Assembly: GCF_021869535.1 (NCBI RefSeq) | Contig: NW_026262745.1 | Location: 41,540,001-41,604,000, forward strand | Length of the DNA: 64,000 nucleotides | Reading direction: 5' to 3' | Source of the DNA: Mytilus californianus | Taxonomy: Eukaryota | In this document: positions 1-64,000 of the stretch, in pieces | Numbering within the stretch: the stretch's first letter is position 1 | Layout: every line of letters starts with the position of its first letter | Program-made: the position numbers and the translations under genes | Notes under the pieces: model-generated | What the model was told of the DNA's origin: nothing | The model's database searches: none | Seen by the model: the letters and a program-made list of their open reading frames with translations, nothing else

Positions 1-3000
1 AAATTAAACTTTATATTAAAGAATACAAACTGACTGTCTTTTCTGTAAATAGAACTAAAAAACTGACATGGGTTAAATCAAAGTGAGACAACCAATCTTC
101 CTGAATCAAATCAGTTAAAAAGAAAAATAATGAATTGCCATATGACCTTTTACATTGAAGGGCTAAACTTGCATTAAGCCGTGTTCGGACCCTTAAATAG
201 AAAATAAACGGGGACATAGAGTAAATTTGCATGGGACAAAATCGCACATAATACATACAAAAAATACAAATTATCAATGAACAGGGCTTTTATTCCTGTT
301 CTTCGTCTAAAAGTCTAACACTGAATCTATATATTTTGCTTTGAGACCAGAATATTGTCGAAAAAATAATAATAATTAAAACAAAACTTGCGTTTCAGAT
401 TAAGAAAGGGTCCGGGAAACGCTCAGAATGCACGATTTTGCGTTATTTTTTCATAAGATTCTGAGGGCCTTGAGCGGCCCAAAGACCTTTCGCCGAAAAA
501 ATTTCGCATCGCTCCAATTTATATTGAGGTTAAAACAAAGACAGCGATATGACACTATTGATGCCTCCACGGATAACAACGATAACACCAGCTGGAGAAC
601 AACAGAAGTTACGTTTAGAATGGATGTGGTTTACTGTCATACAAGTGAGAAATTAAGCTAGCTATAAAACCAGGTTTCATCCACCATTTTCTATATATAA
701 GGAAATGCCTGTACAAAGTCAGGAATATGACAGTTGTTTTCGATTCGTTTGATGTGTTTGATCTTTTCATTTTGCCATCTGATAAAGGATTTTTGGTTTT
801 GACTTTTCCTTGGAGTTCCGTATTTTTTTTATTTCACTTTTTCTACTAAGAGTGTTTTTTTTTAGAGTGAACAAATATTAAAAGCTGTGATTTTCCGGTG
901 AAAAAAAAAAACTCATACTTTGTATTGACAAACGACTTTCACCATGAAAGTTTATTAAATTACTTTAGCTTTCATTCTGACTAATCATCTCGCCACCGAT
1001 TGTAACAATTGGTAAGATTGTATTCCTTTAAAGAGGAAGAAATGTATAAAAATAAGTTGCTTAATGTTTTACTTACATACATAGTTATGAACATCTACAA
1101 GTACAAGTCATTAATCAAGCTCCGAAAAATAAGAAAATACCTAACAAAGAAGAATCCCTAACTATCCGCTAGAAAGGTTCATGAGGTGCCAAATAAATGT
1201 CAAATAAAATGTATAACAAACTTCGCAGCAATGTTCAACTATTCTAGACTTAATGGTTAACAATATGTTTTAGATACAACTTGAGGGCGCTAGCCCGAAT
1301 TGGTGTATCTAATTTACACCAAGATATTACTATCAATCAAGAATGATAGTTTTCAATATTTTAGGAGTGAGTCTTTCAGCGATTTGATCATATATAATTG
1401 AAAAGTATGATAACTGCAGGGTATCTCATTTCATTTAACGACATATATACTTCTTTAAATTATATGTATGCCGTGTTATAATTAAACATTAAGGAATCAT
1501 GAAAAAGTGAAATCCATCAAAAGATATATATAAAACATAATGAAACGGCATGTATGTGTGATAATTATATTTAAATCATCTAATTTATTATAATAAACGA
1601 CATGAAAATCTTAAGAAGAAAGCCATTTAAAAACTTTTCCTTGAAATATAAAGAAAGAGGGAAAATGTAAAAGAAAGGGGGGAAATGTAAAAAACAAAAA
1701 GGAGAAAATTTGAAAATAAATTATATATCACACTTTAGGATATTTCTAAACGAAAAATTCTATAAAAATTGGCAGACAGTTTCGTGTATGAATTATTTGA
1801 AGTAGATTTTCTTCTAAATATACAATTTTATATTCTAATATAAATTTATAGGTCGTGAGTACTACAGAAGACAAAATAAATCAGAGTGCAAAAAGAATGG
1901 TAGGAATCATAGACAATATTTTGGCTAGAAAATGCATGGAAATGGAGATGGGACAAAATGCAGAATAAATTACTTTTAGTAAGTAACATAATAGCCATCC
2001 TTTATGCCACATCGGATTCGAAATTCGCAGATATATATGCATAAAATGTTTAATATTACCGTTAATGCTGGTGTATTTAGATTTTACTTCGTATTTTTTC
2101 CACAAGAATTATTTATTTAGGTATAACGTTTTTTTGACATGGTTCTTTTTCCTGTATCCATATCTACCCTCAATTTTCCTGCTTAACTTAGCTAGCACGG
2201 TGAAGTCTAACCATTATGGTAAAGCATGCCTTATGCATATTGCTGTGCCTAGTATAGGCTAGGTAAAATATTAAAAAAGAGTCTTTTCTCTACCTATTTA
2301 TCATATTTTTGTTGTGCCACAACACTGGAAACAATGTATTTTTTTTGTCTTTTTGCTTATTTTTTAGGATTAAGTATATTTTTAAGAAGTATACATTGAG
2401 TACTCATTTATTCATTACTTTATTACAGGGGCAGTGAAATAATTTTTATGAAGATATGCTATATTGGATAAGAATTAAACATAAGACGGAGTCAGAAATA
2501 GTGACAAAAGAAAGTGTAGCAGAAAACAAAAGAAACACTCTTGTGAATAAAAACCATGTTAGAATACAGAACTAGGAAAATAACTGTATGAAGTGAATTA
2601 CATATACAGTAATGAATTATCATGACTAGACTTTATAATTTTCATTCTAGATCTGATTTAGCAACGTGTAGATACATAAAATTAAACTTTTAACACTTTG
2701 CTGGTTGTCTAGTAAAAATAAATTATATATATTCATACCTTTGTGTTCATATTTAAGAAAAATAGGTAGCATGGATGTGTTGATTGAATTCATTCGAATA
2801 TGGGTAAAATTCTAAAGTACAATTCCTGGAGAGAAAGATTGATTGATTGTTGGTTGCTTAAACGTCCAGTAGCAAATTGTTCATGCATGTTCAGGAAGAT
2901 GGAGAGAAAGTGGCAAAATATCAAATTGTCAGGGTAGTATGTAAGAAACAAAATGGTATAACAACAGTGATAACGCAATAATTGTAACATTTTATAAAAC

Positions 3001-3139
3001 TAATACTTTTGCAATTTTGAACTGATGTAAAAACCAGGAATTATTTCAGTTGTTGCTTGGAAGGGATTTTAGCATCCTTCATATGGATCGAAAAGTTTAC
3101 AAATTGAACCAACGGAGTGCCAACGTTTGTTAAAAGTTT

Positions 3140-3380
3140 GTATTACTACGTTTTCCCAACGTTTGTTCAACATCGGCCGTTTTATTCCATCATTGGGCCA
3201 ACGTTGGAACTATGTTTAGTATAAAACATTACAACGTTGTGCCAACGCATAGCCATCACATTGGGCCAACATAGGGCCACTTTGCACTTATACATTGGGC
3301 CAACGTCTAAAAACAACGTTGGGCCAATGAATGTAGATACGTTGGGCCATTGTTGTGCCAACGTACAAATGTTGTCTGAG
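3140..3380. mobile_element. MITE-like fragment with many CCAACGTTGG-type subterminal palindromes (CMC/EnSpm-like non-autonomous element, tentative)
   Basis: Repeated ttgggccaacg/caacgttg motifs in both orientations, ending in ...tgttgtctgag. Confidence 0.45.
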
Positions 3381-3395
3381 ACTAGGTTAAATTTG

Positions 3396-3600
3396 GGTTC
3401 CAGATTGGTAACACAAGGTTCTTTTTAGGTTCCAGATTGGTTACAAAAGGTTCTATAAAGGTTCCAGATGTGTTACACAAGGTTCTATTAAGGTTCCAGA
3501 TTGGTTACACGTGGTTCTATCAAGGTTCCAGATTGGTTACACAAGGTTCTATCAAGGTTCCAGATTGTTTACACAAGGTTCTATTAAGGTTCTAGATTGG
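3396..3600. repeat. 32-bp minisatellite, about 6.4 copies
   Basis: Head-to-tail unit ggttccagattggttacacaaggttctatcaa. Confidence 0.9.
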
Positions 3601-6241
3601 TTTTTCATAACGTTATATCATAACGTTCTTGTAACGTTACTGATAGTCCACACTTTCCTGAACGTTTTTGTGTTTTGTGGGTCTACCTATTCAGCTTTTA
3701 GATCTTAAAACATTAAATGACCGTTATTGGCTTTATGTTTAAGCATGGAAACATTATTATGAAATTACCTCGATAGGACCATTGCATGATTTAATTAATA
3801 GAAAAATGCATTAACGTAACATTGACTCAAATATACAGTTCCAGTTCCAGTTCCGGTACAGTGTGTACAACTTAGATCAAGATGTCTAAATCAAATAACA
3901 TTTACCTAATATGTCCTCTTCATTAATGTTGAGAAGTCAACGATACAGAAATCCAACGACAGATAGAACCAGAAGTCATCTTGTGATCAACATACCGTCT
4001 ATGGCAATTGTTTTCCCAACCATCGTGCGATAATACATTTCATTTGATATTCACGCTATCTTTAAACATTCTTAAATTATTACAACACAAATATCGGTTC
4101 TGGTTGGTTGCTCTAAGATGTGGCTAAAAATCTATTGGCCAGAATGAGAGATATAGAATTGTGAACATGTCCCGGACAGGAGAAGATATCAAAAATGAAA
4201 GATAGAGAATAAAATTTATCAATTCTGCAAGTGACCCACATCATTAAGATGTGACAAGGTATTGTACAACCACTGAAGGAGTTTATGAATTAGGACAGGA
4301 AACATTTACATTTGGGGATCTTTTAAATATTTCAATTGTCTATCTTCATGATATATGAACTTCGATGCTTAGTCATGATGGTGCAAGTTCACAACTTAAT
4401 CGCTTATTCGGATATTAAAACTTATAGCTAAATTTTGACTTCAATAAGATACTAACGAAATGAAATGGAAATATATAGATTCGACATTTAGCAACCGAAT
4501 TTCTATTTCGCCCCTGAAATCTCTTGTAATACAACGTATAACACAAAAATATTGCACGTACCTAAAATATTTTCAACAATTTTCTTTTAGTTGAAGCCTT
4601 TATGTCTATAACCCGTTTGAAATGGAGACCGACATAGATCTCATTTAAAGAACAGCAAAAATTGAGTCTAAGGTTTGAACCAAGTATGAAAATTGAGCAG
4701 TTGATCTACAAATCTTTCATTTTTCATACACAATGTTTTTAATACATGTGTGTGTGTGTGTGCCTTATGGTCAACAATAAATTATTATGAAAATGCGAAA
4801 TTAAATTTCTTACCATCTTTTATCGGAGTTACACATAAATGTTCACAGCTGCCCATAAATTGTAAGAATAAATGCAAAATTTAAAAGTCTAACAGGTGTA
4901 TTTTTTTGCTTACCTGGTGCAAAGGACATAGCATTTCAAGTACAAAATTATAAACAGATACGATAGGAGCGCATGATATTACGTACGATTATAAATTACA
5001 GAGGGTTGACATTTTATGTATCTTACTGAACGAGCTAAGCTATTTGTCAAAGTACTTGACTTATACATATAGAAATGGCCTAGTATTTTGTGATTCAATT
5101 AGCAACAATCTTAAACAACTAATTGAAACCAAATCGAAGATTCCAAGTCTACCAAGAACCTGACTTTGTATGCAGATTAGGTGAGGATATATTACGGTAT
5201 TATACTTGAAATATCGAATGACGTCCTTGTACAAATGATCGAACACATAGGTACCGATTATCAGGTTATCTGCATATTGATATTGTAAAATATCAGCTGC
5301 GAGTCACATAATGAAGTTTTTTGTCGAGTAAGCGCAGCGCACGAGTTCAAAAAGGCTTCATATTCGGGTCAAACTTATCAACGTCGGTTCATTCATTGTG
5401 ACATCAGCGATATGTAAAGGTCACAGTTATTAATGTGGCCAGGTCAACGTATTTGACGCCACAAAGCCGTAATATGCAATTTTATGAAGACCTGAACAGA
5501 GTGATACAGACAGTGGGAACACCGATAAACAAAAGTAGACAATAATGTCGATGTACTCACTGGGTTAATTAGAAAAAAAACTTGCATTGGAAGGTAATTA
5601 CTAGTCTCAAGTGCGGATCCAGCCATTTTGAAAGAGGGGTTCTATTCCATAAAACGGCATGAAATTTCACAAAATTAAAAAACGAATCTTAAAAAAATCA
5701 TCAAAAACAGCCCCCCCCCCCTCACACACACACCCTTTAACCGGTACTGAGTCTATCACTACCTTTAAACCGCAAATTGTCGTACGGCCGTAAAACTGTC
5801 ATTTTCCGCCCTGACAATATATAAAATAATTTCTATTGTACACGGTATGCAGTCGGCTTTTCGAAATTCATAAATTTGTATTTGTATTTTTTGTAATCAT
5901 CATTTATAGAGTTGGAGTAATTGGCAAGAACTTTTGAAATGTCAACATGTATACAGGTGAGCAAGTATAAACTTTCAAACTTCCGACATGGATAATTCCA
6001 CATGAACAATTTAAAGTTAAAATCTATATGACATCTTTTTACAAGCTTTGCGTATTTTACAAATCAAATGTAAAGATTAAAATGTGAAATCGTGTGTTTT
6101 TAACCGTGAAATCTATTTGGGTACATTAACGATAAGTAAAGCTGTGCGTTTAATTTCCTAATTTATGTTATTGTACTAATACTAAGTTTGCAACAATCTA
6201 ATTATATTTGACCTCCGACGTTTGACTGTATTTTGATATAA

Positions 6242-6560
6242 ATAAGAAGATGTTATATGAGTACCAATGAGACAACTATCCATCCAAGTCACAATGTGTA
6301 AAAAGTAAACAATTATAGGTCAAAGTACGGCCTTCAACACTGCACCTTGGCTCACACCGAACAGCAAGCTATAAAGGGCCCCAAAATGACTAGTGTAAAG
6401 CAATTCAAACGGGAAAACAAACGGTCTAATCTATATAAAAAACGAGAAACACTTATGAACAACACAAACAAACGACAACTACTGAACAACAGGCTCCTGA
6501 CTTAGGACAGGTGCATAAAAATGCAGCGGGTATACACGTTTCAACAGACGCCAACCTTCA
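6242..6560. repeat. Abundant interspersed repeat (Penelope-tail-related family)
   Basis: aagaagatg..atgagt.ccaatgagacaact... with a near-identical copy at about 29400-29700 and reverse-complement relatives at 18300-18570 and 58950-59220. Confidence 0.75.
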
Positions 6561-6736
6561 TCCTAATGATGATCGTAAGGTGGTTTAAAATTGCTCAAAT
6601 TCTATTCATTTAGACACTGTTGGGTAGTTGTCGTCTGAATTTATAATCATACCATATCTCCTTTTTTATGATAAATTACACTGATTTTATATAGTAATAT
6701 ATATGTTTCCATAATTGTTAGTATTACCTTTCACGT

Positions 6737-7189
6737 TTGATCCGTGCCAATTGGCAAACTATTGCCAAGCACCCAAAATTGTTCAAGATCTTTCCCAATC
6801 CTCTTGTCTTAGCCTTTCGGAGACCAGCAAGTCTGAAAGACTTATTTGTGGGAACTGACGTCTCCTCTAATAAAAGCTGTTCAACTGCAGGATGGTGCAA
6901 GTCGTGTGGTAACAGACGATGTCTGACTTGCCAACAAATACTGAATACTCAAACATTTACTTGCCACTCCACTGGGTCTGTGTACACTATATTTTGTAAT
7001 GTAACTTGCAAACCACAGAATGTTGTATACCTTCTTCAGTGTCGATTTGGTATGCAGTATATTGGCGAGACAGAACAGGGGCACGCACAAGCTAATCTCA
7101 AAAACCTTACAATCACAATCATAGACCACAACGAGGGTTGGTCAAGGGCCGAAAGACTTGCTCGGGAAAGGTTTTGGATAAGAAGCTAA
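6737..7189 (+). pseudogene. PLE C-terminal Cys-rich linker plus GIY-YIG endonuclease (5'-truncated, internally deleted)
   Basis: AFRRPASLKDL, CKSCGNRRCLTC, NVVYLLQC..MQYIGET and RERFWI motifs. Confidence 0.88.
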
Positions 7190-7214
7190 GGACAGTTTCC
7201 CCAGAGGGCATACA

Positions 7215-7982
7215 TGAAAAAAAACATAGAATGAGTCACTCATTTTCCCTACCATCACTCATTTTCCTGACATCATTTGTTTCCAGTTACTCCGGCTTCC
7301 TTACTTGACTCTTACAGTTTTAAGGATTCGTTTGGAATTTTTTGAATTTTACTAGTTTAAGTACCAGGGTTCTTTTCATTTGGTAGGGATGTACAAGTAC
7401 GCATCCACGTCCAATTATTTGACCTTAGCCCAAATTTACTATTATTTTTTCTTTTCAATATAAAACTGCTATTTATTTGGGATGATAAATACGCAGCCTC
7501 TGTTTGACATATTTTACCAGCTTATATCGATCAGTGCTGTTTTTTTTTTGGGAAGTTGTTGCAACATCTTAACTGACGTCATTTTGGAATTTAAGAGTTG
7601 TGCCAGTTCATATCACTAATTACTATTTTCATTTAGGCATGTCTTTGAGTCGTTTTTTTGAAATTTTAAAAATTTATTAGCGTCTCTTCATATGATGTTT
7701 GGATGAAACTGTTTCACTTTTTTTATTGTATAGAATTCAAGATTGCTATAGTTTAATAATCAGAATAGATTGATCTGATTCATTTTACATCGTGTTCATA
7801 CTGATGAAGAATATCTGTTATCCGAAATATTTATAGTTACATTTGTTCGTTTATTGTCATTTTTTGGTGATGTTGTACCCTTTTAGACTGGTTATATATT
7901 ATATTTTGTAGTGTACTGTATCATATATATATGTTCCGTCGCCCCGTAAGATTTATCGTTGGCTATTATTCAGTCATTTAAT
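7215..7982 (+). repeat. PLE pseudo-LTR copy 1
   Basis: About 770-bp high-identity direct repeat of 21200-21975, lying between the EN end and the start of the next ORF. Confidence 0.88.
7801..7835 (+). ncRNA. Hammerhead-ribozyme-like core in the pLTR (second copy at 21789-21823)
   Basis: CTGATGA-stem II-GAAA. In copy 2 stem II is GGATA/TATCC; stems I and III are not clearly formed. Confidence 0.4.
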
Positions 7983-8007
7983 ATTTTTACCTTTTTTGTA
8001 GTCTGCA

Positions 8008-9262
8008 TTGAGTGTGTTCACTCGATCCGATATTCTTACTGCATATTCCATCATGCATTTGCAATTTCATTTTAAGAAATTAAGATCTTTTACTATCAAA
8101 ATTATCAAAACAGAACATCATATTTCAAATTTAGAAATCTTCATTGATCAAAGAATTATTCCGAAAGGGTTAGTTTTAAAAGCTTCGCCACTTACAACAG
8201 GAGAAAAGTCAAATAGATTTTTCCATAGATGGAATAAAATTCTATACAACAGTTCTTTTAGTCTGATGGATCTTTTACGGCAAGAAGCAACTCATCAAGT
8301 AAATTATTTATATAAACTTCGTGATAACTTGCACTGCCGATCTCGTGAACTATTGTCTGATCTTGAACTTGACGAAATTCAAGTACGTCTTGGTGATATC
8401 AAACGTATTGAATCACACAAGCTCCACGTCAAACAGATTAACAAATTTAAACGTGATGGTGTGCAAATTAATCACCCTTTAATCAGACCTTCAAAAATTT
8501 CAAATAAAAATAAAAAGCCTCGCAACCGTAGATTTCGAAGAAAAAGTCAAATTCCAGTCAATTCTAACAACACGGTTGTCAATTTATCAACAGTCTCTTT
8601 AACTGAGGACGAAATTAAAGTCTTATCTAAGGGTTTGAATTTTTCCCTACTTCCAGTAACATATATAATATGAAACTGGAAGATAACCTTAATAACTTTG
8701 CCAGAATCCTCAGAATCAAAGAATATTTTGGTAACAAGGATAATGAGGAAGACTCAGACACGTCTGACTCGGAGGAAGACACCAGAGTTCCGCATTTTAA
8801 AAAGAAGAGTTCATGGATTCCAAAACCTAGTAAATCTGCTACACTGGAAGATGTTATCGACAAAATCAAATCGGATGTTGTTCATCTAGCTAACAACAAG
8901 TACTCGTCATTTTATAACACCTCTTCTGACGAGAAAAAAGCCATACAATCGCTGAGAAACCGAGATGATATTGTGATAAAACCAGCAGACAAGGGAAGTA
9001 CCGTTGTGATAATGGACAAAGCTAATTACATCGCGGAAGCAGAGCGTCAGCTCTCTGATGAGAGATTTTATAAGAAGATTGACTTTGACCCTACTTCCGA
9101 GTTTAGTTCCAAATTTATTACTGCGTTACAAACCATGCACGATGACGGTCACATAGATGAGGATATAATCGGATATTTAAAACCAGAGAACGCCAAGCCT
9201 GGTCATTTGTATCTTCTTCCTAAAATACACAAGGTTAACAACCCTGGTAGACCCATTGTATC
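8008..9262 (+). pseudogene. PLE ORF N-terminal region up to the start of the RT domain (frameshift near 8670; cut off by the Polinton)
   Basis: IIPKGL, LSKGLNF, DIVIKPADKGSTVVIMD, LYLLPKIHK and PGRPIVS motifs, ending abruptly at AGTAGT. Confidence 0.9.
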
Positions 9263-9399
9263 AGTAGTATTGTAGTGCACGTTCTGAAACAGGAGGAGCT
9301 TGGAGGAACTTGGAGGAGGTCAATCAAAGTTCAAATATGTGACATTCCAGCAATTTGGAGGAGGTCAATCAAAATTCAAATAAGTGACATTCCAGCAAT
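9263..9399 (+). repeat. Polinton terminal (TIR) region with two 45-bp tandem units
   Basis: AGTAGT at 9263-9268; ttggaggaggtcaatcaaa.ttcaaata.gtgacattccagcaat at 9310-9354 and 9355-9399. Confidence 0.75.
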
Positions 9400-9929
9400 T
9401 GTCAGAATGATGTCATTGTAAACATTGGTATACCTTCTTGAGTATAGAAACTAATATGTTGTTTTGACAGGTAGTAAATGGCTTTGAAAAAGAAAAAGAT
9501 GATTGAAACAGATTAAAATTTATTCACATTTAACATCACTGTTTCAAGTGTCTAAATTATTTTTTAAGGAAACATTATGTTCTCAATAAACTATATATAT
9601 ATATATATATATATATTAAAAGACATAACCTAAGCATCTATCCATTATTGTTGTAAAACAATATATAAAACATATAATCTGATTGTGTTACCCGATATCT
9701 TTTTTGATTGAAGAAATATATGACTTGAGAAAATTATGCAATGTATTATTGTAAAACATCAATATATAAAAACTTATAACCTGATATATCATTCAAAAAT
9801 ATGTTACCTGAGATATTTTTGATTAAAAGAAATACACCAGTTGAGGACAATTATGTGATCAATCCTATTATGAAATTATGACTTCAGGAAAATTATGCAA
9901 TGAATACTACTATGTATTTACACTATATT

Positions 9930-11109
9930 TTGGCACTTATTACATGATGTAAAATAGACTATAAAAAAACAATATATGACAACATCAACCATATACATAC
10001 ATATGATCAATCTTTAACACCATGTAAAAAAATCAGTAAATAAAAAAAAAAAAACATATGACCCGAGAGAAAATATATTGAGCTCACTAAATTAACATAT
10101 ATTAAACTTTGAACTAATGACCCAACCTTCCAAGTTTGTCATGATGGTACCAACAGTCTGAAAAATAATATAAAACATTAATTTTCAATCATTACTCTAT
10201 GTTAATGTCAGGTCAAGTTAACAACAATTTGTATTCATTTAAAAAATCAGAAGATATGGTATGAGTGTTAGTGTTGTTTTTATCATAATTAATTATACAT
10301 ACCAAATGTTTAAATTCTGTAGACATGGTAGAGTTAACTGTTGTTGATGAAAGTGAAGACACAATGGTTGGTTTTTTCAAAGCAGGTAAAGTTGGTTTTT
10401 TCCAAAGCAGACGGCGAAGCTTTCTTTTCAATAGTTGTCATGGTAGTTTGTGTAGCATGTTCTGTGAGAGATTTCACTGTAGTTGTAGGCTGAAAAAAAT
10501 ATCTACAATGGTAAGCATTTACAAACTTACTTTAGATAAAAAAATATTGTCAAATAACTCTCTTAACCAGTGTCTGAATATGTTTAACATTGTAAAACAA
10601 AAATAAAGGGGGGGGGTTTCAAATGAAACATTTTTTTTTCATTTTTTTGTGGCCAAGTTGGTTTATTTACTTTGCTCCACCATACAATATTATCTATTTT
10701 TTATAAATAAGAATAAATACATTGATAATTGTAGGAACAAGATCAGTCAAGGGATAATTAAGAAGAAAAACCATATTCTCAACGAAGATGATGCATAAAG
10801 ACTTACACACTGTTCATCGTGAACACAAACAGCTGTTGCACCTTCTATGTGGTGGCAGCACTACTCAATGTCCCCGTCTTCTATGCGTACTGTTATACCA
10901 TCTACTTTGAGTGTGGATGGCTCAAACAAGCGATCCATTATTAGGGTGGACACTTCCTTCCGTTGCTTCTTCAAGATGTAATCATTGATTCCAGTGTGAC
11001 GACAGCGTATGGCGTCTCCCTCGTTCTCACAATCTTCTCCAATTCTTTCAGACTTGCGTGCAGGTGACGCAATAACTTGCACTATCAAAACGAAGATGAA
11101 GATGTTCAT
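9930..11109 (-). pseudogene. Multi-exon secreted/type-I membrane mucin-like glycoprotein gene within the Polinton
   Basis: Exon 11109-10807 (hydrophobic N-terminus, Cys-rich, internal TAG, GTAAGT donor); exon 10489-10303 (Thr/Ser-rich, TTTCAG acceptor, GTATGT donor, 1-bp insertion); exon from 10157 (TTTCAG acceptor); decayed hydrophobic stretch about 9930-10010. Confidence 0.6.
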
Positions 11110-11619
11110 TTTAACAATTTGTTGTTGTTTGTTTACTGAAAATTTTCTTACATGATATGGCGCGAAAATGAAATGACGTTTGTACGGGAAAGAGATTTGA
11201 CTTAATACTAAAGAGATACTTTTCATATTGCAAAGGAGATTTAAAATGTTTTTCTAGAATTTTTAGTATCAGTTATCTTTCAATGGTATAAATGAATCAT
11301 ATTTTGATAAAATCATCAATTCTTTTTATATTATTTTCATGAGTTTGTTAATTAACAATAATTTTGAGTACGTTGTATTTAAATGTTGGTATTAAGTCAC
11401 TGTTATGTCTTTGAAACAAAACTCTGATTGGTTGAAAATAGATTAATTGTGTAAGGGATATACTAAATAAATAAACGATGTGTAGGAGAGTGAAATTATT
11501 CCGGAATATTATATTTGTGCGTGTTTTAACTAGAAGGAAAAATACAATACATTTCGGTTTAGTATCAATTTAATTATTGATTGCTATTTTTATATCCTTT
11601 TAAAAAGAAGACTAAATCA

Positions 11620-12400
11620 ATCATAAGTGGTCTGTAGCTCCCCGTTTCTTTCTCCAATCTCTTGAATCCATTTTCTTAACTTTGGTATCTCCGTATCTTC
11701 CTCATTGTCAAAAACATGCTTTTTTTTCTTTGCCCCGAGGGATTCCCGGGACATAGAAATAGGACCCAGCCCCTCCAATCTGCTGCGTGGTAAGACCCCA
11801 CCAAAGGGAGGGAACTTTCTGCTGTGAAAAATAATAATTTAAATAAACTAATATATATATACAATTTAACCATTTAAATATATCGTCTTTTTTCGGGTGC
11901 TACTCTTCTCCGCAGAAGCTACGGGATATATAAATATAGTTTCAACAGGGCGTGTCAAATCTTTGATCAATCCCCAAGTGGTCTGTCGCGCCCCGTTTCT
12001 TTCTTCAATCTCTTTAATCCATTTTCTTAATTTTGGAATTTCTACATCTTCCTTATTGCCAGAAACATGCTTTGTGTTTCCTCTTATGGTAAGGGTGATA
12101 TCTACACCATAGGGAGGGAACTTTCTGCTGTGAAAAATAATAATTTAAAATAAACTAATATATATATATATACAATTTTACCATTTAAATACATCGTCTT
12201 TTTTCGTTGGCTACTCTTCTCCGCAGAAGCTACGGGATATATAAATATAGTTTCAACAGGGCGTGTCAAATCTTTGATGAGTCCCCAAGTGGTCTGTCGC
12301 GCCCCGTTTCTTTCTTCAATCTCTTTAATCCATTTTCTTAATTTTGGAATTTCTACATCTTCCTTATTGCCAGAAACATGCTTTGTGTAAGTGTTCCCCT
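11620..12400 (-). pseudogene. Small unknown Polinton gene with a triplicated ~35-aa motif
   Basis: KHV..N.ED.EIPKLRKWI.EI.ERNG..QTT read in three copies; near-identical tandem duplication 11805-12077 / 12111-12388. Confidence 0.5.
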
Positions 12401-12741
12401 ATTCTTGCGTTGTCTTTTTTTCCCTCTGGTATGTATTTTTATGTGATATGAATTCAATGTTATTCTTTATTGGCTGTGATATTTGTTGTGTTATGTGCAC
12501 GTGTAATTTTTTTTGTATGAATAAATTGTGGGACTATGGCGGGAAATTTGTGGGTGGGAAAATTTCCCAAAATGATTATTCAAATTTTCATGCTTCAAAA
12601 CGGACTAATGGTATGACATGAAGCTTTTTGGGGTGGGTGGAGTTAATTTTTTCTTGACAAGGGGTTGGTTTCATCGCATCTTACAGAGAGTACATATATA
12701 AAGTCTTTCTCATTTCAAATTTTTTAATTTCTACATTCATT

Positions 12742-13537
12742 ATGGCTATGGAAAATGGTTCACGATTTGTGTTTTTGGAGAAATCCAAAAATAGGAAAAA
12801 AGAATATTCCCATAGATTTGGTAATCAAAAGAATGTTGTATTACAACAATCTAGTAGGGGTAATTTTTTTGTCAATATTTATGACAACAGACCGAATTTT
12901 AATGGACGAATTTCATTTGCTTTTGAGGAAGCAGTTCAATTTAGTGAACTCGTTAGTCAATTGGAGATGTTGAAGGAAAATTTCAAAGTAAGTCTATTTT
13001 CATTATCCAAAATATGTGGTATGATTGACTAGTGAGAAAATAATTTTTAAATATAAAGTTAAGAAATTTGGGATTTTTTTTATAATTAATAAAGATATTT
13101 TTATAATATGTAAATGCTGTCTTACAGCTAAAGGGGGAGGGGGTTTAATGTTGATCTTATTAAAATAAATAAATTTGAAAAGATTTTAAATTTGACTTAT
13201 TTGCAGAGCTTTCGGAGAACTTTCGACTATAATGGAAAAAAAATATATAAAACTTATAAAAAAAATATAAAAAAAATGCAAAAAAAAAATGCTAAAAAAA
13301 ATTTAAAAAAATGTATTTAAGGAGGAGGAGGACAAACCAAGTCCCCAATTCTACAAAGAAATTTCTCAAGAACCAAACAACGTTAACACTACAAGACACC
13401 AAAGAAATGGTACAACTTGTACCATTTCTAGTGAATCGCAACGGGAACCCATGCCACCACCACCGCCGTATACACCACCACCGTATACGGCACCACCAAA
13501 AAAAAAAAAAGAAAACAGAAGACGCTTACCACGTTGA
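12742..13537 (+). CDS. PC4-like ssDNA-binding domain exon spliced to a Lys/Pro-rich PPxY-containing tail (probably frameshifted)
   Basis: NVVLQQSSRGNFFVNIYD...GRISFAFEEAVQFSELVSQL resembles the PC4 fold; phase-0 GTAAGT donor at 12988; acceptor TTGCAG at 13201-13206; open frame 13322-13537 EEEDKP...PPPPPYTPPPY...KKKKENRRRLPR*. Confidence 0.5.
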
Positions 13538-14017
13538 CTTAATAGGCTTATTGAACGATATAAGTAAATAATTGTACTCTTTTTGTAAGATGAGTTTGTT
13601 TCAGGCGTTCCATAAAAGTTTTTAAGAAAAATTCATAAAATTTTATTTGCAATAAAATAACATACTAAATTATAAAATAAAACAATAATATAAAGTTTAA
13701 TCATATTTTGAAATGTCCATAGGCATAACTCTTAATATGATTAATCCAAAATCTCTTCTCATCAATGTTAAATAAACCTTTTTTAACAATATGGTTGACA
13801 ATGAGTGCATGATTTTGACTTTTTATTAATTTCATTGAATTCATTGTCGATGCATTTTGAAATAAACATTCTTTATAATTGGCATGTTTTAACTGATTTT
13901 TGACAGCACATTTTTTTATTCCTTTGGCAGTTTTCTTTTCCTGTTCCGTGTTGTCGTCATCATATATCAAACTGTACATTTTTGGTCGCAATCCAATAAA
14001 CTCTTTAATTGGAACGC

Positions 14018-14215
14018 CTGAAACAAAACGAAATTCATCAAGTATTTAGTAAAAAATTAGGTTTGAAATTAGGTTAACAATAAAATAGATTTTTGTAAAA
14101 TAAAAATAATCTCAATGGTATTATTTTTTTTTCTTTGGACTTTGTTATTTTTTATTTAATATTTGTTATTTTTAAGTTTTTGTTAATCGATTAATTATAA
14201 AATTAGTTCATAGTC
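14018..14215 (-). other. pPolB intron 3 (198 bp, phase 1, degenerate GA donor, strong TTTCAG acceptor)
   Basis: Removal restores KFKDELDG-VPIKEFIGLRPKMYS. Confidence 0.7.
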
Positions 14216-14370
14216 CATCTAGTTCATCTTTGAATTTTCCAGGCATTTTTTTTTTTATTTGTTTGGGAATAGGTAGTAAGTTTGAGGATATCCAGAAAAG
14301 TCGAAATGGTCTTTGATGATTTCTATATCCTTGTATACATCATCTGTCATGATTTCGTAACACAAGCTGT

Positions 14371-14546
14371 CTGTAAGAAAATAAGAATTACATCATTGTT
14401 TAGCTTTGACTAGCCGAATAATTCGGTTGCCGACTGAATTTATTTAACTGAAACATGCATGGTCGAAGCGGTAAAATTGATAACTTGTGTAAAATACTAC
14501 TTGTCTTTTATCCCCATAAAATATAAAAAAAAAATAAAATATTTAC
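14371..14546 (-). other. pPolB intron 2 (176 bp, phase 1, GTAAAT...CTTACAG)
   Basis: Splicing restores LLFTDTDSLCY (polymerase motif C). Confidence 0.9.
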
Positions 14547-14828
14547 CAGTATCCGTAAAAAGCAATCGAATATCTTCTTCATACATGGGCTTCATTATTT
14601 TGTAGTGGAATTCATACATCAGTGCTTTCGAAATGTCCAATATTGCCTGACCAGCATAGATTGGTTTGTTTAAAAGAATGTTCACTTTTTTGTTTTCTAT
14701 ACCCACAAGGTGTTGGTTAAATATCTGAAAATGGTCAAAGGACGGTTTCGACGTATATTTTACCAACTTCTTCTGGTCCGACATAAGTTTTACGTTTCTA
14801 TGTCTGCGAATATCTTCCATGGTCTTTC

Positions 14829-14958
14829 CTACAAGTAAAAGATCCATTAATATTTTCATTTTTTAAATTGCTTTTATGAATTCAATGTTCGATTTTTTTT
14901 CGTATCTTATTAGAAAATAAAAAAATTAAAAGACATTACAACGCAAAAAAAAACTTAC
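14829..14958 (-). other. pPolB intron 1 (130 bp, phase 1, GTAAG...TTGTAG)
   Basis: Splicing restores EFYKLRNNSVFG-KTMEDIR. Confidence 0.9.
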
Positions 14959-16564
14959 CAAAAACACTGTTATTCCTTAACTTGTAGAATTCTTTCTCAA
15001 ACACATTATTAGCCTCCCTTCTTTTTTGTCCTCAGACGGAAACGCTTTTTTGAACTGTCGAAAATGCGTAGGTCCTTCTTGTGATAAATTTTTCACTAGA
15101 GTGTCTAGAGAACAATTTAAATATTGGCATGTGTCCAAAAAGCGAGGATTTCCTATAGTGAGTGATACGTATTTTTCCATGTTATTGGGAATACAGGATA
15201 TTGGCTTATCTTTAAAACAATCAGCCCTTTGTAGTAGTAAATGTGTATCAAAATTTTTACCATTGTGGAATAATACAGGAATATATGATGGTTCTTTTAG
15301 ACTTAAATTACACCGCTGACATAATGCAAGACGATAATTAGTATAATCTTTTTTTCTGGGTTCTCTGGTTATTCCATGATGTGCATGGTCTCGTACTATA
15401 ATTACATTTTCATCAAAAAGTGTCTGACAAACCTCACAGTTGGTGATAAGTTGAAACGCTTGTTTTGCTTCATCATTCATTATCAAAGGCTCAGGTTCTC
15501 CAAGTATGTCATTGATATATTCCTCTTCGATAGCCATGTCTTCAAAAAAGTGTTCTATGACTCTATCTCCTCTATAAACCACAGGTGGTTTAGAATAATC
15601 ATCGTTCGTACATAGGACTATGTAGGAGTACCCCGATGGTTCAATTTTCGTTTCGTGTGTAATCGATGATTTCTTCGGGTTTGGTAGACTTGTATCCATC
15701 TTTCTTGAAAAACATTCAAAATCAGCTATGATGGTGAAACTTATTTTTATGGCTTTGTAAAAGTCATTAAATTCTAAAATATTGTCGCCTTCTTTCGGAT
15801 ATTGTACTCTCTGAAAATCTATTTAATCACAATAGGGTTGATGACTTGCAAGCAGGTCTTCTCTCATAAAGCCATGCAAACACCGTCGACAAAAGAAATG
15901 TGCATGATTTTGGTTTGTTTGTCTTAAAATCTATTAAGATTCTTAATCAAACAGTAGTGTGATTGTTTGTCGTTTGATAAATACAACAAGTCAATATTTT
16001 AATGGCTGTTTCTTGATTTAGATAAAGCTAAAGGGAAAATCTGTTCACCTTCATATCCGAAAACGTTAATTGAAAGGTTGTTTAGTTTTTCGAATTTTTC
16101 CACCTGCTTAATTGGAACAGGAAAATCAATTCCTGTCGTGTTCAATTCATTTTCAAACGGTTTATACCTAGTTACACGATGAGCGTTGTTATAAGTCGGA
16201 TGAATTGCAGCCAAAAAAGACCAGAGGAAGAATTTATTATCATCATTTTGAATGTTGATTACACCTTTACACAGTTGTATGGTTGAAGGAAGCTGCATGT
16301 ATGACGAATCATTAATAGGTGCGTATTTTACTGTTCTTACTTCTAAGTGTACAACTTTCCGTATTATCCAATTTGAGCCTCTATTGATGTATTCCTCAAG
16401 ACTTCGATGCATCTTTTGATAAGCCTCGTTTAAATTATGTTCTAAGTGATCATTATTAAACAAGGACGCATAATTTCTACTCCTAAAACTGGGTAAGACT
16501 GTTTCTGTTTGACCATCTTGAATATCACGTTCCATTTCAACTTTGACATTCAAATACCATTTAA

Positions 16565-19500
16565 GGGGGTACCCAACACTATACCCCAAAAAAAACCTGT
16601 CGTTTAATTTTTCTTGTTTTTATATCATTGATTAGTTAGGCCTAGCTGAACATCATGTAAAAATTTTTAAAGATTTGAACCGTTGGTTAAAAAGATATGG
16701 CCACCCAAAGATGGCATGGGTCACATGCTAATTTCGGTCGATTTTTGAAGTTCCAGAAATATGGGTATAGGAGTATAGATGTTATTTTTTTTTTTGAAAA
16801 TTAAGCCTAAATTGACAAAAGCAAGTTAATAGTGATTATTCAAGCAATTTTGAGTTGATTGATACCCTTTACTTGTAAGTTTGTGTTTCTAAATTTAAAT
16901 TTTAGTCTGAACTAAAAAGGGGGGTCTAAGATGAAGGAACCAAAAATGACTATGATTGGTCAAATATTTTAAGATAAAAATGTAAATTAAAAAAAATTGT
17001 GTCGTTTATTTTTTTTGAAAAAGTAACAATTGTAGTACTATATCAGTCTGTTATTCTAGCAAAAATTTATAACAATTTAACCGTCAGATCTAGGCCTTAG
17101 ATATTTGGCATGTGGATGTATAGTCATGAGGTTAAGTGTCTTGTGTCATGATGACCTTCATGTGACCTTCAAATTTGACCTCAATGTCAACTTAATGTAT
17201 ATATATTTAGTGAACAAATACATATAACACAAGCTCTAATCAACCATACAACAATATACACACACATTATGACATATCAACAAATTCCTTGCAAAAATTC
17301 AAAAAGGTATAGTTTCTAGAGAGGCGAAGTGTTCGTACTTAAATACCCTACAGAATGTTTTTTTAATTTTCACATACGGAATCTGCGTGTCAAAGTACAC
17401 GAGGGGTAATAAAATAAAAAAGGGAGTAACCGTTTTTCGTTTTTGAGATACGAGCTGTTGAAATTAACAGCATGAGACGCCAAAAATACATAGGATAAAT
17501 AGGGAAATTCTTAAAAATCGGAAGATATTTCACATGAACAAGATTTTCAACTTTGTTGGTCTACAGATTATAAAGAAAAGATAAACGATTCAAAAATGAA
17601 CGACGAATCCATTGGTGCAAAGAACCACTGCTTCTGAAAATCCGAACTAGGTGATAAAATAGAACTGAACGTGCAAGATCCTTATGTATAATCAAGTTCG
17701 TTAAACATATAATTTGATAGTTTTTCTGGGGAGGTAATGAAAATTAGATACAACTGGTTTTTAGTTTAAAGCAAATCAGTCTTAAAAATGCTATCACAAT
17801 GTGAGAGTCTTAACTCATTTCACCTCTCATTCCACGAAATATCAAACTACAGTAACAAGTGTCACATTATTTTTTTGGCTCCCTTATACTCTATCCAGTC
17901 ATAATCTTGAATTGAGACTTGAGAAGAAAACTTTGTTTATGACGTCTTTACACTGAATCCATTGGATGTTGGATGTGTACTGATTTATTATGTAGTTTTA
18001 GATGCATGATTGTTTTTATTAATTGTTATTGACTTTGAAATAGCTGTCAGTAAGTGTGAGTAATCTCAGACCTGTACTTAGTGTCTTTTTGTTGTTGGGA
18101 TGTACAAGTACCCGGCCACGTCCACTCTATGCTTTTGTAAATGTATTTCCATTTGTATCCATCTGATGAATAAAGCCTTTTTCAACTGATTTATATAGTT
18201 CGTTCATATGTTGTACTGTTACACCACTGTCCCATGTTAAGGAGATGGTTGGGATCCCACTAACATGTTTAACCCCGTGACGTTCTGTATGTATGTATGT
18301 GCCTGTCCCAAGTCAGGAGCCTGTAATTTATTGTCGTTTTTTGCTGTGTTACATATTTGTTTTTCATTTGTACATTAACTATGCAGTTAGTTTTCTCGTT
18401 TGAAGTGTTTTACATTTAAGATTTCGGGGCTTAATTTTTATAGCTGACTATGCGGTATGGGCTTTGCTCCTTATTTAAGGCCGTATGGTGACCTATAGCT
18501 ATTAACTTCTGTGTCATTTGGTCTCTTGTGGAGAGTTGTCTCATTGGCAATCATACCACATCTTCTCTTTTATATTTACTTCAAAATTGCATTCACTAAT
18601 TCGGAAAGATACACAAAAGCACAACAAAAGAAAACAAATTTCGCTATCCCTTCGAAATAATAATTTGATAAAGCAAAACTCACATGTTCTATTTTTATCA
18701 TACATGTGTAGTTTCAGTTTCAACCATGGTTCTAAATTTAGAATTTACATTACCCCAAAATTGCTGATGGAATAGAAGACACCCGTTTATTGTCTACACC
18801 TGCCAGGATAAATGTCGAAAACAGAGAGTTGAATGATATAGTGTAATGTTTCGTGAATTGAATCTGATGGTGTTTTTTTTTTTTCTTGTTGTTGTCTTTG
18901 TTCCTCAACTTATAAATGATGCACTAGTGGTTGATTATCGCCTTGTTACATGTATCTTCCGACTTTTTATATGAATATTAATCATGTCCTAAAATTTTCA
19001 ATTGCATTAAAAAAAAACATGACAGCGTTTTTTCAACACACAAATACATGTCATGTATAAATTATTCGTAACCTACAATTTTACACTATGAAGTGTATTT
19101 CATTCAAAACTGCAGTTTTCAAAAAAAAAAGTATCGTGGAGTCAACTCTGGTTTGATTTTAATCAATTTGGTACGAATAGAAGCATGATTCGCCTTGGTT
19201 TATTTATTTATTTGGTTATAACGTTATTGTTAGGCTTTTTACTTTTTATACTTTATACTTTATTATATTATATGTAAGGCATGGGTCAAAAAACGAAAAC
19301 AGTTCTGGTCTTTTCTTTTCCCCTTCATTTGCCACTTTGTGAAAAAATCTGACCTCCTGGTTTTCTTTTGTAAATTTGTTTCACCTTGAAATTTTCCTTT
19401 TTTGTCTCTTTGAAGATTCATTTATAGAAAATGTGTAACTTTAAATGGATTAAAAGATTAAATGAATAACAATAGGTGTACATCTGCTCTTAGCAACAAA

Positions 19501-19614
19501 GTAAACATTCTGATCAGGATCTTTTAAGTTCTTGTATATTGCATGTGATTTTAAAACGCTGCAATGAAACAGACCATGAGTTAGAGTTATCTTTCTTAGG
19601 TGTTGTGTACCCCC
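16565..19614. mobile_element. Non-autonomous TTAA-specific DNA transposon (Kolobok-like), 3050 bp
   Basis: TTAA at 16561-16564 and 19615-19618; 15-bp TIRs GGGGGTAC(C/A)CAACAC; removal restores RDIK-WYLNV in frame. Confidence 0.88.
17930..18570 (+). mobile_element. 3' tail fragment of a Naiad-type PLE nested in the Kolobok-like element
   Basis: Colinear similarity to 58570-59220, which directly follows a PLE RT remnant. Confidence 0.7.
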
Positions 19615-20502
19615 TTAATGTCTCTCATATATTTTTTCCTAGACTCGACTATTTGTTGTATATCTCCTTTAACGTTCGAAAAAAATTGTAGAAGATCGTA
19701 TTTTTCATTTCCTTCTGGAATTATTTCAAGTTGATTAACGGAATCGTTCAAAGCAGATTTTTTAACACTACGATTTCTTCTTTTCTTTTCAGTAGGTAAA
19801 GGATTTATGTTTTCGATTTGCGGATTCAAGGTGCTGATAGACGGATCAGACGATAATGGAAGAGAACTGTCTGTGATTGAATGCATTTGATCCACGACTT
19901 GCCCTGCCTGACCTCCAGTTTGATTCAATGGATGCTCTACATTGATGTGATCAAAAAGATCCTCATATGTATCAAAAGCTAAGCCACAATGTCTACATGG
20001 AAATTGTCTTTGTTTTTTATGGGATTCTGAAGCGCGAATACATTTTTCGTGTCTTTTCAGGTTCTCTAAACGTGATAGGGTTTTGCTACATTTACTACAT
20101 TCATATCTTTTCCTTGTGTGTGTGTTCATATGACGCGATAGATTAAATTTTTTAGTAAATTCTGCATCACATAAGTCACATTGATATAGCGCTTTCTTTT
20201 CCCATTGTTGAATCGTTTCATTTGATTTCCTTTTCCGATTGTAAAGTGATTCTGATGCGTCAGCTGCCCGAACCAATGCTTCTTCATCACAATCGCTGAA
20301 TTCAGAATTATTTAATGTCTCGTTAAAGTCTTGAAATAATCTTTCGAGCTGTTCGTTTCCTCTAGGATAACGTTGTTTAAAAAATTGGGAAACTATCAGC
20401 CATGGTCGATGTGAATAATAATGTAAACAGATTGCGGCTCTTATATATTTATAAATATCAGGGATTCCACACATTCTATTGTTAACATTTCTCACATACC
20501 AC

Positions 20503-20889
20503 TCATATTTTAAATGTCAACCATTTTGTTCTAGTTTGTGACCTTTTCATAGTTTTTACCCCTGCATTCCTCATTGTGCTTTTAAGTTGTTTGACTTTAA
20601 GAAATGTTGAAGGTTTCATTTTTAGATACGACTGAGATTTTTCGGTTTCAACCCCATTTAAATTTTCGTTGTGTATTTTTGTCTCTTGATGTTCATCCAT
20701 ATTTATTTTTTGTCCTTCTACATCGTCCTTGTTTTGTGGTTTAATGTCGTTTTCTGTAGTAAAAATTTCTTCAGTATGGTCTTCTTGAGGTTTTTTTTCA
20801 TGATGTTCATCATTAAGTTGTTTGTTTTCAAAGTCTTTAATTAGTCTATCATACTTATATTTAGGAATAAGCACCATTTCACGCGACAT
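20503..20889 (-). CDS. Polinton small ORF (M...MVL(I/V)P...KW.. type), function unknown
   Basis: MSREMVLIPKYKYDRL start and KWLTF end, a pattern I recognise from Polinton gene blocks; overlaps the upstream ORF. Confidence 0.6.
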   Translation of the reverse strand: MSREMVLIPKYKYDRLIKDFENKQLNDEHHEKKPQEDHTEEIFTTENDIKPQNKDDVEGQKINMDEHQETKIHNENLNGVETEKSQSYLKMKPSTFLKVKQLKSTMRNAGVKTMKRSQTRTKWLTFKI

Positions 20890-21190
20890 ATTTCATATAT
20901 GATGTAAGTAAAGTTGGTAAAAGTCTACTGATGTTCTGCAAACGAATCCGTCTTTCTTTCGGTGTTAAGTTCGAAACGGTTAATCTACGAATGGCTGCTC
21001 TGTGTCTTATTAGCGTATTTATATCGTTATCTGAGAGAGGACATACTCCTTGTATAACGTTGAAAACAATTTCTGTAACGACCTGTAGTTGGGTCTTTGA
21101 TAAGGTTGATATAACTTTTTTCCTTTGTTTTGATTCCATTAAATACTTGACTAAAGCTTCATACTTCTTTATTTTTCAGGAAGATAGACA
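20879..21190 (-). CDS. Polinton/adintovirus small basic core-like protein
   Basis: EIVFNVIQGVCPLS...LIRHRAAIRRL...RLLPTLL resembles the conserved ECxLNxLKGNVPL ORF family; 5' end probably frameshifted. Confidence 0.65.
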
Positions 21191-21199
21191 ATGGGGTTC

Positions 21200-21975
21200 T
21201 GAAAAAAACATAGAACGAGTCACTCATTTTCCCTACCATCACTCATTTTCCTGACATCATTTGTTTCCAGTTACTCCGGCTTCCTTACTTGACTCTTACA
21301 ATTTTAAGGATTCTTTTGGAATATTTTGAATTTTACTAATTTAAATACCAGGGTTCTTTTCATTTGGTAGGGATGTACAAGTACGCATCCGTGTCCGTCC
21401 AATTATTTAACCTTAGCCCAAATTTACTATTATTTTTTCTTTTCAATATAAAACTGCTATTTATTGGGGATGATAAATACGCAGCCTCTGTTTGACATAT
21501 TTTACCAGCTTATATCGATCAGTGCTGTTTTTTTGAGAAGTTGTTGTAACATCTTAACTGACGTCATTTTGGAATTTTAGAGTTGTGCCAGTTCATATCT
21601 CTAATTACTATATTTTCATTTTAAGCATGTCTTTGAGTCGTTTTTTGGAAATTTAAAAAATTTATTAGTGTCTCTTCATATGATGTTCGGGTGAAACTGT
21701 TTCACTTTTTTTATTGTATAGAATTCAAGATTGCTATAGTTTAATAATCAGAATAGATTGATCTGATTCATTTTACATCGTGTTCATACTGATGAAGGAT
21801 ATCTGTTATCCGAAATATTTATAGTTACATTAATTTTGTTCGTTTATTGTCATTTTTTGGTGATGTTGTACCCTTTTAGACTGGTTATACATTATATTTT
21901 GTAGTGTACTGTATCATATTTATATGATCCGTCGCCCCGTAAGATTTATCGTTGGTTATTATTCAGTCATTTAAT
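21200..21975 (+). repeat. PLE pseudo-LTR copy 2 (3' end of the PLE insertion)
   Basis: Direct repeat of 7215-7982, followed by the target-site duplication. Confidence 0.88.
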
Positions 21976-22395
21976 GTTTCCATAATTATACATACCGTTT
22001 AATTGTTTATTGTTTAAATTGATGGTATTAAATATTTTCAAGTATGGTTATTTTGTATTTGTCATATGATACTGTTTATTGTGCCACTATTTCGTTTCCT
22101 TTATAGATGCTATATCTAAGAGCTGGGGTAAGAGGAATGACTGCTATTACAGATGTATCAGAGAGCCTCTCTTTTGAAATATTTTAAGAGTTGCAGCTGG
22201 TACGATTGAATGAAAAGGACGAAAACAGACCCTGAATAATAATGGTCTACGAAGAAACAACAACTCATACGATACTTTTGTACGATGTGTCAATACACTA
22301 TCCTCATTTATAACACAGCCAACAGCCAAAGAAATGGCAGCGGCGATGATTGCTCAGTTGAATTGAAAAGTGCTGGTTTTTATTTTCATATAACC

Positions 22396-22589
22396 GACAG
22401 CGTGTTAGAATCATAGGCAGATGACAGCGTATCCAAATCTTAGGCAGATGACAGCGTGATAGAATCATAGGCAGATGGCAGCGTGTTGGAATCATAGGCA
22501 GATGACAGCGTGTTGGAATCATAGGCAGATGACAGCGTGTTGGAATCATAGGCAGAAGACAGCGTGTTAGAATCATAGGCAGATGACAG
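22396..22589. repeat. 27-bp minisatellite, 7 copies
   Basis: Unit gacagcgtgttggaatcataggcagat. Confidence 0.92.
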
Positions 22590-24419
22590 ATGAACATCAC
22601 GTGTGACTTCAACATTAGTTTAACACAGACAACAGCCTGCAACACTGGATTTAAAAAAAAAACAGATACAGAAATGTTGCCTTCAATAATAGCAAACACA
22701 GTACACTGTTCTTTTGAACCGTCTGTGACATCAGTCCGATATGTTTCAGCACATTTTACAGCTTACAGCAACAACAATGCAAGAAGAACGAACTTTAGGT
22801 ATTGATAATTCTGTATTAGGCCAGACAGTTAGGTATTTCTTAACAAAGACTTTGCCTTTGTGCTTGAATGTGAATTAAAAACAAGAAAAGATTTGTGTGC
22901 TGATATTTTCAGCGAAGATAAAGGTGATTGAGAACTATTCCATCAAAGGCAGTTTAACTGTCTAACGATAACAGACGTAGATAATGTCGATCCATCAGTG
23001 TACTGCAACTTGTGATATTTATGTCTTTATATTATGTAAATATCTGGAATATATTTTCACATTTTAAATACTGTATGCATACATTATTAGCCCATTGGAA
23101 AAATAATTTGGTTTCAATATTGCAAAATCATATGATGAAAAATTTCTTGAGGTACTCAGAGTGATGAATTTTGATTGGGGATTTGTAAAGAATGATCCTT
23201 TGCAGACTGTTTTTATAATAATTTAGTCACATGTAAAAGTAAGAAGTGGCATGCAATTCACAATAAAAATAAATCGAACAATTTCTTCCTTCCTGGGCTA
23301 TAACCGGTGTCAAAATCAAAAAGCGGATCTTTTTGCTTTATTCACAACCAATCTTTTATTTAAGAGAAATTATCGATGTTAATTTTGGACACCACTTGAA
23401 TAAACGCCAGTCTCATATGAAATTGTTGAAACTATCATTGAGCTGGTCCAAGGAACATAGTTTAAATGTGGAAGTAGAAAGCAGAATTTCATGTTTTTGT
23501 CTATTATCTTGAAAATTATAAACGATGGAAATACACTTTAAATGTCAAAAATGATCAGCAAGACAAGATCTATAAATTAGTTAAATTTTAAGTAGACTCT
23601 TTATGAGTGATTCCCCCTAAATATCAATTTGTCTACCCTTTTTGTGTGTTTTGGGCAAACATTAAAGAAGATAGAGAGAAACTGTAAACAGAAAAAAAGA
23701 TCAGCAAAAAAAAAGAGCAACAAAAAAGAGGTTTTCGTCATGAATTTTGTTTTGGTCCACAATGTTGGAGAGTGTCCATTTTTGAATATTCACATACACC
23801 TAAGTGAGCGACAAAGGCTCTTTAGAGCCTCTAGTTTATATATATATATAAGACTCATCAGTTGCGCTCGAATGAACGCAGTTTGAAGCCCATATCAATT
23901 ACGAATCTAAAGAGAATTGAAAACTAAAAGTTCAAACAGGTTGTTCTAAATTTGACCAAGGCAATCTATTAGTAGGGTGCCTAGTGTAAAAAATTCCTCT
24001 AGTTAACGAGTTTTAGTTAACGGAATAACACACGGCTAAGAAATTAGCAATTGAAAACACAAATAAAGTCAATATTTTGGCATTGATTAAACACGGATTA
24101 TCTCTTGCCATTAATAATTTTGTTGCTTACACTATTAGGTCATTAACAAGGACAGTGGTCACTAAATACATGTCTCATGTTTGCTTGTTGTATGGTTGAC
24201 TTATTTGTTTTGAATAGCCATCTAACTTTGTAGATTGTTATTTTCTTCGGAGGAATATGTTTTGTGTCTGTTTTTCAAGACTTTAAAATTTTTATTGAAT
24301 AGATAATTTTGTTATAATTGTAGTATTAGAATCAAAGCGGTCGGTTTCCTTTCACACGCGGAATATGGCGCATCAAATCTATTTTATGGTCTTGCAGGAT
24401 GTTTTCGACCTAAATATTA

Positions 24420-24884
24420 GGTGTAATACCACCATTGATTTTCCCCTATTAGTCTTTGTTAAATTTACACTTTTCAAAAAATTGTGCAGAATTTATCTTT
24501 GTTTCAAATAAAGAAATACTTGGCATGAGTAAAGTTTTATCCTGTCCAGTACTATAGAAAAAAATTCACATAACATTTCATTGCATATAAGAAAATAACC
24601 ATCACTGGAAGTTAACCAATCAAATTTTCCCCCTTTCTTAACCTGTGTACAAGCTTTAGTAACCATGTAACCTCAAGTTTCCAAAATATTCTATAGAAAC
24701 CCCAAATAAAAAAATAATGGTGCTTTGAAATACCCAAGATATATGTTTATGACCCAGAAATGTTTTACTGCAATGAAATGTAGGATCAATTACCTACAAC
24801 TGTCAAATTCAAGGGAATATTTTTTTTCGACCTATTTTCGTATGCAACCGGATGTGACATACTATGATTTGGTGGTATTACACC
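24420..24884. mobile_element. MITE, 465 bp, TA (or TWA) target site
   Basis: Perfect TIRs GGTGTAATACCACCA / TGGTGGTATTACACC flanked by TA. Confidence 0.8.
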
Positions 24885-25149
24885 TAAACTCCCCTCGCTG
24901 GAACGACAACAAAAATGTACCACCGTTCGTGCTATACATTATACACCAGTAGAAACAACTGCAGTAATTTCAAAGCTGAATTTTTCCGAGCAAACCACTG
25001 AAGCCAATGACTATATGTGCCAAGCATACATGTTCGATCTATCTACCATATTTCAAATTGGAATGGTTGGTTTTTTTTCTGTGAAAATAATACAATTAAA
25101 AAAAGATCGGTAGTTTAAAATTATATGATCAGCTATAAAAGGCCTCGAC

Positions 25150-26438
25150 AAGACAAATTGTGAAACAATCCAAACGAAAAAACTAACGGTCTTATTTATG
25201 ACAACAACTAAAAACAGATACAACAGACAGCGACCAACATCAACCACTGAATTGCAGGCTCCTGATTTTGAACAGACGCATACAGAATTTGGCAGGGTTA
25301 AACATGTGTGTGATCCTTCGACCCTCCCCTCACCTGTACAATGGTATAACATCACAACATATGAACAGTCAATTTCATGTCAGCACAGAATAGCAAGTCA
25401 TTTGAGTGTCTAGCAAACATGTACAAACAAAATTAGAGGCCACGTTTTTAATTATATTTACATTATTTTTTATTTTAATATACAAATTGAAGTTACATAA
25501 CTCCCCTCAGGCTTCCGTTAGATTTAAATGTCACGTTTTAGATGGTTATGTAATACTACTAATTTTCTCTCTCATAGCTGACTGGTAATCCAATAAGGTA
25601 TCAGTTCACGTTAAGCACATGCAGATTTTGTATACCTAATTTTGACATTAAGTTATAATTTGTATCTTCACTTTTAGATTTTATTGAGATCTTATAATGA
25701 TCGGAATATTGTTAAATGTAATGGAAAGGAGGAACGCGGAGACAAATTGTGAAACAATCCAAACGAAAAAACTGACGGTCAATTATGACAAAAAAAAAAA
25801 AACAGATACAACAGACAGCGACCAACGACAACCACTGAATTGTAGGCTCCTGATTTTGAACAGACACATACATAATTTGGCGGGGTTAAACATATTTGTG
25901 ATCCTTCGACCCTCCCCTTACCTAAACAATGGTATAACAACACTACATAACTTGTCAATGAGAACAATCACGTTGGAAATGTTGCAAAAAACAGTTGAAC
26001 ATGGCTTGACTCATCAAATCGGCATGAAGCACAAAAACAACTAACATGAAGACAAAAGACACAAAGTACCGAAAATAATTTTCACTTTTGAATTGTTCGA
26101 ATTTATTTTTGCTATAAACGCATTTATGTAGGGGCGGCAAACTGTCTAAATGTGACTGCGTTTTCCTTGAAATTTTAGCTATGACCGTTGACGCAAATTT
26201 AAAAACATCGTGACCACTTTAGACAACGACGACATCAATATTTCAATGAGGCTTGTTCTTTTCTTTCCAATGATATAAAATACAACCGTGTGTTATTCCG
26301 TTAACCCAAATCGATCAAATTCGTTGAATGGGCACCATACTTTATGTTTGGGGTACAAAAACTTTAGTTTTCGAACGATTTCAACACTTTATGAACAGTT
26401 AATTTCATGTCAGCACAGAATAGCAAGTTATTTGAGTG
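25150..26438. repeat. Local duplication of an interspersed-repeat segment (25150-25409 and 25741-26438, the second with a ~440-bp insert)
   Basis: Colinear match gacaaattgtgaaacaatcc...gcacagaatagcaagt.atttgagtg. Confidence 0.75.
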
Positions 26439-26479
26439 TAAGCAGTTAAGAGCAGGCAGCTCAGTTGTACTATTCCGCT

Positions 26480-28897
26480 TTAAGTATATATATATCTAGT
26501 CTGACTGTCCTTCTGTCTCGATATAATCTGGTTTTGTCCGTCATCATTCTGTCTCGACCTTGATATATTTTGTCTTGAAGCCTGTCCGTCACTCAGTCTT
26601 GAAGTAATTCTCCTTGTTGTGCTGTCATTCTGTCTAGATGAGTCTTGTCTGAATGTCTGTCTTGAAGTAAAGCTGTCTTGTCTGCTGTCTCTATTGCTTG
26701 ACCTAGACCTGTCTCGTCTGCTGTCCCTATGGCTTGATCTCGACCTGTCTCGTCTGCTGTCCCTAGGGCTTGACCTTGACCTGTCTCGTCTGTTGTCCCT
26801 ATGGCTTGATCTTGACCTGTCTCGTCTGCTGTCGTTATGGATTGACCTCGACCTGCTGGGTCTGCTGTCCCTTTGGCTTGACCTTGACCTGTCTTGTCTG
26901 CTGTCCATACGTATACGGCTTGACCATGACCTGTCTTGTCTACTGTCCTTAGGGCTTGACCTTGGCCTGTCTCGTCTGCTGTCCCTACGGCTTGACCTTG
27001 ACCCTACCTCGTCTGCTGTCCCTTTGTCTTGACCTTTCCGTACTAAAATTCTGACTGCAGCTCATTGAAGAAAAGCGGTTTTGTCTACTGTCAATGGCTC
27101 TTGACGATGATCTGTCTCGTCCATTGTCAGTCAATCTTGACGATTATCTGTCTCGTTATGTCAGTCTGTCTTGACGGTGATCTGTCTCGTCCATTGTCAG
27201 TCTGTCTTAACGGTGATCTGTCCCGTCTATTGTCGGTCTGTCTTGACCTTGACCGATATTGTCTGCTGTCACTCTGTCTTTCATGTCTAGATCCTGCTGT
27301 GTCCCTCGGACTAGAAACCAATCTGTCTCCTTTGTCACTATCTCTAGACCTTGACTGTGATCTTGTATGCAGGTTTTCTGGTATCCTTACAACTGGCACT
27401 TTCTTAGGTGGTTGTGGCATAGGGGTATCATCTTAAATGAGAAGTATTAAGTCATTGCTAAATGTAATATAATATCATACCAGTAGCATATTCACATATT
27501 GATTCAATGAAAATAAAGTTTTTGTTTATACAAATTAATATTGTTAATTACTACAAATTGTTGAAATTTATTTGAATCAGATAATGTTTATTTTATACCT
27601 TTCTGACTGCTTGAACTGTCAACACAGGCATTCTGTGATTGAGTTGTAACTGGACTACTGGAACCACTTTCATTTTCAGATTCTTTGGACATGTCTTAAA
27701 ATAGAAGAATGTATATTCTAAACTTTAAATTAAATATCACGTATTTTAGCATGTTTAATAAACAAGTTCTTTTCAATTATATTTGTTATAAGTTATACAT
27801 TTAGTATAAACTGAATTGTCTCTGCTTAATAGCTGATTCTAGTTCACATATAAGTAATGAAAAAAATCATATTTTAATCTTGCATGAACAGTAATTTTCC
27901 CAGAAATTTATATAGGGTGTTGTCCAATGTTATTTATTTTAGTCTCATCCTTTAACATTTGAAATTCACAATTACTCTATCCAAATTACAAGACGACAGT
28001 CAATCCTTTAAAATAATTTTTGGGTAACACTGATCTAACTGTTAGTAAAAAAAGTTTTTTTTTACCTGCCACAAAATCTTTAATTTGTAGCACCTTTTGG
28101 TCTGTTTTTTTTTACAGGTTCAATTTTTTCATTCTCATCTTCATTGCAGGTTTTTGCTGCTGATGTAAAATCATACGACTCACATTCATCTTTACTTGCT
28201 GAAAAATAATTATAAAGTATTAACATGTGTAGAGATAATAACTTAACAATATCACAGTACATTCCCTCTAGATTAGTTATGTACATGCAAGTTGTTTAGA
28301 CACCAATATTTACAGTAATATTTATACTTTCTATCCGGCAATGTACAATGCTTACTGAAGTTGTATATTTCTTTCAGGTTAAAAGATCTACATTTGTAAA
28401 TATAAGACAAAAATATGTATTTTATTTCTGAGATCTGCAAATATAAGAATTGAATGCTATTTTTTATGTATATGAAATAAATGTAAAAGTAAAGATCACA
28501 TGTTTAGCAAGGAGCACAGAACTAGAAATCCAATATAATATATATTTCCTGGTAGTTAATAAAAAATAAATATAGCAATATATTCAACAAATCATATCAA
28601 GAGATATACTAGCTGTTCGATTGAGTTTATTTCTGGCAAACGAACATGTAAAGAAAATTTTCAATATGAAGATACATCGATGTTTGTAATACATACAAGA
28701 TTTACACTTAACTTTGATCATCTCAAAACTTCTCCAGCCATTTGTTGGTTTTGCCAACAACTTCATGTACTTTTCTGCCTGCACTCCTGGGAGCCATCTC
28801 AATACACTGTCTTGAACCCAGCTGTGTGGTACTACATCTTCCACCTCTTTTGCCCTTCTTTCCACACTGCCATACACCACATCCTTTGAATATTCAT
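26480..28897 (-). pseudogene. CMC-EnSpm second gene (DUF4806-associated type N-terminus) with an RS-rich repeat region, four exons
   Basis: Exons 28897-28697, 28198-28066, 27694-27599 and 27431-26480, all phase-1 GT-AG joins; N-terminus MNIQRMWCMAVWKEGQ/KEVEDVVPHSWV...W...P..GWRSF; frameshifts in A-runs. Confidence 0.7.
26680..27270 (-). repeat. Coding 36-bp (12-aa, RRDRSRSSHRDS) tandem repeat plus degenerate 33-bp units
   Basis: Plus-strand unit ttgaccttgacctgtctcgtctgctgtccctatggc. Confidence 0.88.
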
Positions 28898-29869
28898 ATT
28901 TTTGGTAAGAGACACAGAAACAGTTTGCATACAATATCCTAATCATTTACATCATGTACACGTATACATACATTAGATTCCTAGATCTAAACAAACAGAC
29001 AATCTGGGACCAGTTGTTCAAAAGTGTTGTTATACTAACGACTAGTTAAAGTTTAGGATTGTAGTTATGTAATTACTGCGTTAATTGTGTTGTCCATCAA
29101 AAATTTAAATTAAAAGTTTTGGATTAATTAAGAGTTTCTGAGAGTCAAAGGCAGACAAACAATGTGCCATCTCAGCCAACTCTATATCTTCCTATAATTT
29201 CCCCATTTGACCAATTCAAAGTATATATATTTTGTTAAAATTAACAACACTTTAAATTTTGAACAACCGGACCCCGAATATTTTAAAATTTGTTAAATCT
29301 TTATAACATGCTCTAGCAAACTACTTGTGAGCTCATCATGCACACTTATTATGGATGTTTGGCCATAAAAAAATGTAGACAACTTTTAATAGATATAAGA
29401 AGATGGGGTATGAGTGCCAATGAGACAACTCTCCATCCAAGTCAAAATTTATAAAAGTAAACCATTATAGGTCAAAGTACGGTCTTCAACACGGAGCCTT
29501 GGCTCACACCGAACAGCAAGCTATAAAGGGCCCCAAAAATTACTAGTGTAAAACCATTAAAACTGGAAAAACCAACGGTCTAATCTATATAAAAAACGAG
29601 AAACACTTATGATCCACATCAACAAACGACAACTACTGAACATCAGATTCCTGACTTAGGACAGGTGCAAACAAATGCAGCGGGTTTAAACGTTTTAATG
29701 GTACCAAACCTTCACCCTTTTTCTGAAACAGATGTGTAACATCACAACATAGAAAGACACACTATAAAATATCAACTGAAATTGAAAAGAATTTTTGTTT
29801 TACATTACTTTTCCAAAATTTATTAATTAAGGACCCCTGATTAGAAGTATCGTAAGAGATATCAGTACC

Positions 29870-32800
29870 TTATATGTTGTTTCTCTCAAGTCCATGCAAC
29901 ATTGGAATGATGACCCTTCTTTTATCAACAGGGAGTGCAACATACTTTTTATAAATTTCGCCCTTTTCAATCAGCTTCCTTGACATATGACAATTGTTTG
30001 GCACAAATACAATATTTACTAGCTTGGAATTGCATGGCTCTGTGAAAAAATTCTGTGCTCTGTCGGGGTGCAAAATGTCACATAAAAGTGTATTATTTTC
30101 TCTCTGTTCCTTGATGAATGCAAACGATTCATTTTTTAACAGGAAACAATTGTTTTTAGGTTTAGTTGAAATGTACCTGTATGTGAAGGTTGGATTGATT
30201 TTAACACCTGCTCGTTCTTTTTCAGCTAGTCTGTTTGTAACCTGTGCAACACGGCCTAGCCACATTCAGATGTACATTTCATATTAGGTCTACGTTATAG
30301 GCTTCTATAGACAAGAAGATGAACTTAATTTAAGTATTACATCTTAGAACTGAAGAAGAGAATATAGGGCTTCACAATGCATATCAAATATCATGTATAT
30401 GTGTGACCGTTTTGAAAAAAAAAACTAAAATACACGCTAAAAATGGGCAAAATTTCACGTTATGTTGTTTCCTTTAAAATTACACTGTTTTTATCAATTG
30501 ATAGTTAAGTGAACCTTATTTGAACTACATTATTGGTTCACTGTTATAGACAATTTATTCATCTTTCTTTTGCCAGTTGTTGTAACAAAAAATCTTCAGT
30601 GGTTACAAAGTTATGATAAAAAGTGGAATACTATGCGTTCGTTAGGCAATTTTGTATTTTTGTTTTTGCCTTGTACAATGTAGTGATAAAAGAGAAAAAT
30701 AAATGAAATTTATGCTATTATGTGTTTTGTTTTCTCTTCTTGTATATAAATTATCAACACCTACCTCATATATCAATATTGCAGTAACCTAGCTGGAGAG
30801 GTATGCCATCAAAGTTGGATAAACAAATAAAGTGAAAAAATGTCATGTCCGTAGACATGCATTTCCTAGTAAACTGGAAGTGTAATAACATTAATGTTCC
30901 ATTGCTAAGTTCCTGCTCTTTTGTAGATATGAAAACACTAGAAACATTTTTTCTACCATCTATTAATAGAGGAAGAATTGGAAAAAAATGTCAGAATGTC
31001 TTGTCCGTAGACACATGTCTTGTCCGTAGACATGGCTTTATATCAACATTGCTTGGTTTTATGGATCTAAATTGTTCCTATGTGTTGTTTAAACTTAGAA
31101 ATATATTATTTAAGAAATAAGTCATGAAAGCCATAAATTTGTTGGAAATTTACACATGGCCTGGGCCGTGATATTCGAATTTTATCTTGTGCGTTAGAAT
31201 TTTTTCGATTCTAATAGGACAAATACGGTCATTAAAAACTGAAGCGAGGGTGGGTATGCCGTGTGTGTGGCTGTTCTTTTTTACTCCCTGTTAGATAAAG
31301 CTAAAACATTCTAATATATCTGTAGCTTGCATGAATTATTTTGTAAACAACCGCTAGAAAAAATGTGCTTAATTCTTTTAATTCTCAAACCCAACATTTG
31401 CCATTTTTAATTTACATGTTTTTCTCGTAAGCTACCGTCAAATCCAAAGTTGACATTTCGTAGCTAAGGAGCCGCCATGTTGACTTGCTGAAATAAGTAA
31501 ATATGCGAATAATGCAATAAAATAGAAAATAAAACAACATTTACCTCAAAAATCCATTTTAATGTAATAGTATACTAATTTCGATGGTTCACGTAACGGA
31601 AAAACCTTCAGCTTTAGCGTTTTCATTTGTATGACGTCATATTTTGAAATGACTTGAATGCGCCAAAAGCAATAATGGACTTTCACGGAATTTTTTTTTT
31701 TTTTTTTTTGATTTTGTAGATGTCTCCGAGATCTTGTGCATTAATTCTTTTTGTTATGCATCCGAATAAGTATAAAAGTTCTGTAGTCTTTTTTCAATTG
31801 CAATTTTTAAAACAATAAAATCGGCATAGCGTTTGTAAATAGGTTCCAATACATGTGGAATTACGAAGGAGGTATATTGTAACATCCATTATTATGTATA
31901 TTTCTATATAGATATATCGAGAATTTTATCACGGTGCTGTTTACAAAGCGAAAGAAGCAATTACTTTACATGAGTGGGTTTTAAAAAGTGGCAAATTGTC
32001 AGTAATAAAACACATATCGTATTTTACTTCAATATTTTTATTCCAGTTGCTGCATAACTTAAAAGGTTAACTTAATCAAATGAAGAAATAGTATTTCTCT
32101 CTCTCTGACTTTATCTTTTGCATTTCAGGATTACCAGCAGATGAGGATGTGTCTACGGACAAGTCACTTGTACATAACAAGTATTAAACTCAATTATTTG
32201 TCTGCTTTGGAACTTAAATCTTATTTATAGGTGATGAAAGTTCTTTGTACAAATTAAAACTCAGTATTTTCAACATAAATATAATCACAATTATTTCTTT
32301 AGATTATATAGATTTGTCTTGTTCGTAGACATTACCACAATGTATTTGTTTCCAATTTCCTCGAGTTCAGCCTCATTTGATAGATAAAATGTATGTTATT
32401 TTTTCAAGAGAACATATTCCACTATGTAAAAATTGAGTTTTGATAATAGTTTAATTGTTAAACTGTCAGAATTATGGATTTCAGTTGAAAGAATGTGTCT
32501 TCATTTTTGCTTAATCAATAAAATTTTGAGATATGTAAAAGAATCATGGGTACATTTTTGTATTTTCCAAAAATTAAAAAACACAGCTTAAAATTTAATG
32601 GGTGACTTTTAATCTTAACTCTAACAATTATTTTTTTAATGCATTTAATTAAATATCAATAAAATATCTTGTCCGTAGACATTATCACAATGTATTTGTT
32701 TCCAATTTCCTCGAGGTTCAGTAGCATTTGATAGATAAAATGTATGTTATTTTTTCAAGAGAACACATTCAACTATGTCAAAAATAAAAGTTTGATTGTT

Positions 32801-34935
32801 AAACATTGTTAAACAGTCAGATTTATGGATTTCAGTTGAAATATCAATAAAATGTCTTGTCCGTAGACAAAATATATAAATTGTATTGCTAAGTTTGATT
32901 GTTTATTGTAAGAAGATGCATCAAGTTATTATAATGTTCTATACACCAAAAGAAAGGGTTTTTTTAAGTTATGTTATTTATAGGTTAGTTTAGATATAGT
33001 TTGATCAGATCAGAGTAAAGATCAAAGAAAGCTACTGTTGTTTGAAATAATTGTGAGTTAAACATGTTCTTGTCATTTTTTTTTTCGATTAAAATGTTTT
33101 TTATTCAATAATTCTAAACATATTTTGTTGTCTTTGTCATTGGCCAAAAAATCTGAGACTAGTTACCATGTCTTGAAGGCAACCATTAAAGAAAATTAGA
33201 CAGTTTTTAAACACCTGGTATTAAATAAAAATATTGAATATTTCTTCCAAAAACTGTATGTAATTATATAAATGCTTCAAGTGTTAGCGTTATGACGGCC
33301 ATTTTTCATAATTTAAACCATTTCTGTACCAAAATATCAAAAGAGTATTTTTCCTGATGTGATCTTCATTTTTGACTTCATGTGAAACACAAAATGTACA
33401 TCTGAGTCAAGGCTCCGTGTTGAAGACCGTACTTTGACATATATAATGGTTTACTTTTATAAATTGTGACTTGGATGGAGAGTTGTCTTATTTGCACTCA
33501 TACTACATTTTCTTATATCTATCTGATTGTGGCAAGGCCGAACAGGGTTTTTTGCCTCTTGATGGATTGCAGATGGTTTTCATAGGGAAAAGCAGAAATA
33601 TTTCATTCATTGAACAGTCGAAATGTTTGACATCATCTGTGAGATGGAGTAAGTTATGTACATTGTACACAATTAATTGTTCACCAAAATGTTTTTTTTG
33701 ATTTAATCACAAAAAAGGACAACAAACTTGACGCATGGTCTAAGTAAGAAGCTCTTTCATGAGAATCTTATTCGAGCAAAATCGAAATTACAATAGCCAA
33801 AGTCAGAAAATGAATAGATCGCTCCTTGGGCAATATTCTTTGCAACACAATAGGTCCGGTGTACAATAGAAATTGCCTGTACTCTGTTGCTTTCCATCTT
33901 TCCAGCTCTGCTAAGGAACGTGGTTGTCGCGCAAATTCTGAAGGCAATTTACCACAGTAAGATACTAACTTATTGGAAAGTTCGCCAAGTTGTATATGTA
34001 AAAGTTTGCACACAGTTGGACCTTGCTTCAAAAACCACAGGATCCTTTTCACAATCCCAAGGCACACACAATGCATATAATCTAAGACAAATGATGATAT
34101 GCATGGATTGCCGTACCGAACAAGTGGTGTTTCACTCATCTGATGGTTGACATAAGTTCTCGCTGTGAATATTTTATCAGTTCTTTTTTCGTGTAATTCA
34201 GAAGAGTATATTATTACACGATTGTTCTCCCAATATCCCTTAATCACACACCTATCACATGAAAAATACCCAGTGTGACCTTTAACTTGTTTCAAAAATG
34301 CCCTGGCTGGCGCATCACATATAAATGCTCTCATTTCTACATGAAATGTTTTGTCTTCAAAACTTACTCCTTGTCTAATTATTTCCTCAAGTTCAGACAA
34401 AAAATCGTCAAGAAACTCATGTAATGAACTTGGTTTACAAGCTTATTATAATGGGGGAAATTTTTCAAAACTACATAATATCGGCCAGAATTGCTTTCCT
34501 GATGATTTGAACAAAGGTACACTATCAATACTATATTTAAATAGATGTTTTGCAGATTATTTAAAGTACATGGAGACAAGCCATCCAGGATCTTAACTAG
34601 TCCATTTTTTATTCCATAATAAATAGACTGTCCTCCACATTTTTCTTCAGAATTTACAGTTTTAGGGGTCTGTAATAATGTTCGAGCATCTTTTGAAAAT
34701 TGAAGACCCTCACGTTTTAAGACTATGAGCAGTTCATCTAAACAAGATCTTGTCAACTTATTTTTTGTTGACCAATCAACTATTTTTTCCTTCAATGACA
34801 AACATGGCTCTTCGTTATCAGATGAAACATGGCCAATGTCTTGCTCTGAAACTGACGTGTCAACCTCTTCCACGAATCCAAAGTCTGATTCGCCACTTGA
34901 ATCATTTAAAGTTGAATTCCCATCAGTGCCATGCT
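29870..34935 (-). pseudogene. CMC-EnSpm (CACTA-like) transposase, split by a 3.3-kb insertion
   Basis: KDARTLLQTP, FICDAPARAFLK..KGHTGYFSCDRC, LDYMHCVCLG, LPSEFARQPRSL...WKATEYRQFLLY, YNVHNLLHL, NCFLL, FFTEPC.S and IPMLH motifs. Confidence 0.9.
30252..33540. mobile_element. Non-autonomous TIR DNA transposon, 4-bp TSD (AACA), superfamily uncertain
   Basis: TIRs CGGCCT(A/T)GCCACA(T/A)TCAGAT; AACA at 30248-30251 and 33541-33544; removal restores KNPVAQVTNRLAE. Confidence 0.88.
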
Positions 34936-35007
34936 AATTTGCTTCTATCCTATCGCATTTAAATACATGTATCTGTTAACTATCATCTGTTAACTGACTC
35001 AATCAAT

Positions 35008-35700
35008 ACAAGCAGGAGATCGCACAATCTGCTCACTCTGAAAGTACAAATCCCATTAGAAAAGTGGATCATATATCATGTATATTTTAGAAAATTTGTA
35101 TGGGTTCCACTGAACCCAGTGGCTCGCCTACTTTTGCTGTTAGTCGCAGGCTCAGCAAAAATGGGGAAAAAAATATTAAAAGTTTTCCTATAGATACTAT
35201 CTTTTGATTGTAAGAAGCTTCTGTTCAAGTTTGGTAAAAATCCATGATGGTTTATGAATCTAAAAAATGTTTTAAAAACTTTAAGTGCAGACTGTATGTA
35301 ATGTTAACTGGATGAAAAACTAAGTCCATTTATAAGTAATATACGGAAAGGCAGGAAATAAGTTTTTACAAAATTTCCTTCTAGATATTTTTAGAAAATT
35401 ATTAAAATTTGAAAAACTTTAACCACAGAGTAAATGTAATGTTAACTGGTAGAAAAACTAAGTCAATTTATGAGTAAAATACGGATAAACAGGATTTTTT
35501 TTTACAAAATTTACTTTTGGATTCTATCTTATTATCATAAAAAATTGTGTCCAAGTTTGGTAGAAATCCAGGATAGTTTAAGAAAGTTATTAAAATTTCA
35601 AAAACTTTAACCACAGAGTGAATATTTGTGGACGCCGCCGTCGGAATGTAGGATCGCTATGTCTCGTTTTTGCGACAAAAGTCGCAGGCTCGACAAAAAC
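35008..35700 (+). mobile_element. Non-autonomous interspersed repeat (Helentron/HINE-like)
   Basis: ACAAG start, internal duplication, 3' hairpin tgcgac-aaaa-gtcgca (35671-35686) followed by caaaaa. Confidence 0.45.
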
Positions 35701-38700
35701 CAACCTGATCTATTGTTTGAATTATCAAAAAAGGTTTGGGTTCATGTGTATTGTAAATATAAAAATAATATTTGATATATTTTTAAATAAACTACAGTAT
35801 AAGACTTTTTTAATTTTTCACATTACCAATAATGTATAGCCCAAAACAGGACATACAATCATGAAGACTAATTAAAGAATTTGCAATACTTTGTATGTGT
35901 ATGTAAAATAAAAATATACATGTACATGTAAATATACTTCACGTTAACATGTAAACTTAGTTTCTTTTGTTACCTATTCTGTTTTTTTAATTTTAGTTTA
36001 ATTTATGATTTATATATATGTTTAAGAATTTAGAGTGAATTTCATTTTCACTGATCTAGTACACATTTTTGTTTAAGGGTCAGCTGAAGCCCGCCTCCGG
36101 ATGCGGGATTTTTTCGCTGTGTTGAAGACCAATTAGTGGCCTTCGTCTGTCATGTCCCACATTTCCATTCTCAATTTTCTTTTAAAGAATAAAGTTTTTG
36201 TTTCAGATGTTATTTTTTAAACTGTGTCAAAAAAGGCTATTTGGAAAAACATATTCTTAACCGTCATCAAAGTAAAAACAAACCATAACGAAGTACGATC
36301 ATGAAGGCCATATGGTTGCCTATAATTGCTTACATCCACTTCATTTGAATTCTCGGGTGGTTAGTCAGAATCAGAATCAGAATAAATTACCAATATAAAA
36401 CACAATGAATACATAATTACATAATATGCAATTAAAAATTAAATATTACAATTGAAATATTGGTACCCAGCCAATGCATCAAAACTATCATTACACACAA
36501 TATCTTCTTCGATAAAACATGTTATTTAACGGTTTTTGCTTAAAATGGTTGAATTGCATCATTTGACTTTTGTCTTGTAAATCAAGATCGTTAAAAGTCT
36601 CTCAAATATCACCAGATTTTTTCATTAAATCATATAACAGTCCCTTGGATAAATTTGCACTTCTTATGAGTGCAAATTGGAACCACGTTTTTTTTAACGA
36701 TAGAATCATAAAACGTGGCAATAATGTACCTCTGGGGATAGGTAAAACAAAACAATTTTTTTGGTATTGCTCGCCTGGTTCGTCAATACGAGTGAAAACA
36801 GTGACAAAATCCTGCAGGATATTATTTTCTCCCATAGGATTTTTAAAAATCCTATAAGAAATCATATCGGATAAAGTCATAATCCCGTGGGATATCCATT
36901 TTATTTTTCTCCTACAGAATTTTTTTTATCACCCTTAGGAAAAATTTTGTCTTGTAGAATCTTTTTGTTCTCCCTTAGGATAAATTTTGTCCTATAGAAT
37001 TTTTTTCTTTCTTAGGATAAACTGTGGATACGTTTTGTCCTCCAAGACAGTTTTGTCAGTTTTGTTGGTATTTTACAAAATATATTTATGGCTTCGCTTG
37101 TCCCCGTGATTCAATAATTGATTGAAAATATTATCTCAAAATAATGCATCATGCAGTTCAAACGTTTACAATACTGTTATGCTTGTCAATGCAAATAGTT
37201 TGTGTGGTCCAGAATATGGAGCATCAACATCAATAGGAAAGATATTAAGACAATAAACACTGTTTTAGCTTGTATTGTTGAGTAGCAGTCTTATATATAT
37301 CAAAACGATTCAGAAATGTTTTACTTTTATCATATCATCATTTTTCATTCTTATTGGTAAATCGGACTAAACAAAATAATTGACATTTCAATATCATATA
37401 AAGTTGTCGGTAATGCAATATATCCCATGGCTATTTTCGGTAATTTCCGTAAAAAAGGGTTTCATGGATGCAGTTCTCGCATACAATAAGCCAAAAATAT
37501 CAAGCAGGAAATTTAATTTATTGATACTTGCTGAACGTCCAGTGGCAAATATTTCATGCATGTTCAGGACGGTCTTGAAATCTTATAAAGCATAGACCAT
37601 ACGAAAACAGTAAGTAAATCTCCTCCAACAATTAAATATTTAAACAGCTTGTTACAAAACTTCTAATCAAACAGACCTATATGCATAGGGTCCTTCAGAA
37701 TATTCAGATAAATGTTCATTTTGGTTTTAATTATGTTCTTTGCCTACACTACGTGACATACAAATGCAAAATAATTAGTGTTCTCTGCCCTGTCCGATTG
37801 ATTTATAAATATGGTTTTGTTTGTTTGTTTGTTTTTAATTCAAAACTGTGCCTGTAAACTTCAATGAATAAAATCGTATTGAAAAGGCCTAAATGTAATA
37901 TATTTAGAATCAAGTAATGAAGGTTTGAGTGGCTCGCTTGCTGAAACTTGTATAGATGAGATATTTTGGCAAGATTGACCATCATTCTTAAATTAAAATA
38001 CAATGTAATACAGTATTACATGAAAATAAACACTTTTATTTTAGTCATTCTTCATTCCCTTTACACGTCTTAATTAAGCCTAAAATCTATTCTTACATGT
38101 CTGAGTTCTATAATTGACTGACATAATCATATATGATAGACCGTTATAAAACATTAGATAAGAACCATAGAAAAAAAAATCTAAATTTTTTTAGATATTA
38201 GTGTTCAGTCATGTAGTGGTTAGCAAAGAAATAACTGAAAAAAGGCCGTTTAAGTTTCCATAATTATCGAATGATATACATAGAAATATTACATTAAACA
38301 TTGTACAAGATCTTGTCTTCGTGTATACTGTTTACATGGAATTATTTATGAAGTTGTTTGTTTGTTGTTTGCCTTACGTCCCGTGGCAAATATTTCATGT
38401 ATGTTAATGACGAGAACACATTGATTATAAATACAATAGGTAGGTCCTGCAATAGCAGAAATAGAAGGTCGACTGTGAGTTTGGACGTGAAACTTATAAT
38501 GCCACTGGAAAATGCGGGTATATTGGATAAGGACAGAAATTTAGCCTTGTAACAGCTATACGGATCCCTCAAAGAACTTAAAGACAGAGAGCGTTGGTGC
38601 ATGAAATCTACACTGAAGTCGGACATCGATACTTAAGTGAAGTTTCAGATGATATCAATAGGTTAGATACTTTTTGCTGGCTTTAGTAACAGTGAGGACT

Positions 38701-38747
38701 CTATGAAATTGTATTGTTTATTGCACTTTAGTTTTTTGGTTTGATAT

Positions 38748-39075
38748 ACCGCTTCGGAGATCTCGTGGTAGTGTGTTTTCCTCTAGTGCGGGAGGTCGTT
38801 GGTTCAAACCCCGGCCGGGTCAAACCTAAGACGTCAAAATTTGTATTTGCTGTTCCTCCGCTAAGCAAGCGGCATTAAGGAGTAAAAACAAAGACTGGTA
38901 GGCCCGGGTGGATGACATGTCTTACTGCGGACTGTTACCGTGTGAACTAGCACGTAAAAAATCTGTCTCAGCGTGTCGGTCTAGAACAAAGCAGGGTTAA
39001 TATTCATATGTTCTCGACCGGAACATACATGCATTTAATTTGCTGCTGAACGTTAAGCAACCACCCACCATCATC
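38748..39075 (+). mobile_element. tRNA-derived SINE with conserved core
   Basis: Box A/B-like head (gtggtagtg...ggttcaaacccc), core tgctgttcctccgctaagcaagcggcattaaggag, short-repeat tail. Confidence 0.75.
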
Positions 39076-41237
39076 AACTACTGTTCCGTTACTATATAGT
39101 GAAGTATTTTTCTTGTACTGATTTTTATTATATGTACCTTCTTTGATTTCCACTGATCGAGATTAAAAAAAGGGATGGTGAAACTTTTCAACGACACAAA
39201 ATATGTTTGTGCCTTTTTTTGTTTGTTGGGATATCTTCAACGATAGATAATATTAAATCAGATCCTTATTTTATTTAGAAATGGGGCGGTTTTGAGCTGG
39301 ATATTCTGTATAGGCATCTGTCTATTATAAAAGACTACATGTTGAATGTAAATGTATTGATTGTCTGTGTCGTTGGGTTGTTGTCTCATCAATATTTACC
39401 CTTATCTCCTTTTATTAAAACCCAAAGGGTTGACTTGAGTATAGAAATATTGTCATCTCTTGACTTTTCTCGACCGACAGTAAACCCTTGCTGAAAAGTG
39501 ACTTCCGTTTGGCTGTACGGATGAATGAAAACGCAACCACGTCCGGTCGAAATGGAGATGTCGTAAATCCGATGTATCGTGTAGCGACAGTTGCTCGCTC
39601 TCTACACATTAAAAAATCATTTGAATCACTCTCTGAGGGGAAATAAGATCTACACACAAGTCAAATATTGAAATCTTTAAACATCAACAAAGGTTTTCTA
39701 GATCTTCAAATAAATCACATGGCTGAAATTGTCCGTTGCCTTCAATGACGATATTTAACACATTTTTTGCGCCTTTTACTTAAACAATTGTAGATGGAAA
39801 AAAAAATTTTTAAATAGGATGAACAGTCAGTCAGATAATATATACATATAAATAAAACGGCCAAAATAAGTACTTGATTCCTTATAGAAATTATTGCCCT
39901 AAAAAATACTTTTAATTCATATTTGCATTTATGAAAACTATACCAGATAGAGAAAAACTTGAAACAGCATGCAAAATTGTCACCTATACAAGATCTAGAA
40001 GGCAAATAAGTCAACTCGACTACCATCGTAATTCGCATCAATGTATGAGTTATTGCACGTTAATGAAGATTTCCGGTTCTACTCCTCTCCCCTAGTTTGG
40101 CTGGATAGGACTAAGTTATCTAATAAAATAAATGGAAAGAGACAAGTGAAACAAATCTAAAATATCATTATTAAAATCATAAAACATAGAAGTCCTTTCA
40201 CGATTTAATTATGATTCCATTCTTGGGCTTCAAACACCATATTATAAATCTAACTTATTTTCTGTCGCCCTATTATCCTCCAAATTTTTATTGTAACATT
40301 TGTACAATTGTAAATATGAAACAAAGTCATCGTTTTATTGAGTTGTATGTAATATTCAGCTAAATGTTAAGTTAGCATCAGAAAATGTTTATTTCAGATG
40401 AAACCGAATCGATCGTTTTGATTTTAATTTACAAAAACTGTTCATCGTAGTTTCATATGTAGGATCCCCTTTAATAGAAGTGTTTAAACCTAGTATCCAT
40501 GTTAATGCAAATTCAAATATTTCAAAGCTACTGAAACTCTATTAAAAATCAAATATTAAAGAAAGAAATCTAGTTGAGACAATTATCCACTGAAGACTAA
40601 TGTTTATACGTGTACTCAATGAAGCTGATTAAATGATTGCTCCCTTATCGTTCTGTGGCAAATATGTCATGCGTATTCATGACGACAAAAGTTACTAGAA
40701 TAAAGTTGAACCATAATTAAAACTGTACGGTAAGTTATTACCCCCTTTTTCAACGGTAGATGAATGCAAAAAAAAAAAAATAAACCAAAATGAATTAACA
40801 AGCAATAACGGCCACTTTAAGTAAATGCTTTTTGTGCTTTTTTCGTAAATAAATTTCTATTGCAGCCAAAATTTTCCGGTTTCGGACAGTATAAAAATAA
40901 GAAGATGTGGTATGATTGCCAATGAGACAACTTTCCACCAAAGTTTAAATGAAGAGGATGTAAGCAAGATTTGGATTTCCACTCTAGTGCCGTCTGATTA
41001 TTTATATAACCAGAGATAATCAAACAAAGGCACTTCAAATGTTTGAAATTGTAAATTATGATATTTTACTTGCCGTTTTTTCCCGATCCTTTTTTGGACC
41101 GCCTGCTTAACACATTGTTATCAATATAATGGAATTTTATGTGACGGTCATACAAGTGAAAGGTATAGCTAGCTATAAAACCAGTTTTATTCCACTATTT
41201 TCTACATAAGGAAATGCCTGTACCAAGTCAGGAATAT

Positions 41238-43003
41238 TGTTATGAAAGGATTTAGGACGCTATTAGAAATAATTAGAAATTGAAATAAAATAGATCTTAG
41301 TAAAACAAAAAAAATATATTTCTAGTTTATTAAGATAGTTAAAAATAAAAAGAGAATATAAATGCCAAATAGTTCGTTGATACAGCAAAATACAATAAAT
41401 TGAAATAGCACATGGTTCGAAAGAATAACAAGCATTCTCTTGGGTACAGGCTAATCATAAAATAGTAATATAAGGTTAAGAACCTTATTAAACAAATTAT
41501 TATTTAGCACGCGTACAGAAGGTTATTAGGTTGCCGGACAGATGTATGGCGGATTGCTATTACATCCAAGGTTATAACCATATTCACAGAATTGTAGATA
41601 AGCTTCAGCATCATGAATATTCAGTAATACATTAAGGCACACAAATATATTATTAATAACCAATCAAAAAGCTGAGATACGAAGATTGAGGTATACAAGA
41701 TAATAATTAAAATTTAACAAATCTTAATTATCTTTTATTATAAATATCAGAAATTGAAATTCTTCCAAAATATTATTCTATCTAATTTTAGAAATAATAA
41801 TCCTGATGCTTTTCAATAACAAATAAATGTATTTTGCATATTATGTAGCAATACATGTTTTGGCAATAAATTCCATCGTTTGCAAAAGAAGCTCAATTTC
41901 GGCTAGGGAACAAGAATGTCGGATATTCAATATTGACTATAAAAGCAAATATAAGTCTACTGCCCGTTATCCTTGTTCCTACCAGCAAACTGAGTTGTCT
42001 TATTTATTTTTCATTAAAATGGTAAGTTATGTACAGTTATTTAAAGTTTAGGTACATTCATTTGAGTTATTTAAAGAAGGAAATTAATTGCAAATTAATA
42101 AGGAAGAAAACATTTGTAATATATATATATCTAACATTGTTGGGCTGTTATTTAGACGAATTATATATACAGAATGTGTTTTCAGCCTTGTATCACCATC
42201 ACTGGTGATCCGATGGATAAAATCTGTTGTAGAGTCGTCACTGGTTCAGACATACTTATTGCGTGAACACCTACTGGAAGTGTTTAACGACCTTGACTGG
42301 CTTTTCAGCCCTCGCACGGTCGGCTCGGTGCCCGAAGGCGTTTTGGTGAGCGTTTAAATATTTTCTGCAGTCGGTAAGGAACAGGTGGAATGCGCCATTT
42401 TGGTAGGCGGCCATCTTGGTTTTGGTGAGATGTTTTGGTTTGGTTTTTATTTTCTTGCAGTCTATACTCCACAACATCTGCTTTCAAGGCCAGATTGGTC
42501 AGCTTGGCAGCCCGCTAACCACGATGACGGAGTACTGGTCGATGAGTCTCGGACGTAGTTATAACGATGACAGGAAGCATTATCAGGACCAAAGTCGTGA
42601 GACAGTGAAATTGGATGTCCTTTATTCAACACCTAAGATACAGCCCTCGGACGTCAGTCGGCATAACACTCCCCCAACCATAATGGGTTTTGGAGTGTAT
42701 GCTGACGCGGGTATTTACGTGGAAAACAAACGTTTACTGTTCAGCTTTGAATTGGTTTCTGTCATCGAAAGAAGTAAGTCGTTGATCCATCTATCAGTAA
42801 ACCCTCATCGTAGATAGCGGGTAAAGGAGAGCTGACCCAGCACGTCCGCTCAGCTGTAATGACTGAGACGTGACTGGAATAATGTGATGACGTGAACCCC
42901 TGAGGGTTCACGCAGTATATATTGGACGACCTCTGCAGTCTTTCGGAACACCGAAAGTCTTTTCGGAATACATCTGTTCTTTTATATGGCCAACTTCGTA
43001 ATA
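41238..43003 (-). mobile_element. LTR-like segment (putative solo LTR) with a nested SINE tail at about 42118-42260
   Basis: Near-inverted ends TGTTATGAA / TTCGTAATA; minus-strand CCAAT/TATA region near 42915 and AATAAA before the TAACA end; no TSD seen. Confidence 0.45.
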
Positions 43004-44360
43004 GGTGATTAATTGATCTAATGAATATTCATTTGCGTTTTGTAGTTACTAAGGAGATAAGTGTTTATCGACATTGAATGATCTCCTACATCAGTAGTTA
43101 ATTTATTTAATATTAGAGATGCATGAGTAAAAGTTTTCTGAAACACAGCTGTGTTCACATTGGAGATGAAATTTTAAGCGAAAAAAGTTACCGTCAATGG
43201 AGATTGCGTTTTTTTTAGAATTTTAAAATCTATCCATTTTCGCAAAATTAAAATAGAGCGCAATCCATTTAAGCAGCTATCAAAATTAGATGTCCAGGAT
43301 AGATGCGTATAGTAGAAAAATGATATCCACAATTTATTACACTTCTCAGGTAAATTAAAATTACATAGGTGGGGTTACTTTTTATTTTCGTGTCAAGAGG
43401 AATATATTAGGAAAAAATATAAATCCTTTACCGTCATCAAAGTATAAACAAAAACAGAATAAAATACGGCCATGAAGGCCATACGGTTGTCTATAATTGC
43501 CTATATTCTCTTCATTTGAAGTCTAGTGGATCGGTGTATCATTGACAATCATACCACATCTCCTTATTTGTTTTATTAATCTCATAAAAAAAATGCCAGT
43601 TAATCCTGGAAATTTAGACGAAATATAAAAGGCACCTTTTGGGTGTGTTTAATCAGGGACATGTTTCTGGTTAAAATGCAAATATTTCGTCATATCGAAA
43701 CAGCTTACTAATGAATATGCGTTTGAGTCCTTAAAATTATATTTAGATATAAAACGATTTTCGTTTACTGAGTGATTTACTTTGGCGTGAGGCGATGACT
43801 TTCTATTTATTCAAAACTTTTGGTCATTGCAATTAAAAAAAATGAGGTTTGATATATTTCTCGATGTTTGGCATCACAATTATCGTAAATCACTACTGAT
43901 ATGTGGTTTTCGAGAATAGATTATCAATTGTTTAAGAACTAGTAATACCAGGAAGATTACAATTATTTAGTTATGATTATTTTATCAAACTAGAGATCCG
44001 TTTGTCTTTTTTGTTGGGAAAATGTGTGAGTTTTGCAAGGGACACCTGTGTCAACTACCCTCTACAATAACTATATATAAAAATGGCAAAGTCAATTCTT
44101 TTGTATTGTTACATGTATGTATAACACCTCCTCGTAATAAATAAGATTAAAAGTAAATGAGCAATTTCACATCTTTATGTACCATCTACCATTGCAAGTT
44201 TCTGGGAATTCCATCAATTCATTTTCGCGACAATCTGTATGCATAGGCCAAGCAACGGTTAGAGGGTCTAGTTGACAGATGAAAGGAGCGTTTTTCAGTT
44301 GTGACAAAATATGACGATATGTTAACAAGATAGGCGATTTGAAAAATCGTTTGTAATTCA

Positions 44361-44361
<1 letters not shown>

Positions 44362-44393
<32 letters not shown>
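44362..44393. repeat. (CA)n microsatellite
   Basis: About 16 CA units. Confidence 0.95.
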
Positions 44394-44395
<2 letters not shown>

Positions 44396-45668
44396 GGAAT
44401 AGTACATATTATTTTTCTTTAAATCAACATCCATATATATTCAACGGGCAGGCGATTGCAAAAACAGCATTTTTTAATTGCGTTCTGGACATGAACTATA
44501 CTGCATTGACCCTGTTATTCCTGCTTCTTTCTGTCTGTCACACAAAGAGGTGGAAGATGAATTCCGTTTTATCATAATATGTACAGAACTTAATTAACCT
44601 AGGATAATTTTAAATGTTTATTGGAATTTCTAAAATTGTCCCCTGTTTTAATTCAATGAGCAATGAAAACAAATTGATTTCATATTTTCTTGTGAAGAAT
44701 ATGATATATTAATAATCATTGTTAACAGTATAAGTGAAATATATAATGAGAGAAACAACTATAATGTCAATATATGAACTGTGAATGATTCATGACTTGT
44801 ATTATAATGTAATATATAATCAAGATATTTGAAATGATAATTTTAGAGAGGAGGCATTTTGTCAAAAATAGTATTGTAATAAATATTAATTTATTTTTTT
44901 TCAATGTTACATGTTTGTATTGCCTTCTGTCTATCGTTTTGTTATTTATATGTTGTTATTTTTTTTTATTTAGTAACAATCGTATTGTTTGGATTTTAGA
45001 CTAACAAAATTTTTATTTTTTTTCTTATTCTTATTCACAACCGTATAAAAGCAACAAAACCACAACTTCATTTCATTTTTGTTTATTAACAAAAAGACGG
45101 GCTAGAAATGAAACTCTTTCACTCCAAAAAAAGTTAGTTCGGAATAATCAAATGAGAATACAGCTAAGAATTTTGAACTAATTTCAAACTAGCTACACAT
45201 ACAAAAACATATGATTTATTTCATTAAATTTATTCACATTTGCATTTCGACTTTAGCCAGAAAACTAACTTTAATTTAAAAAATCAGCAACTCAGAATGA
45301 ACATCCAGAGTAAGAATGTTGTCATGTTATCTTTCGGGCCAAAGACAGGGAGCGGAGATAGACAAATGATTATTTTAACAAGAGTAGTTTGCCCCACATT
45401 GAACAGCAGTTACATTGACAATCAATGTCAGTTTCTATATCTTATAGAGTGTTTCCCTCGGTTTTAATTTGTTACCCGTATTTGTTTTTGCTTAATCGAA
45501 TAATAGCTATTTGAACGATGTACTACTGTTGTCTTTATTTATACTGATCAGCTGATCTGTAACAATTACATCTTCATGCCTTATATATCATGAACTGTGT
45601 TACGACGCTAGATTAAAACTGACGGAGGAAAGGTAACACACGGCCACCGAAAGCTTTATTACTGTTGA

Positions 45669-45840
45669 GCCTAAGTGGTCGAGTGGTCTAGCGCGTCGGG
45701 CACAGTGCAAGGCGATTTAGTGCCACGATATCTCAGTAGCATGAGTTCGAATCCCGGCCAGGGAAGAACAAAAAATTTGCTTCCGCAAATTTACAGATCT
45801 AACATTGTTGGGCTGTTTTTTAGACGAATTATATATATAC
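45669..45840 (+). mobile_element. tRNA-derived SINE
   Basis: Box A gtggtcgagtgg and box B gagttcgaatccc, followed by a non-tRNA body. Confidence 0.75.
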
Positions 45841-47849
45841 AAGTCAAATTGAAAACAACGTTCAAACCTATGATTGCGTTGGATAAAAACCGCAATTTTT
45901 ATACGTGTGCATGCAAAACAAAATAAACAGATCAGCTGAAATATATATATATATAGATATAACATTTTAGTAAATGCGTTTCATGAGGTTATTCACTCCA
46001 TGTATAACAAATAGTATGATCGTATTTCAAAAGTTAATTTAAGCAATATTTGTCAACTGATAATGATATTTATTGTTAATCTGTATGATTTATGCACTGT
46101 GAGATTTTATGATCAAAAAGAAAAAGAAAAGAATAATTAAAATATCCTTGTTCCTACCAGCAAATTGAGTTGTCTTATTTGTTTCATTAAAAAGGTCGGA
46201 AGGCGCGAGTCCCACTCTCGCTGCCAAGCCAGTCCATAACAACGACATGTAGTCCCCAGATATCCAGACATCTTTCTATCTACAAGAACCTTAGGAGAAC
46301 TTGGCAAAAGAGTGAAGGAAAATTACCATCATGTTTATCAATATAGAAATCCTAAAGCACAATCATAGTCCAACCTTAACAAATGGTCCCCCTGACAAGT
46401 ATACATCAACTACGACGTAAATCCTATTACAACAACTGGTAGAGGACTCGAACCTTCTTTATAACAACAAATGAAGAGGCAATGCAAACGATCTTGCAGA
46501 AATTTTCAACCCCACAGGTGGAGAGTAAATTATATCCACCACGAGGAGTATACCGACTGCTGCTACAAGTTTAAACTATCACAAAAATATTTCAGTAAAC
46601 GGATAGTACACAAATAGAAGACAATCAGTACGATAAACCAATTCATAAGAATTTACCTATGTGATGTTAGGAACAATATCATACCAGCCAATCGCCTCTA
46701 GAAAGATAGCATCTACAGAACCTCAATTCAGTGAGCCCGAATCTCAAAACAAAACTATGTTTACCATGAAGATTCGTCCAATTCTTACAGAGACAGATAC
46801 AATCAGTTACAAATACACAACTGTGTGACAACCCGAAGGATAAAAACCAGAAGAGACTTTTAAACCACACACGAACAATATAAAATATTTCTAGCAATAT
46901 TTGCAATATTATCTATGGACAGTAATTTTATTGCAAACTAGTATACTTTTGTATTCACATGTACGATAAGACTGTTGCTTTTACTATATTGTTTCTCTAC
47001 TAAAACACTAGTTTAAAAACAAATTAAAATAAATAAATAAATTATTTGTATTAAAAAAAAAATTAAATATTTCTGAACGAAATTAGAAAATAAATGAGAC
47101 ATGTCATGCAATTCAAATACAATGTATTATATAACTTTACTGTTATATACATGTATCCTTTGTGGTGATTAATTTTTCATTTCAAATTGCAATAGTATAA
47201 GATGAAAGTTTAACTTAATCTTTAATTTTTTTTCTTTTTAAAATCATCACGGTGACACCAATAACCGAATTCAACATTCAAGCAAAAAACTATATGTATC
47301 CAAAAGTTTTTGACCATTTTTGTCAATAAATTTGCATTACTGCATAACACACATACGTATAAATTGTCGTGTAATATTAACTAAATTCGAGTAACTGACC
47401 ACCTAATTGCTCTCGTGATTTTTATCTGATATAAAAATTAAACTGAATAGTTTGACAAAATGGATGAAACAATCGGAAGTTTGACAAGTGAATATATATT
47501 CTTAGTATGATAAAAAAAAAACATAAAATTATATCTTAAAAATTGATTGCTTAATCTTTACCAAAATAAAAATCTGAAGGAAAAGATATTTTTAGTATTC
47601 GCAATTTATGAAGTCAAACCTAAAACTAAACATGAACAAGAACAATTACTTAAAGAGATATGTTTCAAATAAAAGGTATTTTAAACTCGATCCTTAAGGT
47701 ACCTTTAACGAGGTCCTTTTAAACATCAAAATGAGTGCAATTGATCGTAATATTAAGATTTCAAATATATGGTTATACATGATGAGGGAACATGTTTCTT
47801 ATCGCTACGAGTTCACTTTGTGAAGTATTGTAGCTGGAAGATATACTGG

Positions 47850-48190
47850 CTCTTATCGCCCGCAACGAACTCATCATGCGAAAGAGTAAATTCACATTAG
47901 CCCAGTCCTTAAAAGCGTTATGATACAATGTATACATTGGAATAGGACACGTGGGATGAAGTTTTGCCTAGTGTAATTATGGCATTTCGACTGACACCAG
48001 TCACCCAATCTATAGGATATTCGGCGCCTTAGTATGTCCTATTTGGGAAATGAATGACCTTACCTATTGACACTCTATTGATTCCCACACAGAAATTGGA
48101 TAAAGCACCGAACATTCATTTATGAACTGATTCAAATGGTCAGTTTATCCATGATACGGCTAATGAGAATATGAAAGAGGCATAATTATT
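47850..48190 (+). pseudogene. Ty3/gypsy integrase C-terminal remnant
   Basis: YRPQ...WDEVLPSVIMAFRLTPVTQSIGYS..YVLFGK.M.LPIDTLL, with stops and frameshifts. Confidence 0.75.
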
Positions 48191-49425
48191 AACAGTTATC
48201 CTCTTGGTTACCGACAGTCTGACAAACTGGTCGGAATGCAATATCCTGATTGTTATTCGTTCAGTATTATTTTAGGGTCTTCTTCTATGAGTATTGCAAT
48301 TAACGTTGATTAAGGGCAATTGAATTTTACAAATTTTTCATAGAAATGGGTTGCTAGTCGGCTTGTAGGATTTTAAAAACTCCTATGGAAGAAAATAGTA
48401 TCCTACAGAATTTTGTCACTGTTTTCACTCGTATTGCCGAACCAGGCGAGCTATACCAAAAAAAAGTATGGTTTTACCTATTCCAAAAGGTACATTATTG
48501 CCAAGTTTGATGAATCTACCGTTAAAAAAATGTTGTTCCAATTTGCACACATGAGAATTGCAAATTAATCCAAGAAACTGTTTTATCTTAAATTTGCATA
48601 AAGATCGCACCCTAACAAAAAATGTTTTTCATCCTCAACACAGTTCTCTGTACTTTATATACAAGTACGCTCCTTTAAAGGAATTTTTGGCCTAGTGTAT
48701 CTACCCGTTACAACTGCCAGTTGTAAACAGCCACTTCTAAAATTTGACGAAAACACGTCTATGCTGCCTATTACCTGTATGCCTGTACCAAGTCAGGAAT
48801 ATGACAGTTGTTGTCCATTCGTTTAATGCGTATGTGCTTTTTATTTTGTCATTTGATTAGGGACTTTACGTTTTGAATTTTCCTCGGAGTTCAGTATTTT
48901 TTGTGATTTAACTTTCTAGTTTACATAAGAACTAAATTCTAAAACATTTTTATACTCCCTATAAATACGTAATTTATTACCGATAATTGTCTCATTGGCA
49001 ATCATACCACATCTTCGATCCTTATTTTTTTTATTAATCTTATAAAAGCAATGCATGTTTACCCTGGAAATTCAGACGAAATTTAAAAGGCACCTTTTGG
49101 GTGTGTTAAATAAGAGACATATAATACGAGGGGGTGCGTGAGGGACACCTTTGTTGACTACCCTCTCCAAAAGATATAGTTATAAATGGCAAAGTCGATT
49201 CTTTTGTTTTTGGTATGTGAAACCTCTACACTAAATAAATCAGATTAAAAGTTTAAGTAGCAGGTGTAGCAGGTACACATCTTCCAATCTATAGAAAAAT
49301 CATTCTAATGCAACATCGTTTGTAACGTTCATTTTGATTGAATAACGTCACCAATTTTCATGGCATCAATTCAAAATTTGACGTTGTTTTCCGTCAGTTT
49401 CTTTAGAATGGAGATAACAATATTT

Positions 49426-49560
49426 TATTCTAAGCTCTGACGGCATCAATTGGTGATTTGATGGTCGCAAATACCCGTTAACTGTCTCCGCTAACGCATC
49501 GCCAGTAAACTTAATTTGCGACCATCAAATCACCAATTGATGCCGTCGGAGCTTAGAATA
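49426..49560. repeat. 47-bp inverted repeat with 41-bp spacer, part of a non-autonomous element (Crypton-like, tentative)
   Basis: Arms 49426-49472 and 49514-49560 with one mismatch; absent from the paralogous duplicated block. Confidence 0.8.
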
Positions 49561-52369
49561 CAATACAGTTATGTCCTAATTGCAAGTTTCAGGGGACTCC
49601 GTTAATTCATTTTCAAAGAGTCGCGGCAATCTGTATTCATAAGCCAAGTTAAAGGGTCTAGTTGACAGAGGCCTAGAGCGTGTTTGGTGACAAAATAAGA
49701 CGATATGTTGTTAGCAACGACAAAAAAAAAAAACACACACACAAAAAACCCAAGCTTAGTACAAACTATTTTTCTTAAAATCAATATCCGTATTCAACGG
49801 ACAGGCGATTGCAAAAACGGCAATTTTTAATTGCGAACTGGGCATAAACTATACTGCATTGGTCCTGTTATTCTTGCTTCCTTGTGTCTATCACACAACC
49901 GTATAAAAACAACAAATGAACAACTTCCTTTTTTTGTTAATTTACAAAAGGACAAGCTAGAAATGAAACAGTTAGATTTGTTTGGACAAGTCTAAAGTTG
50001 AGTTTTCAAACTGTTTCACTCCAAACGCTTGGTGAGAGCAAACATATCTTGAATATGATAGCCAATGACCAAACCATATCAACCAGTTTTAGTTTGGGAT
50101 TATCAAATAAGAATACAGCTCAGAATTTTGAACCTTATTATACTGGCTATGAAAACAAATAATCATGATTAATTTCATTAAATTTCTTCACAATTGCATT
50201 TCGACTTTAGCCGGAAAACGGACTACTATTTAGAATGTTGTAATGCTATCTTTTGGGGAAAAGGGAGTGGAAATAGAGAAATGATTCCTTTAAAGGGAAT
50301 ATTTTGTCCCACACTGAACAGCAGTTACATTAACAATTCATGTCAGTTTCTATACTCAACAAAACTGAGGCAAAACAATGCATCTTTATATAACAATTAT
50401 CTGATCTTTCATGCCAAACAGGCATTTAGGTTCTTTTTTAAAGAAAGCAACTTGTTACCTATTTTTCCGGCCAACAATAGACACTCCGTTAAAAATAATG
50501 GTCTGTTTTAACGGTTTTAAACAAAATTGTCTTCATAGAATGACAATCGAATGTTTTTATCCGGAAGACAATGATGACAGATTCTTCTAATTTGTTTAAA
50601 TGTCTTACAAGTTTCCATCTCCTGTCAGAATATAACGAGGCATTTATAATTACATTCTTCTCACCCATCATGCATCACTGTAACAAATATAATGTTCTAC
50701 TGTTAAGTTATAAATTACACACATCAACCATCCATGTGTACCTTAATAAATATCGGTTGTGTTTCACTCTATATAGTCACAATAATTAAAAATGTAGCAT
50801 TCCTCAGGTTGGTCAAAAATAGGAAAAAGTGCTTTAAAAGATATTTCACAGCTAACTGTTTAAAATTGTACACTTAATATGAAGGCATTGTCAACAACTT
50901 ATAATCGTTAACGATTCCAACGTGTGATTTCGGCTGAAAATTGTTGACACCATCCGACTAAGCAGCATCCGTTATCAGACATTCTTAATGGTTATGAATA
51001 AAACGAACATGGTGTATACATCAGTACAACAACAACCCAGCGACGCATTAAACAAAAGATGTCTAGAGAATAAGGTAATCTATTGTTGAATAATCATCAC
51101 AGCCAAAAGTTTGGAACAACAAAAACCAAAAACCAAAATGGTTACAGTCACATGGGTGTCATTCGTTATAGCGAGAGAAATGATCATGAAAGAATAACTA
51201 ATGGCGGTCAAGCATTGCGATCGGATCGTGAATGCAATTTAGTGTAATTTACTTCTAAATCTGTGAAAAATCTGCTGTTTTCAAAAGGTGGAACAAATCA
51301 GAAATAAAAATATGTCGATTCAAATTCCTCTATAAAACTGTGCACTAAGTTAAAGAAAAAATGCAGTACTTAAAAAAACACAATAGGCGACACACAATCC
51401 TATGAGAATCATTAAGAAAAAATCTAATTTTGTATCTATAATGGTCACATTCCAAGATGTCATGAAAAATATATTGGAAACTTAATCCTTATTGTGTCAG
51501 ATAGTCCAGTAAAATAAAAGTATGCTATTACTCGAAAAAGTTCTTTTTGAAAAAGTATATTTTTGTTGATTTTTAATCAAAATTGATCGTGAAATATCAT
51601 TCAACGCATTATTTTTATCGTGAAAGACAAGGCGTGACCAGACTTAATGATCAGAAAACAGCATTTCTTGTATCAACTGATATACTTGTAATTGTATATC
51701 AGTACAATTACTTACGCGCTGCGTATCCTAATCTTAGGCTACGTCCTTCCCCTAAGTCAGCATAAAACGGTTACTTTGAATTAATTCGCAATTTTCGACG
51801 TTAAATTTTCTTCTTAAGTGAGATTGATAGAAACTACTTACAATAAACAAGGATATTTTCTATAAAGTTACGTTGTCGACCATTTTCAGGCATTGCCCAC
51901 TAGATCATGTTCCAGCGACTGAACTATTAAGCAATGTTGCTGAACATCAGCTTCTCTTTTTCTGAATTTTATACTAGTATGTCAGTCAACAGTTTTTTTT
52001 TTAAATAATATTGAGAGAAGATCTTTTTTTTTATAAACTAATGCCTTATGTTTGAATGACATAATTTTCCAATGTGCTTGATTTTCATTTTCGTGGTTTC
52101 GTTCGTGTAAAGGCTGATTATAGGGCGTACATGTCCGACCGGTAGGTTTCAACGGACCGTGGTTCATTCGATCACTTCTCATTTAGGTTAGTTTCTCTGA
52201 AACAATAAGATAGAGGCTAAATTTAATTGACATTTTCGATAAGAAGTGTCAATCCAACCTTGCGCTCAGTTTCATAGTTCATTGGTCAATTTTCAGATTC
52301 GGTGTTAAGTCTGTTTCCCAGATAATAAAAACATTTATAAAAGGTACCATACAGCCTTATAACTGTATT

Positions 52370-52414
52370 CTCCAAAATCGCGTTTTCTCTACAAAAGACT
52401 CATCAGTGACGCTC
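52370..52414 (-). ncRNA. Decayed PLE-type hammerhead ribozyme remnant (half copy also at 23850-23870)
   Basis: gagcgtca-CTGATGA-gtct-tttgt-agag-AAAAC-gcg: the GAAAC and cleavage-site positions are mutated. Confidence 0.45.
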
Positions 52415-52809
52415 GATTCAATTGCTATAGTTAAAATGTAAACTAAGAATAATTGTTAAGAATGCCAATGAGACATCTCTCTACAAGAGTCCAAATGTCG
52501 ATTTTGCTAGCAACTACATGACACCTTACGGCCTTCAACGCGGAGTAAATGTCTACACCTCACAGACCATTCAAAACGAGAAAATCAACGGCATGATTTG
52601 TGCATACAAAACGAAAAGATTCTAAGTGTTACAAATGTCTGACTTGTAGTGTTTATTTGACCTTGACCTAATTTTTATATTGTTTAGTTTTAAAGGTATG
52701 GTCATTTTTCAGATATATTTATTTACCGGTCAAGTTTTTGAGTTGACTGATTTACTTTCAAGACTATTTTGCCAAAAATGACGCCATTTTGAAAATTTCT
52801 GCTTATAAC

Positions 52810-53740
52810 ATAAAATTGAGAATGAAAATGGGGAATGTGTCAGAGACAACAACCCGACCATAGATCAGACAACAGCCGAAGGCCACCAATGGGTCTTCAA
52901 TGCAGCGAGAAACTCCCGCACCCGGAGGCGTCCTTCAGCTGGCCCCTAAACAAATATGTATACTAGTTCAGTGATAATGGACGTCATACTAAACTCCAAA
53001 TTATACACAAGAAACTAAAATTAAAAGTGATACAAGACTAACAAAGGCCAGAGGCTCCTGACTTGGGACAGGCGAAAAAATGCGGCGAGGTTAAACATGT
53101 TTTTTGAGATCTCAACCCTCCCCCTATACCTCTAGCCAATGTAGAAAAAACAAACGTACAACAGTTCGCACAGTAAAACTCAGTTTAAGAGAAGTCCGAG
53201 TCCGAAGTCAGAATAGGAAACAAAAGAAAATAAACAAAATGACAATAATACATAAATAACAACAGACTACTAGCAGTTACTGACATGCCAGCTCCAGACC
53301 TCAATTAAACTTCATCATATGAATATCAGGCACAATCCCTCCTGTTATGGGTTTAGTATTATACCGTCATAAAATATATGAGAAGAACATAACCCGTGTC
53401 ATGCCAACAACTGGTTTTAGAATAAATATGTTTAATTCCGATGCAAATACCCTATAAGTGAATCAATATTAAAGCCAAAATATGCAATTTTTAATGACCT
53501 GACAACAGTATCGTAACTATATCCCTTCTTAATAAGTCTGTTTAAAGGTTTTGTTAGCTTTTGAGGTGAATACTGACATTTTTGTGCTTTGTAAAGAATA
53601 TTACCATAAAAGATTGGATGTGAAATACCCGAACGTATAAGATGTCTGCATGTTGAGTTATATTTACGAATGATGTCCTTATACCGATGATAAAATTTAG
53701 TAAATGTTTTGACTAAAATTTAATACGTTGTTACATACAC
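52810..53740. repeat. Abundant interspersed repeat, Penelope-tail-like
   Basis: Starts aaaattgagaatg.aaatggggaatgtgtc; shares ggctcctgacttgggacagg and ggttaaacatg motifs with other copies in the window. Confidence 0.55.
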
Positions 53741-56605
53741 GAGCGAATCGTACAAGTTATATAAGATATATAAACACCATAAGATGGTGACAAGGGAACG
53801 TCACCATCTAAAAATGGATAATTAACGATAGGAAATGAAAAATCATCTCTTTCATCATAAATTTTTGTATTAAGCCCTATTTTTCTCATTTGTCCATGTT
53901 TATCTATAAGCTTGATATGGTTTTGTCATTAGAAGATGCAGAGCATCGTTGAATTTGGTTCTGATAAGGCGTTTTTTTGCCAAAGTTAATGGATTCAAAA
54001 TAAAGAATTGTTTTGAAATATCATTTTTCTATCTTTTCATCAAGGCCTGCAATAATTGATTAAGTTGTTTAAGATGCTGATGGTATTTGAAATTCGTTTC
54101 AGTTAGGGGATTGTTGCCTTAGTTGTGGCCCTTCAAAAAAAAGAACTTTGAAAATATGGAGATACATTATTGTAATTGAATATGTGCATGCACAATCTAA
54201 CGATATCATTGTTGCAAATTTAAAAAATTCCATTATCGTTTAATATTTGTCATTCCAGGGCTGAAACGAACTTTTTATGCGGTACGGGGTTTATTCAATG
54301 TTTAAAGCCGAGCGAAAACCGGTTTCTAATTACCACAATTTTTATCATTTGCCTTTACTGGATAGTAATCTCATACGCAAATATACCACATCCTTAAATT
54401 TAATCCATTTGCTTTGCGGGACAGTTGTTATGTTTTCTGATTTTGTTTTAGTAAATTAATAAGTAAAACTCTCCGCTATACAATATTTGCATTATACATT
54501 GAAATACGAAACATGATAAGAAATTGAAAATTCTGAAAAAGTTAAAAGAAAAATATATCTTCCTGTTGTGTAAAAACACAGTAAATACATTCAAAAAAGT
54601 GTCTCGTGTACCACTTTCAGAAATTTAATACATTAAAAGTCAAAACGTATAGTCAAATTAGTAAGAAAAGAATAGTGAGAATTATATGACATTAATATGT
54701 GTACTTGACATATAAGTACCGCTCATTGTTTTAAATGTTATAAAATTTTGAAAAAATTGTTCGTCAAGTAATCGGTACTTTCGCGACTACCTTCTTTAAC
54801 AAAGAGAACCAATTTGATCTTATTTCAATGACATGATTAATTTTTTAGTTCGACATTTATTCACTGAAACCTAACGGTATTACCCTTCGCGTAAAGCTGC
54901 ATACAAAAATACATTAATTTGGTGAGCTTACATGTTTTACCTTGCACAAGATTCTAAGTTTTTACAAGTATTAGATTCAGTTCCTTTTTGCATACCGATA
55001 GGTGTAATCTACAAGTTAGTAAAATTATAAGTTTCCCTCTCTTATCTTCTTATAATAAGGGGTTTTAAAAATCTAATAACCTCTACAAAAGCTCCGTCTC
55101 TATAAAATAAATTTCGTACAAAATTATTATTTTTAGACATCATATTAAATACTTTCAATAGCAATTTAAAAACTTTTTGAAAAGACACATGTTAAAATTC
55201 AAAAAAAGCAGCCCTGGAGAAAAAGTGAAAAACTACTAGGCCGAACAACTAGTTTGCTGCCTCAACTTAAGGACAATAACTTATGAATGGCATTGTTCAA
55301 TGCAATTTTGGATATTATAAATTAAACGAAAATAACGATTCCAAACTCTATTTGCAAAACATATGTCCAGATGTAAGATAATTGTCTCTAAACAAACCTT
55401 TGATAACTTTGTTTATCATATACTTAGAGTGAATAACCTATAATTTTTACTGTATGATAATAGCATTAAATTTACGTGAATTCTGTTTTTTCCGAAATGG
55501 TGCATAGCGGACTGATATGAAAAATTTATCAACTGCCCTGCTTTTATGGCATGCCTTTCCGTAACGTTATAGCATGGCATTCCGCTATTTTCGCGAATTC
55601 CGAAAACTACATCTCAATGGTACGTTTTCAGTGAATAATATAACAAAGTAAGGTACAGAACGAATATTAGGAAACAGGAAAACGTTTGTTATGTAAAATG
55701 CAAAACAAATGATACAATAAAGGTTCCAACATAATAATTTAGCAAGTTACTTTACAAATGTTGACTTTTCCAAACAGTGTTCATTATGTTTCGATGATTT
55801 TTTTATCGTCAATATAAAAATATATTATACTTATAAGTTTCATAACAATTGAAAATTGAATTTCGCTAAATATCAAGTCGAGTTATTTGATTTCAATATA
55901 ATAATAAACGAGTCTATGGCGAGTTTATTATTACTATTTGAATTAAATTACGAGAGTTGATATAAAACGATATCCAATTTCACGAGTTGTTACCTATTTC
56001 TGTTATGGTGAACACTCTCATTGTGTTAAATTAAAAATTCCGCGAATCCTTGATCTAGTTTTTTGCAGATACCAGTATGACTTCATATATCCTGTTCCAG
56101 CGTCAAACTTTAACATCAGACATTTTAAAACTTTTTGGAAGAAGATTTTCAGGTGAAAAGTGTGAGTGTTTTGTGTATCATTGAAGAAGTCGCATATTTC
56201 CGTTGCCATGGACGAAATGTACATCGTCGTAACCTTTGAAAGACATCAGTGACCTAACGAATAGCTAATGGTTATGTAATATTATCGTCTCATGATGCTG
56301 AATAAGCCAATAAAATTAACGCGGTTTTCGTATCACTTTTTCGTATCACACACCGTGTAAAGTGATAAGAGAAATTTCTCTGCGTGCAAGAAATTGACAA
56401 CAGGCCACAACCATAAGTTAATGTTGTTTTTCTCCTCTGTTGAGGCTTATGATAGAAAGATTTCATATCGGATGTATTACATTTGGCGTCCGTCGTCCGT
56501 AAACTTTTCACTTTTTGAACTTCTACTTGAGAACCACTTAAAAGGATCAATATATTAAACTGTTATTTTTCTCTATTGTTGAAGCATATGATAGAAAGAT
56601 CATAA

Positions 56606-56693
56606 CATGTCATTTTCATATCAGATGATACCCAAGAGCCGAAGCCGATATTGACCGAGGGCTGATAATACATCTGATATGAAAAATGCCATG
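56606..56693. repeat. ~22-bp stem hairpin of a non-autonomous element
   Basis: catgtcattttcatatcagatg ... catctgatatgaaaaatgccatg. Confidence 0.7.
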
Positions 56694-57264
56694 TAATAAT
56701 CTGATTATATACTAATAGTTCATTAGCTTACCACAAAAATCATGCAAATGGTGATACAAGCATGAAACTTTGTACAAACATGCCTTTATGTGTATTTAAT
56801 TATATTAATGTGACAACTGTCCACAAGAGACCAAATGGCGTTGACATAAACATCTATGGCTGTACGTACAAAAGGCTAAAAATGACAACTAACACAATTC
56901 AAAACGATTTTGATAGACAGACAAACGACAACTGTTGAATTGTTGAATTGCAGGATCCTGACTTTTGACAGGCATATATAATATGCGTCGGGGTTAAACA
57001 TGTTTTCTGGCACCAAACCCTCCTCTTACTTGAACATTTGTGTAACGCTTCACAAATTTTGTTTAAGGCCTTGGTGGCCGAGTGATTGAAGATGTCATCT
57101 TTAGTAATCACTAGAGAGTCAATACTGAGGTTGTAAGTTCATGCTGATGTGCTCGACTGTAATTATTATTTACTGGGGTTGCCAGATTTGCTGCAGAAGA
57201 TCGATGGTGCTAACATTATATCTCCTATACACATTTCTAAATCGACATAAAGCAAAGCATTAAA

Positions 57265-57520
57265 AAAAAGCAAAACGGACCGAAAGCAACGGACAAAAAG
57301 CAAAAGTGTCGGACGAAACGCAAAAATTATCGGACAAAAAACAAAATGGACCTAAAGCAACGGACAAAAAGCAAAAGTGTCGGACGAAAAGCAAAATTAT
57401 CTAACAAAAAACAAAACGGACCGAAAGCAACGGACAAAAAGCAAACGTTTCGGACAAAAAGCAAAATTATCGGGCAAAAAACAAAATTATCGGGCATAAA
57501 GCAAAACCGGACAAAAAGCA
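57265..57520. repeat. Degenerate ~20-bp minisatellite
   Basis: Recurring cggacaaaaagcaaaa units. Confidence 0.85.
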
Positions 57521-57789
57521 CCGTATCAATCGATATTCGTTGATGTAATGTTTAAGCATATTATAGAGATTGCATCGAATATATAATCAGAAATAAAGTA
57601 GATTTCTAGTATGATATACTTCTTTTGTGAATACCATGAGTTCTGGTATTATCCTCGATGATTGGAACTTCGTTACGTATATACCCTAACTAATAACGAA
57701 AGAAAAAAATCACAACCTTGGAGCAAATATTATCCACTGTGAATGTAAATATTCTGATACACTAAATTAATGAATAGCTTCATCATCAC

Positions 57790-59220
57790 TTACCGTTATC
57801 TTGATGATATTTTTTCGTTAAATAATCAAGAATTTTCTAAATAAACTGCTGAAATTTACCCAAAGGAACTTACTTTAAATAAATCAAATATAAACGGTAA
57901 TAACTGTCCTTTCCTAGATATAGATATTTCAGTTTTACATGGGAAACTCTACACTAAAATTCACGACAAAAAGGGACGATTTTTCGTTCCCTATTGTTAA
58001 TTTTCCTTTTTTGGACAGGAATGTTCCTTTGGCACCGTCTTACGGTGTTTATACATCAAAACTCGTTCACATGCCTGTGTCCGTTGTGACGTTTTGGATT
58101 TCAACAAACGTAATCTATGTATTACTGGTAAATTATTAAGTCAGGGATTTCGTTACTACAAATTACTTAAAACCTTTACTAAATTCTTCCATAGATATAA
58201 AGATTTGGTTTTGTAGTTTGGTTGTACCTGTAGAAAACTTATTTCAAACGGGATAGCACATCCTCACTTTCACGCAGATGTTGTTTACCGAGCCCGGAAA
58301 TTTAGAAACGATCCGGGTAAACTTATCGATCCTTTAAATAAACTGATTCTAAAAAATTACCAATTCAAAACTGTAATTAGATCCTTGAATATTGTTGTTA
58401 TTGGTATTAATTTTGATTTTGTTATCAATAAATTAAAATAAAACTAAATATATATATATATATGCAGATTCATGGCTCTACAAACTAAATATTATTTTTA
58501 TTTAAATATGCATATTCATGGCTCTACAATCTGTCGATACCTGTATCTTGGCATTGCACAATGTCATGTTTTTCTCTGACTGTTTATGACGTTTTTCCAC
58601 TAAATCCATTGGATGTTGGATGTGTACTGATTGATAATTTAGTCTTAGGTGCATTATTTTTTTATTAGTTTTTATTGGATTTGAACTAGCTGTCAGTAAC
58701 TGCGAGTACTCTCAAATCTGTACATAGTGTCATTTTTTGTTGTGGGGATGTATAAGTACCCGTCCACGTCCACTCTGTGATTTTGTTAGATATATTTCTA
58801 TTTGTATCCATCTGATGAGTTAAGCCTTTTTCAACTGATTTTTATAGTTTGTTCTTATGTTTTACTGTTACACCACTGTCACAGGTTAGGATTAGGGTTA
58901 GCGCCGCTTTAAACTAATTTAACCCTGCCACATTTCCATGTGCCTGTCCCAAGTCAGGAGCTTGTAATTCAGGGGTTGTCGTTTGTAGCTGTGTTACATA
59001 TTTGTTTTTCGTTCATTATTTGGACATAAATTAGGCCTTTAGTTTTATCGTTTTAATTGTTTTGCATTTGTCATTTCGGGGTCTTTTATAGCTGACTATG
59101 CGGTATTGGCTTTGCTTATAGTTGGAGACCGTACGGTGACCTATAGTTGTTAATTTCTATGTCATTTAGTCTCTAGTGGAGATTTGTCTCATTGGCAATC
59201 ATACCACATCTTCTTTTTAT
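57790..59220 (+). mobile_element. 5'-truncated Naiad-type Penelope-like element (RT C-terminal half plus 3' tail)
   Basis: RYLDDIF, EIYPKEL, PFLD, DDFSFPIVNFPFL, SYGVY and LLSQGF motifs; ORF ends near 58445 with no C-terminal GIY-YIG. Confidence 0.82.
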
Positions 59221-59883
59221 ATGGTCAATCTGTCTTTGTTTCGTATTGTGATCCGATTTTAAAAATTCAGTAAACATCCCTGTAAGTTCGTTAGCTTTGT
59301 CTTGGACGGTGGCTTTTACAAATGTGCAACAATATATAGATCTGGCCTATTGTAATATGTATTTGAACATTACAAAATAAATTTGAGATCAAATTACAAA
59401 TGGATATCTCGAAAAAAAAAGACAACACTTATTCTATTTTTTACACGTGACTTCCAACGGTCAATTAGAAAGTCCAGAATTAAACACTTTAAACACGTTT
59501 AAGATAACTATAACGATGTATCAATGTCATTAATGCATCCAAAGTAATAAATAAAGGGTTTGATAGTGTTTATTATTCTTTAATTTTTGAAATTATTAAT
59601 CTTACAATTTAAAAAAAAAGTTACCTACATCCGAAAATAAAGTTACGGACAGTCTGATTTGTTTTGACCTAAAAGTTAAGGACGTCTTATTCATTTTTCG
59701 AAGTTGGCCTTGGCCTAAGTGAACTCAAAATTAACAAATTTATGGTAATTGTAAGTGATTTCTTTATTCAAGAATCCTATGAATATTTGCATAGTGCATG
59801 AAAAAAAGAGTAGATTTTGTATCAATTATATATCAACGAGTTTAGAGTCCGCCTTCTTGTTTCCCACAGCCGTTTCAGCACAT

Positions 59884-62800
59884 TTACCGCTTGTACCTTC
59901 TTCTTTTTTCCATTTCTCTACGGCCTAGTATTCTGTTAGCTAGTCTATTACCAGTCTTACTGCGTAATAAATATTCCCGCAAGTTCTCCTTCAAATAAGA
60001 TTTTCCGCTCCTCAGTGCATCAATATTTTTATTGCTGCGGACTACGGTGTTTACTCTACCTTCATTTTTCTTCTTCCTTTCTCCACGGGTTTTTAGTAAA
60101 CTTCGTGATAGTTCTCCAGGTGGTGGTGGTCCTAGAACAAATAAGTAAAAAAGAATCACCACATATACATGACAGTACAACATACTACATCAATCACCAG
60201 CACCCAACCCCTTCGAACAAAACAGTCGTACAAAAAAATAAATATTAATAAGAATTATAAAATATGATATGAGCTGCACAAATTGCGTTTAGTAATTATT
60301 GTATTCTTGTACATAAACAAAAGTTATAGATATAATGATGTCAAGAACGATTATCTTTACCTAGGCTGTAACACTCTTTGATGTCAAGAACGATCATCTT
60401 AACCTGGGCTGTGAAACTCTTTAATGTATAGAACGATTATCTTTGCCTAGGTTGTAACACTTTTTGGTGTCATGAACAACGGCTTGTCAAAATCTTTAAT
60501 GTCAATTTGAAGATCGATTTCTGTCCCTAGGCTATCACAATCTTTGAAGTAAAAAGTATCTTTGTCTAGGCTGTCAAAAACTTTGGTGTCAAGAAAAGAC
60601 ATCTTTACATAATAGAATCTTACACTTTTGATGACAAGAACGATTATCTTTGCTTAGGCTGTCAAAATCTTTGGTGTCATGAACGATTATCTTTGCCCAG
60701 GCTGTCAAAATCTTTGGTGTCATGAACGATTATCTCTGTCCAGGCTGTCAAAATCTTTGCTGTCAATTCGAAGAACGATTTCTTTCCCTAGGCTATCACA
60801 GTCTTTGGTGTCAATACAAATTATCCTTGCCTAGATTATTACACCTTTTTATGTCACGAACGATTATCTTTGCCTTGGCTGTATCCAGTTTTCATGTCAA
60901 GAAAAATCATCTTTGCCTAGACTCTACCAAATAATTATGTTTGCCTCGACTCTGATAAACAATTGTCTTTGCCTAAATTCTAAAAATCAATGATCTTTCC
61001 ATAGTCTGTCACAATCTGTGTTGTTATTTGTAGTAATATCTGAACTTTTGCAAAGGAATACATCATAAACTAACTAGATTTGGAACCAAATGGTCTGAAT
61101 TTTTGTATGTTATTTTCAAAAATCTTTCTTTTATTTTTTTCAAAAAGGAATGTCTATGATGAATTTAAATAAATTCCGTAGTTTTCAAAACCTCTCTTAT
61201 GTGTTTTGGGTTTTCTCGATCTTATATTCAAATCATTTTGTTGGCTTTTTGGTATATAAATTATTATAATATTTAGTTGTTTCTTTTATTAAGTTTTTGG
61301 TACTCTTTTAGTCTTTGAGATGACATATTCAAAATACTAAATTATATGAACTGAACGCATACATCATTCATTTGTTGTCTTATTCTGGTGTTGAATTGAA
61401 GTTGTTATGTTAATCGATTTTAGGTAGTTATCAAGTACATGTAGCAAATATAAAACATTATTGGTGTACGTTGATCACTCTTGTTATTTATGGAACTGTT
61501 ATTTACCAAGTCATTAACACGTTTGAGGGTTCAGTTTAGGCAACATTTCAATTAAGGCCTAAACTGAAAACGGGTTAATAGTTGAAGTGGTTGAAATATG
61601 TAGTCTGAATCCTTAGCATATTTGCGCCTATACTGTAGGCTATAGTAATATGGTCAAACAAGAAGTTTAAAACAATAAATAGTGATCATTTCATTAATAG
61701 TTTTTCAAATAATTGTTCTTTCTTTCATGATTATTGATAAATAAATAGTATACCGCTGTTCGAAATTCATAAATCGATTGAGAAAAAAAACAAATCCGGG
61801 AAACACATTAAATATAAGAGAAGAACAAGATACCAAAGGGACATTCAAACTCATTAGTCGTATATATACCGACAACGCCATGGCTTGAAAAGAACAGACC
61901 AACATACAAACAATAGTACACAAAACATTACATAGAAAACTGAAGACTGAGCAACACGAACCCCACCAAAAACTGGAGTTGATCCCAGGTGCTCCGGAAA
62001 GGGAAATAGATGATGCTCCATATGTGGCACCCGTTGTGTTGCTCATGTTAGTACAAACCCGGTAATAAGTCTAATTATGTAGGTCACATTCGGGGAAAAG
62101 GGGCCGGGATTGTAATTACGACATTTGGAACATATCCGCTATCATCTGTGAAACGGATATTTCATAACGGTCACCCAACTCGTGATGGCGTCCGTAAAAT
62201 TTACGAAGGGATGTTTTTAACTTTACCAATTGGAATTCTTTGTTTAATAGCGTCCTTGTGATCAGCCACCTTCTACCAAGGAAATCATGATATGAAATAC
62301 AAGCCCTGGAATAATTTATCGATTCCAAAACAATGCACAATTATTAGGAAACATCTGTCGTGCATAGCCCAATAACCAAACTGTTACAATGTCCTTAAAC
62401 AAAGCAGTTACTGTCCATTAAGTCTATAAATGACTCACTATACTTTTTTCGACAACGGAACAACATTTGTGGACATAACACCATGGTAACTTATAAAACA
62501 CGGTCAACAGATCACATTTACATGTATGACGTTGAAAGACAGCCAAATGAATTCAAAATGTCAACATATTGATGTTGGTCCTGGTTTAACGTTTCCAAAA
62601 CTGCTAGTCACCCTAAATAGTTTATTCAGAAACAATATATGTATCAACATAAATTATGAAAGAAGTATAACAAAAATACCAAGCTCCAAGGTAAATTCAA
62701 ATATAGGAAGTTATAATAACTGATAACGTTAAGGCTAGCTAAACCTCCTACTTGTACGACAGTTGTTATCATTCCGTTATATTGACAAAATTAAACAATT

Positions 62801-63813
62801 GTGTGGAAAAATATTGTGAACATGTATCATTAACATACCCCCAAGCACACAAGATTCAGCATTCGCCTCATCAGAGCAGTCTCCACAGTCATTAGTGTCA
62901 TCGTATATTTTGTTCGAGGGAACACAATTTGGATAATTTGGAGGAGGAAGTGCACATGCAAATTCATCATTACCACACCCATCTGAAAGAGAAAAAAAGT
63001 ATATCAAATTTGAATATAAAGAGGTACATGTAAATTTTAAATATCAATGAGTAAATGATAAAAACTCATGAAAAAACAGCGGGCAATATTGCCAATTTTT
63101 GGTCTCAAAATTAGATTTTATCGAATGAAATTTAATTATTCAACTGTATGTAAACATAAATACCTAAAACATATGTAATACATTGAAACTATTCAAAGTG
63201 ACATTAAACAAAACATCATATTCCACTCTTAACAACATATTTCCATCTGAAAATCCTGTCGACGTCGTACGATGTAATTCGCAGTTTGTGTTGCGTTGAG
63301 ACGCTTATTTCACATCGAAATAAATTTTAAAATCATGTTTATTCTTTTTTATGAGGTAAAATCGAAAATAGACGAAAAACATAGTATGTTATGAATAAAT
63401 AATGTTATGTTTGAGCTTTTGATTTTGCCATTTTATAAAGGACTTTCTGTTTTGAATTTCCCTTGGAGTTCGGTGTTTTTGTTATTTTACTTTTGATGCA
63501 CGTAAAATAAATTATAAGAAAAAGAGTATATTCCCGAATGTACTATTTTCAATATCTTAAAAAAAAGAAGGGAATTATCTCATTTCTTTCATTTGTCATA
63601 AGAAGCTTTGAAGTGTTTAAGGGAGGTTAGAACTTATAAATCTAAAGAGTCAGGTCTAGAAAGCGATATATACCACAAGGGGAATATCAAACCTACCATC
63701 CGGACATCCGATGTCATACATACCGTCACTGCAGTCCGGAAATGAGTCGCATACGTAGCGCGACCTAACACATTTACTATCTGCTGTACACATAAATGCA
63801 CCACCGTTACATT
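59884..63813 (-). CDS. Host gene, 3' part: two LDL-receptor class A exons plus a basic terminal exon (5' end outside the window)
   Basis: Exons 63813-63697 (117 bp) and 62982-62839 (144 bp), both phase 1-1 with GT-AG and LDLa Cys/acidic patterns; terminal exon 60131-59884 in phase 1 ending TAA. Confidence 0.75.
60337..60920. repeat. Degenerate 43-bp minisatellite, about 13-14 copies, intronic
   Basis: Unit tgatgtcaagaacgattatctttgcctaggctgtcaaaatctt. Confidence 0.85.
61700..62320 (-). mobile_element. 3' end of a second Naiad-type PLE family, intronic
   Basis: YSRAC.SYHDFL...LLN..F..VKLK.SLRKFYGRHHEL..RYEISVSQM followed by a characteristic tail. Confidence 0.75.
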
Positions 63814-64000
63814 CTGCAGAATATGAAAAAAAATCAGATTTCATCGAACGAACTATATTTATAACTTAAAAACTTTTTACAAAATACAAATACAGATATA
63901 AAAAATTGTAAGAACATATAAAATTGAATACAAAGATTAACAGTTACTTCACTCTTCATTTTGCAGGGATTCAATATAACTTGTATTTCACACTTAACGT

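Follow-up and report, generated by a model that had tools for sequence, protein, structure and literature searches.

A broken spliced gene of a Mytilus family with a predicted surface-protein layout, likely inside the end of a decayed Maverick/Polinton-type element

The 64,000-nucleotide stretch of Mytilus californianus DNA analysed here (the window) carries on its minus strand, from 11109 to about 10095, what is almost certainly a real spliced gene; a decayed Maverick/Polinton-type element likely encloses it close to one of the element's ends. The reading favoured here, held with moderate confidence, is that the gene is a broken spliced copy belonging to a Maverick-borne accessory family with a role at the cell surface. 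Feature coordinates are collected in Table 1.

Table 1. Features of the window discussed in the text (positions are those of the window).
Feature	Position	Strand	Details
Insertion-target retroelement	6722..9262	+	Interrupted at 9263; no supporting Pfam match
(AGT)2 end motif AGTAGT	9263..9268	+	Interrupts a reverse-transcriptase-like ORF
T-rich stretch with hydrophobic translations	9936..10081	-	Possible decayed transmembrane exon; similarity at the level of shuffled and control sequence
Exon 3	10095..10157	-	21 codons, then stop; 3' limit not a mapped donor
Intron 2	10158..10302	-	GT-AG; 145 nt; 22% GC
Exon 2	10303..10489	-	187 nt; 37% GC; Ser/Thr/Pro-rich stalk; frameshifted near its middle
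Intron 1	10490..10806	-	GT-AG; phase 0; 317 nt; 27% GC
Exon 1	10807..11109	-	ATG at 11109; 303 nt; 45% GC; hydrophobic N-terminus and cysteine domain; phase-0 donor GTAAGT
Tandem triplication of short ORF	11625..12390	-	Units 351 and 311 nt apart; GT-AG spacers of 49-54 nt that resemble introns; no Pfam match
Fragmented polymerase B gene, likely protein-primed	13701..16619	-	PHROGs DNA polymerase E 0.0027, endonuclease VII E 0.0033
Polymerase phase-1 intron, first	14958-14829	-	130 nt; canonical GT-AG
Polymerase phase-1 intron, second	14546-14371	-	176 nt; canonical GT-AG
Polymerase phase-1 intron, third	14215-14018	-	198 nt; probable; donor non-canonical
C2H2 zinc-finger ORF	19596..20516	-	PF00096 E 1.5e-14; upstream of polymerase, same strand

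Structure and decay of the window copy

Exons 1 and 2 are richer in GC than the introns, and exons 2 and 3 are each preceded by a T-rich CAG acceptor. The ATG of exon 1 is one of three among the 2,569 ATGs of the window that pass a filter for a signal-like start and an open frame; the hydrophobic 10-mer at the N-terminus of exon 1 reaches a KD value of 3.2 and is conserved in relatives, and TTTTTTCAG occurs three times in the window on both strands, one of these occurrences being at this gene. The two halves of exon 2, each in a different frame, contain 48% and 47% Ser, Thr and Pro, a level matched in 75 of 127,822 and 66 of 127,804 six-frame windows (about 1 in 2,000).

A full HMMER scan of 1.84 billion protein representatives returned three matches, namely VDI34585.1 from M. 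galloprovincialis (P0002, 61% identity), CAG2213133.1 from M. edulis (P0003, 53% identity) and an unnamed ENA ORF (40% identity). These identities to P0002 and P0003 are those of exon 1, with an E-value of 1e-22 to the relatives; the P0003 alignment spans exactly 11109-10807, and homology ends at the 10807 donor. Against P0002, exon 2 scores 49, compared with 36 for the best of 30 shuffles, and exon 3 aligns over 10157-10095 to residues 158-178 with 57% identity over 21 aa (E 0.002; score 68, best shuffle 23). Additionally, an unnamed relative (P0004) shows an apparent read-through at the position of intron 1, and a Logan ORF from a related subfamily (P0009) shows acceptor and donor read-through matching the borders of exon 2. 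Because homology to the Mytilus models stops and starts at the same borders, the exon joins are fixed; the phase-0 GT-AG joins that an earlier note had proposed from the letters of the DNA (11109-10807, 10489-10303 and 10157) are thus confirmed by matching joins in relatives. Of the six cysteines of exon 1, five are matched by cysteines in each of the two relatives compared, in agreement with the Cys-rich region that the note had placed behind the hydrophobic N-terminus.

The window copy is broken at positions where the Mytilus relatives are open: exon 1 has an in-frame stop at codon 83, and the length of exon 2 is not divisible by three, which shifts the frame. The previous description of exon 2 as a frameshifted, Thr/Ser/Pro-rich stalk exon of this length stands, except that the surplus base, for which a G had been named, is not decidable. 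The hydrophobic stretch previously reported at 9930-10010 and read as a membrane segment is present (about 9930-10080) but not distinctive, since T makes up 51% of the strand at this place and such a stretch occurs in 168 of the 556 blocks of the window. When the three transmembrane last exons of the relatives were compared with 10094-9263, no match above chance was found, shuffles agreed, and scores as high occurred in 138, 84 and 72 of 152 control blocks; the best match of the shortest exon, at 10007-9936, was the one equalled by 72 of the 152. A decayed membrane anchor may lie at 10007-9936, within the stretch to which the note had pointed, and the transmembrane exon of the window copy appears to have been lost or to have decayed beyond recognition. 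Because of the stop, the frameshift and the lack of a recognizable transmembrane exon, the window copy is a pseudogene whose function has been lost.

The chance level of this 3' hydrophobic stretch is what would be expected if the whole arrangement were a coincidence of splice-like motifs in AT-rich DNA; that account is hardly credible, however, since relatives matching at an E-value of 1e-22 carry the same joins, and it is refuted for exons 1 to 3.

The probable Maverick/Polinton-type element around the gene

The gene is placed 0.8-1.8 kb inside the AGTAGT end at 9263, in keeping with the earlier claim that it adjoins a Polinton terminus. A contig of run X10 continues the interrupted target sequence differently past 9262, and a contig of run X13 carries the same element end with another flank; therefore, 9263 is a mobile boundary. 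The accessible text of PMC8097293 gives (AGT)2 as the commonest Maverick end. Searches for the end motif gave 0 matches in metagenome contigs and seven in viral contigs, none of which had further likeness. The interrupted target is presumably Penelope-like, judging by its motifs. Its segment 7218-7986 recurs at 21202-21979 (+) with 94.9% identity over 781 nt, where the other end of the element is missing; no inverted copy of 9263-10100 was found in the window, that other end having apparently been lost near 21200. A deletion likely removed the remainder of both the target element and the Maverick. Among the 21 proteins searched against Pfam and the 13 searched against PHROGs, no match to an integrase, packaging ATPase, protease or capsid was found in the truncated element.

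The polymerase B region matched the PHROGs DNA polymerase weakly and had no Pfam match below an E-value of 0.04, and no relatives of the polymerase were found in viral contigs or plasmids. Its introns lie at what are taken to be conserved polymerase motifs. Because the polymerase is spliced, introns are native to the element, and splicing is therefore no sign of host capture, the origin that the earlier note had considered for the gene.

Several other segments of the window were noted. The triplicated unit of about 311 nt is possibly a second spliced accessory gene. At 26480-27436 a 36-nt tandem repeat holds Arg/Ser/Asp-rich open frames on both strands, and the one frame scanned had no Pfam match. 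Two ORFs at 33768-34933 (-) had no Pfam match and resemble a decayed transposase of a DNA transposon.

Intron-bearing cargo near a Maverick end has been described in nematodes, where, in the accessible portion of 10.1101/2022.07.12.499685, a cargo region of 2-5 kb beside the left repeat holds intron-containing genes and the core genes are intronless. The wasp/krma cargo reported there and the mussel gene are alike in being intron-bearing accessory genes within a few kb of an element end. In contrast, the nematode cargo consists of proteases and kinases, whereas the mussel cargo is a predicted surface glycoprotein; the mussel polymerase is also split by introns, unlike the nematode core genes. 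Vertebrate Mavericks, as presented in the available part of PMC8097293, share with the mussel element the common 5'-(AGT)2 end motif, the accessory genes and the mostly decayed state of the copies, but are without introns when intact, whereas the mussel polymerase has at least two canonical introns and a likely third. Introner insertions are reported for dinoflagellate Maverick-like proviruses in the part of PMC11957031 consulted, and the accessible parts of 10.1101/2023.08.22.554363, 10.1101/2023.10.06.561300 and PMC8502044 describe neither spliceosomal introns nor such a protein.

Relatives in Mytilus and copies in sequencing runs

A profile search in which 8,000 candidates were scored had seven proteins among the matches listed, and the named relatives, cluster members included, come to seven models, all from Mytilus; none of those found was from outside the genus. 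These relatives are unannotated or uncharacterized predicted gene models rather than observed proteins. When exon 1 was compared with a word-indexed protein set, none of 51 candidates and, in a second search, neither of 2 was a match; as relatives are present in that set, this blank is weak. No relatives were found in viral or metagenome contigs, and Pfam, PHROGs and PDB sequence searches gave no useful match for the family.

In the relatives the N-terminus is hydrophobic and is followed by a domain of about 90 residues with five cysteines, then by a Ser/Thr stalk and a transmembrane last exon. In P0002 the stalk that follows the cysteine domain is 52% Ser, Thr and Pro, and the best hydrophobic 19-mer after the stalk reaches KD values of 2.35-2.43 in P0002, P0003, P0007 and P0011. 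After exon 3, the models P0002, P0003, P0007, P0010 and P0011 end in one of three unrelated types of transmembrane-plus-tail last exon; a single locus has two of these types, as its RefSeq isoforms X1 and X2. The unfused models are 148-279 aa long, with at most about 180 residues before the membrane segment. The succession of signal peptide, Cys domain, mucin stalk and membrane segment claimed in the earlier note is thus predicted for the intact Mytilus relatives, and falls short for the window copy in the transmembrane exon. One tail among the relatives ends in the motif RRS..R....RL.L, which we take to resemble the ends of retrotransposon integrases.

The M. edulis and M. galloprovincialis models are about 99% alike across the two species. 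In M. edulis the related subfamily is found repeatedly with little change: CAG2256149.1 and CAG2245140.1, on two contigs, are identical at 177 of 177 positions with differing downstream sequences, and may be haplotypes, while XP_071127316.1 and XP_071140141.1 are identical at 117 of 118 positions; their two records measure 90.6 and 84.3 Mb. As read from these sequences, the near-identity of relatives on several M. edulis scaffolds fits a mobile, element-borne gene, and the relatives would themselves be located within Mavericks.

Four of the 24 runs listed (X1, X10, X13 and X17) were compared. X1 is a DNA run and may be close to the source of the window; it contains near-identical pieces as well as diverged contigs over both the end-proximal DNA and the gene, including one of 1,532 nt with 62 differing letters over 10699-11174; among the contigs listed, none joins the element end to the gene. 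The stop codon of exon 1 carries a difference in two of the diverged contigs. One X1 contig (depth 3.5) skips 9959-10767, which indicates a deletion copy without exons 2 and 3, and in one X10 contig (depth 3) a part of exon 2 is missing and the remaining length is divisible by three, a point in favour of coding-type conservation that would arise by chance in 1 of 3 cases. An 8-nt deletion in exon 1 is found in contigs of both X1 and X10. Exon 1 differences among close copies are mostly non-synonymous (six of the seven classified, and seven of eight among those listed), and the differences listed for close copies give no signal of coding-type conservation. The homologs that the earlier note had asked for therefore exist as diverged copies in X1 and as Mytilus models, without a signal of the coding-type conservation it had asked for among copies. 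The RNA-seq junctions it had named at 10807/10489 and 10303/10157 were seen in neither X17 nor X13: X17, of which 6% was read, gave two reads and none on the gene, and a single unspliced 155-nt contig came from X13, so that this junction test was weakly powered. That the run search listed no RNA run containing the gene carries no weight in either direction.

Some of these observations would also be expected if the family were a mussel-specific host surface gene from which a Maverick once captured the three 5' exons, the intact relatives being host genes and the captured piece having decayed without ever serving the element. The mostly non-synonymous differences among close copies, the missing transmembrane exon of the window copy and the two RefSeq isoforms at one locus, as in an ordinary host gene, all suit such a capture, and nematode Mavericks acquire host genes at the same position (10.1101/2022.07.12.499685, available portion). 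However, the window gene is only 53-61% identical to models that are about 99% alike across two species, the relatives are near-identical on several scaffolds in the manner of mobile DNA, all named relatives found are from Mytilus, and the introns are native to the element. Capture of a host gene is accordingly judged unlikely, while retaining appreciable weight.

Spread by an LTR retrotransposon or Helitron that merely landed in the Maverick is very improbable. Nested insertions do crowd the window, and the P0005 model continues into a segment resembling a retrotransposon gag (PF03732, E 2e-4, short of the cut-off), but this fusion is found in just one of the seven named models, the diverged X1 copies also align between the gene and the element end, and the retained introns would better fit copying at the DNA level. 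The fused tail of P0006 was also considered as a link to the element and rejected, as its best match, inside the element (score 51, ending at 13525, 252 blocks), compares with 54 elsewhere for a gag-tail control. A short proline-rich ORF at 13296-13571 (+) weakly resembles this tail, and the control is as good.

Predicted structure and possible role of the family

The best model of the P0003 domain had a pLDDT of 75.0 and the other four ranged from 63.6 to 38.1 (two of five above 50); the domain is predicted to be small and beta-rich. The full-length model, which contains a long helix, had a pLDDT of 39.7 and is unusable. The P0003 domain model had no match in PDB or BFVD with E <= 0.001, and the best fold match, to STAS-type chains, had a Z of 5.0 and an rmsd of 3.1 over 73 aligned residues. 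Both models show a slight tendency towards parallel-beta folds (STAS, LRR, beta-helix), which is a lead only and demonstrates no new fold. The fold and family searches suggested by the earlier note thus yielded a beta-rich domain model, no useful Pfam match and no PDB or BFVD fold match at that threshold. P0003 bears an immunoglobulin-domain name in UniRef, with no Pfam Ig match and no Ig chain among the fold matches listed.

Sequence features predict that the family is a small single-pass cell-surface glycoprotein; its function is read from this layout, with glycosylation predicted. Among mucin-stalk type I glycoproteins, CX3CL1, TIM-1 and the attachment G proteins of viruses are also built with a compact, disulfide-bonded head that a stalk of Ser and Thr joins to a single membrane anchor; the likeness is one of layout only, no sequence or fold relationship having been found. 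The attachment or immune-evasion role offered in the earlier note is a guess for which no family, fold or expression support was found. Its view that a membrane glycoprotein is unexpected for a Polinton has to be given up, as nematode Mavericks encode a single-pass fusogen, MFUS-1 (10.1101/2022.07.12.499685, accessible portion).

MFUS-1 has a signal peptide and one transmembrane segment, as predicted for the mussel family, and with this precedent the single-pass layout could suggest a virion protein that serves a membrane-wrapped Maverick particle in attachment or entry, in the role proposed for MFUS-1 in nematodes. The top feature match in the Atlas, a viral fusion glycoprotein cluster with a score of 0.83, points the same way, but a third of shuffled proteins reach at least 0.8, and in the Atlas structure comparison all rows fell below its bar. 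As far as the available part of the same source describes it, MFUS-1 has 866 aa, the fold of a class III fusogen and an ectodomain of about 775 residues, whereas the mussel models, with their cysteine domain and mucin-like stalk, have an ectodomain of about 180; neither the sequence searches nor the fold matches gave a fusogen, and three alternative tails would better fit a regulated cell-surface protein. A fusogen is unlikely because the ectodomain is too small, and the entry-protein reading as a whole is improbable. At a guess, the protein would instead work for the element, as a receptor-like decoy or in adhesion.

For a Maverick-borne accessory family with a surface role, the following course can be proposed. 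The host would transcribe and splice the genes of an integrated element, and the predicted signal peptide would direct the protein to the cell surface, where an O-glycosylated stalk would raise the disulfide-bonded domain above the membrane for ligand binding. The choice of last exon would alter the cytoplasmic tail, and the protein would protect or spread cells carrying an active element. A bolder proposal, which is doubtful, is a mussel Maverick lineage that is spliced throughout, polymerase included, and whose own receptor-like glycoprotein family, with an unmatched fold and three switchable anchors and tails, would act as a modulator of the host cell surface, in a virus-like stage under haemocyte immune pressure.

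The searches made brought up no description of the protein family, of its alternative anchors or of the spliced polymerase, which appear to be new here, while the cargo position and splicing have precedent. A literature search, covering few subscription journals, returned no title or start of an abstract describing the family or a mussel Maverick surface protein. According to the accessible part of 10.1101/2025.04.19.649669, bivalves hold the most Polinton-type DNA among the eukaryotes surveyed, in a survey that ignored introns. Intron-blind surveys of this kind would overlook spliced core and accessory genes or count them among the genes of the host. If the family is element-borne, several 'uncharacterized' Mytilus surface-protein models would be viral cargo, and their expression and location would be a direct way to learn whether the Mavericks of mussels behave like viruses at the cell surface.

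Follow-up and report, generated by a model that had tools for sequence, protein, structure and literature searches.

On the minus strand of the window, i.e. the whole 64,000-nt stretch of Mytilus californianus DNA analyzed here, the reading frame of a protein-primed DNA polymerase (pPolB) is interrupted by three AT-rich spacers. The initial annotation had regarded them as spliceosomal introns inside the catalytic motifs of a Polinton replicase. This raises the question of whether the spacers are introns of a lineage of mobile elements, removed by the host, or insertions that are specific to one copy.

The interrupted polymerase gene and its full-length sister

The spacers were mapped on the minus strand by motif anchoring, and their previously given positions, lengths, phase 1 and splice ends were all re-found. 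The features of the window copy are the following:

9263..21201, minus strand: Polinton remnant, about two thirds of the 19.1-kb element; blastn match to the full-length sister, mostly 90-98%
9263..9355, plus strand: terminal inverted repeat end, starts with AGTAGT, matches both ends of the sister
13701..14017, minus strand: pPolB exon 4, KxY motif to stop, open for 104 codons to the stop
14018..14215, minus strand: intron D, 198 nt, phase 1, 18% GC, TTTCAG acceptor, no GT donor; splits the Gly codon of KDELD-G-VPIKEF
14216..14370, minus strand: pPolB exon 3, starting in the second half of motif C; reading frame disrupted, two stops read from its start
14371..14546, minus strand: intron C, 176 nt, phase 1, GTAAAT...TTACAG, 28% GC; interrupts the codon of the second Asp in FTDT-D-SL
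14547..14828, minus strand: pPolB exon 2, KTME to FTDT, 282 nt, open
14829..14958, minus strand: intron B, 130 nt, phase 1, GTAAGT...TTGTAG, 20% GC; interrupts the codon of the Gly in NNSVF-G-KTME
14959..16564, minus strand: portion of pPolB exon 1 between the exonuclease region and motif B, both included, with an internal deletion at 15027
16565..19614, no strand assigned: insertion in exon 1, 3,050 bp, short inverted ends, TTAA duplication; absent from the sister
19615..20410, minus strand: 5' portion of pPolB exon 1 with the C2H2 zinc-finger region; its start is an approximation taken from the sister

Introns B and C lie in what we take to be motifs B and C, respectively, whereas intron D is placed downstream of the conserved KDE segment, outside any catalytic motif proper. 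The description of the spacers as lying inside catalytic motifs thus applies to B and C, but not to D. Given the composition of the window, the chance of finding GT and AG at one fixed placement is 0.0027, and it is 0.05 within 19 placements. When a splice signal was not required of the aligner, it placed the best gap at most 8 nt away from an equally long GT-AG pair in 6 copies, at 16 of 16 junctions, with 0.05 expected per junction.

The window occupies G000:C165:41,540,001-41,604,000 of a 1.65-Gb genome. With exon 2 as the query, 466 candidates were found in this genome, and 150 of them were scored. One relative, hereafter the sister (C154, 19.6 Mb), was 98% identical to exon 2 of the window, and the others among the 150 scored reached at most 66%. 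The sister is a full-length element of 19.1 kb (G000:C154, 19.59-19.61 Mb) with inverted ends and a 6-bp duplication. Its three spacers have lengths of 143, 170 and 192 nt and are all GT-AG, so the spacers are not specific to the window copy. The notion that the donor of the third intron has been lost in the window was also borne out: no GT donor is present there, while the 98%-identical sister has GT-AG, as was found at site D for 11 of the 11 copies tabulated besides the window copy. Exon 4 of the sister, used as a query, gave a 97% match in the Mytilus galloprovincialis gene model P0139.

The window copy is a dead remnant of one intron-bearing Polinton family. It has kept the right terminal repeat, and the left half is gone, with the genes for integrase, capsids and protease and almost the entire ATPase gene. 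In comparison with the sister, about 955 bp of the motif A region are deleted at 15027, the frame is broken near 20388, 20043, 15930 and 14257 (exons 1 and 3), and exon 3 comprises 155 nt instead of 153 nt.

Several side observations concern the remnant and its surroundings. The 3,050-bp insertion at 16565-19614 has GGGGGTAC-type inverted ends in addition to the TTAA duplication, and presumably resembles a Kolobok-type DNA transposon of the non-autonomous kind. A reverse-transcriptase-like ORF beside a GIY-YIG-like ORF is interrupted by the end of the Polinton (6722-9275 and 21202-21979); this arrangement looks Penelope-like by eye and had no Pfam match. About 770 bp at 7218-7986 recur at 21202-21979 (94-99%), exactly at the end of the remnant. 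Downstream of pPolB and inside the element, two to three imperfect repeats of 311-351 bp (11625-12389) have a counterpart of about four 363-bp units in the sister. A small ORF downstream of pPolB (10861-11253, minus strand) has a hydrophobic N-terminal stretch and possibly encodes a secreted protein; similar small ORFs follow pPolB in the elements e007 and e017, and between families they appear unrelated at a glance.

The sister and its relatives share the size of 19-21 kb, inverted repeats starting with AGT and a 6-bp target duplication with the "Mytilus Mediterranean mussel adintovirus" and animal Polintons, as well as the gene set of rve integrase, putative capsid, adenain protease, putative A32-like ATPase and phi29-like polymerase. 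When AG...CT ends were tested, inverted ends were found in 8 of 8 elements, i.e. the sister and seven others, and the window remnant has kept one end. A 6-bp target duplication, different in each case, flanks 7 of the 8 elements, e006 being the one without a clear duplication. The integrase of the sister, which is absent from the window remnant, matched Pfam rve (E 2e-8) and has a chromo domain, and its adenain-type protease matched Peptidase_C5 above the cut-off (E 2.9e-6). The match of the ATPase to Pox_A32 was weak and below the cut-off of 22.8 bits (E 5e-4, 20 bits), while its position and P-loop fit. The capsid-like gene has Atlas neighbours at 0.98-0.99, with PF21738 (DJR-like) in 14-30% of their members; it had no Pfam match, and its own structure model was weak (pLDDT 46.6). 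A Pfam search of the polymerase pieces of window and sister yielded no polymerase match, and PDB sequence searches found no polymerase either. The deposited relative P0141 (63% to P0139) was modelled with a pLDDT of 85.5, and the top 9 Foldseek hits of this model were phi29 polymerase (best E 2.8e-9). In unbroken intron-bearing elements, the integrase, capsid, protease and ATPase genes are single ORFs, and among the core genes only that of the polymerase is interrupted.

One clade of intron-bearing polymerases

In total, 84 copies were mapped onto one natural uninterrupted copy, which served as the yardstick. These copies were the top 30 and hand-picked others of the 150 listed matches, and therefore shares among them are not genome-wide estimates. 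Four recurring intron sites were found, at yardstick positions 1038.2 (A), 1041.1 (B), 1135.1 (C) and 1189.1 (D), all confined to a stretch of 152 codons, the whole gene having about 1,290. The combination depends on the family and is D alone, C+D, A+C+D or B+C+D, the last one in the window and the sister. The original count of three introns is thus correct for the window/sister family, but elsewhere families carry one, two or three introns at the four sites.

All carriers fell into one clade, which comprised 34 of the 84 selected rows (SH-aLRT 100 in a quick tree), and sites A-D were absent from all 50 mapped rows outside of it. At least one site was labelled in 32 of the 34 clade rows; of the other two, the first is truncated ahead of D, and in the second a deletion begins inside intron C. 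A tree of 28 representatives supported a clade of 9 with 100/100, and its three subgroups form an open fork. The proposed lineage of intron-bearing virus-like elements was therefore recovered, with a sister that has three GT-AG spacers, the same nucleotide sites across families of the same genome, and a single clade in the polymerase phylogeny.

The junctions were characterized in 12 representative copies. GT-AG was found at 27 of 29 junctions, and the two exceptions belong to decayed copies. Donors are of the GTAAGT/GTATGT/GTGAGT type, acceptors are pyrimidine-rich YAG, intron lengths are 112-754 nt, and retention leads to an early stop at 29 of 29 junctions, 1-56 codons past the donor. The introns lie directly behind AG or between two Gs, and these contexts are built of invariant codons. 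YTRAY branch-like words were present 12-50 nt from the acceptor at 17 of 29 junctions, a count that has no control set. Long matches between intron bodies occurred only at the same site within one family, and the others were short AT-rich matches. In 10 intron-bearing loci, Rfam gave 0 matches at the gathering score, and thus no group I/II ribozyme structure.

Some aligner calls were not counted as introns, namely those of 43-74 nt near yardstick 961, which are a protein-level insertion, those of 951-969 nt near yardstick 718, which are an in-frame domain, and large insertions in single copies. The insertion at 718 is an in-frame stretch of about 320 aa inside pPolB (L066:2916-3941, minus strand, also in L063, L064, L079 and L080). 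It characterizes an intronless Polinton family of the same genome and is absent from the close relatives L078, L059 and L065. Its DIDMKNAHP and FDG motifs recall what we take to be a family A (TVpol-like) polymerase domain. Its Atlas neighbours are unnamed viral clusters at 0.96-0.97, the nearest named neighbour is DNA_pol_A at 0.81, and there was no Pfam match. In the literature passages checked, no mention of a PolA-like domain nested in pPolB was found.

Other data sets contained the same sites. The ends of ORFs were read from the best 120 relatives of exon 1, and the junctions were deduced from these ends alone. ORF-called proteins ended at A (e.g. P0006, P0008, P0010, P0012, P0013, P0015 and P0017), at B (P0047, P0061, P0077, P0083 and P0111) and at D (P0003, P0005, P0014 and P0016). 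ORF callers cut these proteins at the junctions, as had been anticipated for ORF-based surveys. Deposited gene models of M. edulis, M. coruscus, M. trossulus and M. galloprovincialis, which may be predictions, read across intron sites. Exon 3 is included in the models P0141, P0250, P0252 and P0253, and donor C is joined to acceptor D in P0139 and P0125 (RefSeq XP_063447806.1), from two Mytilus species. P0128 is DAC81352.1, the PolB of the "Mytilus Mediterranean mussel adintovirus", and falls inside the intron-bearing clade. Its sequence continues across A and C, but another protein of its 90% cluster ends at A, and therefore DAC81352.1 was probably annotated as joined.

A metagenome and viral set of 82 loci (80 metagenome loci and 2 viral contig loci) was also analyzed. 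Most of the 80 metagenome loci are intronless, 5 have credible GT-AG introns, and both viral contig loci are without introns. L151 and L180, with 37-41% identity in exon 2, have GT-AG introns exactly at B and C, L182 has an intron at C, and L119 and L133 have introns at other sites in the same two motifs. Trees uniting the B carriers or all carriers were rejected (p-AU 3e-4 and 3e-7, the groups having been named after an earlier tree), and the ORFs that end at B form a further clade. Parallel gain at the same nucleotide in distant lineages is the simplest reading that these comparisons suggest; very old introns with many losses, or transfer of introns by recombination, would be the alternatives. 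On balance, it appears rather probable that introns were gained in parallel in polymerase motifs B and C, in separate lineages and to the nucleotide. Sites A and B are 8 nt apart, and the data speak neither for nor against sliding of an intron from A to B, because the AGY Ser codon that is required by site A also occurs outside the clade and B occurs in other lineages. This codon was found in the window's family, in 20 of 57 metagenome rows and, among the readable copies that do not belong to the clade, in 8 of 37.

Two individual sequences of these sets are worth recording. L180 (metagenome contig JAAIGG010261117.1) has five GT-AG introns in pPolB, including motif A (892.1), B and C. P0101, a Logan ORF of the clade that ends at B, stops after the KPIY segment, which hints at a further site between B and C.

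Transposition, selection and RNA

Five copies of the A+C+D family, located on four contigs, are 98-99.8% identical over most of 18-20 kb. Each of these young copies has inverted repeats and a 6-bp target duplication that differs from those of the other four, and all of them have retained A, C and D. Therefore, the introns were present in the parent and were copied along. In L055 and L106, which branch within the A+C+D group, precisely intron A is missing, which shows that it was cleanly lost or exchanged.

Between the families, silent sites have mostly reached saturation, and dN is 0.13-0.39. Where dN/dS of the downstream exons could be estimated, it was 0.07-0.25, e.g. 0.17 for exon 3 of e006-e003, 0.12 and 0.09 for exon 4 of e007-e022 and e004-e006, respectively, and 0.20 for all downstream exons of sister-e004. 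For a young copy versus close decayed copies, values of 0.27-0.64 were obtained for all downstream exons. The downstream exons are under purifying selection. Ten copies of the young family showed 28 distinct indels in 892 intron nt versus 6 in 1,410 exon nt, a contrast that is inflated by homopolymers. The main argument for splicing is that it would be needed because coding sequence is conserved behind stop-filled spacers.

Four RNA runs were mapped on 10 kb of the sister (L193, G000:C154:19,597,601-19,607,600), and three of them are unstranded contig sets that were guessed to be RNA. In these three sets, none of the 9 listed joints was at B, C or D. Record 5 of X1 reads through B, and record 10 of X8 reads through B and C. 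A contig piece of X9 spans L193 7603-7884, near the borders of exon 2, and was left out of the joint counts. The raw RNA run contained 0 matching records among 10.3 million, about 6% of the run.

Four of the 9 joints have CT..AC ends, with the full splice consensus on the opposite strand, and stem from two organism labels and two studies. They are located at 149-1540, 2859-3216, 2859-4540 and 3332-4539 of L193, run opposite to all genes, and span the capsid, protease, ATPase and polymerase genes. The antisense exons contain no open frame of more than 77 codons. Because of the opposite-strand consensus at four joints and the lack of a long antisense frame, the contig sets therefore contain spliced, apparently non-coding antisense RNA from a copy that is about 4% diverged. 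This RNA is possibly a silencing precursor or read-through from convergent small genes. The read-through contigs are probably antisense RNA as well, in which sense introns would stay. No sense joint together with two read-through contigs is the outcome that the initial annotation had named as speaking against splicing, but the contigs are strandless and antisense RNA is present. The dependence of the replicase on the host spliceosome thus follows from the conserved splice signals, the stops upon retention and the purifying selection downstream, but the RNA gave no sense joint.

Competing readings and known systems

Taken together, the spacers are very probably GT-AG introns that occupy fixed sites in a single clade of Polintons that are intact and have transposed recently; the major spliceosome of the host likely removes them, giving a full-length protein-primed DNA polymerase. 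The integrated element would be transcribed in the nucleus by the host RNA polymerase II, and its introns would be spliced constitutively by the major spliceosome; unspliced RNA, with stops 1-56 codons past the donor, would yield no working enzyme. Polymerase and integrase would then copy the element as DNA with the introns in place, and each new insertion would inherit them because the element copies itself as DNA. The introns may have been gained and lost singly, at AG or GG contexts set by invariant Gly, Asp and Ser codons, and may persist at these sites because only exact loss keeps the motif. D would probably be the oldest, followed by C and then by A or B, with the three subgroups forming an open fork in the tree.

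Looked at alone, the window copy, which is decayed and carries another insertion, would suit spacers that are copy-specific insertions or introner-type transposons and landed after integration and decay, and in dinoflagellates, introners do invade integrated polinton-like elements, as excerpts of 10.1101/2025.03.18.643946 state. However, the spacers occupy identical nucleotide positions in independent insertions and distant families, and no repeated body is shared between sites. The shared positions rule out a recent copy-specific origin, and we regard this reading as extremely improbable; an introner origin, if any, would be ancient, and the bodies have since diverged. It also seems very unlikely that the spacers are kept in sense RNA and that the intron-bearing copies are non-autonomous and are copied by the polymerase of intronless Polintons. 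The missing sense joint, the two read-through contigs and the many intronless families in the same genome would agree with such an arrangement, but in intron-sharing families the splice signals and the downstream coding sequence are conserved across silent-site saturation, which indicates that translation of the downstream exons is needed, and the other core genes are intact.

The initial annotation had further proposed that splicing acts as a switch on replication, for which two gene models were the extent of the support. Regulation could operate via somatic retention or via skipping of exon 3, which comprises 153 nt and has phase 1-1 in the sister, so that the frame would be kept and the catalytic Asp of motif C would be lost. 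The models P0139 and P0125, which join donor C to acceptor D, and the existence of read-through contigs point in this direction. However, skips that keep the frame are automatic when all introns are in phase 1, and exon 3 is present in four other deposited models (P0141, P0250, P0252 and P0253). Moreover, the splice sites are of strong consensus types, the intron bodies are not conserved between families, and families without introns do well in this genome, making up 50 of the 84 selected rows. A regulatory role is therefore unlikely. A composite scenario is likewise doubtful, in which motifs B and C would be recurrent landing sites, independent gain would be combined with recombinational movement between co-resident elements, and skipping of exon 3 would yield a full-length but catalytically dead polymerase that stops replication.

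Intronless core genes are the common description of Polintons/Mavericks and serve as a search filter, although the definition itself rests on the ends and the gene set, and the whole clade departs from this description in its polymerase. Family B polymerases can contain inteins and self-splicing introns, which are retained next to motifs B and C because an imprecise loss would be lethal there; in contrast, the mussel spacers are non-coding, AT-rich and GT-AG, with no Rfam match in 10 loci. In adenovirus, a nuclear virus, the mRNA of the protein-primed polymerase needs host splicing, by which a short leader is joined and the catalytic domain is uncut, whereas here the catalytic domain itself is cut by introns.

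According to the parts of the sources consulted, no introns were seen in intact vertebrate Mavericks (PMC8097293), and the core genes of nematode Mavericks are called intronless, with introns placed in the cargo (10.1101/2022.07.12.499685); in contrast, the polymerase of the mussel clade is interrupted. Introns that travel inside a mobile Polinton are common to nematodes and mussels, but the nematode introns are in captured host genes, and the mussel introns interrupt an essential replicase. Excerpts of 10.1101/2025.03.18.643946 describe dinoflagellate maverick-polinton-like elements with introners, which belong to repeated families of transposons and for the most part entered after integration. 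Introns of the spliceosomal type within full-length polinton-like elements are shared with the mussel, yet the mussel introns are old, non-repeated in comparisons among the intron loci, fixed in position, inherited by the element and confined to the polymerase among the core genes.

Spliceosomal introns in the polymerase are not mentioned in the consulted parts of 10.1101/2023.08.22.554363, PMC8502044, PMC12220804, PMC11296320, 10.1101/2024.03.25.586562 and 10.64898/2026.10.13.758929; the main text of PMC8502044 contains no "splic" and one unrelated "intron", and its supplement was examined in part. The search turned up no paper on conserved introns in the polymerases of Polintons; subscription journals, Repbase and bioRxiv supplements lay outside of it and may hold an earlier notice. 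No prior paper on an intron-containing Polinton polymerase thus came to light, and the deposited DAC81352.1 already reads across A and C. In summary, the clade is a real variant of animal Polintons that appears not to have been described before, and the DNA supports it well.

Bivalves are among the animals richest in Polintons. Published surveys define intact Mavericks by intronless ORFs (PMC8097293) or ignore introns (10.1101/2025.04.19.649669), at least in the parts of these sources consulted, and therefore active intron-bearing lineages would be scored as degraded or missed. An element with an intron in its replicase gene would depend on nuclear transcription and on splicing by the host, and this is relevant to the way in which polintoviruses replicate. 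Since intronless families closely related to the clade reside in the same genome, the clade may offer a small set of natural comparisons of how introns are gained, lost and acquired in parallel at one site in a gene of viral origin, and in this mussel Polinton clade these processes would be approachable with ordinary RNA data.
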